Source: Chrysemys picta bellii
Lineage: Eukaryota
Length of the DNA stretch: 64,000 nt
Direction: 5' to 3'
Assembly (NCBI RefSeq): GCF_011386835.1
Contig: NC_088802.1
Coordinates: 3,658,001-3,722,000, forward strand
Positions 1 through 64,000 of the stretch are shown here, piece after piece. How positions within the stretch are numbered: the stretch's first letter is position 1; the number at the start of each line of letters is the position of its first letter. Under the pieces are notes generated by a model that was not told where the DNA came from, ran no database searches, and saw only the letters and a list, made by a program, of their open reading frames with translations. The position numbers and the translations under genes were made by a program.

Positions 1-22340: not shown

Positions 22341-25048
22341 CCAGCCAAGTGGAGACGGGGTGAAAACAGCTGAGGAGCGTGAAGCAAGAAACGTAAGCCG
22401 GGCACGTGGCTGGCGATGGAAACAAGAGATGCCTGGCTCATGACTTGTGCAAAAGTGCAAACACGATTGTGCAAACCTGGGAGCCGAGCACATCCCCCTG
22501 GGCTGGGATTTCTGTCCCCCCACAGGGGAGCAGGGAATGGGACACAGGGCCTTTCCCCTCTATGGGGCACTAGCTCCACAATCCAGCCCCAGCGCACGTG
22601 AGCCGTGGCTTGTGAAAATGTGCCCGGCAGGTTAGAGCCAATGGAGCGTCGACACGTGAGCAGCACCTCACGCTGACCGTGCCGGGCTATCGCTCCCAAT
22701 CTGGCTGGGCGTTTGCCCGGTGCCTCATCAGAGCATTTGGCAGTCGTGCGCAGCACGAGCATTGAAGCAGACGACTCGCAGAGATTACACGCGGCCCTCG
22801 TGACAAAGCAAGAGATGTGCAGCCTCGCACGAGGAGATGACCTGGCCGTTTCCACGCCCACGGGGACTCCAGGAGGGCATCCAAGACACACACACACACA
22901 CCCCGTGCGATTGAATCCTCTGCCAGCCTTTACACCCTATTCCCTTCCTTCTTTCCGTAGCAGCCGCTTCTCCATGTGCCTGGATTTCCCCGTGCGAACA
23001 ATCCCAATCACCATGGCGCCCACGGAGCCGCTTCCCCGCTCCCTTCTTCCTTCCCGGGGAGGGGAGACGGAAAAGAAGGGAGTGAAAACGCGCCGGAAAG
23101 GCCAGAAACACTGGATTTTTCAGCCTGTTCCTAAAACGGGGTTCTTCTTCCTGTTCCTAAACCGGACCTTTCCTGCTCACGACACTGGTGAATGGCTCTC
23201 CCACCTGCCACAGATCCACCTCTCCCCTGGGTTATTTTTTCCTTCTTTGGCTCTGGCACCAAAAAAAAAAAAAAAAGCGTTTCTAACCAATCACCTGTTC
23301 GTTTTTCTCCACCCTCCTGCTCCACTTGTGCCCATTGCAGTCTAACGTGCGCCGCAGAACCAACCCCCAGCGAATGGTTTGTGCATAACTCCCGCCCACT
23401 CTGAATTTGCTGCAGCAGAGTGTGCCTAGCTCCCTCCTCAGCTACTGCGCACCTGCTGGCGGGAGGCTGGTATTGCAAGCCTGGGAATTGACCCCCCCCG
23501 GAGGCAGAAGCCAAGAGGTGCACCCCCAGAGGGGAAGTGTGGCTCGGGAGGCAGGGAGTTGGGAGACCAAGACCCCCCCCCCCCAATAGGATTTATTCTG
23601 TCGCCTGTAGTTCGGGCCCATTCCCTGCTGGCCACAGCGGTCGCTTCCCTGGATCGGGTCCTACACAACCAAACCAAAGCTGCAGGCAGCTCTCTGCCTA
23701 GCCCGGGTTCAGGTGGGGAGGGGAGTGGGGCCTAGTGGTTAGAGGGGGGGGGCTGGGAGCCAGGACTCCTGGGTTCTCTCTCTTGCTGCCCCCATGATCT
23801 GAGCTTCAGTCTTTTCCTGTTACACCCGCCCCAGTGAGAAGAGGCAGTGTCAGGGCTGCGGCGCTAGCCCAGGGTGGGGGGTTTCCTGGGTGGGGAGGTA
23901 ACCATGGCCCGGTGGCCTTGGGGGGTTAAATCCTGCCCGGCAAGGCCCCTCCCTGAGTCAGCGGCTGGGGTTCTGGGTCCCACCTTAGCTTCCCTGCTGG
24001 AGCTGGGAGCCACACGCTGTCTCCCACTCCATGCAGCAGGGTGTGGTACCGTCACACTGCGAACTCTGCCTGGGAAACTAGAGGGGGCGCTGTCCCTGGC
24101 TCTGAGTGATGGACCTCTGTGCATCTGGGCTGCAGGGGGCGGGGCAGGGGGTGCTGGGCTGCAGGGGGCGGGGGCTCAGCAGGGGGTGCTGGGCTGCAGG
24201 GGCTGGGGCGGGAGCTCAGCAGGGGGTGCTGGGCTGCAGGGAACGGGGCAGGAGGGGGCGCTGGGCTGCAGGGAGCAGGGCAGAAGAGGATGTTCTTCCC
24301 CATGTTACAAAGCCGGACACGGACACCACAAGTTGTTTGGGTAACAAGTCATTTAATAAGGCACCAAGAGGCGGGCGCGAGTGCGCAGCAGCTTCCCGTC
24401 AAGACACGGCCCCGGATTCTCGCTCCCGCCCAGTAAAACCCAAATCACTTTCCCCACATCCGATTCAGCAGGGGAAAAAAAAAAGAGAGAAAAGATTGGA
24501 GGGAAGCAGGTGGCAGGGATGCAGCCAGAGGGGTGAGGACCCACTCGCCTCCTGCTGGAGAAAAAGAGTCTTACACTATTTACACCATTCCCTAAAAAAG
24601 AGCTACAAAGTCTAGAGGAACATGGCTGATCTAGAATCCACCCCCCGAGGTTCCTGGGATGGGAGATGGGGGGCTGTGGGGACCCTGGGGGTTGTTGCGG
24701 AGCAGCCGGACACTCCGGATGCTGGAGGGGGTTGTGTGGTTTTGGAGTCATGGTGGTTCTAAACTCCTGTCCTGGTTCTGGAGTCACTGTGGGTCTAGAC
24801 TTGACACGTGTTGGTTCTGGAATCACCCTGGTTCAGTATCATGATGGCTTTGGCAAAGGGAGCAAGGTTCTAGACTTACTGTACTTGTTCTAGAGTCAAA
24901 GAGCTGCTGTGGCTCTGGACCATCCCCCCTGCAACCTGAGGTTCCTGAAGGGGACATAAGGTTTGGACACCCCTGCTCTAGACCCTCCATGGGTGAAGGC
25001 CTCCAAAGTGGGTGACTGGGCTCTAGAGCCAGAGTGGTTAGTCTAGAT

Positions 25049-25207
25049 CAGTGGTTCTCAAACTGTGGGTTGGGCTCAGGCTTTAGCTCCTCCACCCGGG
25101 GCAGTGGGAATCAGGTGGACTCAGGCTTCAGTTCCCCCCTCTTGGGGTCATGTAGTAATTTTTATGGTCAGAAGGGGGTCACAGTGCAATGAAGTTTGAG
25201 AAGCCTG
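25049..25207. mobile_element. hAT (Charlie-like) MITE
   Basis: Ends cagtggttctcaaac / gtttgagaagcctg, with 8-bp TSD GTCTAGAT (25041-25048 and 25208-25215). Confidence 0.85.
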
Positions 25208-26043
25208 GTCTAGATCACGTACACATAGGTTGACAGAAGATCACCGTGATGGAGTCCTAGTTTCACCAGGATGTTCTAGAGCGCCTACAGACTGAAGGGC
25301 TACACTGGAGGTTCTAGATCAACACCCAGAGGCTCTCAACAGGGGTGGCCTGATTCTAAAGCATTCATGGTTGTACTAGAACCCTCCCACCTTGAAGGGC
25401 CAATGTTTTGGATTCCACAAGGTTCTAGATCCCTGACCTGCAGCCCAAGATACCTGAAAGGAGCTGACAGGAATTGAGCCACCAGAACTTTCTTAGCTAT
25501 TCTAGACCTATAAAGATATTACAGGACTTTCTGGCATCACATGTTGAGATACCTAGAACACCAGCAGCTCCAGATTGTCCACTGAGAGACTGTAGCTGTT
25601 CTAGACCTCAGATGGCTGGGACATGGTGGGTTCTAGAACACATTGAGAACATCCCACTTCTAGAGCCAGCCTGGTTGGGAGTGTTTGCGGTCCAGAGCCT
25701 CTGGAGCCAAGATGGGGTGCTGGCTCGAGAATCCTTGCTTGGGCTAGACAAGGCTGATCTAGAACCATTCCTTCCCCCTGCATTGGGTTGTTTCGTGCAT
25801 TGAGGCCTTTCAGACTTGGGGGGAGATTTGCCTGTAAATAAAAAGGTACCCACAATGCCTTGCCTTAAAATTAAAAATGGGGGGAGAGGTGTGCAAATCA
25901 CCCCCCTCCTGGGAAATTTACCCACAATCCTTTGCCATAAAGTTAAGGGGGGGTGTTTCCAGTTAAAATTCCCTGTCCTGCCACAAGCCTGTCAGTGTCT
26001 GCCCCCTGCCAGGTCCGCCTGCCCCACCCACACCCCCAGGCGT

Positions 26044-29000
26044 TCAGGTGGAGTGCATGGGGTGGCCCATGAGGGGGGGTCCTGGGGGAGTGGGGTCAAA
26101 GGGCTCCCCCCCGTGGTGGAACTGGGGCACGTAGAGGGTGGCGAAGGCGGCGGCGTTGTAACCCTGGGGGGGCGGGGGATGGTGCCCCATGGGAGGCCCT
26201 GGCAGCTGGGCGGGGGGAGCGAAGGGCAGGGCCCCCCCCTCGCAGTCGTCACGGACGGAGCAGCCCCCGCTGCGCTTCCCCTTCTGCCGGCGGTTGCAGA
26301 ACCAGACACGGACCACCTGGGCGGGGGGACAGACGGACGGATGTCAGCACCATGGGACGGACTGTCCCCACGCCCCTTCCCCACAGACCGCCTGTGCCCC
26401 TGCCCCCCACAGCTCCCCCATGGACCGCACCCTCCCCAAACCCTTAACCCACAGCCCTCCATGCACACAGGTCCCCTATGTGCTGCACCCTCCTCTACCT
26501 AGCCCCCTAACCCGCAGCCCCCCATGCCCCTCTCCCACATAGCCCCCGCCCATGCACACAGCCCCCCCACACCTTAGCCCCTGGGACTCACGTCCTTGTC
26601 GAGGTGCAGGTCGTGGGCGATGTGGGCGATCTCCTGTAGGCTGGGCTTGGGGCAGCGCAGGAAGTAGCTCTCAAGGGAGCCCCGCGCCGCTGTCTCGATG
26701 CTGGTTCGCTTCCGCTTGCGGGCCTGGAGCAGGGCGCTCTCCATGCTGCACATCTGGGGGACAGGTGGGGGCCCCCCCACAGAGTCACCTCAGCACCTTG
26801 ACTCAACCCGTCCCCCCACAGTGCCCCCAAATCACCCCGTCCCCCCGCAGAGTCACCGCAGCGCCTCGACTCACCCCGTCCCCCCGCAGCACCCCCAAAT
26901 CACCCCGTCCCCCCGCAGACTCACTGCAGCTCCCCGACTCACCCTGTCCCCCCGCAGCACCCCCAAATCATCCCGTCCCCCCTCAGTCACCACAGCGCCT
27001 TGACTCACCCCATCCCCCAGCAGTCACCACAGCACCTAGACTTACCCCATCCCCCGTCCCCCCGCAGAGTCACCCCAGCACCTCGACTGACCCCATCCCC
27101 TCACAGAGTCACCACAGAAGGCCATTGCCCCCTTGGCACATCAACCCCCACACTCACCCCACCTGCGCCTGCCCCTGGCTCCTCTATTTCCCCCACAGAG
27201 TCACCCCAGCACCCCCAGGACTCCCCTGAGTCACCCAAGTATCCCACCCAGCCCTAGTCCCTCCCAGAGTCAACCCAGCGCCCCCCGTTTCCCTCCCCAA
27301 GTCACACCAGCAGCCCCCCAGCAGGCCGTTGCCCCCCATCACACCAACCCACTCACCCCAGCCCCCCCAGAGCAGGGCACCATCCCCCCACAGTCACCCC
27401 AACCCCCCACAACCTCCCCCCCAAACACACAGCAGGCCGTCGCCTCACCCGGTCCCCAACATGCCAACCACCCTTTGGGCCCAGCCCCCCGCTCTCGCCC
27501 CACAGGTGCCCCCCCAAAATCCCACCCACCTCCTGCAGGTTGGCGTTGCCGTCGGCCTCGTCCAGCCAGCGCTGAAGCAGCGGCTTCAGCTTGCACATGT
27601 TCTTGAAGCTGAGCTGCAGGGCCTCGAAGCGGCAGATGGTCGTCTGGCTGAACATCTTCCCTGCGGGGTGCGAGGGGGGGTTCAGAGCCCAGGGCGGGGG
27701 GCAGCCCCCCCCCAGCCATCTCACTGCGGGGGGGAGCCCCTTCCCTCCGAACGGACCCGGCGTCCGGGCCCCTCCCTCACACCCCCTTGGAAATGGGCCC
27801 AGGTGTCCAGGGACATCCCCCATCCTGTGAACGGAGCCCGGCATCTGGGCCCCTCCCCCCCACCCCCTTGGAAATGGGCCCCGGTGTCCAGGGACACCCC
27901 CCTGCCCTGTGAACAGACCCTGGCATCCGGGACCCTCCCTCACACCACTTTGGAAATGAACTCAGGTGTCTAGGGACACCCTCACGTCTCAGAAGGAACC
28001 CCGGCGTCCTGGTGAACCCCCCCCCCCCCCCAGGAGAAACAGCACCCTGGCATCCCCCAGGCCCATCCAGGAATGGACCCCGGCGTCCTGGTGCCCCCCC
28101 CTCCCCCCGCAATGACACCCACCGTACAGCACGCCCAGGGCCAGCCCCACGTCAGCCTGCGTGAACCCCAGCGTGATCCGCTTGTGCTTCAGCTCCTTGG
28201 CAAACTGCTCCATCTCCTCCGTGCTCGGGGTCTCCTGGAGGAGGGGACAGGGCCTGTCAGTAGGGAGAGGCAGGGAGAGAACCCAGGAGTCCTGGCTCCC
28301 AGCCCTGCCCCCGCTCTAACCACTAGACCCCACACCCCTCCCAGCTCCAGGGGATAGAACCCAGGAGTCCTGGCTCCCAGCCCTGCCCCTGCTCTAACCA
28401 CTAGACACTACTTCCCTCCCAGAGCTGGGGACAGTCCGCAGGGCTGGGCTAGCAGGAGGCTGTGGGTCTGGAGTGAGGGGCACCAGCAGAACTAGGGTGG
28501 GGGGAGTTTCCAGTCTGGAGCCAGGGCTCTGGCCTGGCCGATCGTCCTGCAGGAATCTGACCGCCCCAGTCCAGGGACTGAGGACACAGATGGAGCCCAG
28601 GTAACAACTGCCCCAGACGAGCGGATTGAATCTTTGTGAAGAGATTGTCCATTCCTGACACACCCAGAGCCCCTCCCCAACTAGCCAGGGAGAGAACCCA
28701 GGAGTTCTGGCTCCCCCCCCCCCCCCCCCGCCCCGCCCTAACCACCAGATCCCACTCCCCTCCCAGAGCCAGGAGAGAGCCCAGGAGTTCTGGCTCCCAG
28801 CCCCCCCGCTCTAATCACTAGCCCCCACTCCTCTCCCAGAGCTGGGGAGAGAACCCAGGAGTCCTGGCTCCCAGCCCCCCCTGCTCTAACCCGCTAGCCC
28901 CCACTCCTTTCCCAGAGCCGGGGAGTGAACCCAGGAGTCCTGGCTCCTGCCCCTGTGTTTGGAGACCTGGGGCACTGCATGGATGATCTGTTCCCATCAC

Positions 29001-30300
29001 CCAGGCAATGGCCCCATCGCTCAGGAATGAGAACGACCCCACACCTGTCTGACCAGCTCTGCAGCCACCTCTGGGGAACAGCAGCTGGGTGACACCCTCC
29101 CACCTTTGGGACAAGAAGGGAAGTTGTGTCCTGGCTCCCAGCCCAGCCCACTCTAACCACCAGCCCCCACTCCCCTCCCTAAGCCAGGAGAGAACCCAGG
29201 AGTCCTGGTTCCCAGCACCCCACCCTGCTCTAACCACTGGCCCCCACTCCCCTCCCTGAGCCAGGAGAGAACCCAGGAGTCCTGGCTCCCAGCCCCCCCC
29301 GCTCTAACCACCAGCCCCCTCTTCCCTCTCAGAGCCAGGGAGAGAACCCAGGAATCCTGGCTCCAGCCCCCTTGAGCTGGGGAGTGGGGCCAGGCCAGTG
29401 CGCTCTAGGGGGAATTCACAGGTGATTGTAAATCAGGGAGGGGTCCCAATTAGAGAGCAGGAACATATCTTCCTTTGGGGCAGCCGGACACAGAGCCCAG
29501 CCTGAAGGGGGGAGGGGGCTGGGAGCCAGGACTCTACTCCACTTCCTGTCCCAAACTCTGCCCAGCTGAGATGTGACGGGATCTGCTGGGATCTCTCTAG
29601 CACCACAGGGTGGAGCCAGCAGAGATCCCGAGGGACCCAGTCCGTAGCTCAGGGGATCTGCTGGGATCTCGCCCAGTCGTAGAGCCGTAGAGCCCGTCCA
29701 TACCTCGTCCCCGCTCTCGGCCTCCTCCACCTTGACCTCGCCGGGGGCCGCCGGCGCTCCAGGGCTGCCCCCGCTGCCATCACTCTGGGGGCTGCTGGCC
29801 CCGCTGCCCTCGCCCCCCTCGCCCGCGGGGCCAGCAGGCGGTGGGGGCAGGGCGGCCGGGGGGCGGGCAGTGGCCTGGGGCAGGAAGCAGCCCCCCCAGG
29901 CCTGGGCCGGGTGCCCGTACATGGGACCCTGTTGGCCGCACTCCCGCTCCGTCTTGACGTCAGGCTTCAGGCCTTCGTAGGCCGCAGCGGGCTGGGCGGG
30001 GCCGTAGGGGGGCGGCCAGCCCTCCCCGCCCATAGGGAAGGGGCACCAGGCGCGGAGCAGGGCCTGGTGCCCGGGGGGGTCCCCCGGCTGCGTTTCCAGG
30101 AGCCCCCCCTGCGGCCCGTAGTCCAGCCGGTAGCCGTAGCCCTGCCCGGGGGCCGCCCCATTGTAGGCCTCAGGCAGGAAGCTGCCGGGCCCCTCGTGGG
30201 GCGCCCCGTTGGCCGGGCCCGGCGGGACGGCGTCCAGGTGCAGGCCCTGCCCCGCCAAGGGGTACGGGCGCCCCAGTTCCTGCCCCACGTGGCCAGCCAT
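26044..30300 (-). CDS. POU5F1: POU class 5 homeobox 1 (OCT4)
   Basis: Exons 30300-29704 (MAGH...), 28234-28123 ([26 protein letters not shown]), 27660-27530 ([32 protein letters not shown]), 26753-26592 ([11 protein letters not shown]) and 26316-26044 ([15 protein letters not shown]). Phases are consistent. RKRKRTS (not RKRKRRTS) and TCF19 linkage indicate POU5F1 rather than POU5F3. Confidence 0.97.
26770..27250. repeat. Degenerate C-rich tandem repeat in a POU5F1 intron
   Basis: Recurring ccccaaatcaccccgtccccccgcagagtcac...actcaccc units. Confidence 0.75.
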
Positions 30301-30377
30301 GGTGACGGGCCTGGGGACGCAGGGAGTTGGCCACCTCGAGGGCACAGCTCGGTCCACGGGCACCAGGCCGAGGGGGC

Positions 30378-31340
30378 GGCGGGACCCAGGCGTCCGGGGT
30401 GAAGCTCTGCGGTGGTGGGACCCAGGCGTCTGAGCTGCAACTCAGCCACCAAGGGACCCAGGCGTCCGGGGTGAAGCTAAGCCGGTGGTGGGACCCAGGC
30501 GTCCGGGGGAGGCAGCTAAGCCGGCGGTGGGACCCAGGCGTCTGGGGTGAAGCTAAGCTGGTGGTGGGACCCAGGCGTCCAGGGGGTGAAGCTCTGCCGG
30601 TGGTGGGACCCAGGCGTCCAGGGGGTGCAGCTAAGCCAGTGGTGGGACCCAGGCGTCCGGGGGGGTGCAGCTAACTCGGCAGTGGGACCCAGGCGTCCGG
30701 GCTGCAGCTCAGCCAGCGAGGGACCCAGGCGTCCGGGGTGAAGCTAAGCCAGTGGTGGGACCCAGGCGTCCGGGGGGTGCAGCTAAGCCAGTGGTGGGAC
30801 CCAGGCGTCCAAGGGGTGCAGGTAGGCCAGCGAGGGACCCAGGCGTCCGGGGGTGTGCAGCTAAGTCAGCAGTGGGACCCAGGCGTCCGGGGTGAATCTC
30901 AGCTGGTGAGGGACCCAGGCGTCCGGGAGAATTTGGCTCCTACCTCCTGTGCTGTCCTGGCCAAGATTACGTCGGAGGAGCTGGTAAGAACCCAGGCGAC
31001 CGGGAGATTCTGGCCCCTAAATCCCTGCCAAGGCGAAGTCCAGGAGGAACCCAGGCGTCCGGGGAAAGTTCAGGGGTGGAAACCAGGCGTTCAGAAGGAG
31101 CTCAGGCGACCCAGGCGTCCGGGACAACGGAGCTCCCGCTCCTCGGCCCCCCGGACAAGCAGTGAAACCCAAGGGCGGGTGGAGGGAACCCAGGCGTCCG
31201 AGAGAAGGTAGTCCCCACTCCTCTGACCTCCTAGTTGCCCGGTGGACCCAAGGGGGGCTGGAGGGAACCCAGGCGTCCGAGAAAAGGTAGTCCCCACTCC
31301 TCTGACCTCCTAGCTGCCCGGTGGACCCAAGGGGGGCTGG
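30378..31340. repeat. gggacccaggcgtccgggg tandem array upstream of the POU5F1 ATG
   Basis: More than 20 copies of the core acccaggcgtcc at ~35-45 bp spacing. Confidence 0.9.
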
Positions 31341-31649
31341 AGGGAACCCAGGCGTCCGGGAGAAGCTGGACCCCAGCCAGCAGCAGCTCCTGCCTCTGCG
31401 CCAGTGCTGTCCCCCCCTCCCCCGTTAACCCCTCCCTGGCCGGGCCCCACCCCAGCCATTGGCTGCCCCCCTCCCTTCCCCGCTTCAGCTCCAAGGAGCC
31501 GGCCCCTCCCACCCGGATCAAAGCCAGGGGCTCTGCCAAGGCCGCCCCCCCCCCCCCGCTAAGTGCCCCATCGCCGCTCAATGGGTCCCACTTAGCTCCA
31601 GACAATGGCCCCGGGGCCTGCCGGGGGGGGGGGGGCACTGAGAGTGGGG

Positions 31650-32940
31650 GGCAGGACTCCTGGGGTCTCCGGGAGAGGAGGGGCTGGGAGCCCTATCCCT
31701 GGCTGGGGGGGGGGGGAGTGGGGTCTGGTGGTTAGAGCAGTGAGGGGCTGGGAGCCAGGACTCCTGGGTTCTCTCCCTGGCTATGGGAGGGAAGCGGGGG
31801 CTAGTGGTTAGAGCGGGTGGTGGAGGCTGGGAGCCAGGACTCCTGGGTTCTCTCCCTGGCTCTGGGAGGGAAGCGGGGGCTAGTGGTTAGAGCGGGTGGT
31901 GGAGGCTGGGAGCCAGGACTCCTGGGTTCTCTCCCTGGCTATGGGAGGGAAGTGGGGGCTAGTGGTTAGAGCGGGTGGTGGAGGCTGGGAGCCAGGACTC
32001 CTGGGTTGCCCCCCTGGCTCTGGTCGGGGTGGAGGTAGGATGAGTGAAGTGGGGCACAAAAGGGTGAAATCACTGACTTGACCTTCAAGGACAGCTCAGA
32101 AAGTCAATGGCGGAACCCAGGCGTCCTGGCTCCCAGCCCCCCTCAGCCCGGCCGATCGACCCCACTCCCTGGCCCTGCAGCGGACTTTGGGGGCGGGTGG
32201 TTCACGGCCAAGGGCTGGGGGGGGGAGCAGGCAGCGGAGGCGGCCAGGAAGCCAGCCCCCCGGGGGAGCCATCAAAGTCCGGCCTGCCCCATTGAAGTGA
32301 GAGCCGGACGCTTAGCAAGAGAATGGCTTTGATACATTGTGTGGGGCGGGGGGGGGGGGCACCAGGGGGGCGGGGGAGGGGCTGGGTTTATCTCCCGTTG
32401 GTTTCGGTCGGGTTTTGATCACTCAGCAGCCTGTGATGGGCGTGAGCCGGGCGGGGCTGTCTGCGGGGCTGGGAGCCAGGACTCCTGAGTTCTCTCCCTG
32501 GCTCGGGGAGGGGAGTGGGGTCTAGTGGTTAGAGCAGGGGGGATGGGAGCCAGGACTCCTGGGTTCTCTCCCTGGCTCTGGGAGGGGAGTGGGGTCTAGT
32601 GGTTAGAGCAGGGGGGGCTGGGAGCCGGGACTCCTGGGTTCTCTCCCTGGCTCGGGGAGGGGAGTGGGGTCTAGTGGTTAGAGCAAGGGGGCTGGGAGCC
32701 AGGACTCCTGGGTTCTCTCCCTGGCTTGGGGAGGGGAGGGGAGCTGGTGGGTTAGAGCAGGGGGTGCTGAGAGCCAGGACTCCTGGGTTCTCTCCCTGGC
32801 TCTGGGAGGGGAGTGGGGTCTAGTGGTTAGAGCAGGGGGGGCTGAGAGCCAGGACTCCTGGGTTCTCACCCTGGCTCGGGGAGGTGAGGGGAGCGGAGCT
32901 GGTGGGTTAGAGCAGGGGGGCTGGGAGCCAGGACTCCTGG
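31650..32940. repeat. Two SINE-head-like tandem arrays flanking a unique island (32030-32460)
   Basis: Units tagtggttagagc...ctgggagccaggactcctgggttctctccctggctctgggagggg at 31650-32020 and 32460-32940. Confidence 0.85.
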
Positions 32941-33149
32941 GATCTCCCGGCTGGGCGGGGCAGGGTTTGGCCCCCCAGCACTTAGCAGGCCGTTGGGGGG
33001 TGAATGCCCCGGCCCGGGCGCTATTGTGGCCGGGATGGCCAGTGACACACTCAGCTATTCAGGTATCAATGGCCCAACCCTGGGCCCAGCTGACCTGGGA
33101 GCGGCTCATTGTGTTTCCCTGGATGGGCTGTTAAACCTGAGGCCTCAAC

Positions 33150-34095
33150 CTGTGGGCTGCGGGTCGGGAGTGAAGGGCACCGGCGGAGCAGGGGGGCCAG
33201 GGCTGGGCTGGCGGGGGCTGCGGGTCGGGAGTGAGGGGCACCGGCGGAGCAGGGGGGCCAGGGCTGGGCTGGCAGGGGGCTGCGGGTCGGGAGTGAGAGG
33301 CACCGGCAGAGCTGGGGGGGCAGGGCTGGGCTGGCAGGGGGCTGCGGGTCGGGAGTGAGGGGCACCGGCGGAGCAGGGGGGCCAGGGCTGGGCTGGCGGG
33401 GGCTGCGGGTCGGGAGTGAGAGGCACCGGCGGAGCAGGGGGGCCAGGGCTGGGCTGGCAGGGGGCTGCGGGTCGGGAGTGAGAGGCACCGGCAGAGCTGG
33501 GGGGGCAGGGCTGGGCTAGCAGGGGCTGCGGGTCGGGAGTGAGGGGCACCGGCAGAGCTGGGGGAGCCCAGGGCTGGGCTAGCAGGGGCTGCGGGTCGGG
33601 AGTGAGGGGCACCGGCGGAGCAGGGGGGCCAGGGCTGGGCTGGCAGGGGGCTGCGGGTCGGGAGTGAGAGGCACCGGCAGAGCTGGGGGGGCAGGGCTGG
33701 GCTGGCAGGGGGCTGCGGGTCGGGAGTGAGGGGCACCGGCGGAGCAGGGGGGCCAGGGCTGGGCTGGCGGGGGCTGCGGGTCGGGAGTGAGAGGCACCGG
33801 CGGAGCAGGGGGGCCAGGGCTGGGCTGGCAGGGGGCTGCGGGTCGGGAGTGAGAGGCACCGGCAGAGCTGGGGGGGCAGGGCTGGGCTAGCAGGGGCTGC
33901 GGGTCGGGAGTGAGGGGCACCGGCAGAGCTGGGGGGCAGGGCTGGGCTGGCAGGGGGCTGCGGGTCGGGAGTGAGGGGCACCGGCAGAGCTGGGGGGGGC
34001 AGGGCTGGGCTGGCAGGGGCTGTGGGTCGGGAGTGAGGGGCACCGGCAGAGCTGGGGGGGCAGGGCTGGGCTAGCAGGGGGCTGCGAGTCGGGCA
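33150..34095. repeat. ~61-bp GC-rich minisatellite (copy 1)
   Basis: About 15 copies of gggctgcgggtcgggagtgaggggcaccggcagagctgggggggcagggctgggctggcagg. Confidence 0.92.
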
Positions 34096-36117
34096 TGAGG
34101 GGCACTGGAAGGTTAGTGGGATCAGGTAGAGAATTGAGGGTGAACGCTCAGGGATTCAGGGGGAATTTGGGGTCCCATGTCTCGGGGGGCAGGTCTAGCT
34201 GGGGGGTATTTATAGCATTCAAAGAGAATTTGGGGAGCAAGTGCTTGATATTTGGGGGTGATTCTTCGGGGGCACTGGGTCGGGGGAAGGGTTCACTGAA
34301 GCGTCTGGGGGCCCAGTTGGATTGAGGGGGGCTGGTGAGTCTCGGGGGGTCCTGTCTAGCAAGGGAGCCCTGCTGGGATTCAGGGTGGTGGATATTCTGG
34401 GGGGAAGTTGATAGATGGGATGCTGAAGAGACTTTGGTGGTTGTGGGGGCCTCTGTTGAAGGATGTGGGGGGTTCCCCAAATCTCAGGATCACATGACCA
34501 GCCAAGGGGGGGTGGAGGGTTATGGGGCGTAGGCTGCGCATCTCCAGCAACCCCATGGCCCGGTCCTTTATCCTGCAGCCCAGGAGATGGGACCACAGTC
34601 CACTGGCAGCCCCATGGCTGTGTCCCCCCAGAGCAGGGACAGCACCCCATCCCCGTCACAGTCCCCCCCTATGCAGCCTGCCCCCCCGATCAGAGCCAGT
34701 GCCCCCTAGAAGGGCCAGGCCCCATATCCTGGACTCGCAGACGCCTTTGTCTCTTTTGCTGTTCTCTTTTATTCCAAGTTGGAGCGTTGAGTAAACAGGA
34801 CTTAGGGTGGGAAACTGGGGGGGGGGGGGAGCAGTATGGGGGGGCAGCTGGGCAGGGGGGGGAGCAGGGAGCATCTCCCTCCGATCTCCCACGGGAGCCT
34901 GGTAAAGCCGCTGTATGGACCAGAGCGGGTTTGTGTCAGCTGGGGGGCTCAGACCTGCTGGGGGGCTCAGACCTGCCCCATGTTTCCGACAGGCCGGGGC
35001 GTGGGGGCTGCCCAGACAACCGGAGCCCTGCCGGATGAGCCGGCAGCCACGTGACTGAGCACGGCTGTGACACGCGTGTGAGCCGACGCCCAGGGGCGAC
35101 ACGGATGAGGGAACCCGGCCGCCAGCACACGGATGACGCCGCGGGGCCGTTGTGCACACGGCCAGGAGCTCCCAAATCTCTGCTCGCTTGGCCTTAGGGG
35201 GAAGGAGAGTGTATGGGGGAGGGGCGGTTCCTGGTCCATATCCCCCATATCGGCCCCCTCATCAACTACTGTTGGGTGGGTGGGGGGAGTTGGTGTCGCC
35301 TCAAAATGGGTCCCCCTAAGTCCCTGTCCCCTCTGAGTCTATGACTCCTCCCATGATTCCCCTCCAGTCACTAGCCACCTCTATCAGCCTCCTGGTGAAT
35401 ATCGCCCTGGGGTGTCACTTCAATACATGTCCCCTCCCCCCCCCCCCCCCCCGCCACCCTCATCCCAGCACGACACCACCCCTGGTTCCTACCCTATTTA
35501 GGTTCCCCCGGTCAATATACCCCTTATATAGGGGCTGGCTGTCTCCTGGTGTCACCTCAATAGAGCCCTGATCTCATGGTACCCACCCGCCCCCTCTTTG
35601 GCCTGCTGGGAGTGGGCTGTTGGGGGGGGGGTCCCATGGTGCATGGTGTCTGCCCCACAGAGCTTTCCCTCCACACACACACTGTTTAGTCTCAGTCAGT
35701 ATCCTTCTATATGGGCCCCCTGGTCAATTTTCTCTTGGTGTCACCCCAAATCCAATCCCCCCAACTCCTGAACCCACTAAGAGCCTCCTATGGTTCCTAC
35801 CTTGTGTAGTTCTCCCCAGTCAATATCCCCCCCATATGCACCAGCCCCATGGCACAGCCCCTGCCCCCTGAAAGGAACCATGCTCTGGACAGATGGGACT
35901 GCAGGGAGGGTAGAGAGCAGAGGAGCGAGGGAGTCCCTGGGGGGTCTCCGCATCAGAGTGATGACCCTTCACCTTTAACCTCCCCCGCCCCGAGTTGCTC
36001 GGGGGGGGCGGGGGGGGCGGGTTCTTGGGGAAGATGCTGCCAAAATCGGAGCAGATTTTCTCCACCAGGGGCGCCGTGCTGCTCCGGGGGACGGGGGCTG
36101 AATAATGGGGGGGCAGG

Positions 36118-39100
36118 TTAGGGGGGGCAGCGCTGCCGGGCGGTCACCGTGTTGAAGAGCGGGTTGTGGATTTCCATCTCCCCACTCTGGGAAGGGGGGG
36201 AAGAAAGAGAGAAAGGGAGACATTAGTGAGGGCACCGTGCGAGGGGAAGAGCGCAGCGACCCAGACCCGTCCCCACAGCCCAGCGCCCCCTGCTTCCCCC
36301 GCCCCCTGTCCTCACAGCCCAGCGCCCCCTGCTGCCCCCACACTGCTCCCCACAACCCAACGCACCCTGCTGCCCCCGCCCCCATCCCCACAGCCCAGCG
36401 CCCCCTGCTTCCCCCGCCCTGCTCCCCACAGCCCAGCGCCCCCTGCTGCCCCCGCCCCCGTCCCCACAGCCCAGCGCCCCCTGCTGCTCCCACCCCGCTC
36501 CCCACAGCCCAGCGCCCCCTGCTGCCCCTGTCCCGATCCCCACAGCCCAGCGCCCCCTGCTGCCCCCGCCCCGCTCCCCACAGCCCAGCGCCCCCTGCTG
36601 CCCCCGTCCCGATCCCCACAACCCAGCGCCCCCTGCTGCCCCCGTCCTGATCCCCACAGCCCAGCGCCCCCTGCTGCCCCCGTCCTGTTCCCCACAGCCC
36701 AGCGCCCCCTGCTGACCCCGCCCCCATCCCCACAGCCCAGCGCCCCCTGCTGCCCCTGTCCCGATCCCCACAACCCAGCGCCCCCTGCTGCCCCTGCCCC
36801 TGTCCCCACAGTCCGGCGCCCCTGCTCAGCCCCCGCCCTGCACCCCCACAGCCCAGCGCCCCCTGCTGCCCCTGCCCCTGTCCCCACAGTCCGGCGCCCC
36901 TGCTCAGCCCCCGCCCTGCACCCCCACAGCCCAGCGCCCCCTACCGGTGCCAGTCCGGGACATTCGTACACAGTAAAGTCGCCGTTCTCAGTCTCTGACT
37001 CCGTCGACAGCTGCTGGACGGGCTTTGGGGGGCTCCTGGGGGAGACGGACCCAGACACGGGGTGAGGAACCGCATGAACCAGGCCGGGGGCCGCGGCCGG
37101 GGTCTAGGCCAGGGGATCCGGGGGCTGAGGCGGCTCCGCAGCTAGGGGTGGAGATCCAAGGGACCCAGGTATCCGGGTGGGAAACGGGTTGGGGGGGGCA
37201 CCTAGACCCGAGCGCCCATGTCCCATGGGCCCGGCTAGACGACGGGCGATCTCCAGTCCTCCCAGGGAGGTGTGGAAAACCGGGGGTAGGGGGAAGGGAG
37301 TAACTGTCCCCAAGACACCCCCAAAGTGGGAGGAGGGTAGAGGGGGCAGCTCATGGGGCCAGGGGCTGAAGGACGGGGGGGGGGGATTTTGGGATGCAAA
37401 ATTTCCGGGTTGGATTGTGGGGGGAAGGTCAGAGGGGGCAGGGGGCAGGGGTGACTTGGGTAGGTTTGGGTTTCAGGAAGGGGTGGATTGGGGGGAAGTG
37501 GGGGATGGGAAGGGGAAGATTCAAGGGTGAGTCTGGAGTTTGCGGGGGTCGGTTTGAGGTCATGATTTGGGGGGTGCTTTTGGGGTGGGGCAGATTTGGG
37601 GGGAGAGGAGGCTTGGGGGTGGGGTGAGGGGGCATAGGGTGGGGGAAAGGAAGGAGTGGATTCTGGGGGGCAGATTCGAGGGTCCCTTCCCTAAGCCCCT
37701 CCCCCTCCCCACCCATAACCAATGGGGTGAACGGGGGGTGGGGAGGAATGGAGGGGAACTCACTCCTCATTGGTCAGGATCTTTTTCTGGCGCTGGTACT
37801 GGTGCACCTGGCAGGACTGGGCCAGCCGGGCGTCCATGTACTGGGGGGACAGACAGACAGACGGGGAGATGGTCATTGGTCAGGTGAAACTGCCGTCCCG
37901 GATGCCTGGGTCCCATTCCCCGTCCTGGTCTCCAGCCCCCTAGGGGTGAGCACCTGCACTGCTGTCCCGGACGCCTGGGTCCCATTCCCCATCCTGGTCT
38001 CCATCCCCCTAGGGGTGAGCACCCTGCACTGCCGTCCCGGATGCCTGGGTCCCATTCCCTGTCCTGATCTCCGACCCCCTAAGGGTGAGCATGGGGGTGG
38101 GGGTCTCACCATTCCGGGCTGGTGGTATCGATAATGATTCCCCCGATACGCCGTATATGCCAACTTCTGGGCCAGACGCACCTCCCGCTGCAACCTGGGG
38201 GCACGGAGTGGGGGGGGGTCAGAGCAGCGGGTGGGGCAGTCCAGAGCTGGGCTGGCAGGTGCTGCGGGTCGGGAGTGAGGGGCACCAGCAGAGCTGGGGG
38301 GGCAGGGCTGGGCTGGCAGGGGGCTGCGGGTCGGGAGTGAGGGGCACCGGCAGAGCTGGGGGGCAGGGCTGGGCTGGCAGGGGCTGCGGGTCGGGAGTGA
38401 GGGGCACCGGCAGAGCTGGGGGGGGCAGGGCTGGGCTGGCAGGGGCTGTGAGTTGGGAGTGAGGGGCACCAGCAGAGCTGGGGGGGGCAGGGCTGGGCTA
38501 GCAGGGGCTGCGAGTTGGGAGTGAGGGGCATCGGCAGAGTTGGGGGGGCAGGGCTGGGCTAGCAGGGGGCTGCGGGTCGGGAGTGAGGGGCACCGGCAGA
38601 GCTGGGGGGGGGCAGGGCTGGGCTGGCAGGGGCTGCGGGTCGGGAGTGAGGGGCACCGGCAGAGCTGGGGGGGGGCAGGGCTGGGCTGGCAGGGGCTGCG
38701 GGTCGGTAGTGAGGGGCACCGGCAGAGCTGGGGGGGGCAGGGCTGGGCTGGCAGGGGCTGCGGGTCAGGAGTGAGGGGCACCGGCAGAGCTGGGGGGGGG
38801 CAGGGCTGGGCTGGCAGGGGCTGCGGGTCGGGAGTGAGGGGCACCGGCAGAGCTGGGGGGGGGGGGGGCAGGGCTGGGCTGGCAGGGGCTGCGAGTTGGG
38901 AGTGAGGGGCACCGGCAGAGCTGGGGGTGGGCAGGTCTGGCCTGGCAGGGGCTGCGGGTCGGGAGTGAGGGGCACCGGCAGAGTGGGGTGGGGGGCAGAG
39001 CTGGGGGGGGCAGGGGGCTGCTGTGGGGAGGTGCAGTTCCTACCTGTACCAGCAGAGGGCAGCCACCAGCAGCCCTGAGACCCCGGTCACGGAGCACATC

Positions 39101-41417
39101 AACACCAGCACTGCGGGGCGGGGGGAGGGGAGAGAAACATTAACCCCTTGAGCACTGCCCCCCCCAGCCCCTCAATGCCTCCCTGGCCCCCAGGCGCTCT
39201 GTCCCCCCTGCCCCCATTCCCGGCCCCTCCCGTTACTCACGCAGAGACACGGCCTCATTGAGCCGGGAAGCCGGGGGACGTGACTTCAGATCTTCCTCCG
39301 GCCGGGCGGGGCTGGAGCCAGGCGTCAGGGCGGAGGGGGGAGCGGTGGGGGGAGGGGGAGACGTAGGGGGGGTCTCGGTGACCGAAGGAACCTGGGGGTC
39401 AATCCCCATGGAGCCAGCTGCAAAGATAGAGAGGTTAGAGCGCCCCCTGCTGCCCCCGTCCTGCCCCCCACAGCCCAGTGCTCCCTGCTGCCCCCCGTCC
39501 TGCCCCCCACAGCCCAGCGCCACCTGCTGCCCCGTCCTGCCCCCCACAGCCCAGCGCCCCCTGCTGCCCCCCCGTCCTGCCCCCCACAGCCCAGCGCCCC
39601 CTGCTGCCCCCTGTCCTGCCCCCCACAGCCCAGCGCCCTCTGCTGCCCCCTGTCCTGCCCCCCACAGCCCAGTATCCCCTGCTGACCTCTGCCCCGCCTC
39701 CCACAGCCCAGCGACCCCTGCTGCCCCCCGTCCTGCCCCCCCACAGCCCAGCGCATCCTGCTGCCCCCCCGTCCTGCCCCCCCACAGCCCAGCGCATCCT
39801 GCTGCCCCCTATCCTCCCCCCACAGCCCAGCGCCCCCTGCTGCCCCCTGTTCTGCCCCCCACAGCCCAGCGCCCCCTGCTGCCCCCTGTTCTGCCCCCCC
39901 ACAGCCCAGCGCCCCCTGCTGCCCCCCGTCCTGCCCCCCACAGCCCAGCGACCCCTGCCCCACCCCCCACAGCCCAGTATCCCCTGCTGACCTCTGCCCC
40001 GCCCCCCACAGCCCAGCACCCCCTGCTGCCCCCTGCCCGCTCCCTACAGCCCAGCGCCCCCTGCTGAGTCCCCTGTTCCCTTCAGTCTCGACCGTGCTGG
40101 GGGGTCTCGGTCCCAGGGGTCCTGGATCCCTTCTGTTTTTTGGCCACCATGGAGCGGATGAGGGTGGCCAGGTCGCTGGGTCTAGCATCCGACTTGGCTC
40201 CATCGCCTGAGGGAGAAACACAGGGAGATGGGCAGGTGCCCCTCACTCCCGACCCGCAGCCCCTGCCAGCCCAGCCCTGCCCCCCCCAGCTCTGCCGATG
40301 CCCCTCACTCCCGACCCGCAGCCCCCTGCCAGCCCAGCCCTGCCCCCCCCCAGCTCTGCCGATGCCCCTCACTCCCGACCCGCAGCCCCCTGCCAGCCCA
40401 GCCCTGCCCCCCCCCAGCTCTGCCGGTGCCCCTCACTCCCGACCCGCAGCCCCTGCCAGCCCAGCCCTGCCCCCCCCCAGCTCTGCCGGTGCCCCTCACT
40501 CCCAACCCGCAGCCCCTGCCAGCCCAGCCCTGCCCCCCCCAGCTCTGCTGGTGCCCCTCACTCCTGACCCGCAGCCCCTGCCAGCCCAGCCCTGGGCTCC
40601 CCCCAGCCTCTGCCGGTGCCCCTCACCGTTCCTGTGCGGTGTCTCGAGGACACAGTCCCCACCCGGGTCCTCATGGTAGGGGCGGATGCAGGGGCCACAG
40701 CTCCGGATCCCCCCGGGGCCGCAGCCCTTACGCCGCTGTAGGAGACAGTTCAGCCGGATCCGCGGTGGGCAAATCGCAGCCGGGCCTACAGGGAGAGAAC
40801 CGGAGCAGCCCCCGCTTTAACCACCAGCCCCCCCCCCCCCTCCCCAGAGCCAGGAGAGAACCCAGGAGTCCTGGCTCCCAGTCCCCCCTGCTCTAACCCA
40901 CCAGCCCCACTCCCCTCCCAGAGCCAGGAGAGAGAACCCAGGAGTCCTGGCTCCCACCCACCCCCGCTCTAACCACTAGTCCCTGCTCCCCTCCCAGATG
41001 TTTCAACATCTGTCCCTGCTTCTTAAAATCATAATCTCCTGACAGCCAGAGCAAAAAAAATCAGAGGAGAAAATCTTTGGTTAAATAGTAAGAGAGATGG
41101 AAATTTGCTCCTGTTCTCCCCATGGGCAGCCCCCCCCCAGCACTGCCCCCCCCCAGCTCTGCCGGTGCCCCTCACTCCCGACCTGCAGCCCCTGCCAGCC
41201 CAGCCCTGCCGGTGCCTCTCACACCCGACCTGCAGCCTCGGGAAACTGGCAGTAGAACCCAGGAGTCCTGGCCCCCAGCCCCTCCTACTCTCCTTCACAC
41301 ACCTCCGATGCCCCTCCCCCGCCCTGTACCCCCCTTACCTGCCTCCCCCCCGGCCCCCGGGGCCAGCCCCAGCCCCAGTAGAGCAGACAGGGCCGCCAGC
41401 CAGCGCAGGGTCCGCAT
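36118..41417 (-). CDS. NPDC1-like type I membrane protein (NPDC1L), 305 aa
   Basis: Exons 41417-41339 (signal peptide MRTLRWLAALSALLGLGLAPG), 40785-40627 (CPPRIRLNCLLQRRKGCGPGGIRSCGPCIRPYHEDPGGDCV), 40206-40093, 39417-39241, 39110-39044 (TM LVLMCSVTGVSGLLVAALCWYR), 38194-38110 (LQREVRLAQK), 37840-37764, 37035-36945 (NGDFTVYECPGLAP) and 36186-36118 (SGEMEIHNPLF). 918 nt, phases consistent, NPDC1 family motifs present. Confidence 0.9.
36250..36945. repeat. CTCF-core minisatellite in the last NPDC1L intron
   Basis: ~40-bp units cccacagcccagcgccccctgctgccccc. Confidence 0.9.
38240..38995. repeat. ~61-bp minisatellite (copy 2, same orientation as 33150-34095)
   Basis: gggctgcgggtcgggagtgaggggcaccggcagagctggggg units. 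Confidence 0.92.
39430..40070. repeat. CTCF-core minisatellite in NPDC1L intron 3
   Basis: cccacagcccagcgccccctgctgccccc units. Confidence 0.9.
40230..40625. repeat. ~61-bp minisatellite (copy 3, inverted)
   Basis: gcccctcactcccgacccgcagcccctgccagcccagccctgcccccccagctctgcc is the reverse complement of the copy 1/2 unit. Confidence 0.92.
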
Positions 41418-43369
41418 CGCTCCGAGCTGCGGGGGGGGGGGGGGGGGGTTCCCCGCCTCTGGATCCGCCCTCCCGACTGGGGGGGGGCGGGCGGAGCGCG
41501 GGGGGAGGGGCTGGCTGTATTTATGAATGAACCAGGGATGGAGACAGACGCTGTGGGCGGGGGGGGGGGGAGAGACCGACCCACAAGTCGCCTTCACTTC
41601 CTGTCCCAATCCCAACCCCCGTAGCGGGGTGTTCTGTGCGGCTGGTACGCGCTTGCCCCGCCCCAGAGGTGGCTGCATTTCAGCCCCATTTGAAGCTGTT
41701 CTATGCCGCAGTTACTCGGCTGCCCCTCCCCAGAGTCAGCTGCATCTCGGTGCCAGGCGAGGGCTTCTGGGTCTCTGCTCTGGCTCCGGCTCTAGGACCC
41801 CCTGAGACTCCCAGCGGGGAGATCAGTGACCCCCCTTCCCCAGCTGGTATCCATGGTGCCTGTCTCCAAGGAGACGCACCTGCCTGCAGTGGTAGATGCA
41901 GCAAACAGCTTCCCATACCCCCCCCCCCGGAGATGGAACCCAGGCGTCCTGGCTCCCAGCCCCCTCTCACATCCACCAGCTGTCACCATGGCAACCAGCT
42001 CCCTGCACTGATGGACCTGGGATGAGGTTGATGCAGCAGTGGGTTGTCATGGTGACAGGATGGAGCTGGGGGGGATCCCCAGCCCCCCCTTAGTTATGGG
42101 GGAAGGGGAAAGGGCTTCATCGTCTCCTCCCCAGGAAGCTGAGACACCCCCCCCCCAAGCTCCCTGCGCAGGATGGGGGGACCCCAGCCCTGTTGACTGA
42201 CCGGACCCTGGGTGTGTGAGGGAGCCCCCCACCCCCACCCCCAGCCCCTCTCTGCTCCATGGGCAGCCCAGGGGAGGCACACAGGGGGCCTGGCCTGCCC
42301 TCCATGGGGCACCCTTTGCAATATGAGCTGGCCGGAGGCGATAGCGGGGGGCCAGAGTGGCAGGTGCCCCACCAAGGAGGCACAGTGCTGGCATCTCCTG
42401 GGCCTGTTGGCTACTGGCGGCTGGCACAGCCCTCAGGCCGACAACAGAGGCCTGTTTTCACCAAGACAGAGCCCCATAGGGAGAGCTCGGCTGGAGAAAG
42501 ATTCCCCTGGAGCCGTGCACTGGAGGGGAGTGGGGACTAGTGGTTAGAGCAGGTGGCTGGGAGCCAGGACACCTGGGTTCTCTCCCCACCTCTAGGGGGA
42601 GAGTGGGGGCTAGTGGTTCGGACAGGAGGGCTGGGAGCCAGGACTCCTGGGTTCTAGCCATAGCTTGGGGAGGGGTGTGGGGGCTAGTGGTTAGAGCTGG
42701 GAGCCAGGACTCCTGGGTTTTCTCCCCAGTGCAGATACAAACACAGACCCAGGAACTCTGTTAGCTCAAGACATGATTTATTTATACACCGGTCCGCCTT
42801 GGCTTGCCAGGCGAAGGAATCCAGCAACATCTGCCTCCCCCTGGCACGCAGCCCCTGCCGGCCCCACAGTCCACTCCGCTGAGAGGTAGAAACTCAGCCG
42901 ACAATGTACTGGGGCCGGGAATCCCCCCATCTGCACAGCGCACGCTGGGCCTGGGTGGTGCCCGTGGGGGCTGTAGGGGCACAGAGACGGCTGGGCTTAG
43001 GGCAGCATTGTTTTCTTCTTTACTTTCCTTTGGCTGGGCGAAGCTCTGGGCAAGGAATCTGCACCGTTTTCCTCGGTCCGTTCTAACCTTAGAAGCAGCA
43101 GCAACGTCGCACGAGCTGCCCTGACAGAAGACCCAGCATTGGGGTTTTAACCGAGACTGTTTCCTCCTCAGTGCTAGACACGCGCGGGAGTTGAACAGCG
43201 ATTAACTTTTGAACACTATTAGCTAGAACTAACCGCAACGTTCCCATCATGTCTCTGGAAGGACGGGTGGCTTCGGGCTTTCAACTCAGAGCAGTTTTCT
43301 CCAAACTGGTATCCAGGCATTGGAGTAGAATAGCGATCTTTTTTTTTAATATTGACTTATTATGGGGTT

Positions 43370-43795
43370 GCACAGAATATCAGGGTTGGAAGGGACCTCA
43401 GGAGGCATCTAGTCCAACCCCCTGCTCAAAGCAGGACCAATTCCCAACTAAATCATCCCAGCCAGGGCTTTGTCAAGCCGGGCCTTAAAAACCACTAAGG
43501 AAGGAGACTCCACCACCTCCCTAAGTAACTCATTCCAGTGCTTCACCACCCTCCTAGTGAAAAAGTGTTTCCTAATATCCAACCTAAACCTCCCCAACTG
43601 CAACTTGAGACCATTACTCCTTGTTCTGTCATCTGCCACCACTGAGAACAGCCGAGCTCCATCCTCTTTGGAACCCCCCTTTCAGGTAGTTGAAAGCAGC
43701 TGTCAAATCCCCCCTCATTCTTCTCTTCTGCAGACTAAACAATCCCAGTTCCCTCAGCCTCTCCTCATAAATCATGTGCTCCAGCCCCCTAATCT
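43370..43795 (-). mobile_element. CR1 LINE 3' fragment
   Basis: Minus-strand [42 protein letters not shown] (CR1 ORF2 C-terminus) followed by a CR1 3' UTR. Confidence 0.93.
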
Positions 43796-43865
43796 ACAGT
43801 TTGTGCCGAACTGTAGAACTAGTTGCAAAGTTAACACCATCTTTGGTGGAAGACACAGTGAGTTT

Positions 43866-43950
43866 GAACAACGAGGAGTCTTGTGGCACCTTAGAGACTA
43901 ACACATTTATTTGGGCATAAGCTTTCGTGGGCTGAAACCCACTTCATCGG
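43866..43950 (-). mobile_element. Penelope-like element terminal fragment with a hammerhead-ribozyme-like core
   Basis: Minus strand ccgatga-a-gtggg-tttcag-cccac-gaaagcttatgc...ttagtctctaaggtgccacaag. This resembles, from memory, an abundant turtle Penelope-like repeat. Confidence 0.6.
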
Positions 43951-44898
43951 CTTGGGGATTTTTAACGCCATGTGTTTTCTGTAACTGTTACTTGAGCATT
44001 TGAGTATAAGAAGTATGATTGTTTTTTTACAACTTTTCTTATTATTGGGTTTTTATTGAACCCCCAAAATAGCGGCACTATTCTTTCACCCCGTTATTTT
44101 TCCTGGAAGGAGACAGAAAATTTGGCAAGGGGCATGTTTCTCCTAACAGTTAGCTGAAGATTTGGGTAGAATAGGGAGGATTCGATGCTAATGGTCTTTT
44201 TACCTTTAAAAAGGGAACAACGTCATGGCATAATATCTCACCCTCCCAGCCGAAACTGGGACCGTTTCACGTCTCACCCTGAGCGTCTGCCTCCACAATC
44301 GTCTCCGAGTGGCTGAGTATGATGAACGATTTGATTGTTTTCAATGTACGTATTATCGAGCATCTGAACTAAGTTGTTCTTTTTGGTCTCCTCTTCCTTT
44401 TCGTGATAATCAGCCCCGAGCTCCTGTACGCCACTTTTCATTGGCAGAAAACGATCGGGAACGTGCTGGGAGGTGTCAGAGGCTTTTGAGTTTTAACCCA
44501 GACTGGATTTCTCCCAACTGGTATCCAAACATTTGAGTTGAAATGCCAGTAATGAATAAACTAACGCCTCTGGTTCCTTGGCAGGCTGGGGTGGTCTCTT
44601 CGTCCGTGAGCCCCCACTGTCCAGAGGGCCAGCCAGCCAGACCTGATTTCTAGCCTAAAACTACCACCCAGCCCCCTACGATTTGTTAATAATTAAAAGC
44701 AAGAGAAAAACGCATTTGGGTAGCAAAGAAGGGGGTCACAAGAGGGCACGGCCCCCACAGGCTCATTCTTTCCTTCCACAGGCGGGTCTGACCATGAATC
44801 CGAGCCCGCCCTCAAGCGGGCGCGGCCAGGCCAAAGCCGGCTTCGCGGGAGGGGACGGGGGGCTCCGGCAGACGGCAGAGCTCCGGGACGGGCTCCCC

Positions 44899-46602
44899 TC
44901 AGGACCCCGCGTTACGCCTGTCGCCCAATAAGGATGTCGTCTCGTCGGCACTCCTGCGAGATTCTGCAACGAAAACACAGACAGGGCGTGTCTTCAACCA
45001 GCGACCCCACCGATGTGCTGGTAAGCGGGTGGGGACTTGGAGTTAGAGCGGGGGGGTGGGCCAGGAGCCAGGACTCCTGGGTTCTCTCCTGGCTCTGGGA
45101 GGGGAGTGGGGCCTGCGGGTTAGAGCAGGGGGGCTGGGAGCCAGGACTCCTGGGTTCTCTCCCCAGCACTGGGAGAGGGGGGTGGGGTCTGGGGGTTAGA
45201 GTGGGTGGGCTGGGAGCCAGGACTCCTGGGTTCTCTCCTGGCTCAGGGAGGGGGGTGGGGTCTGGGGGTTAGAGTGGGTGGGCTGGGAGCCAGGACTCCC
45301 GGGTTCTCTCCTGGATCAGGGAGGGGGGTGGGGTCTGGGGGTTGGGGGTAGGGGCTGGGAGCCAGGACTCCTGGGTTCTCTCCCCAGCACTGGGAGAGGG
45401 GGGTGGGGTCTGGGGGTTGGGGGTAGGGGCTGGGAGCCAGGACTCCTGGGTTCTCTCCTGGCTCAGGGAGGGGCGTCTAGTGGTTAGAGCAGGCTGAACA
45501 TTCCCTTCCACCTCAAACAGCGGCAGCCGCACCCCATGGCCATCTCCTGTCTCAGCTGCCGCAGCATCTCCTCCAAATGCCCTCGTGCCTCAGTTTACCT
45601 CCCTCGTGACCGGCACTGGGGTGGATGATTCTCTAGAGCTGCTGGGCCTGACTAGCTTCATTCCAGCCCTGACGTGGCCCAATCACAGATTGGCCAATCG
45701 CCGGTTCATTAGTGTCACCGGCCTCCACCCAAGTTTGCAGCTAGTCCAGCCGGTTGCAGGGGAACAGCCGCTGTTCCGGCCGGACACCGCCTAACGCCGC
45801 CCCAGCCGGTCTGGAGCCGGATCCTGAGCCGATGTCAGTCTGGAGCGACCTCACTGCCCTCCAGGGAGTCAGGGCGGGATTCGGAGCTCAGACTAACTTG
45901 TTCACCTGGCCTCAGTGGGAGCTAAATATCAATTCAAAGGGAAACTGAGGCACAGAGAGGCAAACCAGGGATGGAACCCAGGAGTCCTGGCTCTAACCGC
46001 TGGGCCCCCTCCTCTCCCAGAGCCGAGGACTGAACCCAGGAGTCCTGGCTCCCAGTATCCCTGCTCCTCTGCAGATGGGAACGGTCTAGGGCTTGGGAAG
46101 AATAGCAGCGCAGTTCTTATTGCACCCAGTAGGGGGCAGTGCAAAGCGCAAGCGTCACTGCAGAGATGGAAACTTAAACCTAAGCGCAATAATATTCTAT
46201 CCATCCCCATATACGGGCTCGGGCGCTGGATCTAGCCCACCTCCCCCTGGATCCGTATCTGTGTGTCTGCCCCATATCCCCATCCATCCGTCCTCCCCCT
46301 GGCTCCATACATGTGTCTGCCCCATACCCCCCCCCCCCGATCCATCCGTCTGTCCTGCCCCCTGGGTCCTTATCTGTGTGTCTGCCCCATACCCCCGTCC
46401 ATCCGTCCTCCTCTCTGGATCCATATCTTTGTGTCTGCCCCACACGCCCCTGTTCCCCGCACCGCAGATACCCACCCAGCCCTCCCAGGTGCCCCGCTCA
46501 CTCTCCCCCCCCCCCGGTACCTTTCTTCCTCCTGCACAGCCGCTTGATGAAGTGCCACATCCATTGCACGAGGAGGCAGAAGCACTTGCACTGGTTGCAC
46601 AT
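44899..46602 (-). CDS. Candidate unannotated 48-aa Cys-rich microprotein
   Basis: Exon 46602-46521 (MCNQCKCFCLLVQWMWHFIKRLCRRKK, donor gtacc) joins exon 44963-44899 (acceptor tgtgttttcgttgcag; ESRRSADETTSLLGDRRNAGS*) in phase 1. Upstream non-coding exon ~47920-47884 with donor gtaagg and TATATAAA at 47945-47952; AATAAA at 44052-44057. Confidence 0.7.
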
Positions 46603-47883
46603 CGCGGGCTCACCTGTGCCTGGGGGGAGTGGGGAGAACACCGGGGCCAGTGGTCAGGCAGCGCCGAGGCCAGAGTCGCTCCCGCCTGCCTCGCCAATCC
46701 CCCGCTGGGCTGGAGTCCGGGGCTCTCACCAGGCCAGGCTCAGACCTCTCGCGCCCCCTCCTGCACGTGGCCGCACGGCTCGCCTGGGATGAGGGGTCCC
46801 GGCTCTGAGCCAGGATCGTGGCGTGACCCCGCCACACGCTGTCCGGGGAGGGCCCCATGCGCATGGAGATCTGCTCCTACCCCTGGCTGTGCCATTTTCC
46901 CAGGGTCGGTGCTGCTGGCACTCCTCCCGCTCACCCGTCGTCTCGGCTTCTAGTATAATTAACCGCCCCACCCGCCCGCCTCCGCAGCGGCCTGTCAATC
47001 CGGCTACGGCGTGAGCCAGATCCCTGTGCTAACCTGCCCAGCGCCTCCTGGCTAGACCCCGGTCGTCCTGAATCGACGGCCAAACCGGTTTGAGTCCGCG
47101 GCGTGAGAAAAACACCAGCAGCAGCAGTGAGCTGGCTCCGGATTCACGCCAGGGCCGGCCCGGACTCCCCTGACCTCAGCGGGGTCGCTTGGGATTTAAA
47201 CGGGGGTCGCTGGAACCAGGACCCAGCAGCAGCCGCCCCCCGGGCCCCATGGGCAGCGGGAGATCTCTGACCGATTCCCATTCCCAGAATCCGAGGGACC
47301 GCCCTGATCTGGTCGTTTGATGACCTCTCTGTGCCAGGACTTCCCTGAATTAATTCCTGATTCAACGAGAACAGATCCTATCGAGCAAACTCGACCGAAC
47401 CACAGCCGGGGCCTCGGGGCCTCTGCCTCGACTCTCGGTAAAGTGTGCCCAGGGTTCATTCCCCTCCCTGTTACACAGTCACACCTCGCTTCCCGTCTGA
47501 ATTTGGCTGGCGCCCGCGTCCAGCCGTCGGATCGGAAAACTCTCTGGCCGCGAACGTCTGTTCCCCTTCCAGCCACGCCTAGGGGGGCTACATGGACCGA
47601 ACTCCCGGAGTCAGGGTTTCTAGCCCTCCTCGAATCGGGGGCCCCCAGAACTGGATCCCAGCCGCGGCCGCACCGGGGCCGAATCCTGAGGGCAAATCCC
47701 CTCTCGGCTCCTGCTCCAGAGTCCTGTTTACATGGCCCAGCATGGTGTTGGCACTTTCTCCACCCCCAAATCTTTGTCCCGTTTCCCAGGAGGGGGCCCC
47801 CTGAGCCCAGACACTTCTAAGAGCCACCAGGCCACGGGCTGGCGTGGCGTGTCCCCTCCGCTCCCCGCCAAAGAGATCCTTAC

Positions 47884-47965
47884 CGGTCTCCGGCGTCGTC
47901 CCGCTCTGGGTGCCTCTCCCTTATCCTCTGGGAACGGCCCCGGGTTTATATACCCGCCTCCCCGC
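47884..47965 (-). promoter_or_regulatory. TATA box and first non-coding exon of the candidate microprotein gene
   Basis: Minus strand gggaggcgggTATATAAAcccgg, then ~60 nt downstream ccggagaccg|gtaagg. Confidence 0.6.
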
Positions 47966-49152
47966 CCTGAGTGCCCAGACCGGCTGGATCCCAGCGGGGC
48001 CAAGTCACGGGGTGGGGAGAAGTGGGGTGTTTTCACAACCACCCGGAGCAGCCGGTAGGGTTGGTAGCCTGCCAGGTTGTCACTGAAGCCAGCATCCTCC
48101 ACCTCACCCCTCACCAGGGATGATTCTTTCTGGGGGTCTAAGGGGGGTGGTGAGATTTGGGGGATGTGGAATTGGGGCAGAGCAGATCTGAACCCCTCCC
48201 CCCCCGGCTCCCTTTATGGGATCTGGGCTGATTCCCCATCCCTGCCCCCTCAAGTGAGCTGGAATTTGGGGGGAGCCTTGTCGCTCTAGGGGGGTGTCTG
48301 ACCCTCTCTCCCTGCCCCCCCGGCATGGGCTAGGATCTGGGGGACCCTGCCCCATGAGGGTGTCTCCACCCCCCATGTGGGAGCCAGGATCTGGGGGACC
48401 CTGATCCTCTGAGGTGTCTGCTTCCCAACTCCAATGTGGGAGCCAGAACCTGGGGGCCCTGCCCCTATGGAGGTGTCTCCACGGAGCGTGAAGCGAAAGC
48501 AGATTGACGTAACGGAAATCCCGGCGGTGACACGTGGAGGTGCGCGGCACCCTGCTGGGAGGGGGGTGGGAGGGCCCTGGCCAGCGTGTGGGGCAGCCCA
48601 CCAGCCCTTCCCTTCGATGGATCTGCCGGATGTGTGGTCGTGCTGTGAGATGTTTGAAGCCTGATGCTGCCCCAACACAGGGGAAGCGATCTAGGGTCCC
48701 AAACCCTGACGGTTTTCCCACCTGGTGGTTACAGGAACTTTTAAGCTCGGGAGAGAGGATTGGTGAGTCTCTTTCTCCACCATTCCCTACAACATATCCC
48801 ACCCCACCATGTCCAGATCCCCTTCCCATTCAGCCATTAGCACGTTACAAGCCATCATCACCCACTGAGGTTTCACCAAAGCATTTGAGTAGAAACATTA
48901 ATTTTTAACAGGTTTTTTTCTTCATTTTTTAAGTTAGCCATCAAAATAGTAATACAAAAATCACTGTCCCTGTCACCTGTTTGTTTTTTTACCAGAAGGA
49001 ACCAGGCATTTTAGAAAAGAAGATTTTTCTCCTAGCTATTAGCCAAGCCTTTGAGTAGAATAACGTATTTTTACAGTTTTTCCTTCCTATTAGATATTTT
49101 ACCTTCGAAATAGCAGGCACATTTGTTCTTCTTTTCAACTGTTGTTTAAATT

Positions 49153-49354
49153 CAGTGGCTTTCAACCTGTGCCTCCGCAGACCCTTGGGGGTCTGCAGAC
49201 TATGTCCAAGGGGTTCGCGAAAGGTTGTTGTTACCATAGAACAGTTGTTTTGAATCTGTGATCCGCGGACTCCCGGGGGTGCACAGAAAAGGGTCCGCGG
49301 CTCCGTTCGAAATTTTGTAGGGGTCCGTAAATGACGAAAGGTTGAAACCCAGTG
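49153..49354. mobile_element. hAT-type MITE remnant
   Basis: Inverted ends cagtggctttcaacct / aggttgaaacccagtg. Confidence 0.65.
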
Positions 49355-50947
49355 GGTTAGTTAAAGAAGTTTTTAGAAATAAGCATTTTCCTCCTACCTA
49401 TCACAAGCATTTGAGTACAACACGTGTAGCTTTTCTGAATAGTGAATTTATTTTTTACCTGAGAAATAGCAGCAACATTCAGTCGTCTCTTCGCCTGTTT
49501 TTGAGTGAAAGGTTTTAGCAACGAGTGTTTTTCTCCGAGCTATTAGCCAAGCATTGGAGTATAACACACGTTCATTTTTAGGAAGACTTTCTTACTATTG
49601 GGATTTTTTGAACCTTAGAAATAGCAGAAGTTTTCAGTCTTCCCCTCACCTGTCTTGGTAACAGGTTTCAGAGAAGAGCCCTTTTCTTCCGAACTCTTAG
49701 ACAAGTATTGGAGTATAATAGGGGCCGTGGCAAAAGCGAAGGTTTCTCAATTCCCACCAGGGCTGTAGAGCCGGTCTTGGCTGGCACAGGCGTGGGCATG
49801 TGACTTCAGCTTCCCCAGGAGCCATATTGCTCAAGGGATCTAAAGTGACGCTGGCATTTCCGCCCCCCACCTTCCCATCCGTCTCTTCATCACCCTCTCT
49901 CCTGTCATGAGAAACCTGGCTCCGAACGCCCTCCCCCCCCTGCTCTAACCACCAGGGCCCCACTCCCTGAGCTGGAGAGAGAACCCAGGAGTCACCCCCC
50001 CACTCTAACCGCCAGACCCCACTCCCCTTCCAGAGCCGGGGAGAAAACCCAGGAGTCCTGGCTCCCAGACTCCCCCCCGACCTCTAACCACTAGGCCCCA
50101 CTCCCCTCCCAGAGCGGGGAGAGAACCCAGGAGGTCCTGGCTCCCAGCCCTCCCCCCCCTATTGATCATGGCCCCACTGAGCGAGGTGCTGCATGTTCAG
50201 GGGCGTGGGACATGGTGACACCAGCCCTTCTGGGGGGAGTAGACCCATTTGTCCCCCTCCATGCCCCATAATCTCAAAGGGCCAGTTGTCCATTTCCCCC
50301 GCCCCTCCCGCCCATTCCCTTCAGGAGGCGGGATCCACCAGTGGGAGGAGGTTGACAGGCGCTGGGCCGGGCTGGGCTAGCGTTGGGCCCCTTGCAGTGT
50401 GATGTGGGGTCCCTCTGGCCTGAACGGTGACCCCACGTGGGTGCTGAGGCCAGCCAGGTGTCATTCGGAGGGGTCATGCGGAGGCCAGTCTGGGCCCCCA
50501 CGTGGGGGGCAGGTCAAACCGTTCCCCGGTGGACAGGCCCCCGGTGCTGTTTTGGGGCTCGCGGTGGCCCCTGGGAGGCTGCCGGGATGGGGGAGCTGCA
50601 TGGAGAGCGGGGGACAGGAGCTGGGGGGGATGAGAGTGAAATGGGCGGGGACCCCTTTAAGAGCCAGCCTGGGTATTGGGGAGCGGCCCCTTTAAGAACT
50701 TGAGTAACAAGCAGCGGCCCCTTTAAGAAGAGAAGTAACAGGGAGCGGGCCCCATTAAGAACGTCTTCTCCCCTCCTCCTCGCTTCCGCGTTCGGTCCTA
50801 AGCCCTGGGTCACGTGGCGAGGGAGCACCCCCCCCCCCCATCCGCCGGAGATCCGCGCCGGAACGAAGTTCCCCAGTGCGCCTGCGCGGTTTGGGGCCGA
50901 TCGCTGCTGCCGGGCTTAGGCTGCCCCACGCGCCTCGCGCCGCCGGG

Positions 50948-53277
50948 ATGGTGAGTGCGTGACGTCACTGTCCCCGGGGAACCCCCGCCGGGGAGGGGGG
51001 AGAGGGGCATGGTGGGGAATGGGGCAGCCGGGGGCTGTACGGGGGCGGGAGGGGGACATGCGGGGGCAAAGGGGAGGGGCACGGTGGGGAAATGGGGGAG
51101 ATGTGCGGGGGGGGCTATGCGGGGATCTGGGGGGCGGGAGGGGGGGCATGCGGGGGCAGAGGGGAGGGGCACGGTGGGGAATGGGGGAATGTGCGGGGGG
51201 GGGCTATGCGGGGATCTGGGGGGCGGGAGGGGGACATGCAGGAGGAGGAGGAGGAGGGGAGGGGGGAATGCGGGGGCAGAGGGGTGGGAAGGGGGGAGCT
51301 GGGGGATGTGCGGGGAGCCAGGGGATATGTGGGTGTGGAGGGAGCATGTGGGGGGTGGAGGGGAGGGGGGCATGCAGGGGGGAGGGGGGAGGAGAAGGAG
51401 GGGCCTTGGGGGGGTGGCAAGGGGCACCCAGCGGGTGAGCCGGCCTGAGAGCCGCTGGCTGGGGGGGAGGGCACTGGGGGGCCCCCCGGCTCGCGTGCCA
51501 GTGAGTCCCTGGGGAGAGGCCCCAGCCCCGCCTGCAGGGAGATGCCCCCTCGCTCGGCGTGGAGGGACCCTGGGGTGCTGACGTGCGCCACCCCCCACTC
51601 CCGGGCCTGATGGCTGGCCCCAGGGCTTGGGGGGGGCACTGGCCTGGTGGGGGGGTGAACGCTGAGTGGGAGGGGGATGGGGTCCAGGGGGTGGCTCGGG
51701 GGCTGTAGGGAGGTGATGGTGAGGTGCCCCAGACCAAGGGGGCGGTCGGGGGGGTGGGGAGCTGTGATGTCTCTGTCTCTCCATGGGGGTCTCTCATCGC
51801 CCTCCCCCCCATTTCTCGCCAGCTTTTCTATTCGTTCTTCAAATCCCTGGTGGGGAAGGACGTGGTGGTGGAGTTAAAAAATGATCTGAGGTGAGTCCTG
51901 GTGCACACGGGGATCCCCCATTGCCTGTTAGGCCCACTCCCCTCCCAGAGCTGGGGAGAGAACCCAGGAGTCCTGGCTCCCAGGCCCCCTCCTCTAACCC
52001 CACTAGCCCCCCCCCCGGAGCCAGGGGAGAGAACCCAGGAGTCCTGGCTCCCAGGTCTCCCTGCTCTAACCACTAGCCCCCCCCCCCCGAGCCAGGGAGA
52101 GAACCCAGGAGTCCTGGCTCACAGGCCTCCTGCTCTAACCCACTAGACCCCCCCCCTCCCCCAGAGCTGGGGTAGAACCCAGGAGTCCTGGCTCCCAGCC
52201 CCCCCCCCCCCCCCCCCGCTGTAACCCCTGTGGTAACACTGCCCCCTCTCTGTTGGCAGTATCTGTGGAACCCTCCATTCTGTGGACCAGGTAAGAAATT
52301 TGCAGGTTATTTCAGAGCATGTCCCCCTCCTCAGTGCACCTGGCCAAGGAGATTCCCCCGCCCTGGGGCCGGATTGGAGCCAGTGCCCCCTGCGCCCTCC
52401 ATCCCACCCCCCAAACCAGCCCGTCCCCTCTCCTGGGGCCGGGTCGGATCTGTTGCCCCCCTGCGCCCCCCCCATCCAACCCCTCTGAACCAGCCCGGTC
52501 GGATCTGTTGCCCCCTACTGGGGCAAGGCCCCCTGTGGACTCCTCTCTTCCCCAAGCCAGCCAGTCCCTGTCCTGGGGCCAGATGGGAGCCGACGCCCGT
52601 ACAGGGGACAGGCCCAGTGCCCCAATCCCTCCCCACCCCCCGCTTTCCCAGCAGAGCGAAGCAGAAGGGAGCCCCTTGCCCCTCTCCGTCTGGGTGTTAA
52701 CCGTCCGCGTGTCTGTCTGTCCTGCCAGTACTTGAACATCAAGCTAACCGACATCAGCGTGACGGATCCGGAGAAGTACCCCCACATGGTAAGGGGTAGA
52801 GGGGGGCCCTGCTGGCGGGGGGTGTGGGGAGCGCGGGGGGCAGCGGGGGGGGGGTCAGACGTGCTGATGGCATTTCTCACAGGGTGGGTCTGGTGTCTGT
52901 GTCTCTGTCCCAGCAGGGGGTAGGGCCACAGACACGGGGCGGGGGCTGATCCTCCCAACAGCAGGGGGGCAGACAGTACCCTCCCCCCCCCCCGCTATCA
53001 GGGGGTGGGGACACACGTGGGGGTGGGCTCTGACACACCCACCGCTGCCATCAGGGGGCGGGGACACACGTGGGGGGCGGGGCTCTGACACCCCCGCCCC
53101 TGCCAGCAGGGGACGCCCGCGCTCCCCCTCACCCCCCGCTCTCTCTCCCCAGCTGTCGGTGAAGAACTGCTTTATCCGGGCTCCGTGGTGCGCTACGTGC
53201 AGCTGCCGGCGGACGAGGTGGACACGCAGCTGCTGCAGGACGCCGCGCGCAAGGAGGCGCTGCAGCAGAAGCAGTGA
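50948..53277 (+). CDS. LSM2: U6 snRNA-associated Sm-like protein LSm2 (one apparent -1 frameshift)
   Basis: Exons 50948-50950 (ATG|gtgagt), 51823-51890 (LFYSFFKSLVGKDVVVELKNDL), 52260-52290, 52729-52788 (YLNIKLTDISVTDPEKYPHM) and 53153-53277 (LSVKNCFIR[G]SVVRYVQLPADEVDTQLLQDAARKEALQQKQ*). The last exon is 125 nt rather than 126. AATAAA at 54244. Confidence 0.96.
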
Positions 53278-54739
53278 CCCCCCCCCCATGTCCCCCCTCC
53301 CTCCCTGCTGCAGGGGGTGCAGGGCGGAGACCGGACCTGCCCGCTGCTTCCCCGCCGGCTGTGAAATCCCCCCTGCTCAGCAGCTCCTACCACTACACAT
53401 GGGGAAGCTGCTGCTCCCGGACGCCTGGGTCTGTGGCTGCTCCCCCTCCTGGCTGGGAGCAGGAGCTGAGCCCGCCGTCCGGGAGCCCGGACGCCTGGGT
53501 CCACTCGGCTCCCTCCACGCTCCGGGAGTAGGAGCTGAGCCCCTATCCAGGAGCCCGGACGCCTGGGTTCTTCCTTTTCACCCTGCCCTCCCAGGCCCCG
53601 GAGGCCTGAGTTTCTCTCTGCAAGCCCAGGCTTCCGGACTCCTGGGTTCGTCTCCGCTTGTGCTCGGGAGGGAACAGGAAGAGCAGAGGGGAACCCAGGC
53701 ATCCGGGGCCCTGCATGGGGGCTCAGCTTCTACTCAAGAGAATTGGGTGGGGGCTGTGCCCTTTCTAGGACCCGGACACCTGGGTTCACCTCCCTGCCCC
53801 CCAATATCCCCAGATCTAGGACACCTGGGTTCTGTGTGCTCCCCTGAGCTGGAGCTGCTTATCTCTTGAGATGAATATCGGGGTGGTTCCTAGATTTGTC
53901 GTGTTCCCCCCTTGGGGAAAACATTTTTTGGGGGGGGTCCCTTTAGTTCCAGTCTGAATCTCCCCAGCCCCCTTTTTCACCTCCATGGCCAGTTAAGCCT
54001 CATTTTTATTTTTAATCTCTTGATTTCTCCCTGCTCTTTAAGGGTGGTGTTTAGTCCCCCCACATCTTTGGGGGGCAGGGACTGAGCTTCTGGGGTGCCG
54101 TTAACCCCAGCTGGCGAAGTCCTGGAAAAGTTGTAGGGCGTTTGAATTTCCTGGGGGGGGCGGGATTGGGTTTTTTTAGGGTTTGGGCCGAGGGGGATGA
54201 AGGTTTTTTGTATGTTTGATTCGTGGCTTGAAGACTCAGGCGGAATAAAATTTGGAGCCTGGTTACAAACTTTTGTTGTTGTTTATGGTAGGGTCTACAG
54301 TCTGCTCCAGCCCAGGGTCCTCTCTTGGCCCAGATGCCCAGGTTCATCTGCGTGCCCCACGCGCCCCCCGCTCATTATAGATGCCGAGCTGCTGTCTGGG
54401 CTCCTGGACACTTGGGTCCATTTTTGCTCCTCCCCCCCTGCCGTCAGAGCAGAAGCTGGGCTCCCCGGTAGGGCCCTGGATGCCTGGGTTGATCCATGTT
54501 CTACATGTGGGGAAACTGAGGCACGGAGAGATGAGACTTCCTCACTCTCACAAGCAATCTAGGCCAGAGCAGGGCTGAGAACCCAGGTGTCCGGGCCCTC
54601 AGCTATGACCCAGTCTGCTCCCTCAATGCTGGTGGGTTGAGCAGGGGGAGCGGGTGCCTGGTTGGTCCCTTTAGCGTGGGCCGTGTTCTCTTTTTCGCAC
54701 ACAATGCTGCCTGTCCCTTTAAATAATAGATAATGTTTT

Positions 54740-55420
54740 CACCTCTTTTTTATTGCATCATCAAACACTTACTATGACATCACCCTGGGGAAAGCACTGC
54801 CCCTTTCACGTTACATCATCGTCCAAGGGGATCCTCGCACTTTAAGTGTTACTCAGGCTCCGCCCCTTTCTCAGGACAACCTCATCTGTCACTAACTTTC
54901 TGCCCTTCCAAACATAGTAGGCTCCGCCCACTGAGCTTATTGCATCAGGCTCCACCCCTTTGCAACAGGTTCCCCCCTTTTCACATGCCTTGTCCTAAGG
55001 GAGCTTTCCCTTTAAGAAATATTACATCATCAGAGGACTCCATGTGCCTCCCTTTTAAAAAAGATGATGTCATCAGATAAGGCTCCACCCCTTCCACTAG
55101 ACTGCATTCAGCAGGTTCCTCTAAGCTCCTCCCATTGGTGATGTCATCAAGCCCAGCCCTCTTTAAGAGTAGCTGTGACCTCACTGGCCAGGCTGTGAGC
55201 TGTGGCTTGATGATGTCATAGTGGCCCCTTAAGCCCTGCCCACTTTAAGAGTATTATGCAATCCCCTTCATGAGGTGAGGTCACTGTTGTGGGACCCGCC
55301 CCTTTAATGGTCTTAGGTTCTGCCCTGAGGTTGGGGATTGGCTGCTTCACCCCACAAGCGGCTGCTGGTTGGTTGGTGTGAGATGGGTGGGGACGCAGTG
55401 CCAGCCAATGGGAAGGCAGG
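54740..55420 (+). promoter_or_regulatory. bZIP-motif-dense putative promoter/first exon of the BEN-domain gene
   Basis: ATTGCATCA x2, GTTACATCA, ATTACATCA, TGATGTCA x3, GC boxes and CCAAT motifs; splice donor cagg|gtgagt at 55420/55421. Confidence 0.5.
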
Positions 55421-56729
55421 GTGAGTCTGCAGTCATTCTTGTACAGAGAGAGCAGTGGGGTTTAGTGGGTGGGGCTGGGAGCCGGACTCCTGGGTTCTCT
55501 CCCAGCTCTGGGAGGAGAGTGCGGTCTAGTGGTTAGAGCTGGGGGGGCTGGGAGCCAGGACTCCTGGGTTCCCTCCCTGGCTCCTTCTTCCCTATTTAAG
55601 TGACCCCCTTTAGCCCCCCAGCCCAATCCCATAAGCACTCCCCGAATCCCCATCCCTGCCTGCAGCCTGGGCACCCAGGGGTTAACACCCCCCCCCCCCC
55701 CCCCGCCGCAAATGCTCTGCAAACATCCGGCAAACGCTTTGCACCAGCAGGGCTGATCCCTCCCTCTCTCCTCCCAAGAGCCCCCCAAGCAGCAGCCCCT
55801 AACTACCCCCCCCCACTCACCCAGAGGGATTACCCCCCCACACCTCCCTCCTACCCCATTCCCCATTTGCAAACTGTTTGCAGACCCCTGGCGGCCGATT
55901 GCAGCTGGTGCCACCGCTGGGTGGGGGAAGGGAGAGGAAAGGGGGGACCCCACCCCTTTCTGCCCCCCCCTTCCCAGCAGCCTTTGCAGCTGGCTGCAAG
56001 CAGAGGAGACAGGAGCAGCATTTGCAGGCAAAAGGAGAAACCCAGGTACCTTCCTGCTGCAGCAGGGGGGCGGCTGAGGGGGCCATGACAGGACCCTAAG
56101 GGGCCCTTGGCCTGTGGGGGACCCCACCCCAATATTTAGCATTAATGCAACAGGCCCCATAGCTGGAGTGCAGGGGGCAAGGAGTCGGAGTCGGTAGGGG
56201 GCGCTCTCCCCTGGCAGTCAGGGCTGGCTCCCGTGAGATGCTAGGGGGCGCTGTGCTGCAGGGAGCGGGGCTTCAGGGGTTCAGCAGGGGATGCTGGGCT
56301 TCAGGGAGTGGGGCAGGGGGCGCTGGGCTGTGGGGAGCAGGGCTGTATGGGGTGCTAGGGAAGAGGGAGTGGGGTGGGGGCTTGGCAAGGGGCACTGGGG
56401 TGGGGGGTTTTGCAGGGGGAGAGAGGGCACTGGGCAGGGGATGCTGGGGCAGAGGGTACCGGAGCAGGGGGTGTGGTGAACTCACCCCAACCCTCCCCAT
56501 AGAGTGCCGGGGGGGACTCACCAGGGGTGCTGGAGCAGGGGGCCATGGGGTGGGGTGCTAGGCATGGGGCGCCGGGTGGGAGCCTGGGCACGGGGTGGGG
56601 TACCAGAGTAGGGGGCGCGGTGGGCTCACCCTATCTCTCCCCAAGGGGCACAGGGGTGGGGGGGCTGGGTAGGGGGCACCAGGCAGGGCACGGGGGGCTC
56701 ACCCCGTCTCTCCCCAGGGGGCTCTCTCC

Positions 56730-59593
56730 ATGTCGGCGCGCCTGGCCCTGGTGGACTGGCTGGACGAAGGCTTCTCCAGCATCATCGAGCTGGCGGCGGT
56801 GAGGGAGCCACGCCGGGACCCTGCCCGCTACCGGCCGGGCCAAGAGGTGGCGGCCCGGTGCCCCCTCTTCAAGGGGCTGAACCGCGCCCGCATCCTGGCC
56901 CTCAGCCGTGAGTGAGCGAGCGCCCCCCTGCTCCGACTACCCCCCCTTGTCCGAACACACCCCTGTCCGTCCGTCCCCCCCACACCTCTCCATCTGTCCC
57001 TCCCTCCATCCGTCCCCCTACACCTCTCCGTCCATCCCCCCTGTACCCCTTGTCCGTCCCCCCCACTTCTCCGTCCCTCCCTCCTGCCATCCATCCCCCC
57101 AAACTCCCTGTTCATCCCCCCCACACCTCTCTGTCTGTCCCTCCCTCCATCCGTCCCCCCAAACCCCTGTCCGTCCCCACAACACCTCTCCGTCCCTCCA
57201 TCCCTCCCCCCATACCCTCCGTCCATCCCTCCATCCTCTCTTCTCTCTCCGCAGGGGACAGGCAGAAGTTGAAATGGATCCAAGTCCGGGCTGGGGGCTG
57301 TCCCGGGAGCAGCTGGGGGGGCAGGACGCTGCGGGGCCCCCCCTACCACCAAGTGGCGACATGGAGACGGGACAGAGTGCCCCCTGAGAGAAGGAAACAC
57401 AGCACAGGTGGGTGCTGCTCCCCGTGCCGGACACCTCGGTCCCGTACCCCATCCCGGTCTCCAGCCCCCTAGGGGTGAGCACTGCGCTGCTGTCCTGGAC
57501 GCCTGGGTCCCATTCCTCATCCTGGTCTCCAGCCCCCTAGGGTGAGCGCTGCACTGCCGTTCCGGATGCCTGGGTCCCATTCCCCTAGAGACCAAGAAGT
57601 CTCATTCAGTGACTGTTTCTTGTCTCATTCCAGGAGGCAACACCGATGACGTCACCACCTCCGTGCTCGACCCTGAAGGGACGCAGGTGTCCGAGGATGA
57701 GGGCCGGGCGACCCCCCAGAGCACCTCATCCTCGGAAACCTGGCATTCCTCCTCCCCCGACTGCCCCCACGTGGACAGCTCTGGCTGCGGGGTTCCCTGC
57801 TCCCCTGGCCCTGCGGAACCAGGCGTCCGGGCGGGGCCGACCGAGCCCTGCGCCAGGCCGGAGTGCGAGAGGATGCGACAGGAGCTGGAGGCGCTGAGGG
57901 ACCGATACGCCAAGCTGGAGGCTCAGAACGCTGTGCTGTCCCAGAGACTCGGTGAGCCCGGACGCCTGGGTCCTCGGGGACGAGGGTGGGGTCTCGTGGG
58001 TCAGAGCAGGGGGGCGGGACTGGGAGCCTGGACATCTGGGTCCTCTGAGAGGAGAGTCAGGTCTGGTGGGTCAGAGCAGGGGGGTGGGGTTGGGAGCCCG
58101 GACGCCTGGGTCCTCTGGGAGGGGAGTGAGTGGGGTCTGGTGGGTCAGAGCAGGGGGCCAAGGTTGGGAACCCGGATGCCTGGGTTCTCAGGCGCGTGGG
58201 AGCAAGTGGTCACTCCTGTCTCCGTTCTCTGCAGGGGGCGATGTGGAGCTGCCCAGGGAGGTGGACAGCAGTTCCGTGCGGCCGGAGCCCGGGCTCTATC
58301 AGGACCCTGCACTACCTCAGAAACATGGGGTGAGCTGTGGGGCGGGGAGTGGGTCGGGGGATAGTGGGAGGCCTGGGGTCCCTCTTATAACAATGTCTCC
58401 TCCCCCTCCTCCTTCCATCCCCCTCCTGTCCCCTGCCTGCTCCCCCTACTGCCCCTCCTCTCTCCACGCCCCCTACTGCCCCCACCCCACTTTCCTCTGT
58501 GCCCCCCTCCCCGCCCCCCAGATGCAGGAGCTGGTGCCAGGAGGGGGCGTGTTCCTCTACCCCGCCCAGCTGGCCCTGGCCCGCTCCAGCGCCCGCAGCC
58601 AGACGGCCCTGGCCCGGCTCCTGCTCGACGTCTTCTTCTCCCGCCAGGAGCAGGCACGGAGCAACCTGTCCGGGGAGAACGGGCTACGCCGCCTCAGCCC
58701 CCCCGTCGTCAGCGCCATCGTGGGTGAGTCCGGGGGGGTCAGGCGATGGTATGGCCCTGGGGGGCGGGGACAGGCAATAGTATGGACTAGGAGGGGCAAT
58801 GATGGTATGGCCTGGGAGGGCGGGGCCAGGCAGTAGTACGGACTGAGAGGGGCAATGATGGTATGGCCCGAGGGGGCGGGGACAGGTAGTAGTATGGACT
58901 GAGAGGGGCAATGATGGTATGGCCCGAGGGGGCGGGGACAGGTAGTAGTATGGACTGGGAGGGGCAATGATGGTACGGCCCGGGGTGGGGAGGCAGGAAG
59001 TACTGCGGACTGGGCAGGGTCCTGATGATATGGCCCAGGGATCAGGGTCAGGCAATGGTATGGCCCCAGTGGGTGGGGTCAGGCAGTAGTATGGCCTGGG
59101 GGGCCAATGATGGTATGGCCTAGGGCAGGATGATGGTATGGCCCAGCAGTGTGTTTCAGACAATTGTATGGCCTCCGTGGGGGAGGTCGCGGTGATGGTA
59201 CGGCTCAGGTTGGGCTAGGCAGTGATACTGCCTGGAGGGTTAATGATGGCACAGCCCAGGGAGTGCAAGGCGATGGTACGGCCTGTGGGCGTTAATGGTG
59301 GTATGGCCTGGGTTGGGGGTGAGGTAATGGTGCAGCCCAGGAGGGCAAGGCAATAATTTGGCCCGGGGCAGGAGCAGTTATAATGGACTGGTCTATCGTA
59401 AAGGAATTCCGTGGGGGGGATCCTGCTGCCATTCACCCCTCTTTTCTCTCCCCCCGCAGCCTACGCCGTGGGTCAGTCCCAGTTCCAGCCCAGCAGTGCT
59501 GCCGTCATCAAGAACTCGCTGCGCAACAAGCTGGGCTGCCTGAGAGCCCCGTCCCGCCAGCAGGGGGCCACCAGGGGGCGCACTGCGGCCTGA
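56730..59593 (+). CDS. Unidentified BEN-domain protein, 359 aa (BEND5-like architecture)
   Basis: Exons 56730-56907 ([19 protein letters not shown]...RARILALS), 57255-57407, 57634-57951 (coiled coil [26 protein letters not shown]), 58235-58329, 58522-58723 ([15 protein letters not shown]...[35 protein letters not shown]) and 59460-59593 (AYA...IKNSLRNKL). All GT-AG and phase-consistent (1080 nt). Confidence 0.85.
58740..59400. repeat. Degenerate intronic tandem repeat (atggtatggccc core)
   Basis: Recurring gatggtatggcc...gggcggggacagg.agtagtatggact units. Confidence 0.8.
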
Positions 59594-61215
59594 GAGCCCC
59601 GTCCCGCCAGCAGGGGGCCACCAGGGGGCACCCCGCAGCCTCAGAGCCCCGTCCCGCCAGCAGGGGGCCAGCAGGGGGCGCCCCGCGGCCTGAGAGCCCC
59701 GTCCCGCCAGCAGGGGGCCACCAGGGGGCGCCCCGCGGCCTGAGAGCCCCGTCCCGCGGCCTGAGAGCCCCGTCCCGCCAGCAGGGGGCCACCAGGGGGC
59801 GTCCCGCGGCCTGAGAGCACCGTCCCGCCAGCAGGGGGCCACCAGGGGGCGTCCCGCGGCCTGAGAGCCCCGTCCCGCCAGCAGGGGGCCACCAGGGGGC
59901 GCCCCGTGGCCTGAGAGCCCCGTCCCGCCAGCAGGGGGCCACCAGGGGGCGCCCCGCGGCCTGAGAGCCCCGTCCCGCGGCCTGAGAGCCCCGTCCTGCC
60001 AGCAGGGGGCCACCAGGGGGCGCCCCGCGGCCTGAAAGCCCCGCCCCACGGCCTGAGAGCCCCGTCCCACCAGCAGGGGGCCACCAGGGGGCGCCCCGCA
60101 GCCTGAGAGCCCCGTCCCGCCAGCAGGGGGCCACCAGGGGGCGGCCTGAGAGCCCCGTCCCGCGGCCTGAGAGCCCTGTCCCGCCAGCAGGGGGCACCAG
60201 GGGGCGTCCCGCGGCCTGAGAGCCCCGTCCCGCCAGCAGGGGGCCACCAGGGGGCGCCCCGTGGCCTGAGAGCCCCGTCCCGCCAGCAGGGGGCCACCAG
60301 GGGGCGCCCCGTGGCCTGAGCGCCCCGTCCCGCGGCCTGAGAGCCCTGTCCCGCCACCAGGGGGCCACCAGGGGGCGTCCCGCGGCCTGAGAGCACCGTC
60401 CCGCCAGCAGGGGGCCACCAGGGGGCGTCCCGCGGCCTGAGAGCCCCGTCCCGCCAGCAGGGGGCCACCAGGGGGCGCCCCGTGGCCTGAGAGCCCCGTC
60501 CCGCCAGCAGGGGGCCACCAGGGGGCGCCCCGCGGCCTGAGAGCCCCGTCCCGCGGCCTGAGAGCCCCGTCCTGCCAGCAGGGGGCCACCAGGGGGCGCC
60601 CCGCGGCCTGAAAGCCCCGCCCCACGGCCTGAGAGCCCCGTCCCACCAGCAGGGGGCCACCAGGGGGCGCCCCGCAGCCTGAGAGCCCCGTCCCGCCAGC
60701 AGGGGGCCACCAGGGGGCGGCCTGAGAGCCCCGTCCCGCGGCCTGAGAGCCCTGTCCCGCCAGCAGGGGGCACCAGGGGGCGTCCCGCGGCCTGAGAGCC
60801 CCGTCCCGCCAGCAGGGGGCCACCAGGGGGCGCCCCGTGGCCTGAGAGCCCCGTCCCGCCAGCAGGGGGCCACCAGGGGGCGCCCCGTGGCCTGAGCGCC
60901 CCGTCCCGCGGCCTGAGAGCCCTGTCCCGCCACCAGGGGGCCACCAGGGGGCGTCCCGCGGCCTGAGAGCTCCGTCCCGCCAGCAGGGGGCCACCAGGGG
61001 GCGTCCCGCGGCCTGAGAGCTCCGTCCCGCCAGCAGGGGGCCACCAGGGGGCGCCCTGCAGACTGAGAGCCCATCCCACCAGCAGGGGGCGCCCCGCGGC
61101 CTGAGAGCCCCGTCCCGCCAGCAGGGGGCGCCCTGCAGCTGAGAGCCTGTCCCCGTGGCAAGGGGCCACCAGGGGAACCCCGTGGCCTGAGGGCCTGTCC
61201 CACCAGCAGGGGGCC
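59548..61215. repeat. ~50-bp CTCF-motif minisatellite with a 576-bp higher-order duplication
   Basis: Unit gcctgagagccccgtcccgccagcagggggccaccagggggcgccccgcg. Variant landmarks recur exactly 576 bp apart (59811/60387 and 60032/60608). Confidence 0.95.
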
Positions 61216-63352
61216 ATGCCACGGCCTGACACCTGGCATTCTCCCAGCAGGGGTGCCCCGGAGAGCTGTGAATGGGGCGTGATTCTGATCTCAATACAGA
61301 AGGTTTTTTGACACCTCTGAGTCCCTGGCTCTTTATCTGTGGGAGGGACTCAGGACTCCTGGGTCCTCTTCTGGCTCTGGGAGGGGAGTGGGGCCTAGTG
61401 GTTAGAGCAGGGGAGACCGGGGGGGGGGGGGCTGGGAGCCAGGACTCTTGGGTCTTGGCTCTGTGAAATTTCCCACTCCAAAGAGGACCCCGAGGAAATG
61501 ATCTGAAAGCGCTGAGGTGACAGTTTACGCGGGGGGGGACGGGACTGAGCACCTAACTCCCCCCCACTCACACACCCACCCCTCCTGTTCTAGCCGGGGA
61601 TGGGGCAGGACCCTGATCTCAGGAGTCCGGGCCAATCCCAGCCTGAATAATTCTCCCCGACTTCCAACGCCCTCTGAAGTTCAATAGAAATTCGCCTGCC
61701 CATGCTGGGCTGGATCTCCTGCCCCACCCCCCATTTCTCCTGCCCCACCCCTCTGGCACCCCCAATCCCTTCCCTATAGCGCCAATCACGATACACTGAG
61801 CTGCAGTGACTCACTCCCGCCACCAGGAGACGCTCCCCAGTGCCTTCCCTCTCTATGGCCTTTTCCTGCTGTAGGGAGCGTGGCTCGGCCTCTCTCTCCA
61901 CCGGCCCGTAGCGCTCTATGGCTCTCCAAGTGCCGGTCGTGTGGCTGAGGACCCCAGCTGGGGCTGGCTCGGCAGGTGCCTGGCCAGAAATAGCCCGCTC
62001 CCCGGCTGAGCTAGTGCGGAGCGGGGCTGGGGGCGTCCCCGGGGACTGGGGGTGACCCGGGCAGCGCGGGCCGGGGGGCGGGGAGCAGCTGTCGCGAGGG
62101 GCGCTGGGATCAGGCGGCGCCGCGGGCAGCCCGGGGCGGGTCCTGCAGCCGGGGATCGCCAAAGGCGGAGACACGTGGGGCCGGGAGCAGCTGCCGGGAG
62201 AGCAGGTACCGGGGGGGGGGGCTGGTGCCTCCTGCCCCTCCGCCCCATAACCACCTTGGCCCCGCCCCCACAGCCCCCTCCTGCCCCATCAACCCCGCCT
62301 CCCAGCACCATCCTCCCCTGCCCCATAGATCTCCCGGTCCTAGTCCCTCCCCTGCCCCACAGCCCCTCCGTCATCACCTCCTGCCCCGTAGCCCCCCAGC
62401 ACTGACACCTCCTGCCCCATAGACCCTCCCAGCCCCCAACCTTCCCGTCCTAATCCCCACAACCACCCCCTGCCCCACAGGCCCCCACAGTACCGCCTGC
62501 CCTTCAGCTTCCCAGCCCTGACACCCCCGGCCCCATAGATCTCCCAGTCCCCCACCTCCCCGCCCTAGCCCCCTCGCCCACACACTACGCCAGTTCCCCG
62601 CCCTACAGCACTTCCATCATCACCTCTGCCTCACAGCCCTCCATCTCCCCATCCTAGTCCCCCTAGGGCTGCGGCCCCCTGCCCCCTTCCCTACCCCCCA
62701 GCCGCTCTGTCATCATCCCTGTCCCACAGCACGCAGCCCTGACACCCCCCACCCCCATAGAACCTCCCTGGCCTAACAACCCCTTCCTCCTGCCCCCCTC
62801 CTGCCCCCCTCAAATGATCCTGACGGTACCACTCCCCCCCCAGTTGCATCCCCCCGTCCTCAGTTCATACCCCCATCTGCCCCCCTCTGAGCTGCCTGGG
62901 GTTCATCCTGTGATGGGTGGGGGGTGGGGCTGGTACCTAGGGCCATGGGCTGGGGCTGGGGGGTTGCTTGGATCGCCCCCCCCCTACCGCCAGTGATAGC
63001 TCCCTTGGCCCCGCCCCAGGGAGAGGTTTCTCGGAGGCGGGTCCTGGCACTGGGATTGCATCAGCCCAGCCGGTGTCAGAGCCCAGCACCGGGGCAGGTG
63101 GGAGCAGCTAGAGGGGACAGGCCTCTGCCCCGTTCCCTGCCCCCCGAGCCAGCCGGTCCCTGCCCTGGGGCAGATGGGAGCTGGCGCCCCCTGCAGGGGA
63201 CAGGCCCCTGTCCCATTCCCCACCCCCTGAGGCAGCCGGTCCCTGCCCTGGGGCAGATGGGAGCTGGCGCCCCCTGCAGGGGACAGGCCCCTTGTCTCAC
63301 CAACTGTGTCTCTCCGTCCCCAGGTGTGTCTTCGGGGTGCTCAGCCCTCGCC

Positions 63353-64000
63353 ATGCCCACCCTGTACCTCTCCCCGCACCCGGACAATTTCCAGAACCAG
63401 CGGGTGCTGATCGCAGCCCGCTATGCCCCCACGCTGCCCGAGGTGGTGGAGCTGCCGGAGCAGGGGCTCCCCCTGCGGCCCCCTGCCTCCTGCCCCCTGC
63501 CCAAGCTGCCGGCGTTGGAGAGCCGGCCGGGGGTCTGGGTCTCGGGCCCGGCCGCCGTGGCTCAGCTCCTGTGCCCGGAGCGGCTGAGGGGGCAGGGGCC
63601 AGCGGGGGGCGCTCTGGTGCAGCAGTGGGTGAGCTACGCTGACGGGGAGATCGCCCCTGCTGCCTGTGCAGCCGCCTTCTCCGCCCTGGGTCTGGCGGAG
63701 CAGAGCAAGCAGGTGAGACCTCCCGGACTCCTGGGTTCTCGGGGAGGGGAGTGGGATCTAGTGGTTGGGGGGGGGGAGCTAGGACTCCTGGGTTCTTAGG
63801 GAGGGGAGTGGGGTCTAGTGGTTAGAGCGGGGGCTGGGGAGGGGGAGCTAGGACTCCTGGGTTCTCGGGGAGGGGAGTGGGATCTAGTGGTTGGGGGGAG
63901 GAGCCAGGACTCCTGGGTCCCCTGTCTGTTGCAGTACCCTGGCGTCTCTCTCTCTGCCTTCCCAGGTGGTGGAGCGGGCAGTGGCAGAGCTGCGCCGGGC
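63353..64000 (+). CDS. VARS1: Valyl-tRNA synthetase, cytoplasmic (N-terminal GST-like domain; continues beyond the window)
   Basis: Exon 63353-63712 (MPTLYLSPHPD...LIAARY...AVAQLL...LVQQWVSYAD.EI.PAAC) matches the mammalian VARS1 N-terminus; next exon from 63966 (VVERAVAELRRA). A non-coding exon probably ends at 62205. Confidence 0.95.

Follow-up and report, generated by a model that had tools for sequence, protein, structure and literature searches.

Does the interval between LSM2 and NPDC1L in the turtle MHC class III region hold a further protein-coding gene, and if so, what could so short a product do? The question arises within a window of 64,000 nt from Chrysemys picta bellii (contig NC_088802.1, positions 3,658,001 to 3,722,000), in whose own numbering all positions below are given. 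An earlier note had proposed here a complete new gene that the open reading frame (ORF) track had missed, encoding a Cys-rich peptide with an acidic dileucine motif. We conclude that 44030..47920 on the minus strand is a real three-exon protein-coding gene, probably transcribed on its own, with a 48-residue product; the explanation as a whole, which includes the mechanism proposed below, we put forward with moderate confidence. LSM2 lies head-to-head with it and NPDC1L lies downstream.

All elements of the gene model are on the minus strand. The core promoter (47940..48044), defined from the sequence and a six-turtle alignment, contains GGTTGTGAAA (48040-48031), a CACCC-type block CTCCCCACCCCGTGACT (48019-48003) that is invariant in that alignment, GC boxes (47967-47953) and a TATA box, TATATAAA (47952-47945). 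Exon 1 (47884..47920) is non-coding and ~37 nt long, with its 5' start estimated from TATA spacing. Its donor, G/GTAAGG, lies directly past 47884 and opens intron 1 (46614..47883). Exon 2 (46521..46613) encodes residues 1-27 and the first base of codon 28; its ATG (46602-46600), in the context GCGATGT, is 82 nt from the donor AAAG/GTACC directly past 46521, and no upstream ATG was found in the 55-nt leader. Intron 2 (44964..46520), of phase 1, includes a 73-nt tandem array (45052-45473) and closes with the acceptor TTGCAG directly before 44963, which is the same in six turtles. The coding part of exon 3 (44899..44963) supplies residues 28-48, including D34-E35-T-T-S-L39-L40, and ends in a TGA stop (44901-44899). 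It is followed by a 3' UTR (44030..44898) with AATAAA at 44057-44052 and cleavage estimated near 44030.

The TATA box, exon-1 donor, ATG, splice sites, stop and AATAAA are all located on this strand where the earlier note had placed them, and translation of the spliced ORF returns exactly the product that it quoted. Its remark that codons mostly end in G or C holds for 40 of the 48. It had put the start of exon 2 only roughly, at ~46614-46620; an acceptor is indeed present there, and its position can be refined. Two AGs, 6 nt apart, are available (46621-46620 and 46615-46614). Of these, only the AG at 46615-46614 is shared by all six turtles, which makes 46613 the most likely first base of exon 2; with the alternative AG, the exon would begin at 46619.

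To follow the gene across turtles, NPDC1L served as the landmark for retrieving the homologous interval from Platysternon, Mauremys, Lepidochelys, Carettochelys and the side-necked Emydura. Both coding exons were located upstream of NPDC1L in Mauremys reevesii, Lepidochelys kempii, Emydura and Carettochelys. In all six turtles, Pleurodira and Trionychia included, the ORF is 147 nt long with the same ATG and the same TGA position, and a GT donor lies exactly 82 nt from the ATG in phase 1, with the AG acceptor also kept. No indel interrupts the ORF in any of the six, against a length range of 685-1947 nt for intron 2. Intron 1 ranges from ~800 to 1330 nt among species and, compared with that of Platysternon, has 90.8% identity and 144 gap columns. 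The flanking signals are retained as well: the promoter blocks are invariant or nearly so in the alignment, the exon-1 donor GGTAAG is kept in six of six, and AATAAA is kept 775-845 nt past the stop, giving a conserved 3' UTR length of ~850 nt. In Carettochelys, the core promoter is one of few alignable islands, and another island, 46608-46511, corresponds exactly to exon 2. The gene is present in all major turtle lineages, as sampled by these six species, and spans ~200 My of turtle evolution; the match of ORF, splice sites, promoter and poly(A) signal among them is far beyond chance.

What is conserved in the product is also informative. Twenty-five of the 48 residues are invariant in the six turtles, comprising among others all five cysteines (C2, C5, C7, C9 and C23), W14, W16, KRL and DExTSLLG; K20-R21 and K26 are without change, and H17 is replaced by Y in the two deepest lineages. 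Residues 1-32 carry a net charge of +6 to +8. The cysteines flank the hydrophobic face of a cationic amphipathic helix, which agrees with the sequence pattern of an S-acylation anchor. AlphaFold models a helix over residues 1-20 (pLDDT 84-93), followed by a tail, which includes the peptide SADETTSLLGDR, at pLDDT 61-64. Some 10 residues past the basic cluster KRLCRRKKESRR, E35-T/A-T-S-L39-L40 fits the [DE]xxxL[LI] pattern and is invariant in the six species, bar one T/A change at an x position. The features on which the earlier note had built its functional idea, C2, C5, C7, C9, C23 and D-E-x-T-S-L-L, are thus invariant, as would be expected if they were important.

[DE]xxxL[LI] is an established adaptor sorting rule, and S-acylation of cysteines adjoining hydrophobic or basic stretches is likewise established. 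On this basis, we propose, as a plausible reading of the sequence that in its entirety is somewhat less likely than not, a lipid-anchored, AP-sorted endosomal peptide. A cationic amphipathic helix made up of residues 1-24, with Cys and Trp at its flanks, would rest against the membrane from the cytosolic side, and S-acylation of some of the five invariant cysteines would make attachment stable. The flexible tail could then show E35-x-x-x-L39-L40 to the clathrin adaptors AP-1, AP-2 or AP-3, so that the peptide would shuttle from the plasma membrane or TGN to endosomes or lysosomes and back, and could act there as the regulator or the carrier of a partner. A passage in PMC10032668, citing Meyer et al. 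2018, describes dileucine motifs in disordered cytosolic regions as recruiting adaptors and clathrin. Two counterpoints to this mechanism may be set beside it: KRLCRRKKESRR might just as well direct the peptide to the nucleus or nucleolus, and the CxxCxCxC...H...C pattern could bind metal.

A coding gene could also yield a product that crosses the membrane. Here the N-terminus would be a single-span signal-anchor (N-out, C-in) with its cysteines juxtamembrane or in the bilayer, making a small bitopic protein like short transmembrane adaptors or regulins, whose dileucine tail would still be cytosolic. The hydrophobic stretch of residues 7-19 and the strongly positive cluster behind it fit the positive-inside rule, and many known microproteins are single-pass membrane proteins. 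However, a search by hydropathy for a single-pass segment of ~18-21 residues without charges found none: the best 19-residue window reaches a Kyte-Doolittle mean of just 0.9-1.1 across the six species, and charged or polar residues (D/E/N3, R/Q4, K/Q6, Q/R13 and H/Y17) fall inside the segment in every one. Furthermore, the hydrophobic moment is significantly high (0.52 vs 0.22 in shuffles, p 0.006), which points to a helix lying in the membrane plane and not spanning it. The transmembrane reading was rejected on hydropathy and we consider it unlikely; the N-terminus is predicted to be a cationic amphipathic helix rather than a transmembrane segment.

Somewhat less likely still is a soluble basic peptide, again from a coding gene, that binds metal or nucleic acid. 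C2-x2-C5-x-C7-x-C9, H/Y17 and C23 would make up a Zn/Cu cluster, KRLCRRKKESRR would be the nuclear/nucleolar signal, and LL would either serve in nuclear export or have no role of its own. Five invariant cysteines within 23 residues would suit such a product, as would the high positive charge of the first 32 residues with its fixed K20-R21 and K26. Against it, the change of H17 to Y leaves no conserved ligand at this position, invariant Trp and Phe together with a strongly amphipathic helix would be unusual in a small metal cluster, and the invariant D-E-x-T-S-L-L-G block argues for a functional motif. We continue to prefer the lipid-anchored, adaptor-sorted peptide.

All three readings take the gene to be coding, and this was examined at the codon level. 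Pairwise dN/dS among the six turtles is 0.06-0.44, and a GY codon model gives an omega of 0.223, with a likelihood ratio statistic of 27.5 against omega = 1 (p 1.5e-7). In the two wrong frames, omega is 0.83 (not significant) and 3.1, and third codon positions have the largest share of variable columns (16, 10 and 23 for positions 1, 2 and 3). We conclude that the ORF evolves under purifying selection, and in the proposed frame only. The earlier note had named dN/dS as a check on the gene, and frame-disrupting indels and a lack of codon conservation in related turtles as what would speak against it; the outcome was purifying selection and an ORF with zero indels in six turtles.

These data bear directly on whether the locus is instead a non-coding RNA or regulatory DNA, with an ORF that arose by chance and a conservation owed to an overlapping enhancer, a CpG island or RNA structure. 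Such a locus would agree with four annotated turtle genome records that show no protein here and with a CDS that, in the close species Platysternon, is only modestly more identical than the adjacent UTR (94.6% vs 93.1%). The frame specificity of the selection, the excess of variation at third positions, and a start, stop and phase shared without indels by six species spanning the turtle crown all argue against it, and we regard a non-coding origin as very improbable.

Evidence for transcription comes from small sequencing runs, which are RNA by guess only and in which presence was scored by sampled words. These runs hold 40-63% of exon 3 words and almost none from the introns. Run X3 has ~35 of its ~40 words inside exon 3, run X1 covers 0.40 of exon 3 vs 0.17 of the locus, and the 40-Mb run X28 covers 0.63 of exon 3. 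That the 3' exon occurs in RNA-like libraries without introns, as would fit a mature mRNA, is largely shown. Exon 3 is single-copy, which rules it out as a repeat (the flank is a CR1 fragment), and it is not part of a plus-strand neighbor, given that LSM2 is on the other side. The suggestion that these exons are alternative 5' exons of NPDC1L and the 48-codon ORF a uORF has in its favor the shared strand and the position of NPDC1L ~3 kb downstream (exons 40646-40780 and 36936-37037), but is scarcely credible given that a conserved AATAAA and a ~850-nt 3' UTR belong to the candidate itself, that RNA words cover its terminal exon, that annotated NPDC1L in four turtles begins 1.5-2.5 kb beyond its poly(A) signal, and that the peptide sequence is under selection, as regulatory uORFs usually are not.

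Has the protein been seen before? An exhaustive phmmer search of 1.84 billion representatives returned a sole match, TFJ96456.1 from Platysternon megacephalum, and a word-indexed protein search found nothing beyond this same prediction. It is a true orthologue, 94% identical, whose C-terminal 48 residues differ at 3 positions. It is named 'branched-chain alpha-keto acid dehydrogenase subunit E2' and runs to 73 aa through a predicted alternative first exon. It neither resembles BCKDH E2 in sequence nor contains a Pfam domain, and the name is wrong. Its 25-residue N-terminal extension is spurious, being unalignable in Emydura and Carettochelys and needing a weak donor. This is the fifth turtle record, wrongly named beside the four that lack a protein-coding gene here. 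The exact 48-aa string is absent from a collection of 15 billion proteins, Pfam and NCBIfam profiles gave 0 families at E up to 10, and the ESM Atlas gave no feature match, with generic single helices as structural neighbors; none of these searches gave a homologue outside turtles from which a function might be read. No paralogue was found in the turtle's own genome, where other matches had E > 1, and a literature search turned up nothing published on a gene in the LSM2-NPDC1L interval or on an ETTSLL protein. The earlier remark that this was not recognized as any known gene stands as regards families, and needs amending in that the gene was predicted once before, misnamed and extended. With a model conserved over ~200 My, an omega of 0.22, coarse RNA evidence and no known family match, a complete new gene missed by the ORF track is strongly supported.

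We also searched beyond turtles. In the lizards Lacerta agilis and Tiliqua scincoides, nothing was found within a 10-kb flank on the upstream side of NPDC1L, which the lizard intergenic distance may exceed, and the LSM2 flanks of the frog Mantella gave chance-level matches only. Next to LSM2 in a sparrow, there is an exon-2-like piece on the right strand with an acceptor, an ATG and a donor at +82. It scores 12.8 bits (pooled E 0.07), about equal to the best chance match, and has lost C5, C9 and C23 (3 of the 5 cysteines) and the basic cluster; exon 3 was sought in the sparrow LSM2 flanks and not found. The piece is not convincing and serves as a lead only. A bolder proposal, which we hold to be improbable, is that the sparrow piece is a diverged orthologue of a gene that predates turtles in an ancestral sauropsid MHC class III, and that the peptide is an endogenous Nef-like mini-adaptor. 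If this were true, a lipid-anchored helix would bind some membrane cargo, which might be an MHC-region product, and pass it to AP via ExxxLL, thereby controlling the surface levels of the cargo.

The turtle MHC class III neighborhood thus gains a well-supported protein-coding gene. Its product would join, in minimal form, two modules that are well understood: a cationic amphipathic helix rich in Cys and Trp, and an acidic dileucine signal. Because both have been fixed by ~200 My of selection, the peptide offers a clean natural test object for trafficking by an anchor and a sorting motif alone, and for what 48 residues can regulate at endosomal membranes. More generally, codon tests anchored in synteny can recover very short genes that escape filters based on homology and ORF length.

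Several known systems invite comparison. Regulins, TUNAR and SPAAR likewise come from genes of fewer than 100 codons, a class often mis-annotated as lncRNA or missed, and came to light through conservation at the codon level. Conserved vertebrate smORF microproteins, many of them acting at membranes, form a general field (PMC10032668). Most such microproteins are single-pass transmembrane, whereas the turtle peptide is predicted not to span the membrane and is so far confined to turtles. Its putative anchor resembles the S-acylated Cys clusters beside hydrophobic or basic residues that attach GAP-43 (MLCCMRR), PSD-95, CDC42SE1/2 and cysteine-string protein to membranes; in PSD-95, dual palmitoylation drives vesicular sorting (PMC2156213). 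None of these has the C-x2-C-x-C-x-C...W-x-W pattern or the 48-aa length, and no homology was detected. In HIV/SIV Nef, the N-terminal amphipathic helix is basic, lipidated and placed on the cytosolic leaflet, and a flexible loop with ExxxLL recruits AP. The likeness of ENTSLL in HIV-1 to ETTSLL in the turtle peptide would be a functional analogy only, in that sequence and size are unrelated and Nef has a folded cargo-binding core. LAMTOR1 (p18), a lipid-anchored Ragulator subunit of 161 aa, is N-myristoylated and wraps Ragulator by means of a scaffold domain; its anchor of myristoyl and palmitoyl Cys is followed by unstructured acidic dileucine-type signals that direct it to late endosomes and lysosomes. 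Although it has no sequence similarity to the turtle peptide by phmmer, and the latter lacks Gly2 and consists of anchor and motif only, the two would share, by analogy, the logic of an anchor coupled to a sorting motif.

All elements of the three-exon, minus-strand candidate gene that the earlier note placed between LSM2 and NPDC1L (window 44052-47965) are present in the sequence at the positions claimed for them. A TATA box (TATATAAA, 47952-47945) precedes a short exon 1 that ends at 47884 and is followed by a GTAAGG donor; exon 2 holds the ATG (46602-46600) and has its donor after 46521; a strong exon-3 acceptor, TTTTCGTTGCAG, lies directly before 44963; and the TGA stop (44901-44899) is followed by an AT-rich 3' UTR with AATAAA at 44057-44052. 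Joining 46521 to 44963 yields a spliced ORF that translates to exactly the 48-residue product quoted in that note, with G or C at the third position in 40 of 48 codons and no ATG in the 55-nt leader.

The only match in protein databases was a 73-residue Platysternon megacephalum prediction, TFJ96456.1 (P0001; locus L001, 10001-11836), whose C-terminal 48 residues differ from the candidate at three positions; exhaustive phmmer searching found no further relative. Its name, branched-chain alpha-keto acid dehydrogenase subunit E2, is plainly wrong, and its 25-residue N-terminal extension, from an alternative first exon absent in the two deepest turtle lineages (Emydura and Carettochelys), is unsupported. 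The earlier view that this is not any known gene thus holds as regards known relatives, but one prediction, misnamed, already existed. Because protein databases are blind to the candidate, neighbouring genes were taken as anchors. LSM2 gave usable loci from sparrow and frog, and the conserved C-terminal exon of NPDC1L led to annotated NPDC1L proteins of turtles and lizards, whose contigs were taken with 10-kb flanks. Both coding exons were found upstream of NPDC1L in four more turtles, Mauremys reevesii, Lepidochelys kempii, Carettochelys insculpta and Emydura macquarii, whose genome records all leave the LSM2-NPDC1L gap empty of protein-coding genes. With the window species and Platysternon, they span, on the established phylogeny, the turtle crown, Pleurodira versus Cryptodira, roughly 200 My.

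In all six turtles the ORF is 147 nt long, with an identical ATG and a purine at -3, a phase-1 GT donor exactly 82 nt after the ATG, an AG acceptor and a shared TGA stop; intron 2, by contrast, measures anywhere from 685 to 1947 nt. Exon 2 probably starts at 46613, because its second acceptor AG (46615-46614) is the only one common to all six. The six ORFs contain zero indels, and their pairwise dN/dS is 0.06-0.44. A Goldman-Yang codon model, applied to the six sequences on the accepted turtle topology, gave omega 0.223 and kappa 2.64, and fixing omega at 1 cost 13.8 log-likelihood units (LRT 27.5, p 1.5e-7). Since the two shifted frames gave omega 0.83 (not significant) and 3.1, with stops, in the same test, constraint acts on the candidate's reading frame rather than on the underlying DNA itself.

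In 6/6 turtles, conservation extends to the promoter blocks GGTTGTGAAA and CTCCCCACCCCGTGACT, the GC boxes, TATA box and exon-1 donor, as well as to AATAAA and the 3' UTR length. Most of the Carettochelys LSM2-NPDC1L gap cannot be aligned to the window, yet the promoter (48044-47940) and exon 2 (46608-46511) emerge as distinct islands.

The 2.37-Gb genome carries a single copy of the candidate. LSM2 exons lie on the plus strand (~51.7-53.3 kb), which puts the two genes head-to-head; exons of the NPDC1 family occur at 40646-40780 and 36936-37037 of the minus strand, so NPDC1L follows the candidate on the same strand. A POU and homeodomain gene stands 3.3-5.2 kb downstream of NPDC1L in all four turtle loci (L010-L013), and throughout the turtle crown the genes keep one order: LSM2, microprotein, NPDC1L, POU gene. 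In Mauremys mutica (P0051, GCA_020497125.1), an annotated LSM2 model 185 kb long, beside a TNF-family gene, is most likely a chimeric prediction. Several repeats occupy the region. Directly beyond the poly(A) signal is a CR1 LINE 3' fragment (43370-43798, with a minus-strand ORF remnant at 43451-43681), which has no counterpart in Platysternon and is therefore a lineage-specific insertion or else was deleted there. Intron 2 contains 5.7 copies of a 73-nt tandem unit (GAGAACCCAGGAGTCCTGGCTCCCAGCC..., 45052-45473) that also occurs dispersed across the window and in the loci of the other turtles, and that resembles a repeat derived from a turtle SINE. Proline-rich repeat frames of up to 388 aa, on the minus strand between and beyond NPDC1L exons (37876-39039 and 33148-34155), could be intronic minisatellite or mucin-like coding repeat.

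Expression was checked coarsely and strand-blind, by sampled words in an index of runs presumed by guess to be RNA. Run X3 (134 Mb) contained 0.42 of 83 exon-3 words versus 0.10 of 404 words across 44000-48000, with ~35 of the ~40 words found there falling within exon 3. Run X1 contained 0.40 versus 0.17, and a 40-Mb run from a different study 0.63 of exon-3 words. Exon 3 must be enriched, because libraries of this size represent ~0.05-fold genome coverage and cannot otherwise contain a single-copy stretch; this fits mature RNA, given the presumed nature of the runs.

Neither the surroundings of frog LSM2 nor, in two lizards, the 10 kb upstream of NPDC1L yielded the candidate. At the Passer montanus locus (L008, ~7361-7280, minus strand), sparrow LSM2 has an exon-2-like ORF, MCAGLQCLLNLLRWGWGVLKGLLGGHG, in head-to-head orientation to it, with simple repeats and a tandem array of 165 nt on its flanks. 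This ORF is preceded by an acceptor, starts with an ATG and reaches a GT donor after 82 nt; it shares 12/27 residues with Carettochelys at a borderline score (pooled E 0.07). Of the five cysteines it lacks C5, C9 and C23, the basic cluster is also missing, and no exon 3 was found after it. We conclude that the candidate is a new turtle-wide microprotein family with no known relatives, possibly older than turtles. The claim of a complete new gene is strongly supported by evolution, through ORF conservation and omega, and partly by expression.

Twenty-five of the 48 residues are invariant among the six turtles: M1, C2, C5, C7, F8, C9, L10, W14, W16, K20, R21, L22, C23, K26, E28, S29, D34, E35, T37, S38, L39, L40, G41, R43 and G47. 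A transmembrane helix at residues 2-24 is unlikely, as the segment is too polar (best 19-residue hydropathy ~1.0, internal charges in every species). Its hydrophobic moment is 0.52 versus 0.22 in shuffles (p 0.006), with Cys and Trp at the margins of the helix's hydrophobic face and a net charge of +6 to +8. AlphaFold predicts a helix over residues 1-20 (pLDDT 84-93) and gives the tail only 61-64; E-x-x-x-L-L in that tail is invariant. Cys clusters of this type are associated with S-acylation, and E-x-x-x-L-L-type motifs with AP adaptors. Because of this motif, the Cys cluster and the polar amphipathic N-terminus, we favour a reading in which residues 2-24 would form a lipid-stabilised, in-plane membrane anchor and the anchored peptide would display the sorting motif, a putative function that fits the conserved residues. 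Cys-cluster S-acylation and AP-adaptor motifs are treated further elsewhere (PMC10032668, PMC2156213).

Follow-up and report, generated by a model that had tools for sequence, protein, structure and literature searches.

The window analysed here, 64,000 nucleotides of contig NC_088802.1 of the painted turtle Chrysemys picta bellii, carries on its forward strand a gene whose coding exons lie between an LSM2 exon and the first coding exon of VARS1 (Table 1). An earlier note, made from the letters alone, had read six phase-consistent coding exons at 56730-59593, and this gene model proved correct: the introns are of the GT/AG type, all exon borders are AG/GT, and the joined coding exons form an ORF of 1080 nt encoding 359 amino acids. 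The translation is letter-for-letter that of P0003, the NCBI entry "uncharacterized protein LOC112061174 isoform X1". All five coding junctions were recovered at the exact predicted borders in contigs of 841-1195 nt from four public runs (X1, X3, X5 and X9), which belong to three studies under three organism labels and are presumed to be RNA from the spliced contigs themselves, so that spliced transcripts, whose lack the earlier note would have held against the gene, are present. Skipping of exon 2 would preserve the reading frame, yet this exon is included in every spliced contig of the four runs, and no skipping was seen in them. A minor alternative donor at 56798, observed in spliced contigs, leads to a stop codon, and NCBI isoform X2 of LOC112061174 loses half the BEN domain. 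A retrocopy was considered as the source of the spliced contigs and rejected, because the protein matches the genome exon by exon only. The painted-turtle genome holds one locus, together with short unplaced contigs and one duplicate of the last exon, and no dispersed copies. LOC112061174 is a functional, transcribed protein-coding gene of seven exons, six of them coding.

Table 1. Features of the LOC112061174 locus and its flanks, in window positions.
Feature	Position	Strand	Remarks
LSM2 exon (upstream neighbour)	52729-52788	+	YLNIKLTDISVTDPEKYPHM
5' non-coding exon	55919-56045	+	Start is a minimum, contigs beginning anywhere in 55919-55963; joint 56045 to 56718 with GT..AG in contigs of runs X1, X5 and X9
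Coding exon 1	56718-56907 (ATG 56730)	+	Tudor-like N-terminal domain, residues 1-59; spliced contigs
Coding exon 2	57255-57407	+	51 codons: helix at residues 62-73, then basic disordered stretch; spliced contigs
Coding exon 3	57634-57951	+	Ser/Pro-rich disordered linker, then coiled coil; spliced contigs
Coiled coil, residues 182-217	57846-58236	+	Spans the exon 3/4 intron
Coding exon 4	58235-58329	+	End of coiled coil and conserved pre-BEN stretch RPEPGLY.DP.LP.KHG; spliced contigs
Coding exon 5	58522-58723	+	First half of BEN, Pfam BEN positions 2-47; phase-1 intron at its end
Loop 1, SNLSGENGL	58660-58686	+	Within coding exon 5
Coding exon 6	59460-59593	+	Second half of BEN and stop codon; spliced contigs
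Alpha-5 helix, residues 329-344	59498-59545	+	Within coding exon 6
Minisatellite, 50-bp units	59538-61150	+	Tandem Repeats Finder
VARS1 first coding exon (downstream neighbour)	63353-63651	+	Window ends inside VARS1

The position between LSM2 and VARS1, also recognised in the earlier note, is borne out by both flanking exons and by synteny in two further turtles. LSM2, LOC112061174 and VARS1 follow one another in this order and in the same orientation in the painted turtle, Natator and Pangshura, and the exon structure of the gene in Pangshura and Natator is identical to that in the painted turtle. At the Natator and Pangshura loci the collinear upstream gene carries Pfam LSM, and the VARS1 exon of the window is 95-96% identical to the start of genes of 1273-1283 amino acids with GST_C, tRNA-synt_1 and Anticodon_1 domains. 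No MHC genes were identified in the window, and Pfam searches of ten long upstream ORFs (positions 1-47000) gave no match and no further neighbouring gene. From the human map, we take the LSM2-VARS1 block to belong to MHC class III; by this shared gene order alone, the turtle locus would lie there as well, as the earlier note had proposed. The first unit of the minisatellite coincides with the last 56 nt of the coding sequence and the remaining units fall in the 3' UTR or downstream; the repeat is also found in Pangshura and Natator.

The predicted structure contains all the parts that had been suspected from the translation, namely an N-terminal module, a Ser/Pro linker, a coiled coil and a C-terminal BEN domain. 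A Tudor-like beta-barrel (residues 5-59) is followed by a disordered Ser/Pro-rich linker (disorder predicted over residues 74-166), by the coiled coil (182-217, of which 186-217 are modelled as one long helix) and by the BEN domain (232-348). The pLDDT exceeds 90 in the N-terminal module and the BEN domain, and 95 over residues 232-345. The N-domain is predicted to form five beta-strands (5-10, 15-20, 24-26, 39-43 and 50-59) and carries the conserved aromatic residues W10, F15, Y34 and F47. Its closest structural matches are the Tudor domains of ARID4B, ARID4A and KDM4C (Z 7.2, 7.0 and 6.8, the next match being at Z 4.8), although values below 8 may reflect merely a common small-barrel arrangement. 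It superposes on the Tudor domains of ARID4A/RBBP1, ARID4B and KDM4A/C with an rmsd of 1.6-3.0 Å over 54-61 residues, as a five-stranded barrel of the Tudor, or royal-family, type is expected to do, but identity to them is 13-18%, and Pfam Tudor gave no match in the turtle protein. A homodimer prediction placed a parallel, in-register interface at residues 182-216 with a score of 0.34 (best control 0.02), a partner pLDDT of 75-76 and at least 35% of contacts agreeing between runs; this score passes the mark by little, and coiled coils are easily paired by such models. Of 30 proteins solved as one-chain pairs, 21 attain this mark, and of 23 solved as single chains, none does (17 of 29 and 0 of 30, respectively, when eukaryotes alone are considered).

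Orthologues were found in eleven turtle species, in salamanders, the axolotl among them, and, for the BEN part only, in the coelacanth. Residues 5-59 and 232-348 are near-invariant between turtles and salamanders, which also share the exon 2 motif DR.KLK.IQV, and residues 331-348 are invariant. These turtle-salamander runs span about 300 million years or more. Identity amounts to 57% over 148 amino acids with the coelacanth and to 45% over 183 amino acids with a clam, in which 14 of residues 331-348, the recognition-helix motif, are identical. Further close relatives occur in molluscs and brachiopods, Lingula and Tegillarca matching the profile from the N-terminal module onwards. Among the three turtles, dN/dS lies at 0.28-0.36 for the whole coding sequence and at 0.17-0.25 for the BEN domain: the gene is under purifying selection in turtles. 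We considered that the locus might be decaying or non-coding, its ORF kept by chance in a GC-rich region. GC3 of the gene is 85%, long spurious ORFs abound in the surrounding region, and the donor at 56798 and isoform X2 described above would point the same way. However, a dN/dS below 0.4 that is lowest in the BEN domain, the runs of residues invariant between turtles and salamanders, the identical exon structure in Pangshura and Natator and the confident folds predicted for both domains speak against decay; conservation refutes this reading, to which we assign next to no probability.

The same comparisons bear on the origin of the gene, which the earlier note had described as inserted between its neighbours and as a lineage-restricted or mammal-lost BEN factor. 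In phylogenetic analysis, the turtle, salamander and coelacanth sequences formed one clade with support 96/94, in a tree that resolves this vertebrate clade only, many invertebrate branches being long and unresolved and BEND2-7, NACC1/2 and BANP absent from it. Searches of annotated protein databases gave no match in mammals, birds, lizards and other squamates, frogs or teleosts. Mobile elements and DNA viruses can carry BEN domains, Nematostella has many near-identical copies of a distant relative, and most annotated vertebrates lack the gene, all of which would suit the recent insertion, in turtles only, of a BEN gene derived from a transposon or virus. Such an insertion is nevertheless largely refuted and very improbable: the salamander and coelacanth orthologues share domains with the turtle gene and group with it, there is a single locus without dispersed copies, and synteny is kept across distant turtle families. 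The gene also has six spliced coding exons, with a phase-1 intron in the BEN domain at the position used by four other BEN genes of the painted-turtle genome (one BEND5-like, one BEND6-like and two more). The gene predates tetrapods and, as read from annotated proteins, was lost in the mammalian line, probably as one of several losses. The term mammal-lost is supported by the evidence, whereas the salamander and coelacanth orthologues count against "inserted" and, with the mollusc and brachiopod relatives, against "lineage-restricted".

The assignment of the C-terminal domain to the BEN family rests on fold and profile comparisons, because the Pfam match is below threshold. P0003 scored 16.5 bits against Pfam BEN (PF10523; E 0.0099, profile positions 2-47 only) and the salamander orthologues 18.0-18.4 bits, under the gathering cut-off of 23.2 bits; the Lingula homologue P0029 lies above it with 25.8 bits. 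The BEN domain named in the earlier note thus stands by fold and by profile-to-PDB comparison and falls short of the Pfam threshold. In Foldseek searches the solved BEN domains of BANP, Insv, NACC1 and Bsg25A matched with probability 1.00 and TM 0.65-0.76, those of BEND3 and BEND6 more weakly, and the top 25 matches in a Swiss-Prot structure search were all BEN proteins; the domain is all-helical and superposes on solved BEN domains. The best solved match is the BEN domain of BANP (PDB 7yuk, 8yzt and 8htx), with TM 0.67-0.71, rmsd 3.1-3.3 Å and 26-28% identity over about 105 residues (7yuk alone: TM 0.71 at 28% identity), but BANP has no Tudor-like N-domain. Drosophila Insv and Elba1/Bsg25A (PDB 4ix7 and 4x0g) likewise have a single C-terminal BEN domain that superposes with TM 0.69-0.76 (0.72 for Insv 4ix7), but identity is 16-17% and the alignments begin at about residue 62, leaving the Tudor-like N-domain unmatched.

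Over its whole length the turtle protein resembles BEND5. Human Q7L4P6 and Xenopus Q3B8D4 represent the only reviewed protein that aligned full length (query residues 5-352 to 2-413, E 5e-8), and a small N-terminal beta-barrel, a coiled coil and a single C-terminal BEN domain occur in both in the same order. The likeness to the BEND5 N-terminus that had been suspected from the sequence holds at the structural level, in the full-length alignment and in the superposition of the turtle N-domain on BEND5 residues 2-70 or 2-82 (TM 0.61-0.63, 23% identity). A second paralogue likewise has an N-domain homologous to that of the turtle protein (hhalign probability 89%, E 2.2e-6). On the other hand, identity to human, mouse and Xenopus BEND5 is 14-17%, the recognition helix differs, and the turtle gene has no counterpart among annotated mammalian proteins. 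A separate exon encoding half a BEN domain is found at G000:C8:8248647-8248787 of the painted-turtle genome; we take it to be that of BEND5. In an Atlas search this exon matched only clusters with the generic name "BEN domain-containing protein", and matches to the carboxypeptidase N-domain (PF18027), sought for synteny with it, were on other contigs only. Because identity is 14-17% and a separate BEND5-like exon exists elsewhere, the turtle gene is, on sequence comparison, to be regarded as a paralogue of BEND5 and as orthologous to none of the nine BEN proteins known in human.

The latter point was weighed more broadly, since the gene might correspond to one of the named human BEN genes (BEND5, BEND4, 6, 7, NACC or BANP) whose turtle orthologue had moved to this position. 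The BEND5 architecture and the Atlas clusters nearest to the turtle protein ("BEND5-like" at 0.94, then BEND6) would fit such a move. Yet the reviewed BEN proteins all share 11-19% identity with the turtle protein, compared to 57% with the coelacanth and 45% with the clam, and this is not the clear orthology to a known BEND gene that would have overturned the earlier proposal. An exhaustive profile search found no named vertebrate BEN protein at E <0.001 among the matches with names checked. Separate BEN exons exist on C8, as described, and at C3:49836350-49836490, the latter nearly identical, across the overlap, to a solved BEND6 chain. A moved orthologue is accordingly hardly credible.

A different origin is suggested by NACC1 and NACC2 (PDB 8yzs and 7bv9), the best profile-to-PDB matches (NACC1 BEN E 0.0017, against 0.012 for BANP BEN), which cover the segment before the BEN core and whose fold superposes with TM 0.65-0.72. 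The pre-BEN stretch of exon 4 has its counterpart, by alignment, in the segment that extends the NACC1 BEN domain on its N-terminal side. Moreover, the chromosomal regions of NACC1 (19p13) and NACC2 (9q34) are paralogous to the MHC, and in the coelacanth models P0019 and P0136 the orthologous BEN domain is combined with a BTB domain (77 bits) and two C2H2-like fingers. The gene could then be an MHC-region sister, or ohnologue, of the BTB-BEN genes NACC1/NACC2, the coelacanth combination of BTB, zinc fingers and BEN representing the older state and the BTB domain having been replaced in tetrapods. We consider this unlikely. A BTB/POZ domain, which characterises the NACC family, was found in the coelacanth models only; the turtle and salamander proteins lack it, and BEN identity to NACC is 23-28%. 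The coelacanth model is without a coiled coil and starts at the exon-4 homologue, as would result if a ZBTB gene next to it had been merged into the annotation. BEND5, not NACC, gives the full-length fold match, and the Lingula and Tegillarca matches, which begin at the N-terminal module, argue that the Tudor-like layout is the older one, Lingula even passing the Pfam BEN cut-off.

The elements by which BEN domains contact DNA can be compared with those of BANP, which touches the DNA backbone through N269 and S271 of Loop 1 and also binds through its alpha-5 helix (PMC10206803). The SNLSG of Loop 1 is identical in the turtle protein and BANP. The alpha-5 helix (329-344) is present and invariant among orthologues, but it differs from that of BANP at the base-contact positions: in an alignment extended without gaps, N338, G341 and A345 stand in the places of S313, R316 and R320 of BANP. 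Since these base contacts are replaced, a preference for CGCG or TCTCG cannot be assumed. On the basis of the predicted model, the coiled coil would bring two chains together as a parallel homodimer. The two BEN domains may then bind a specific, probably two-half-site, DNA sequence via Loop 1 and the invariant alpha-5 helix, while the Tudor-like domain would anchor the paired chains on chromatin or on partner proteins. By analogy with other single-BEN proteins, the factor would act as a sequence-specific repressor or boundary factor; Insv, whose homodimers bind palindromic sites and repress (PMC4281564), offers a working model for the turtle protein. We consider the joint explanation, an old and unnamed BEN-family gene that would work by a dimeric DNA-binding mechanism and that is ancient, lost in mammals and not inserted, to be the best one, with a probability of roughly 0.7.

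Nine BEN proteins are counted in human by the literature, which views the family through mammals and the fly (PMC11472053, PMC8887127); we found no paper on BEN-family evolution beyond mammalian and fly members, on turtle class III genes, or on any BEN gene in the LSM2-VARS1 interval. We propose, tentatively and in the knowledge that it could well prove wrong, that the gene stands for an orthologous group of bilaterian transcription factors, ancient and as yet undescribed, that combine Tudor-like, coiled-coil and BEN parts. Its helix would have stayed near-unchanged from bivalves to turtles, its vertebrate survivors would be the slowly evolving turtles, salamanders and coelacanth, within an MHC class III block, and its paralogues would be BEND5 and a second, unnamed sauropsid/salamander gene. 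If so, BEND5-type proteins, for which the published domain scheme of BEND5 shows a coiled coil and BEN only (PMC9233729), would have at the N-terminus a chromatin-reader-like domain that has hitherto gone unannotated, and sharing of this domain offers a testable idea of how they are tethered to chromatin. The extreme conservation of the recognition helix points to an old and fixed DNA target. Outside the mammals, vertebrates retain at least one more BEN factor, and apparently a second, that is conserved and expressed and has no counterpart among annotated mammalian proteins. The concept of a BEN protein is left unchanged, and gene-prediction pipelines already list the locus as uncharacterised; comparative MHC maps gain a gene of the class III block that was lost in mammals.

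The unnamed BEN-domain gene was delineated by reading 56000-60400 and joining the candidate exons. Six coding exons with consistent phases (0, 1, 1, 1, 0, 1) and AG/GT borders gave an open reading frame of 1080 nt encoding 359 aa, and a database query with the open frame across exon 4, intron 4 and exon 5 retrieved a protein identical to this translation, the NCBI uncharacterized protein LOC112061174 isoform X1 (P0003). This confirms the six-exon structure that the earlier note had proposed from the sequence; the gene is already known to a gene-prediction pipeline, as an unnamed locus. Between 23 and 28% of the words sampled from a 3.1-kb stretch were present in public runs, about its exonic share. 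Contigs assembled from four runs (three studies, three organism labels) were compared with 55800-59650. Those of 841-1195 nt each spanned all five coding introns with borders exactly as predicted, and revealed a 5' non-coding exon joined to an acceptor 12 nt upstream of the ATG. The introns had no read depth, dispersed repeats excepted. Because no intronless copy was found in the turtle genome, the spliced contigs are best interpreted as mRNA, the runs being presumed to be RNA. In two runs of one study, a minor alternative donor at 56798 led to a stop codon in exon 2, and none of the contigs of the four runs used the internal acceptor of NCBI isoform X2. The introns and the upstream region are dense with GC-rich tandem repeats, whose relatives occur throughout the window and draw in read depth from elsewhere.

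Features of the BEN-domain gene, its product and related loci (window positions unless a contig, locus or residues are named; G000, Chrysemys picta bellii genome; C numbers, its contigs, the window being C12:3658001-3722000; L numbers, loci)
Feature	Location	Strand	Details
LSM2 exon, YLNIKLTDISVTDPEKYPHM	52729-52788	+	upstream of the gene
5' non-coding exon	at least 55919-56045	+	spliced contigs, joined to 56718
Coding exon 1	56730-56907	+	AG/GT borders, exon joining
Coding exon 2	57255-57407	+	AG/GT borders, exon joining
Coding exon 3	57634-57951	+	AG/GT borders, exon joining
Coding exon 4	58235-58329	+	AG/GT borders, exon joining
Coding exon 5	58522-58723	+	AG/GT borders, exon joining
Coding exon 6	59460-59593	+	AG/GT borders, exon joining
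GC-rich tandem repeats	56250-56410, 56969-57234, 57422-57585, 57954-58189, 58745-59143		periods 26-81 bp
Minisatellite	59538-61150	+	about 30 units of 50 bp
VARS1 first coding exon	from 63353	+	95-96% identical to other turtles
Common phase-1 intron	58723/58724; L006 (C3), L007 (C1), L008 (C8), L009 (C24)
N-terminal domain	residues 1-73		five strands, then helix; pLDDT 90-97
Linker	residues 74-166		disordered, Ser/Pro-rich
Helix	residues 186-217		confident in AlphaFold2
C-terminal region	residues 232-345		all-helical; pLDDT 95-98
L016, second unnamed BEN gene	G000:C13:50417972-50421804	-
L016 N-module exon	5129-5326 of locus
L016 coiled coil and BEN exon	1452-1967 of locus
L017, inverted partial duplicate of 59242-64000	G000:C12, about 3832000-3836800	-	85-88% identity
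Unplaced copy, exons 2-5	G000:C6045:219-1795		85-95% amino-acid identity
Unplaced copy, exon 1 (L013)	G000:C7132:1482-1673		98% identity

The AlphaFold2 model of the protein, built with 31 homologues as input, had a mean pLDDT of 75.7 and three confident parts, with the expected Ser/Pro linker disordered between the first two. The C-terminal BEN domain fell short of the Pfam cut-off (16.5 versus 23.2 bits, profile positions 2-47 only), which the Lingula homologue exceeded (25.8 bits). Foldseek matched the region in the PDB to BANP (TM 0.67-0.71, 26-28% identity), Insv (0.72), NACC1 (0.65-0.72) and Bsg25A (0.69-0.76), then BEND3 and BEND6, and the orthologue profile matched the BEN chains of NACC1 (E 0.0017) and BANP (E 0.012). 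Because of this fold and profile evidence, we accept the predicted all-helical region as a BEN domain, Pfam being sub-threshold. The N-terminal domain, covered by no Pfam family, reached pLDDT 88.8 and pTM 0.76 when modelled alone. Its best structural matches were Tudor domains (ARID4B, Z 7.2, rmsd 1.6 Å over 54 residues; ARID4A/RBBP1, Z 7.0; KDM4C, Z 6.8; next match, Z 4.8), and its noted likeness to the BEND5 N-terminus was borne out (TM 0.61-0.63, 23% identity). The coiled coil appeared both as a modelled helix and, when two copies of residues 178-350 were predicted together, as a parallel, in-register interface at 182-216. The dimer score was 0.34 versus 0.02 for the best control; this mark was attained by 21 of the 30 one-chain pairs of solved structure and by none of the 23 proteins solved as single chains (17 of 29 and 0 of 30 in eukaryotes). 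With partner pLDDT at 75-76 and runs agreeing in at least 35% of contacts, these predictions support dimerisation through the coiled coil.

Among reviewed proteins, only BEND5 (Xenopus, human, mouse) aligned over the whole length (query 5-352, E 5e-8), while BEND4, BEND7, NACC1/2, BANP, Insv, Elba, BEND6 and BEND2 mostly aligned from about residue 62 onwards. BEND5 is thus alike in architecture, but its identity lies within the 11-19% range of reviewed BEN proteins, far under the 57% of the coelacanth protein. Other BEN loci exist in the turtle genome. Contig C3 has a four-BEN open frame and also an exon that nearly equals the solved chain of human BEND6 where they overlap, C8 has a BEN exon that we take to be BEND5, and two more exons lie on C1 and C24. 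Clear orthology to a known BEND gene was not found: because of the low identities and the separate turtle loci, the gene is a paralogue with BEND5-type architecture and the orthologue of none of the nine human BEN proteins (PMC11472053), adding an unnamed member to an already known family. A phase-1 intron (..G|GT) interrupts the BEN domain at the same position in this gene and four split-BEN genes of the turtle genome, and is absent from the C13 paralogue and the four-BEN gene; as a sequence feature, the common position fits common descent of the five genes. The C13 paralogue, L016, likewise combines a Tudor-like N-module, a coiled coil and a BEN domain in this order, and the two N-modules are homologous (hhalign probability 89%, E 2.2e-6). 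Its orthologues (about 281 aa, "uncharacterized") occur in ostrich, crow, zebra finch, goose, pigeon and lizards, with a shorter model in Pleurodeles; its last exon shares 79-94% identity with sauropsid orthologues and 74% with that of Pleurodeles, and no mammalian orthologue was among the matches listed.

Named proteins in 90% clusters included orthologues from eleven turtle species (cryptodires and the pleurodire Emydura), the salamanders Pleurodeles and Ambystoma, one salamander-like transcript and the coelacanth; no mammal, bird, crocodilian, squamate, frog, teleost or shark orthologue was listed among these clusters. An exhaustive profile search of 1.84 billion representatives gave 123 matches, the named ones beyond these vertebrates being invertebrate: bivalves (Mercenaria, Argopecten, Pecten, Tegillarca, Ruditapes, Mizuhopecten), gastropods (Littorina, Patella), Lingula, Ptychodera, Holothuria and cnidarians. 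Alignment of the Lingula and Tegillarca proteins to the orthologue profile begins at the N-module. The Mercenaria protein shows 45% identity across the coiled coil and BEN domain and shares an identical 14-residue motif. A tree built from the 170 C-terminal residues grouped turtles, salamanders and coelacanth in a clade (support 96/94) with Mercenaria as its weakly supported sister (84/56), the remaining branches being long and without resolution. Residues 5-59 and 232-348 are almost invariant between turtles and salamanders, 331-348 forming an unbroken run, and dN/dS among three turtles was 0.28-0.36 overall and 0.17-0.25 in the BEN domain. The salamander and coelacanth orthologues indicate an ancient gene rather than the "inserted" one of the earlier note. 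Of its alternatives, lineage restriction does not hold, given these orthologues and the invertebrate relatives, whereas loss in mammals is supported, losses being read from protein databases. The BEN-domain gene is confirmed as an observation, and its interpretation is supported once corrected on insertion. In the coelacanth (Latimeria chalumnae) models P0019/P0136, which carry the name "zinc finger and BTB domain-containing protein 1(-like)", homologues of exons 4-6 are combined with a BTB domain and two C2H2-like fingers, and the BEN region is 57% identical to turtle. The models may represent a true BTB-BEN gene, which would favour a sister relationship to NACC, or an annotation merge of neighbouring genes.

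The Insv homodimer binds palindromic sites and represses (PMC4281564), and BANP contacts DNA through Loop 1 residues N269 and S271 and its alpha-5 helix (PMC10206803). By analogy, we infer a mechanism in which a coiled-coil homodimer would read a two-half-site DNA motif. Loop 1 of the turtle protein (SNLSGENGL) has SNLSG in common with BANP, but ungapped extension of the alignment places N338, G341 and A345 opposite the base-contacting S313, R316 and R320, so that the target sequence probably differs from that of BANP. Putative roles of the Tudor-like domain are histone-mark reading, DNA binding or the docking of a partner.

The placement between LSM2 and VARS1 was upheld by the flanking exons and by two further turtles. 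In Natator depressus and Pangshura tecta, both collinear with the window, the orthologue lies on the same strand as an upstream LSM-domain gene (95-111 aa) and a downstream gene of 1273-1283 aa with GST_C, tRNA-synt_1 and Anticodon_1 domains; the six coding exons recur in Pangshura, and the Natator model has an additional short coding exon upstream of them. In the human MHC class III region, LSM2 lies directly beside VARS1; no MHC genes were identified in the 64-kb window. In Platysternon megacephalum, P0013, mis-named "tetracycline resistance MFS efflux pump", combines an LSM2 exon with the 5' non-coding exon and later exons of the BEN gene, which points to read-through transcription from LSM2 or to an incorrect model.

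The minisatellite, which also occurs in Pangshura and Natator, has the final 56 nt of the coding sequence as its first unit, indicating that the conserved C-terminal coding motif was amplified into the 3' region. The partial duplicate L017, about 119 kb downstream of its source, extends from the last part of intron 5 through an intact-looking exon 6 and the minisatellite into the 5' end of VARS1, without copies of exons 1-5; it includes a 500-N gap and may be an assembly artefact. The copies on the two unplaced contigs may represent an alternative haplotype or a second copy of the gene, and the NCBI partial LOC135980683 (P0018) sits on a 2.2-kb contig. In Mauremys mutica, models P0022/P0147 (409-444 aa, 1.8-Mb contig) fuse a 90% identical copy of the N-module exon to unrelated sequence, which may reflect duplication of the first exon or a haplotig.

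Follow-up and report, generated by a model that had tools for sequence, protein, structure and literature searches.

Genes and features at the locus

The locus lies within a 64-kb window of Chrysemys picta (painted turtle), by which we mean the whole stretch of DNA that was analyzed; coordinates are those of the window, and all features given below are on its + strand. It comprises the end of a BEN-like gene (LOC112061174), a long minisatellite, and the upstream region of VARS1. The BEN-like gene has its final coding exon at 59460-59593, following an acceptor AG at 59458-59459, and its translation is identical to the C-terminus of the database protein P0003, which was used in place of a full gene model, with no exons joined. 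This exon aligns without gaps to the sequences of six turtles and to a salamander mRNA.

P0003 has a coiled coil and, after it, a BEN-like domain at the C-terminus. Its likeness to BEN-domain proteins (BANP and the BEND family) lies in residues 261-339, which can be aligned with the BEN domain of solved BANP structures (7yuk, 8yzt, 7yug), but the match is weak (PDB E of 0.009, or ~0.01 across these chains), and against Pfam BEN (PF10523) the protein scores 16.5 bits, or 17.1 bits for the exon alone, under the gathering cut-off of 23.2. The proposal in the initial annotation that the repeat array is tied to a possible insulator-type protein is speculation. Turtles, salamanders, and coelacanth are the only groups in which the gene was found, and the coelacanth version has a BTB domain and zinc fingers added.

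Past the minisatellite, only one hexamer close by resembles a poly(A) signal, an AATACA (61293-61298) with a T run after it; this is a candidate for the mRNA 3' end and would put the poly(A) site near 61310-61325. The hexamer lies 68 bp beyond the array in Chrysemys and 68-86 bp beyond it in five of seven turtle loci; neither AATAAA nor ATTAAA was found within the array or nearby. Further downstream, a block at 61796-62238 (CpG observed/expected [o/e] 0.59) is conserved in blastn comparisons with Emydura, Natator, and Dermochelys, and is probably the promoter of VARS1 together with its non-coding first exon; the start of the coding sequence of this gene maps to 63353. The array had been described as ending ~500 bp before the VARS1 promoter region, and the measured distance to this candidate block is ~570 bp.

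Structure of the minisatellite

Tandem repeats make up 25% of the window, in 64 arrays, and the minisatellite at the tail of the BEN-like gene is the longest of them. It spans 1.69 kb (59538-61225) and, according to TRF and a unit list, contains 40 head-to-tail units of 21-50 bp: 23 of 50 bp, nine short units of 21 bp, and eight others of 38-49 bp. The tandem array reported in the initial annotation is thus real, with 40 units rather than ~30. GC content is 81% and CpG o/e is 0.53. The last unit (61187-61225), an old variant ending in ...GGGGGCCATGCCACGGC, closes the array in other turtles as well, and the CTGACAC directly beyond it (61226-61232) is, judging from Natator and from salamander mRNA, the ancestral stop context, left stranded at the far end.

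The interior holds a higher-order block of 576 bp, or 14 units, that is present twice (59761-60336 and 60337-60912) with 574 of 576 positions identical (99.7%). The second copy may have been duplicated very recently or may stem from the assembly. Near-identical higher-order blocks are the commonest place for assembler errors; four other assemblies, however, made independently and free of N runs here, have arrays of 0.55-1.3 kb at this position, and two positions do differ between the blocks. We thus consider it very unlikely that part of the array, for example this duplication, is an artefact.

Unit 1 is translated and unit 2 supplies the stop codon

Unit 1 (59540-59589; 17 residues) is the translated unit, its first 18 bases being the ancient codons for LRAPSR. 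It supplies the last 17 residues of the BEN-like protein, and the founding unit is made up of the final 16 codons of the gene plus the stop. The initial annotation had recognized the C-terminus of the protein as the first repeat unit, and this is borne out, the stop being a TGA (59591-59593) within the CTGAGAG that opens unit 2. A 50-base variant identical to unit 1 sits inside the array of Malaclemys (locus L008, 10720-10769). Several units read in frame would characterize a coding VNTR; here, translation ends where unit 2 begins.

The suggestion that gain or loss of units could alter the C-terminus is mostly unsupported. A first unit of 50 or 38 bp always brings the TGA of the next unit into frame, and, Dermochelys excepted, all species examined have a tail of 19 residues beyond RNKL, with equal length at 1, 3, 11, 19, 30, and 40 units. 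A one-residue difference in Chrysemys (RPAA to RTAA) seems to be the only change that array turnover has made to the tail there, and a read-through appears in the otherwise degraded Dermochelys copy.

Copy number varies widely among turtles

Orthologous DNA of eight other taxa was compared, and copy number was taken, between species, from nine turtle assemblies. The number of units per species is one in Natator, two in Dermochelys, and three in Emydura, followed by 11, 19, 25, 30, and, in Chrysemys, 40, with the two Gopherus arrays at 25-30. Array length correspondingly ranges from 50 bp (Natator) through ~76 (Dermochelys), 141 (Emydura), 554 (Pangshura), 742 (Malaclemys), 1200 (G. flavomarginatus), and 1332 bp (G. 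evgoodei) to 1686 bp in Chrysemys. Comparison of C-terminus and array length in other turtles, the check proposed at the outset, thus returned 1-40 units beside a tail of constant length in all but Dermochelys. The order LSM2, BEN-like gene, VARS1 is kept at the loci whose flanking genes were fetched. Even the two Gopherus arrays share only 82% identity and differ by unit-sized indels. The array has both the tandem units and the between-genome differences in copy number that define a minisatellite or VNTR.

The terminal variant unit is also last in Malaclemys, Pangshura, and both Gopherus, and in slightly changed form in Emydura. Because this common variant closes arrays that include that of Emydura, the array had at least two to three units before the crown turtle split.

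Origin of the repeat from the coding end

Whether a coding or 3' segment was amplified into a minisatellite, or a repeat invaded and supplied the protein tail, had been left as alternatives in the initial annotation. In turtles as in three salamanders and Latimeria, the BEN-like domain ends in GCLRAPSR, of which the opening 18 bases of the unit encode LRAPSR. Salamander mRNA runs without gaps through the tail, with the TGA in the same column and in the context CCTGAC. In Natator, a single unit is flanked on either side by GCCTGA, and the TGA of CTGACAC directly after the unit is the working stop. Because LRAPSR is ancient and the salamander stop stands in the same column, we conclude that the repeat was born in place from the coding end, as the first of the two options held.

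The competing view, that a pre-existing dispersed repeat with CTCF motifs inserted at the end of the gene and gave it a new tail, can point to the 11 residues after LRAPSR, which lack clear similarity to the salamander tail (13 of 34 bases match, a level like chance). It has to contend with a unit that starts with ancient codons, with the gap-free alignment to the salamander stop, and with the clean single-copy state in Natator. Further, the non-core part of the unit does not occur in the 64-kb window outside this locus, and the LRAPSR-coding 18-mer has no second occurrence there. Insertion is already largely refuted and can be given almost no credence; its rejection follows from the LRAPSR codons shared with salamander and coelacanth. 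The initial annotation had also held that its reading would fall if the array were unbound or methylated with no boundary and orthologs ended with the same tail and no repeat; the second half of this applies to Natator, in which the tail is the same and the repeat is lacking. Homology of the 11-residue tail to that of salamanders was itself considered and set aside: at 13 of 34 bases, only the equal length and the shared stop column favor it.

We therefore regard the array as probably a GC-rich minisatellite, variable between lineages, that was formed on the spot when the final 50 coding bases of the BEN-like gene were duplicated in tandem. The process would have begun with a 50-base segment between GCCTGA direct repeats, where slippage or unequal exchange between the copies could duplicate the segment. 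Both 50 and 38 leave a remainder of 2 on division by 3, so the duplicated Leu-Arg codons CTG-AGA would be read as C-TGA in unit 2, placing a stop exactly where the ancestral one stood; protein length is independent of copy number because the unit-2 TGA restores the stop there. From at least two to three units before the crown turtle split, the array would have stayed short or shrunk in side-necked and sea turtles, with growth and continuing turnover in pond turtles, geoemydids, and tortoises, that of the painted turtle being the largest and youngest. The CTCF-like cores would be no more than the QQGATRGR codons, copied each time the unit was. Most likely the array sits in the 3' UTR without a conserved function of its own.

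CTCF-like cores within the units

The published CTCF consensus CCASYAGRKGGCRS, as quoted in PMC6746451, was used to search the window. The array contains 23 strict matches, every one of them on the + strand, and the whole window contains 31 against 0.28 expected; a 12-base core occurs 55 times in the array, again always on the + strand. Two CTCF-like cores had been reported for most units. The second, CCACCAGGGGGCGC, is a perfect match to the consensus, and the first, CCAGCAGGGGGCCA, misses it at the last two positions; the nine 21-bp units carry neither. The start of the second is 12 bases from that of the first and the two have 2 bases in common, so only one CTCF could occupy a unit at a time. 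Because all are copies of one ancestral unit, the 23 matches amount to no more than one or two independent occurrences. Three further minisatellites within the same 64 kb also have dense CTCF-like cores.

Strict cores by species number 23, 8, 4, 9, 5, 2, 1, and 1, and the other long arrays have only 4-9 compared with 23 in Chrysemys. At least one strict core is retained here in every turtle examined; the one common site lies within coding sequence. A conserved single CTCF site may thus exist at this spot, constraint on the coding sequence and on the site being confounded in unit 1, and its eight core codons show 0 synonymous changes among seven turtles against ~1.5 expected, too few sites to mean anything.

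Methylation blocks CTCF at cores that contain CpG. Among unit variants, about half of the changes are CpG transitions (32/61, 21/42, and 100/183), and CpG o/e, at 0.53 in the Chrysemys array, is 0.24-0.41 in those of other species, with 0.24-0.36 in the older arrays. The excess of CpG transitions and the low CpG o/e suggest past methylation in the germline. Unmethylated copies could well bind CTCF, though the data do not require it.

Boundary and RNA-level readings of the array

The initial annotation saw a boundary element in the array. Such a role is unsupported, given that neither the length of the array nor its number of cores is conserved and that cores decay by CpG transition: the units match the CTCF core consensus, as those of an insulator array would, but only one site is conserved among relatives. 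It is still conceivable, if unlikely, that the expanded array is a working, lineage-specific directional CTCF barrier, which would stand between the BEN-like gene and the VARS1 promoter or serve as an anchor for loops that extend downstream. The numerous cores on one strand, the end of the array just upstream of the conserved probable VARS1 promoter block, and the precedents of DXZ4/Dxz4 (PMC3491370) and the HRNR VNTR (a conjectured gain of CTCF sites; PMC10234305) point in this direction, as does the enrichment of cores in the minisatellites of the window, where they are ~4-8 times commoner in the units than in non-repeat sequence (2 strict cores vs. 0.24 expected, and 6 vs. 1.5 at no more than one mismatch, comparisons that are not GC-matched). 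However, uniform orientation follows automatically from tandem duplication, nine units are coreless, and overlapping cores admit a single CTCF per unit. No particular array can be needed where 1-40 copies are found under the same gene order; in older arrays the cores have decayed (5-9 strict in the 25-30 units of Gopherus), and the CpG signals point to germline methylation.

Bolder, and less probable again, is the idea that turtles repeatedly convert single CTCF sites into minisatellites, so that the 23-55 same-direction sites here are a newborn one-way barrier before the VARS1 promoter. If true, it would provide a dated, stepwise example (1, 3, 11, 19, 30, and 40 units) of an insulator born from coding sequence. 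A literature search on CTCF repeats in turtles found nothing relevant.

Alternatively, the array might act on RNA or transcription, either as a long GC-rich 3' UTR that lowers expression of the BEN-like gene or by slowing polymerase, which could shield the VARS1 promoter from read-through. The first candidate signal, AATACA, lies beyond the array, which is thus probably transcribed, and all three genes run in the same direction; array length, however, is not conserved, and two units as a single strand fold no more stably than shuffled sequence (z = 0.29). We think there is little chance that this is the case. A function driven by hairpins was dropped on that same folding result.

Relation to known systems and significance

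With 1-30 copies and the same protein tail in other turtles, the array looks like an ordinary unstable repeat. It shares with GC-rich vertebrate minisatellites and VNTRs the head-to-tail units of tens of bases, the high GC content, the variant units and higher-order blocks, the young, homogeneous interior set between old, diverged edges, and the wide differences in copy number between close relatives. Unlike ordinary minisatellites, its founder is the last codons of a gene plus the stop, and only unit 1 is translated, because unit length and boundary hold the stop in place. DXZ4/Dxz4 and FIRRE are CTCF-bound tandem repeats, macrosatellites of kilobase units for which binding and a folding role have been shown experimentally (PMC3491370). 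The turtle array resembles them in its many same-orientation CTCF motifs and in the fast change of sequence and copy number between species, and differs in its 50-base unit, in its CTCF sites, which are predicted ones, and in its indirect signs of methylation. In the human HRNR coding VNTR, expansion multiplies predicted CTCF sites, with a conjectured effect on folding (PMC10234305). There, too, the repeat is linked to coding sequence and predicted sites grow with expansion, but HRNR is translated throughout and its protein changes in length, whereas turtle translation ends after one unit.

The locus provides a clean case of a minisatellite that started inside coding sequence without harm to the protein, which is spared because unit boundary and length recreate the stop at its old position. 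Turtles also offer, at a single orthologous position, a natural series of 1-40 predicted CTCF sites, in which it would be convenient to study whether the number of motifs alters chromatin insulation.

The coding end of the BEN-like gene

The last exon of the BEN-like gene spans 59460-59593, and its frame closes with a TGA at 59591-59593. The first unit of the adjoining minisatellite (59540-59589) is translated, and the stop TGA sits within the CTGAGAG that starts unit 2, so the proposal in the initial annotation that the C-terminus is itself the first repeat unit holds. Exons were searched one by one, with none joined; to find full-length relatives, the mechanical ORF 57952-58833, which has no interruption, served as a length carrier while the BEN exon alone was scored. 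This search returned Chrysemys picta bellii LOC112061174 isoform X1 (database protein P0003, 359 aa), which is identical in sequence to the exons and tail in the window. The Pfam BEN score, 16.5 bits, falls below the 23.2 cut-off, and residues 261-339 of P0003 match the solved BANP BEN domain with E about 0.01; we regard the BEN assignment as weak and “BEN-like” as the fitting name.

Isoforms of 317 aa without the first BEN exon are annotated in four turtle species (P0014, P0015, P0017, P0018). A second, partial painted-turtle copy with a frameshifted BEN exon (P0019, LOC135980683) lies on an unplaced 2214-bp contig and may be a haplotig or assembly fragment. Mauremys mutica has two annotated loci for the gene (P0021, P0022, P0028, P0029) and, on another contig, its 60-residue N-terminal exon fused to an unrelated protein. 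In the Latimeria homologue (P0020), a BTB domain and C2H2 fingers precede the BEN-like domain, and turtles and salamanders (P0008-P0010) have in common an N-terminal exon unlike that of Latimeria. Word-based searches returned no match to a bird, mammal, lizard, or crocodilian homologue. The last intron holds a minisatellite with a 56-bp unit (GATGGTATGGCC...; 58745-59040), which is old, since Natator has it in the same position (locus L002, 9000-9139).

Structure and surroundings of the array

A dense tandem array occupies 59538-61153, and TRF extends it through degenerate units to 61225. The array reported initially is thus real, but its count of roughly 30 units was too low, as cutting the sequence at each CTGAGAG gives 40. 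Full units of 50 bp number 23 (a typical example is 59911-59960); nine are 21 bp long, lack the 29 bases that hold both CTCF-like cores, and look like products of slippage between a unit's two internal CCCGC stretches; the remainder measure 43, 49, or 38 bp (two each) and 48 or 39 bp (one each). A 576-bp higher-order block occurs twice, units 6-19 matching units 20-33 at 574/576 positions. Tandem repeats, in 64 arrays, make up a quarter of the window, and this array is the longest, the runner-up measuring 952 bp. The unit contains no minus-strand stop, which leaves all three frames of that strand open through the array (59393-61552; mechanical ORFs of 719, 574, and 532 aa); we rejected these as genes and treat them as repeat artefacts.

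Neither AATAAA nor ATTAAA occurs within or near the array. The sole candidate poly(A) signal, an AATACA at 61293-61298, precedes a T run, and in five of seven turtle loci it lies 68-86 bp past the end of the array; with the only candidate lying beyond it, the whole array is probably 3' UTR. Relative to the other turtles, Natator has about 250 bp extra in its 3' flank, an AATAAA included (L002, about 9830-10030), probably an insertion. About 570 bp separate the array end from a block (61796-62238; CpG o/e 0.59) that is conserved out to Emydura and probably comprises the promoter of VARS1 with its first, non-coding exon; VARS1 coding starts at 63353.

Origin of the repeat unit

Two origins had been offered initially: amplification of a coding segment, or invasion by a repeat that supplied the tail. 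GCLRAPSR ends the BEN-like domain in every turtle, as it does in three salamander proteins and the Latimeria homologue, and a salamander mRNA contig (L006) aligns without gaps to the turtle last exon as far as a TGA at the matching column. Hence the unit's first 18 bases (CTG AGA GCC CCG TCC CGC) are ancient codons. Within the window, the 18-mer coding for LRAPSR is confined to this locus, and the invasion reading was rejected on these grounds. Natator presents the single-copy state, one 50-base unit with GCCTGA on either side, and then a CTGACAC, in which the TGA serves as the stop; salamander has CCTGAC at that position, and species with arrays have CTGACAC at the far end (61226-61232 in Chrysemys). 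That the repeat was born in place from the coding end of the gene is well supported by these comparisons. Most simply, slippage or unequal exchange between the two GCCTGA copies would have duplicated the unit.

Variation among turtles

Gene order (LSM2, BEN-like gene, VARS1) is kept in every locus reaching far enough. The array measures 50 bp in Natator (1 unit, 1 strict core, that is, a full match to the CTCF consensus), about 76 bp in Dermochelys (2 units, 1 core), 141 bp in Emydura (3 units, 2 cores), 554 bp in Pangshura (about 11 units, 4 cores), 742 bp in Malaclemys (about 19 units, 8 cores), 1200 bp in Gopherus flavomarginatus (about 25 units, 5 cores), 1332 bp in G. evgoodei (about 30 units, 9 cores), and 1686 bp in Chrysemys (40 units, 23 cores). 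A distinctive terminal unit (...GGGGGCCATGCCACRGC) is common to Chrysemys, Malaclemys, Pangshura, and both Gopherus, and slightly altered in Emydura, so a short array is older than the split between side-necked and hidden-necked turtles. The single unit of Natator is probably a contraction; here an orthologue ends in the same tail without any repeat, an outcome that the initial annotation had named as counting against its reading. Interior turnover is fast, the two Gopherus arrays being 82% identical with indels of unit size.

Units of 50 and 38 bases leave a remainder of 2 when divided by 3, so unit 1 is read CTG-AGA-... and the next C-TGA; 21-base units stay in frame. By this arithmetic, in-register gain or loss of units keeps the tail length, as the observed tails bear out, and the earlier suggestion that such events could alter the C-terminus is largely wrong, holding only for a Pro-to-Thr change in Chrysemys. 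After RNKL, the common 19-residue tail is found in Emydura, Mauremys, Pangshura, and Malaclemys; the ending is ...GASRGRPAA in Natator, Lepidochelys, and Chelonia, ...GTTRGRPAA in G. evgoodei, and ...GATRGRTAA in Chrysemys. The Chrysemys substitution most likely arose when the first few units were lost in register, because its unit 1 (a two-base CACTG variant) equals an interior Malaclemys unit at 50/50 bases (L008, 10720-10769). The Dermochelys model (P0011) continues through a first unit of 37 bases into flanking sequence (L001, 6834-7010), and the BEN exon there is frameshifted; this copy seems to be either degraded, possibly a pseudogene, or mis-assembled, with assembly indels.

CTCF-like motifs and CpG decay

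The array holds 23 matches, every one on the + strand, to CCASYAGRKGGCRS, the consensus given for genome-wide human CTCF sites (PMC6746451). The window as a whole has 31 matches, where shuffles predict 0.28, although those of the array all derive from one unit and statistically count as one or two events. The two same-strand cores per unit described initially stood in part: the second, CCACCAGGGGGCGC, is a perfect match, but the first, CCAGCAGGGGGCCA, departs from the consensus at its last two positions, and nine units have no cores. The 12-base core occurs 55 times in the array, and within a unit the core starts lie 12 bases apart with a two-base overlap. CTCF contacts roughly 15 bases at its core, so one CTCF at a time is predicted per unit.

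Among random non-repeat segments of repeat-unit size from the window, 0.4% hold a strict core and 2.3% a core with at most one mismatch. Measured against this control, which is not GC-matched, unit consensuses hold a strict core in 2 of 64 arrays (0.24 expected) and a core at up to one mismatch in 6 of 64 (1.5 expected). Dense same-strand cores with at most one mismatch occur in three further minisatellites: 8001-8418 (+; 49-bp unit, about 9 copies), which appears intronic and has strict or near-strict cores (CACCAGGGGGCGCTG), four of them strict, and the related pair 36266-36942 and 39439-40066 (both -; 38-39-bp units), with 13 and 8 one-mismatch CTCF-like cores, respectively. Along the window, core orientation in the arrays at 8, 36, 39, and 59.5 kb runs forward, reverse, reverse, forward. 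Reading every such array as a boundary, at a spacing of about 10-20 kb, is implausible. We found no literature on CTCF-motif repeats in turtles.

About half of the unit variants are CpG transitions (Chrysemys, 32/61; Pangshura, 21/42; G. evgoodei, 100/183), where an even spread predicts about 7%; the counts are of cells and do not represent independent events. Array CpG o/e is 0.53 in Chrysemys (GC 81%), 0.41 in Malaclemys, 0.36 in Pangshura, and 0.24 in each of the two Gopherus. Germline CpG methylation usually leaves such an excess together with low CpG o/e, and the pattern indirectly suggests it here, for the germline only. The decay reaches into the cores (GGCGC becoming GGCAC or GGTGC), and CTCF binding is impeded where such CpGs are methylated.

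Known parallels

A CTCF site at the array, predicted from its motifs, is possible; a role as a boundary element is unsupported. Like DXZ4/Dxz4, a CTCF-bound macrosatellite (PMC3491370), this is a tandem repeat with CTCF motifs, but those of the macrosatellite are bound, whereas those of the painted-turtle array are predicted sites. It likewise resembles the coding VNTR of human HRNR, for which a gain of CTCF sites on expansion has been conjectured (PMC10234305), as a coding-linked VNTR multiplying sites that are, here, predicted ones. We see the array as a neatly explained case of a known kind of element.
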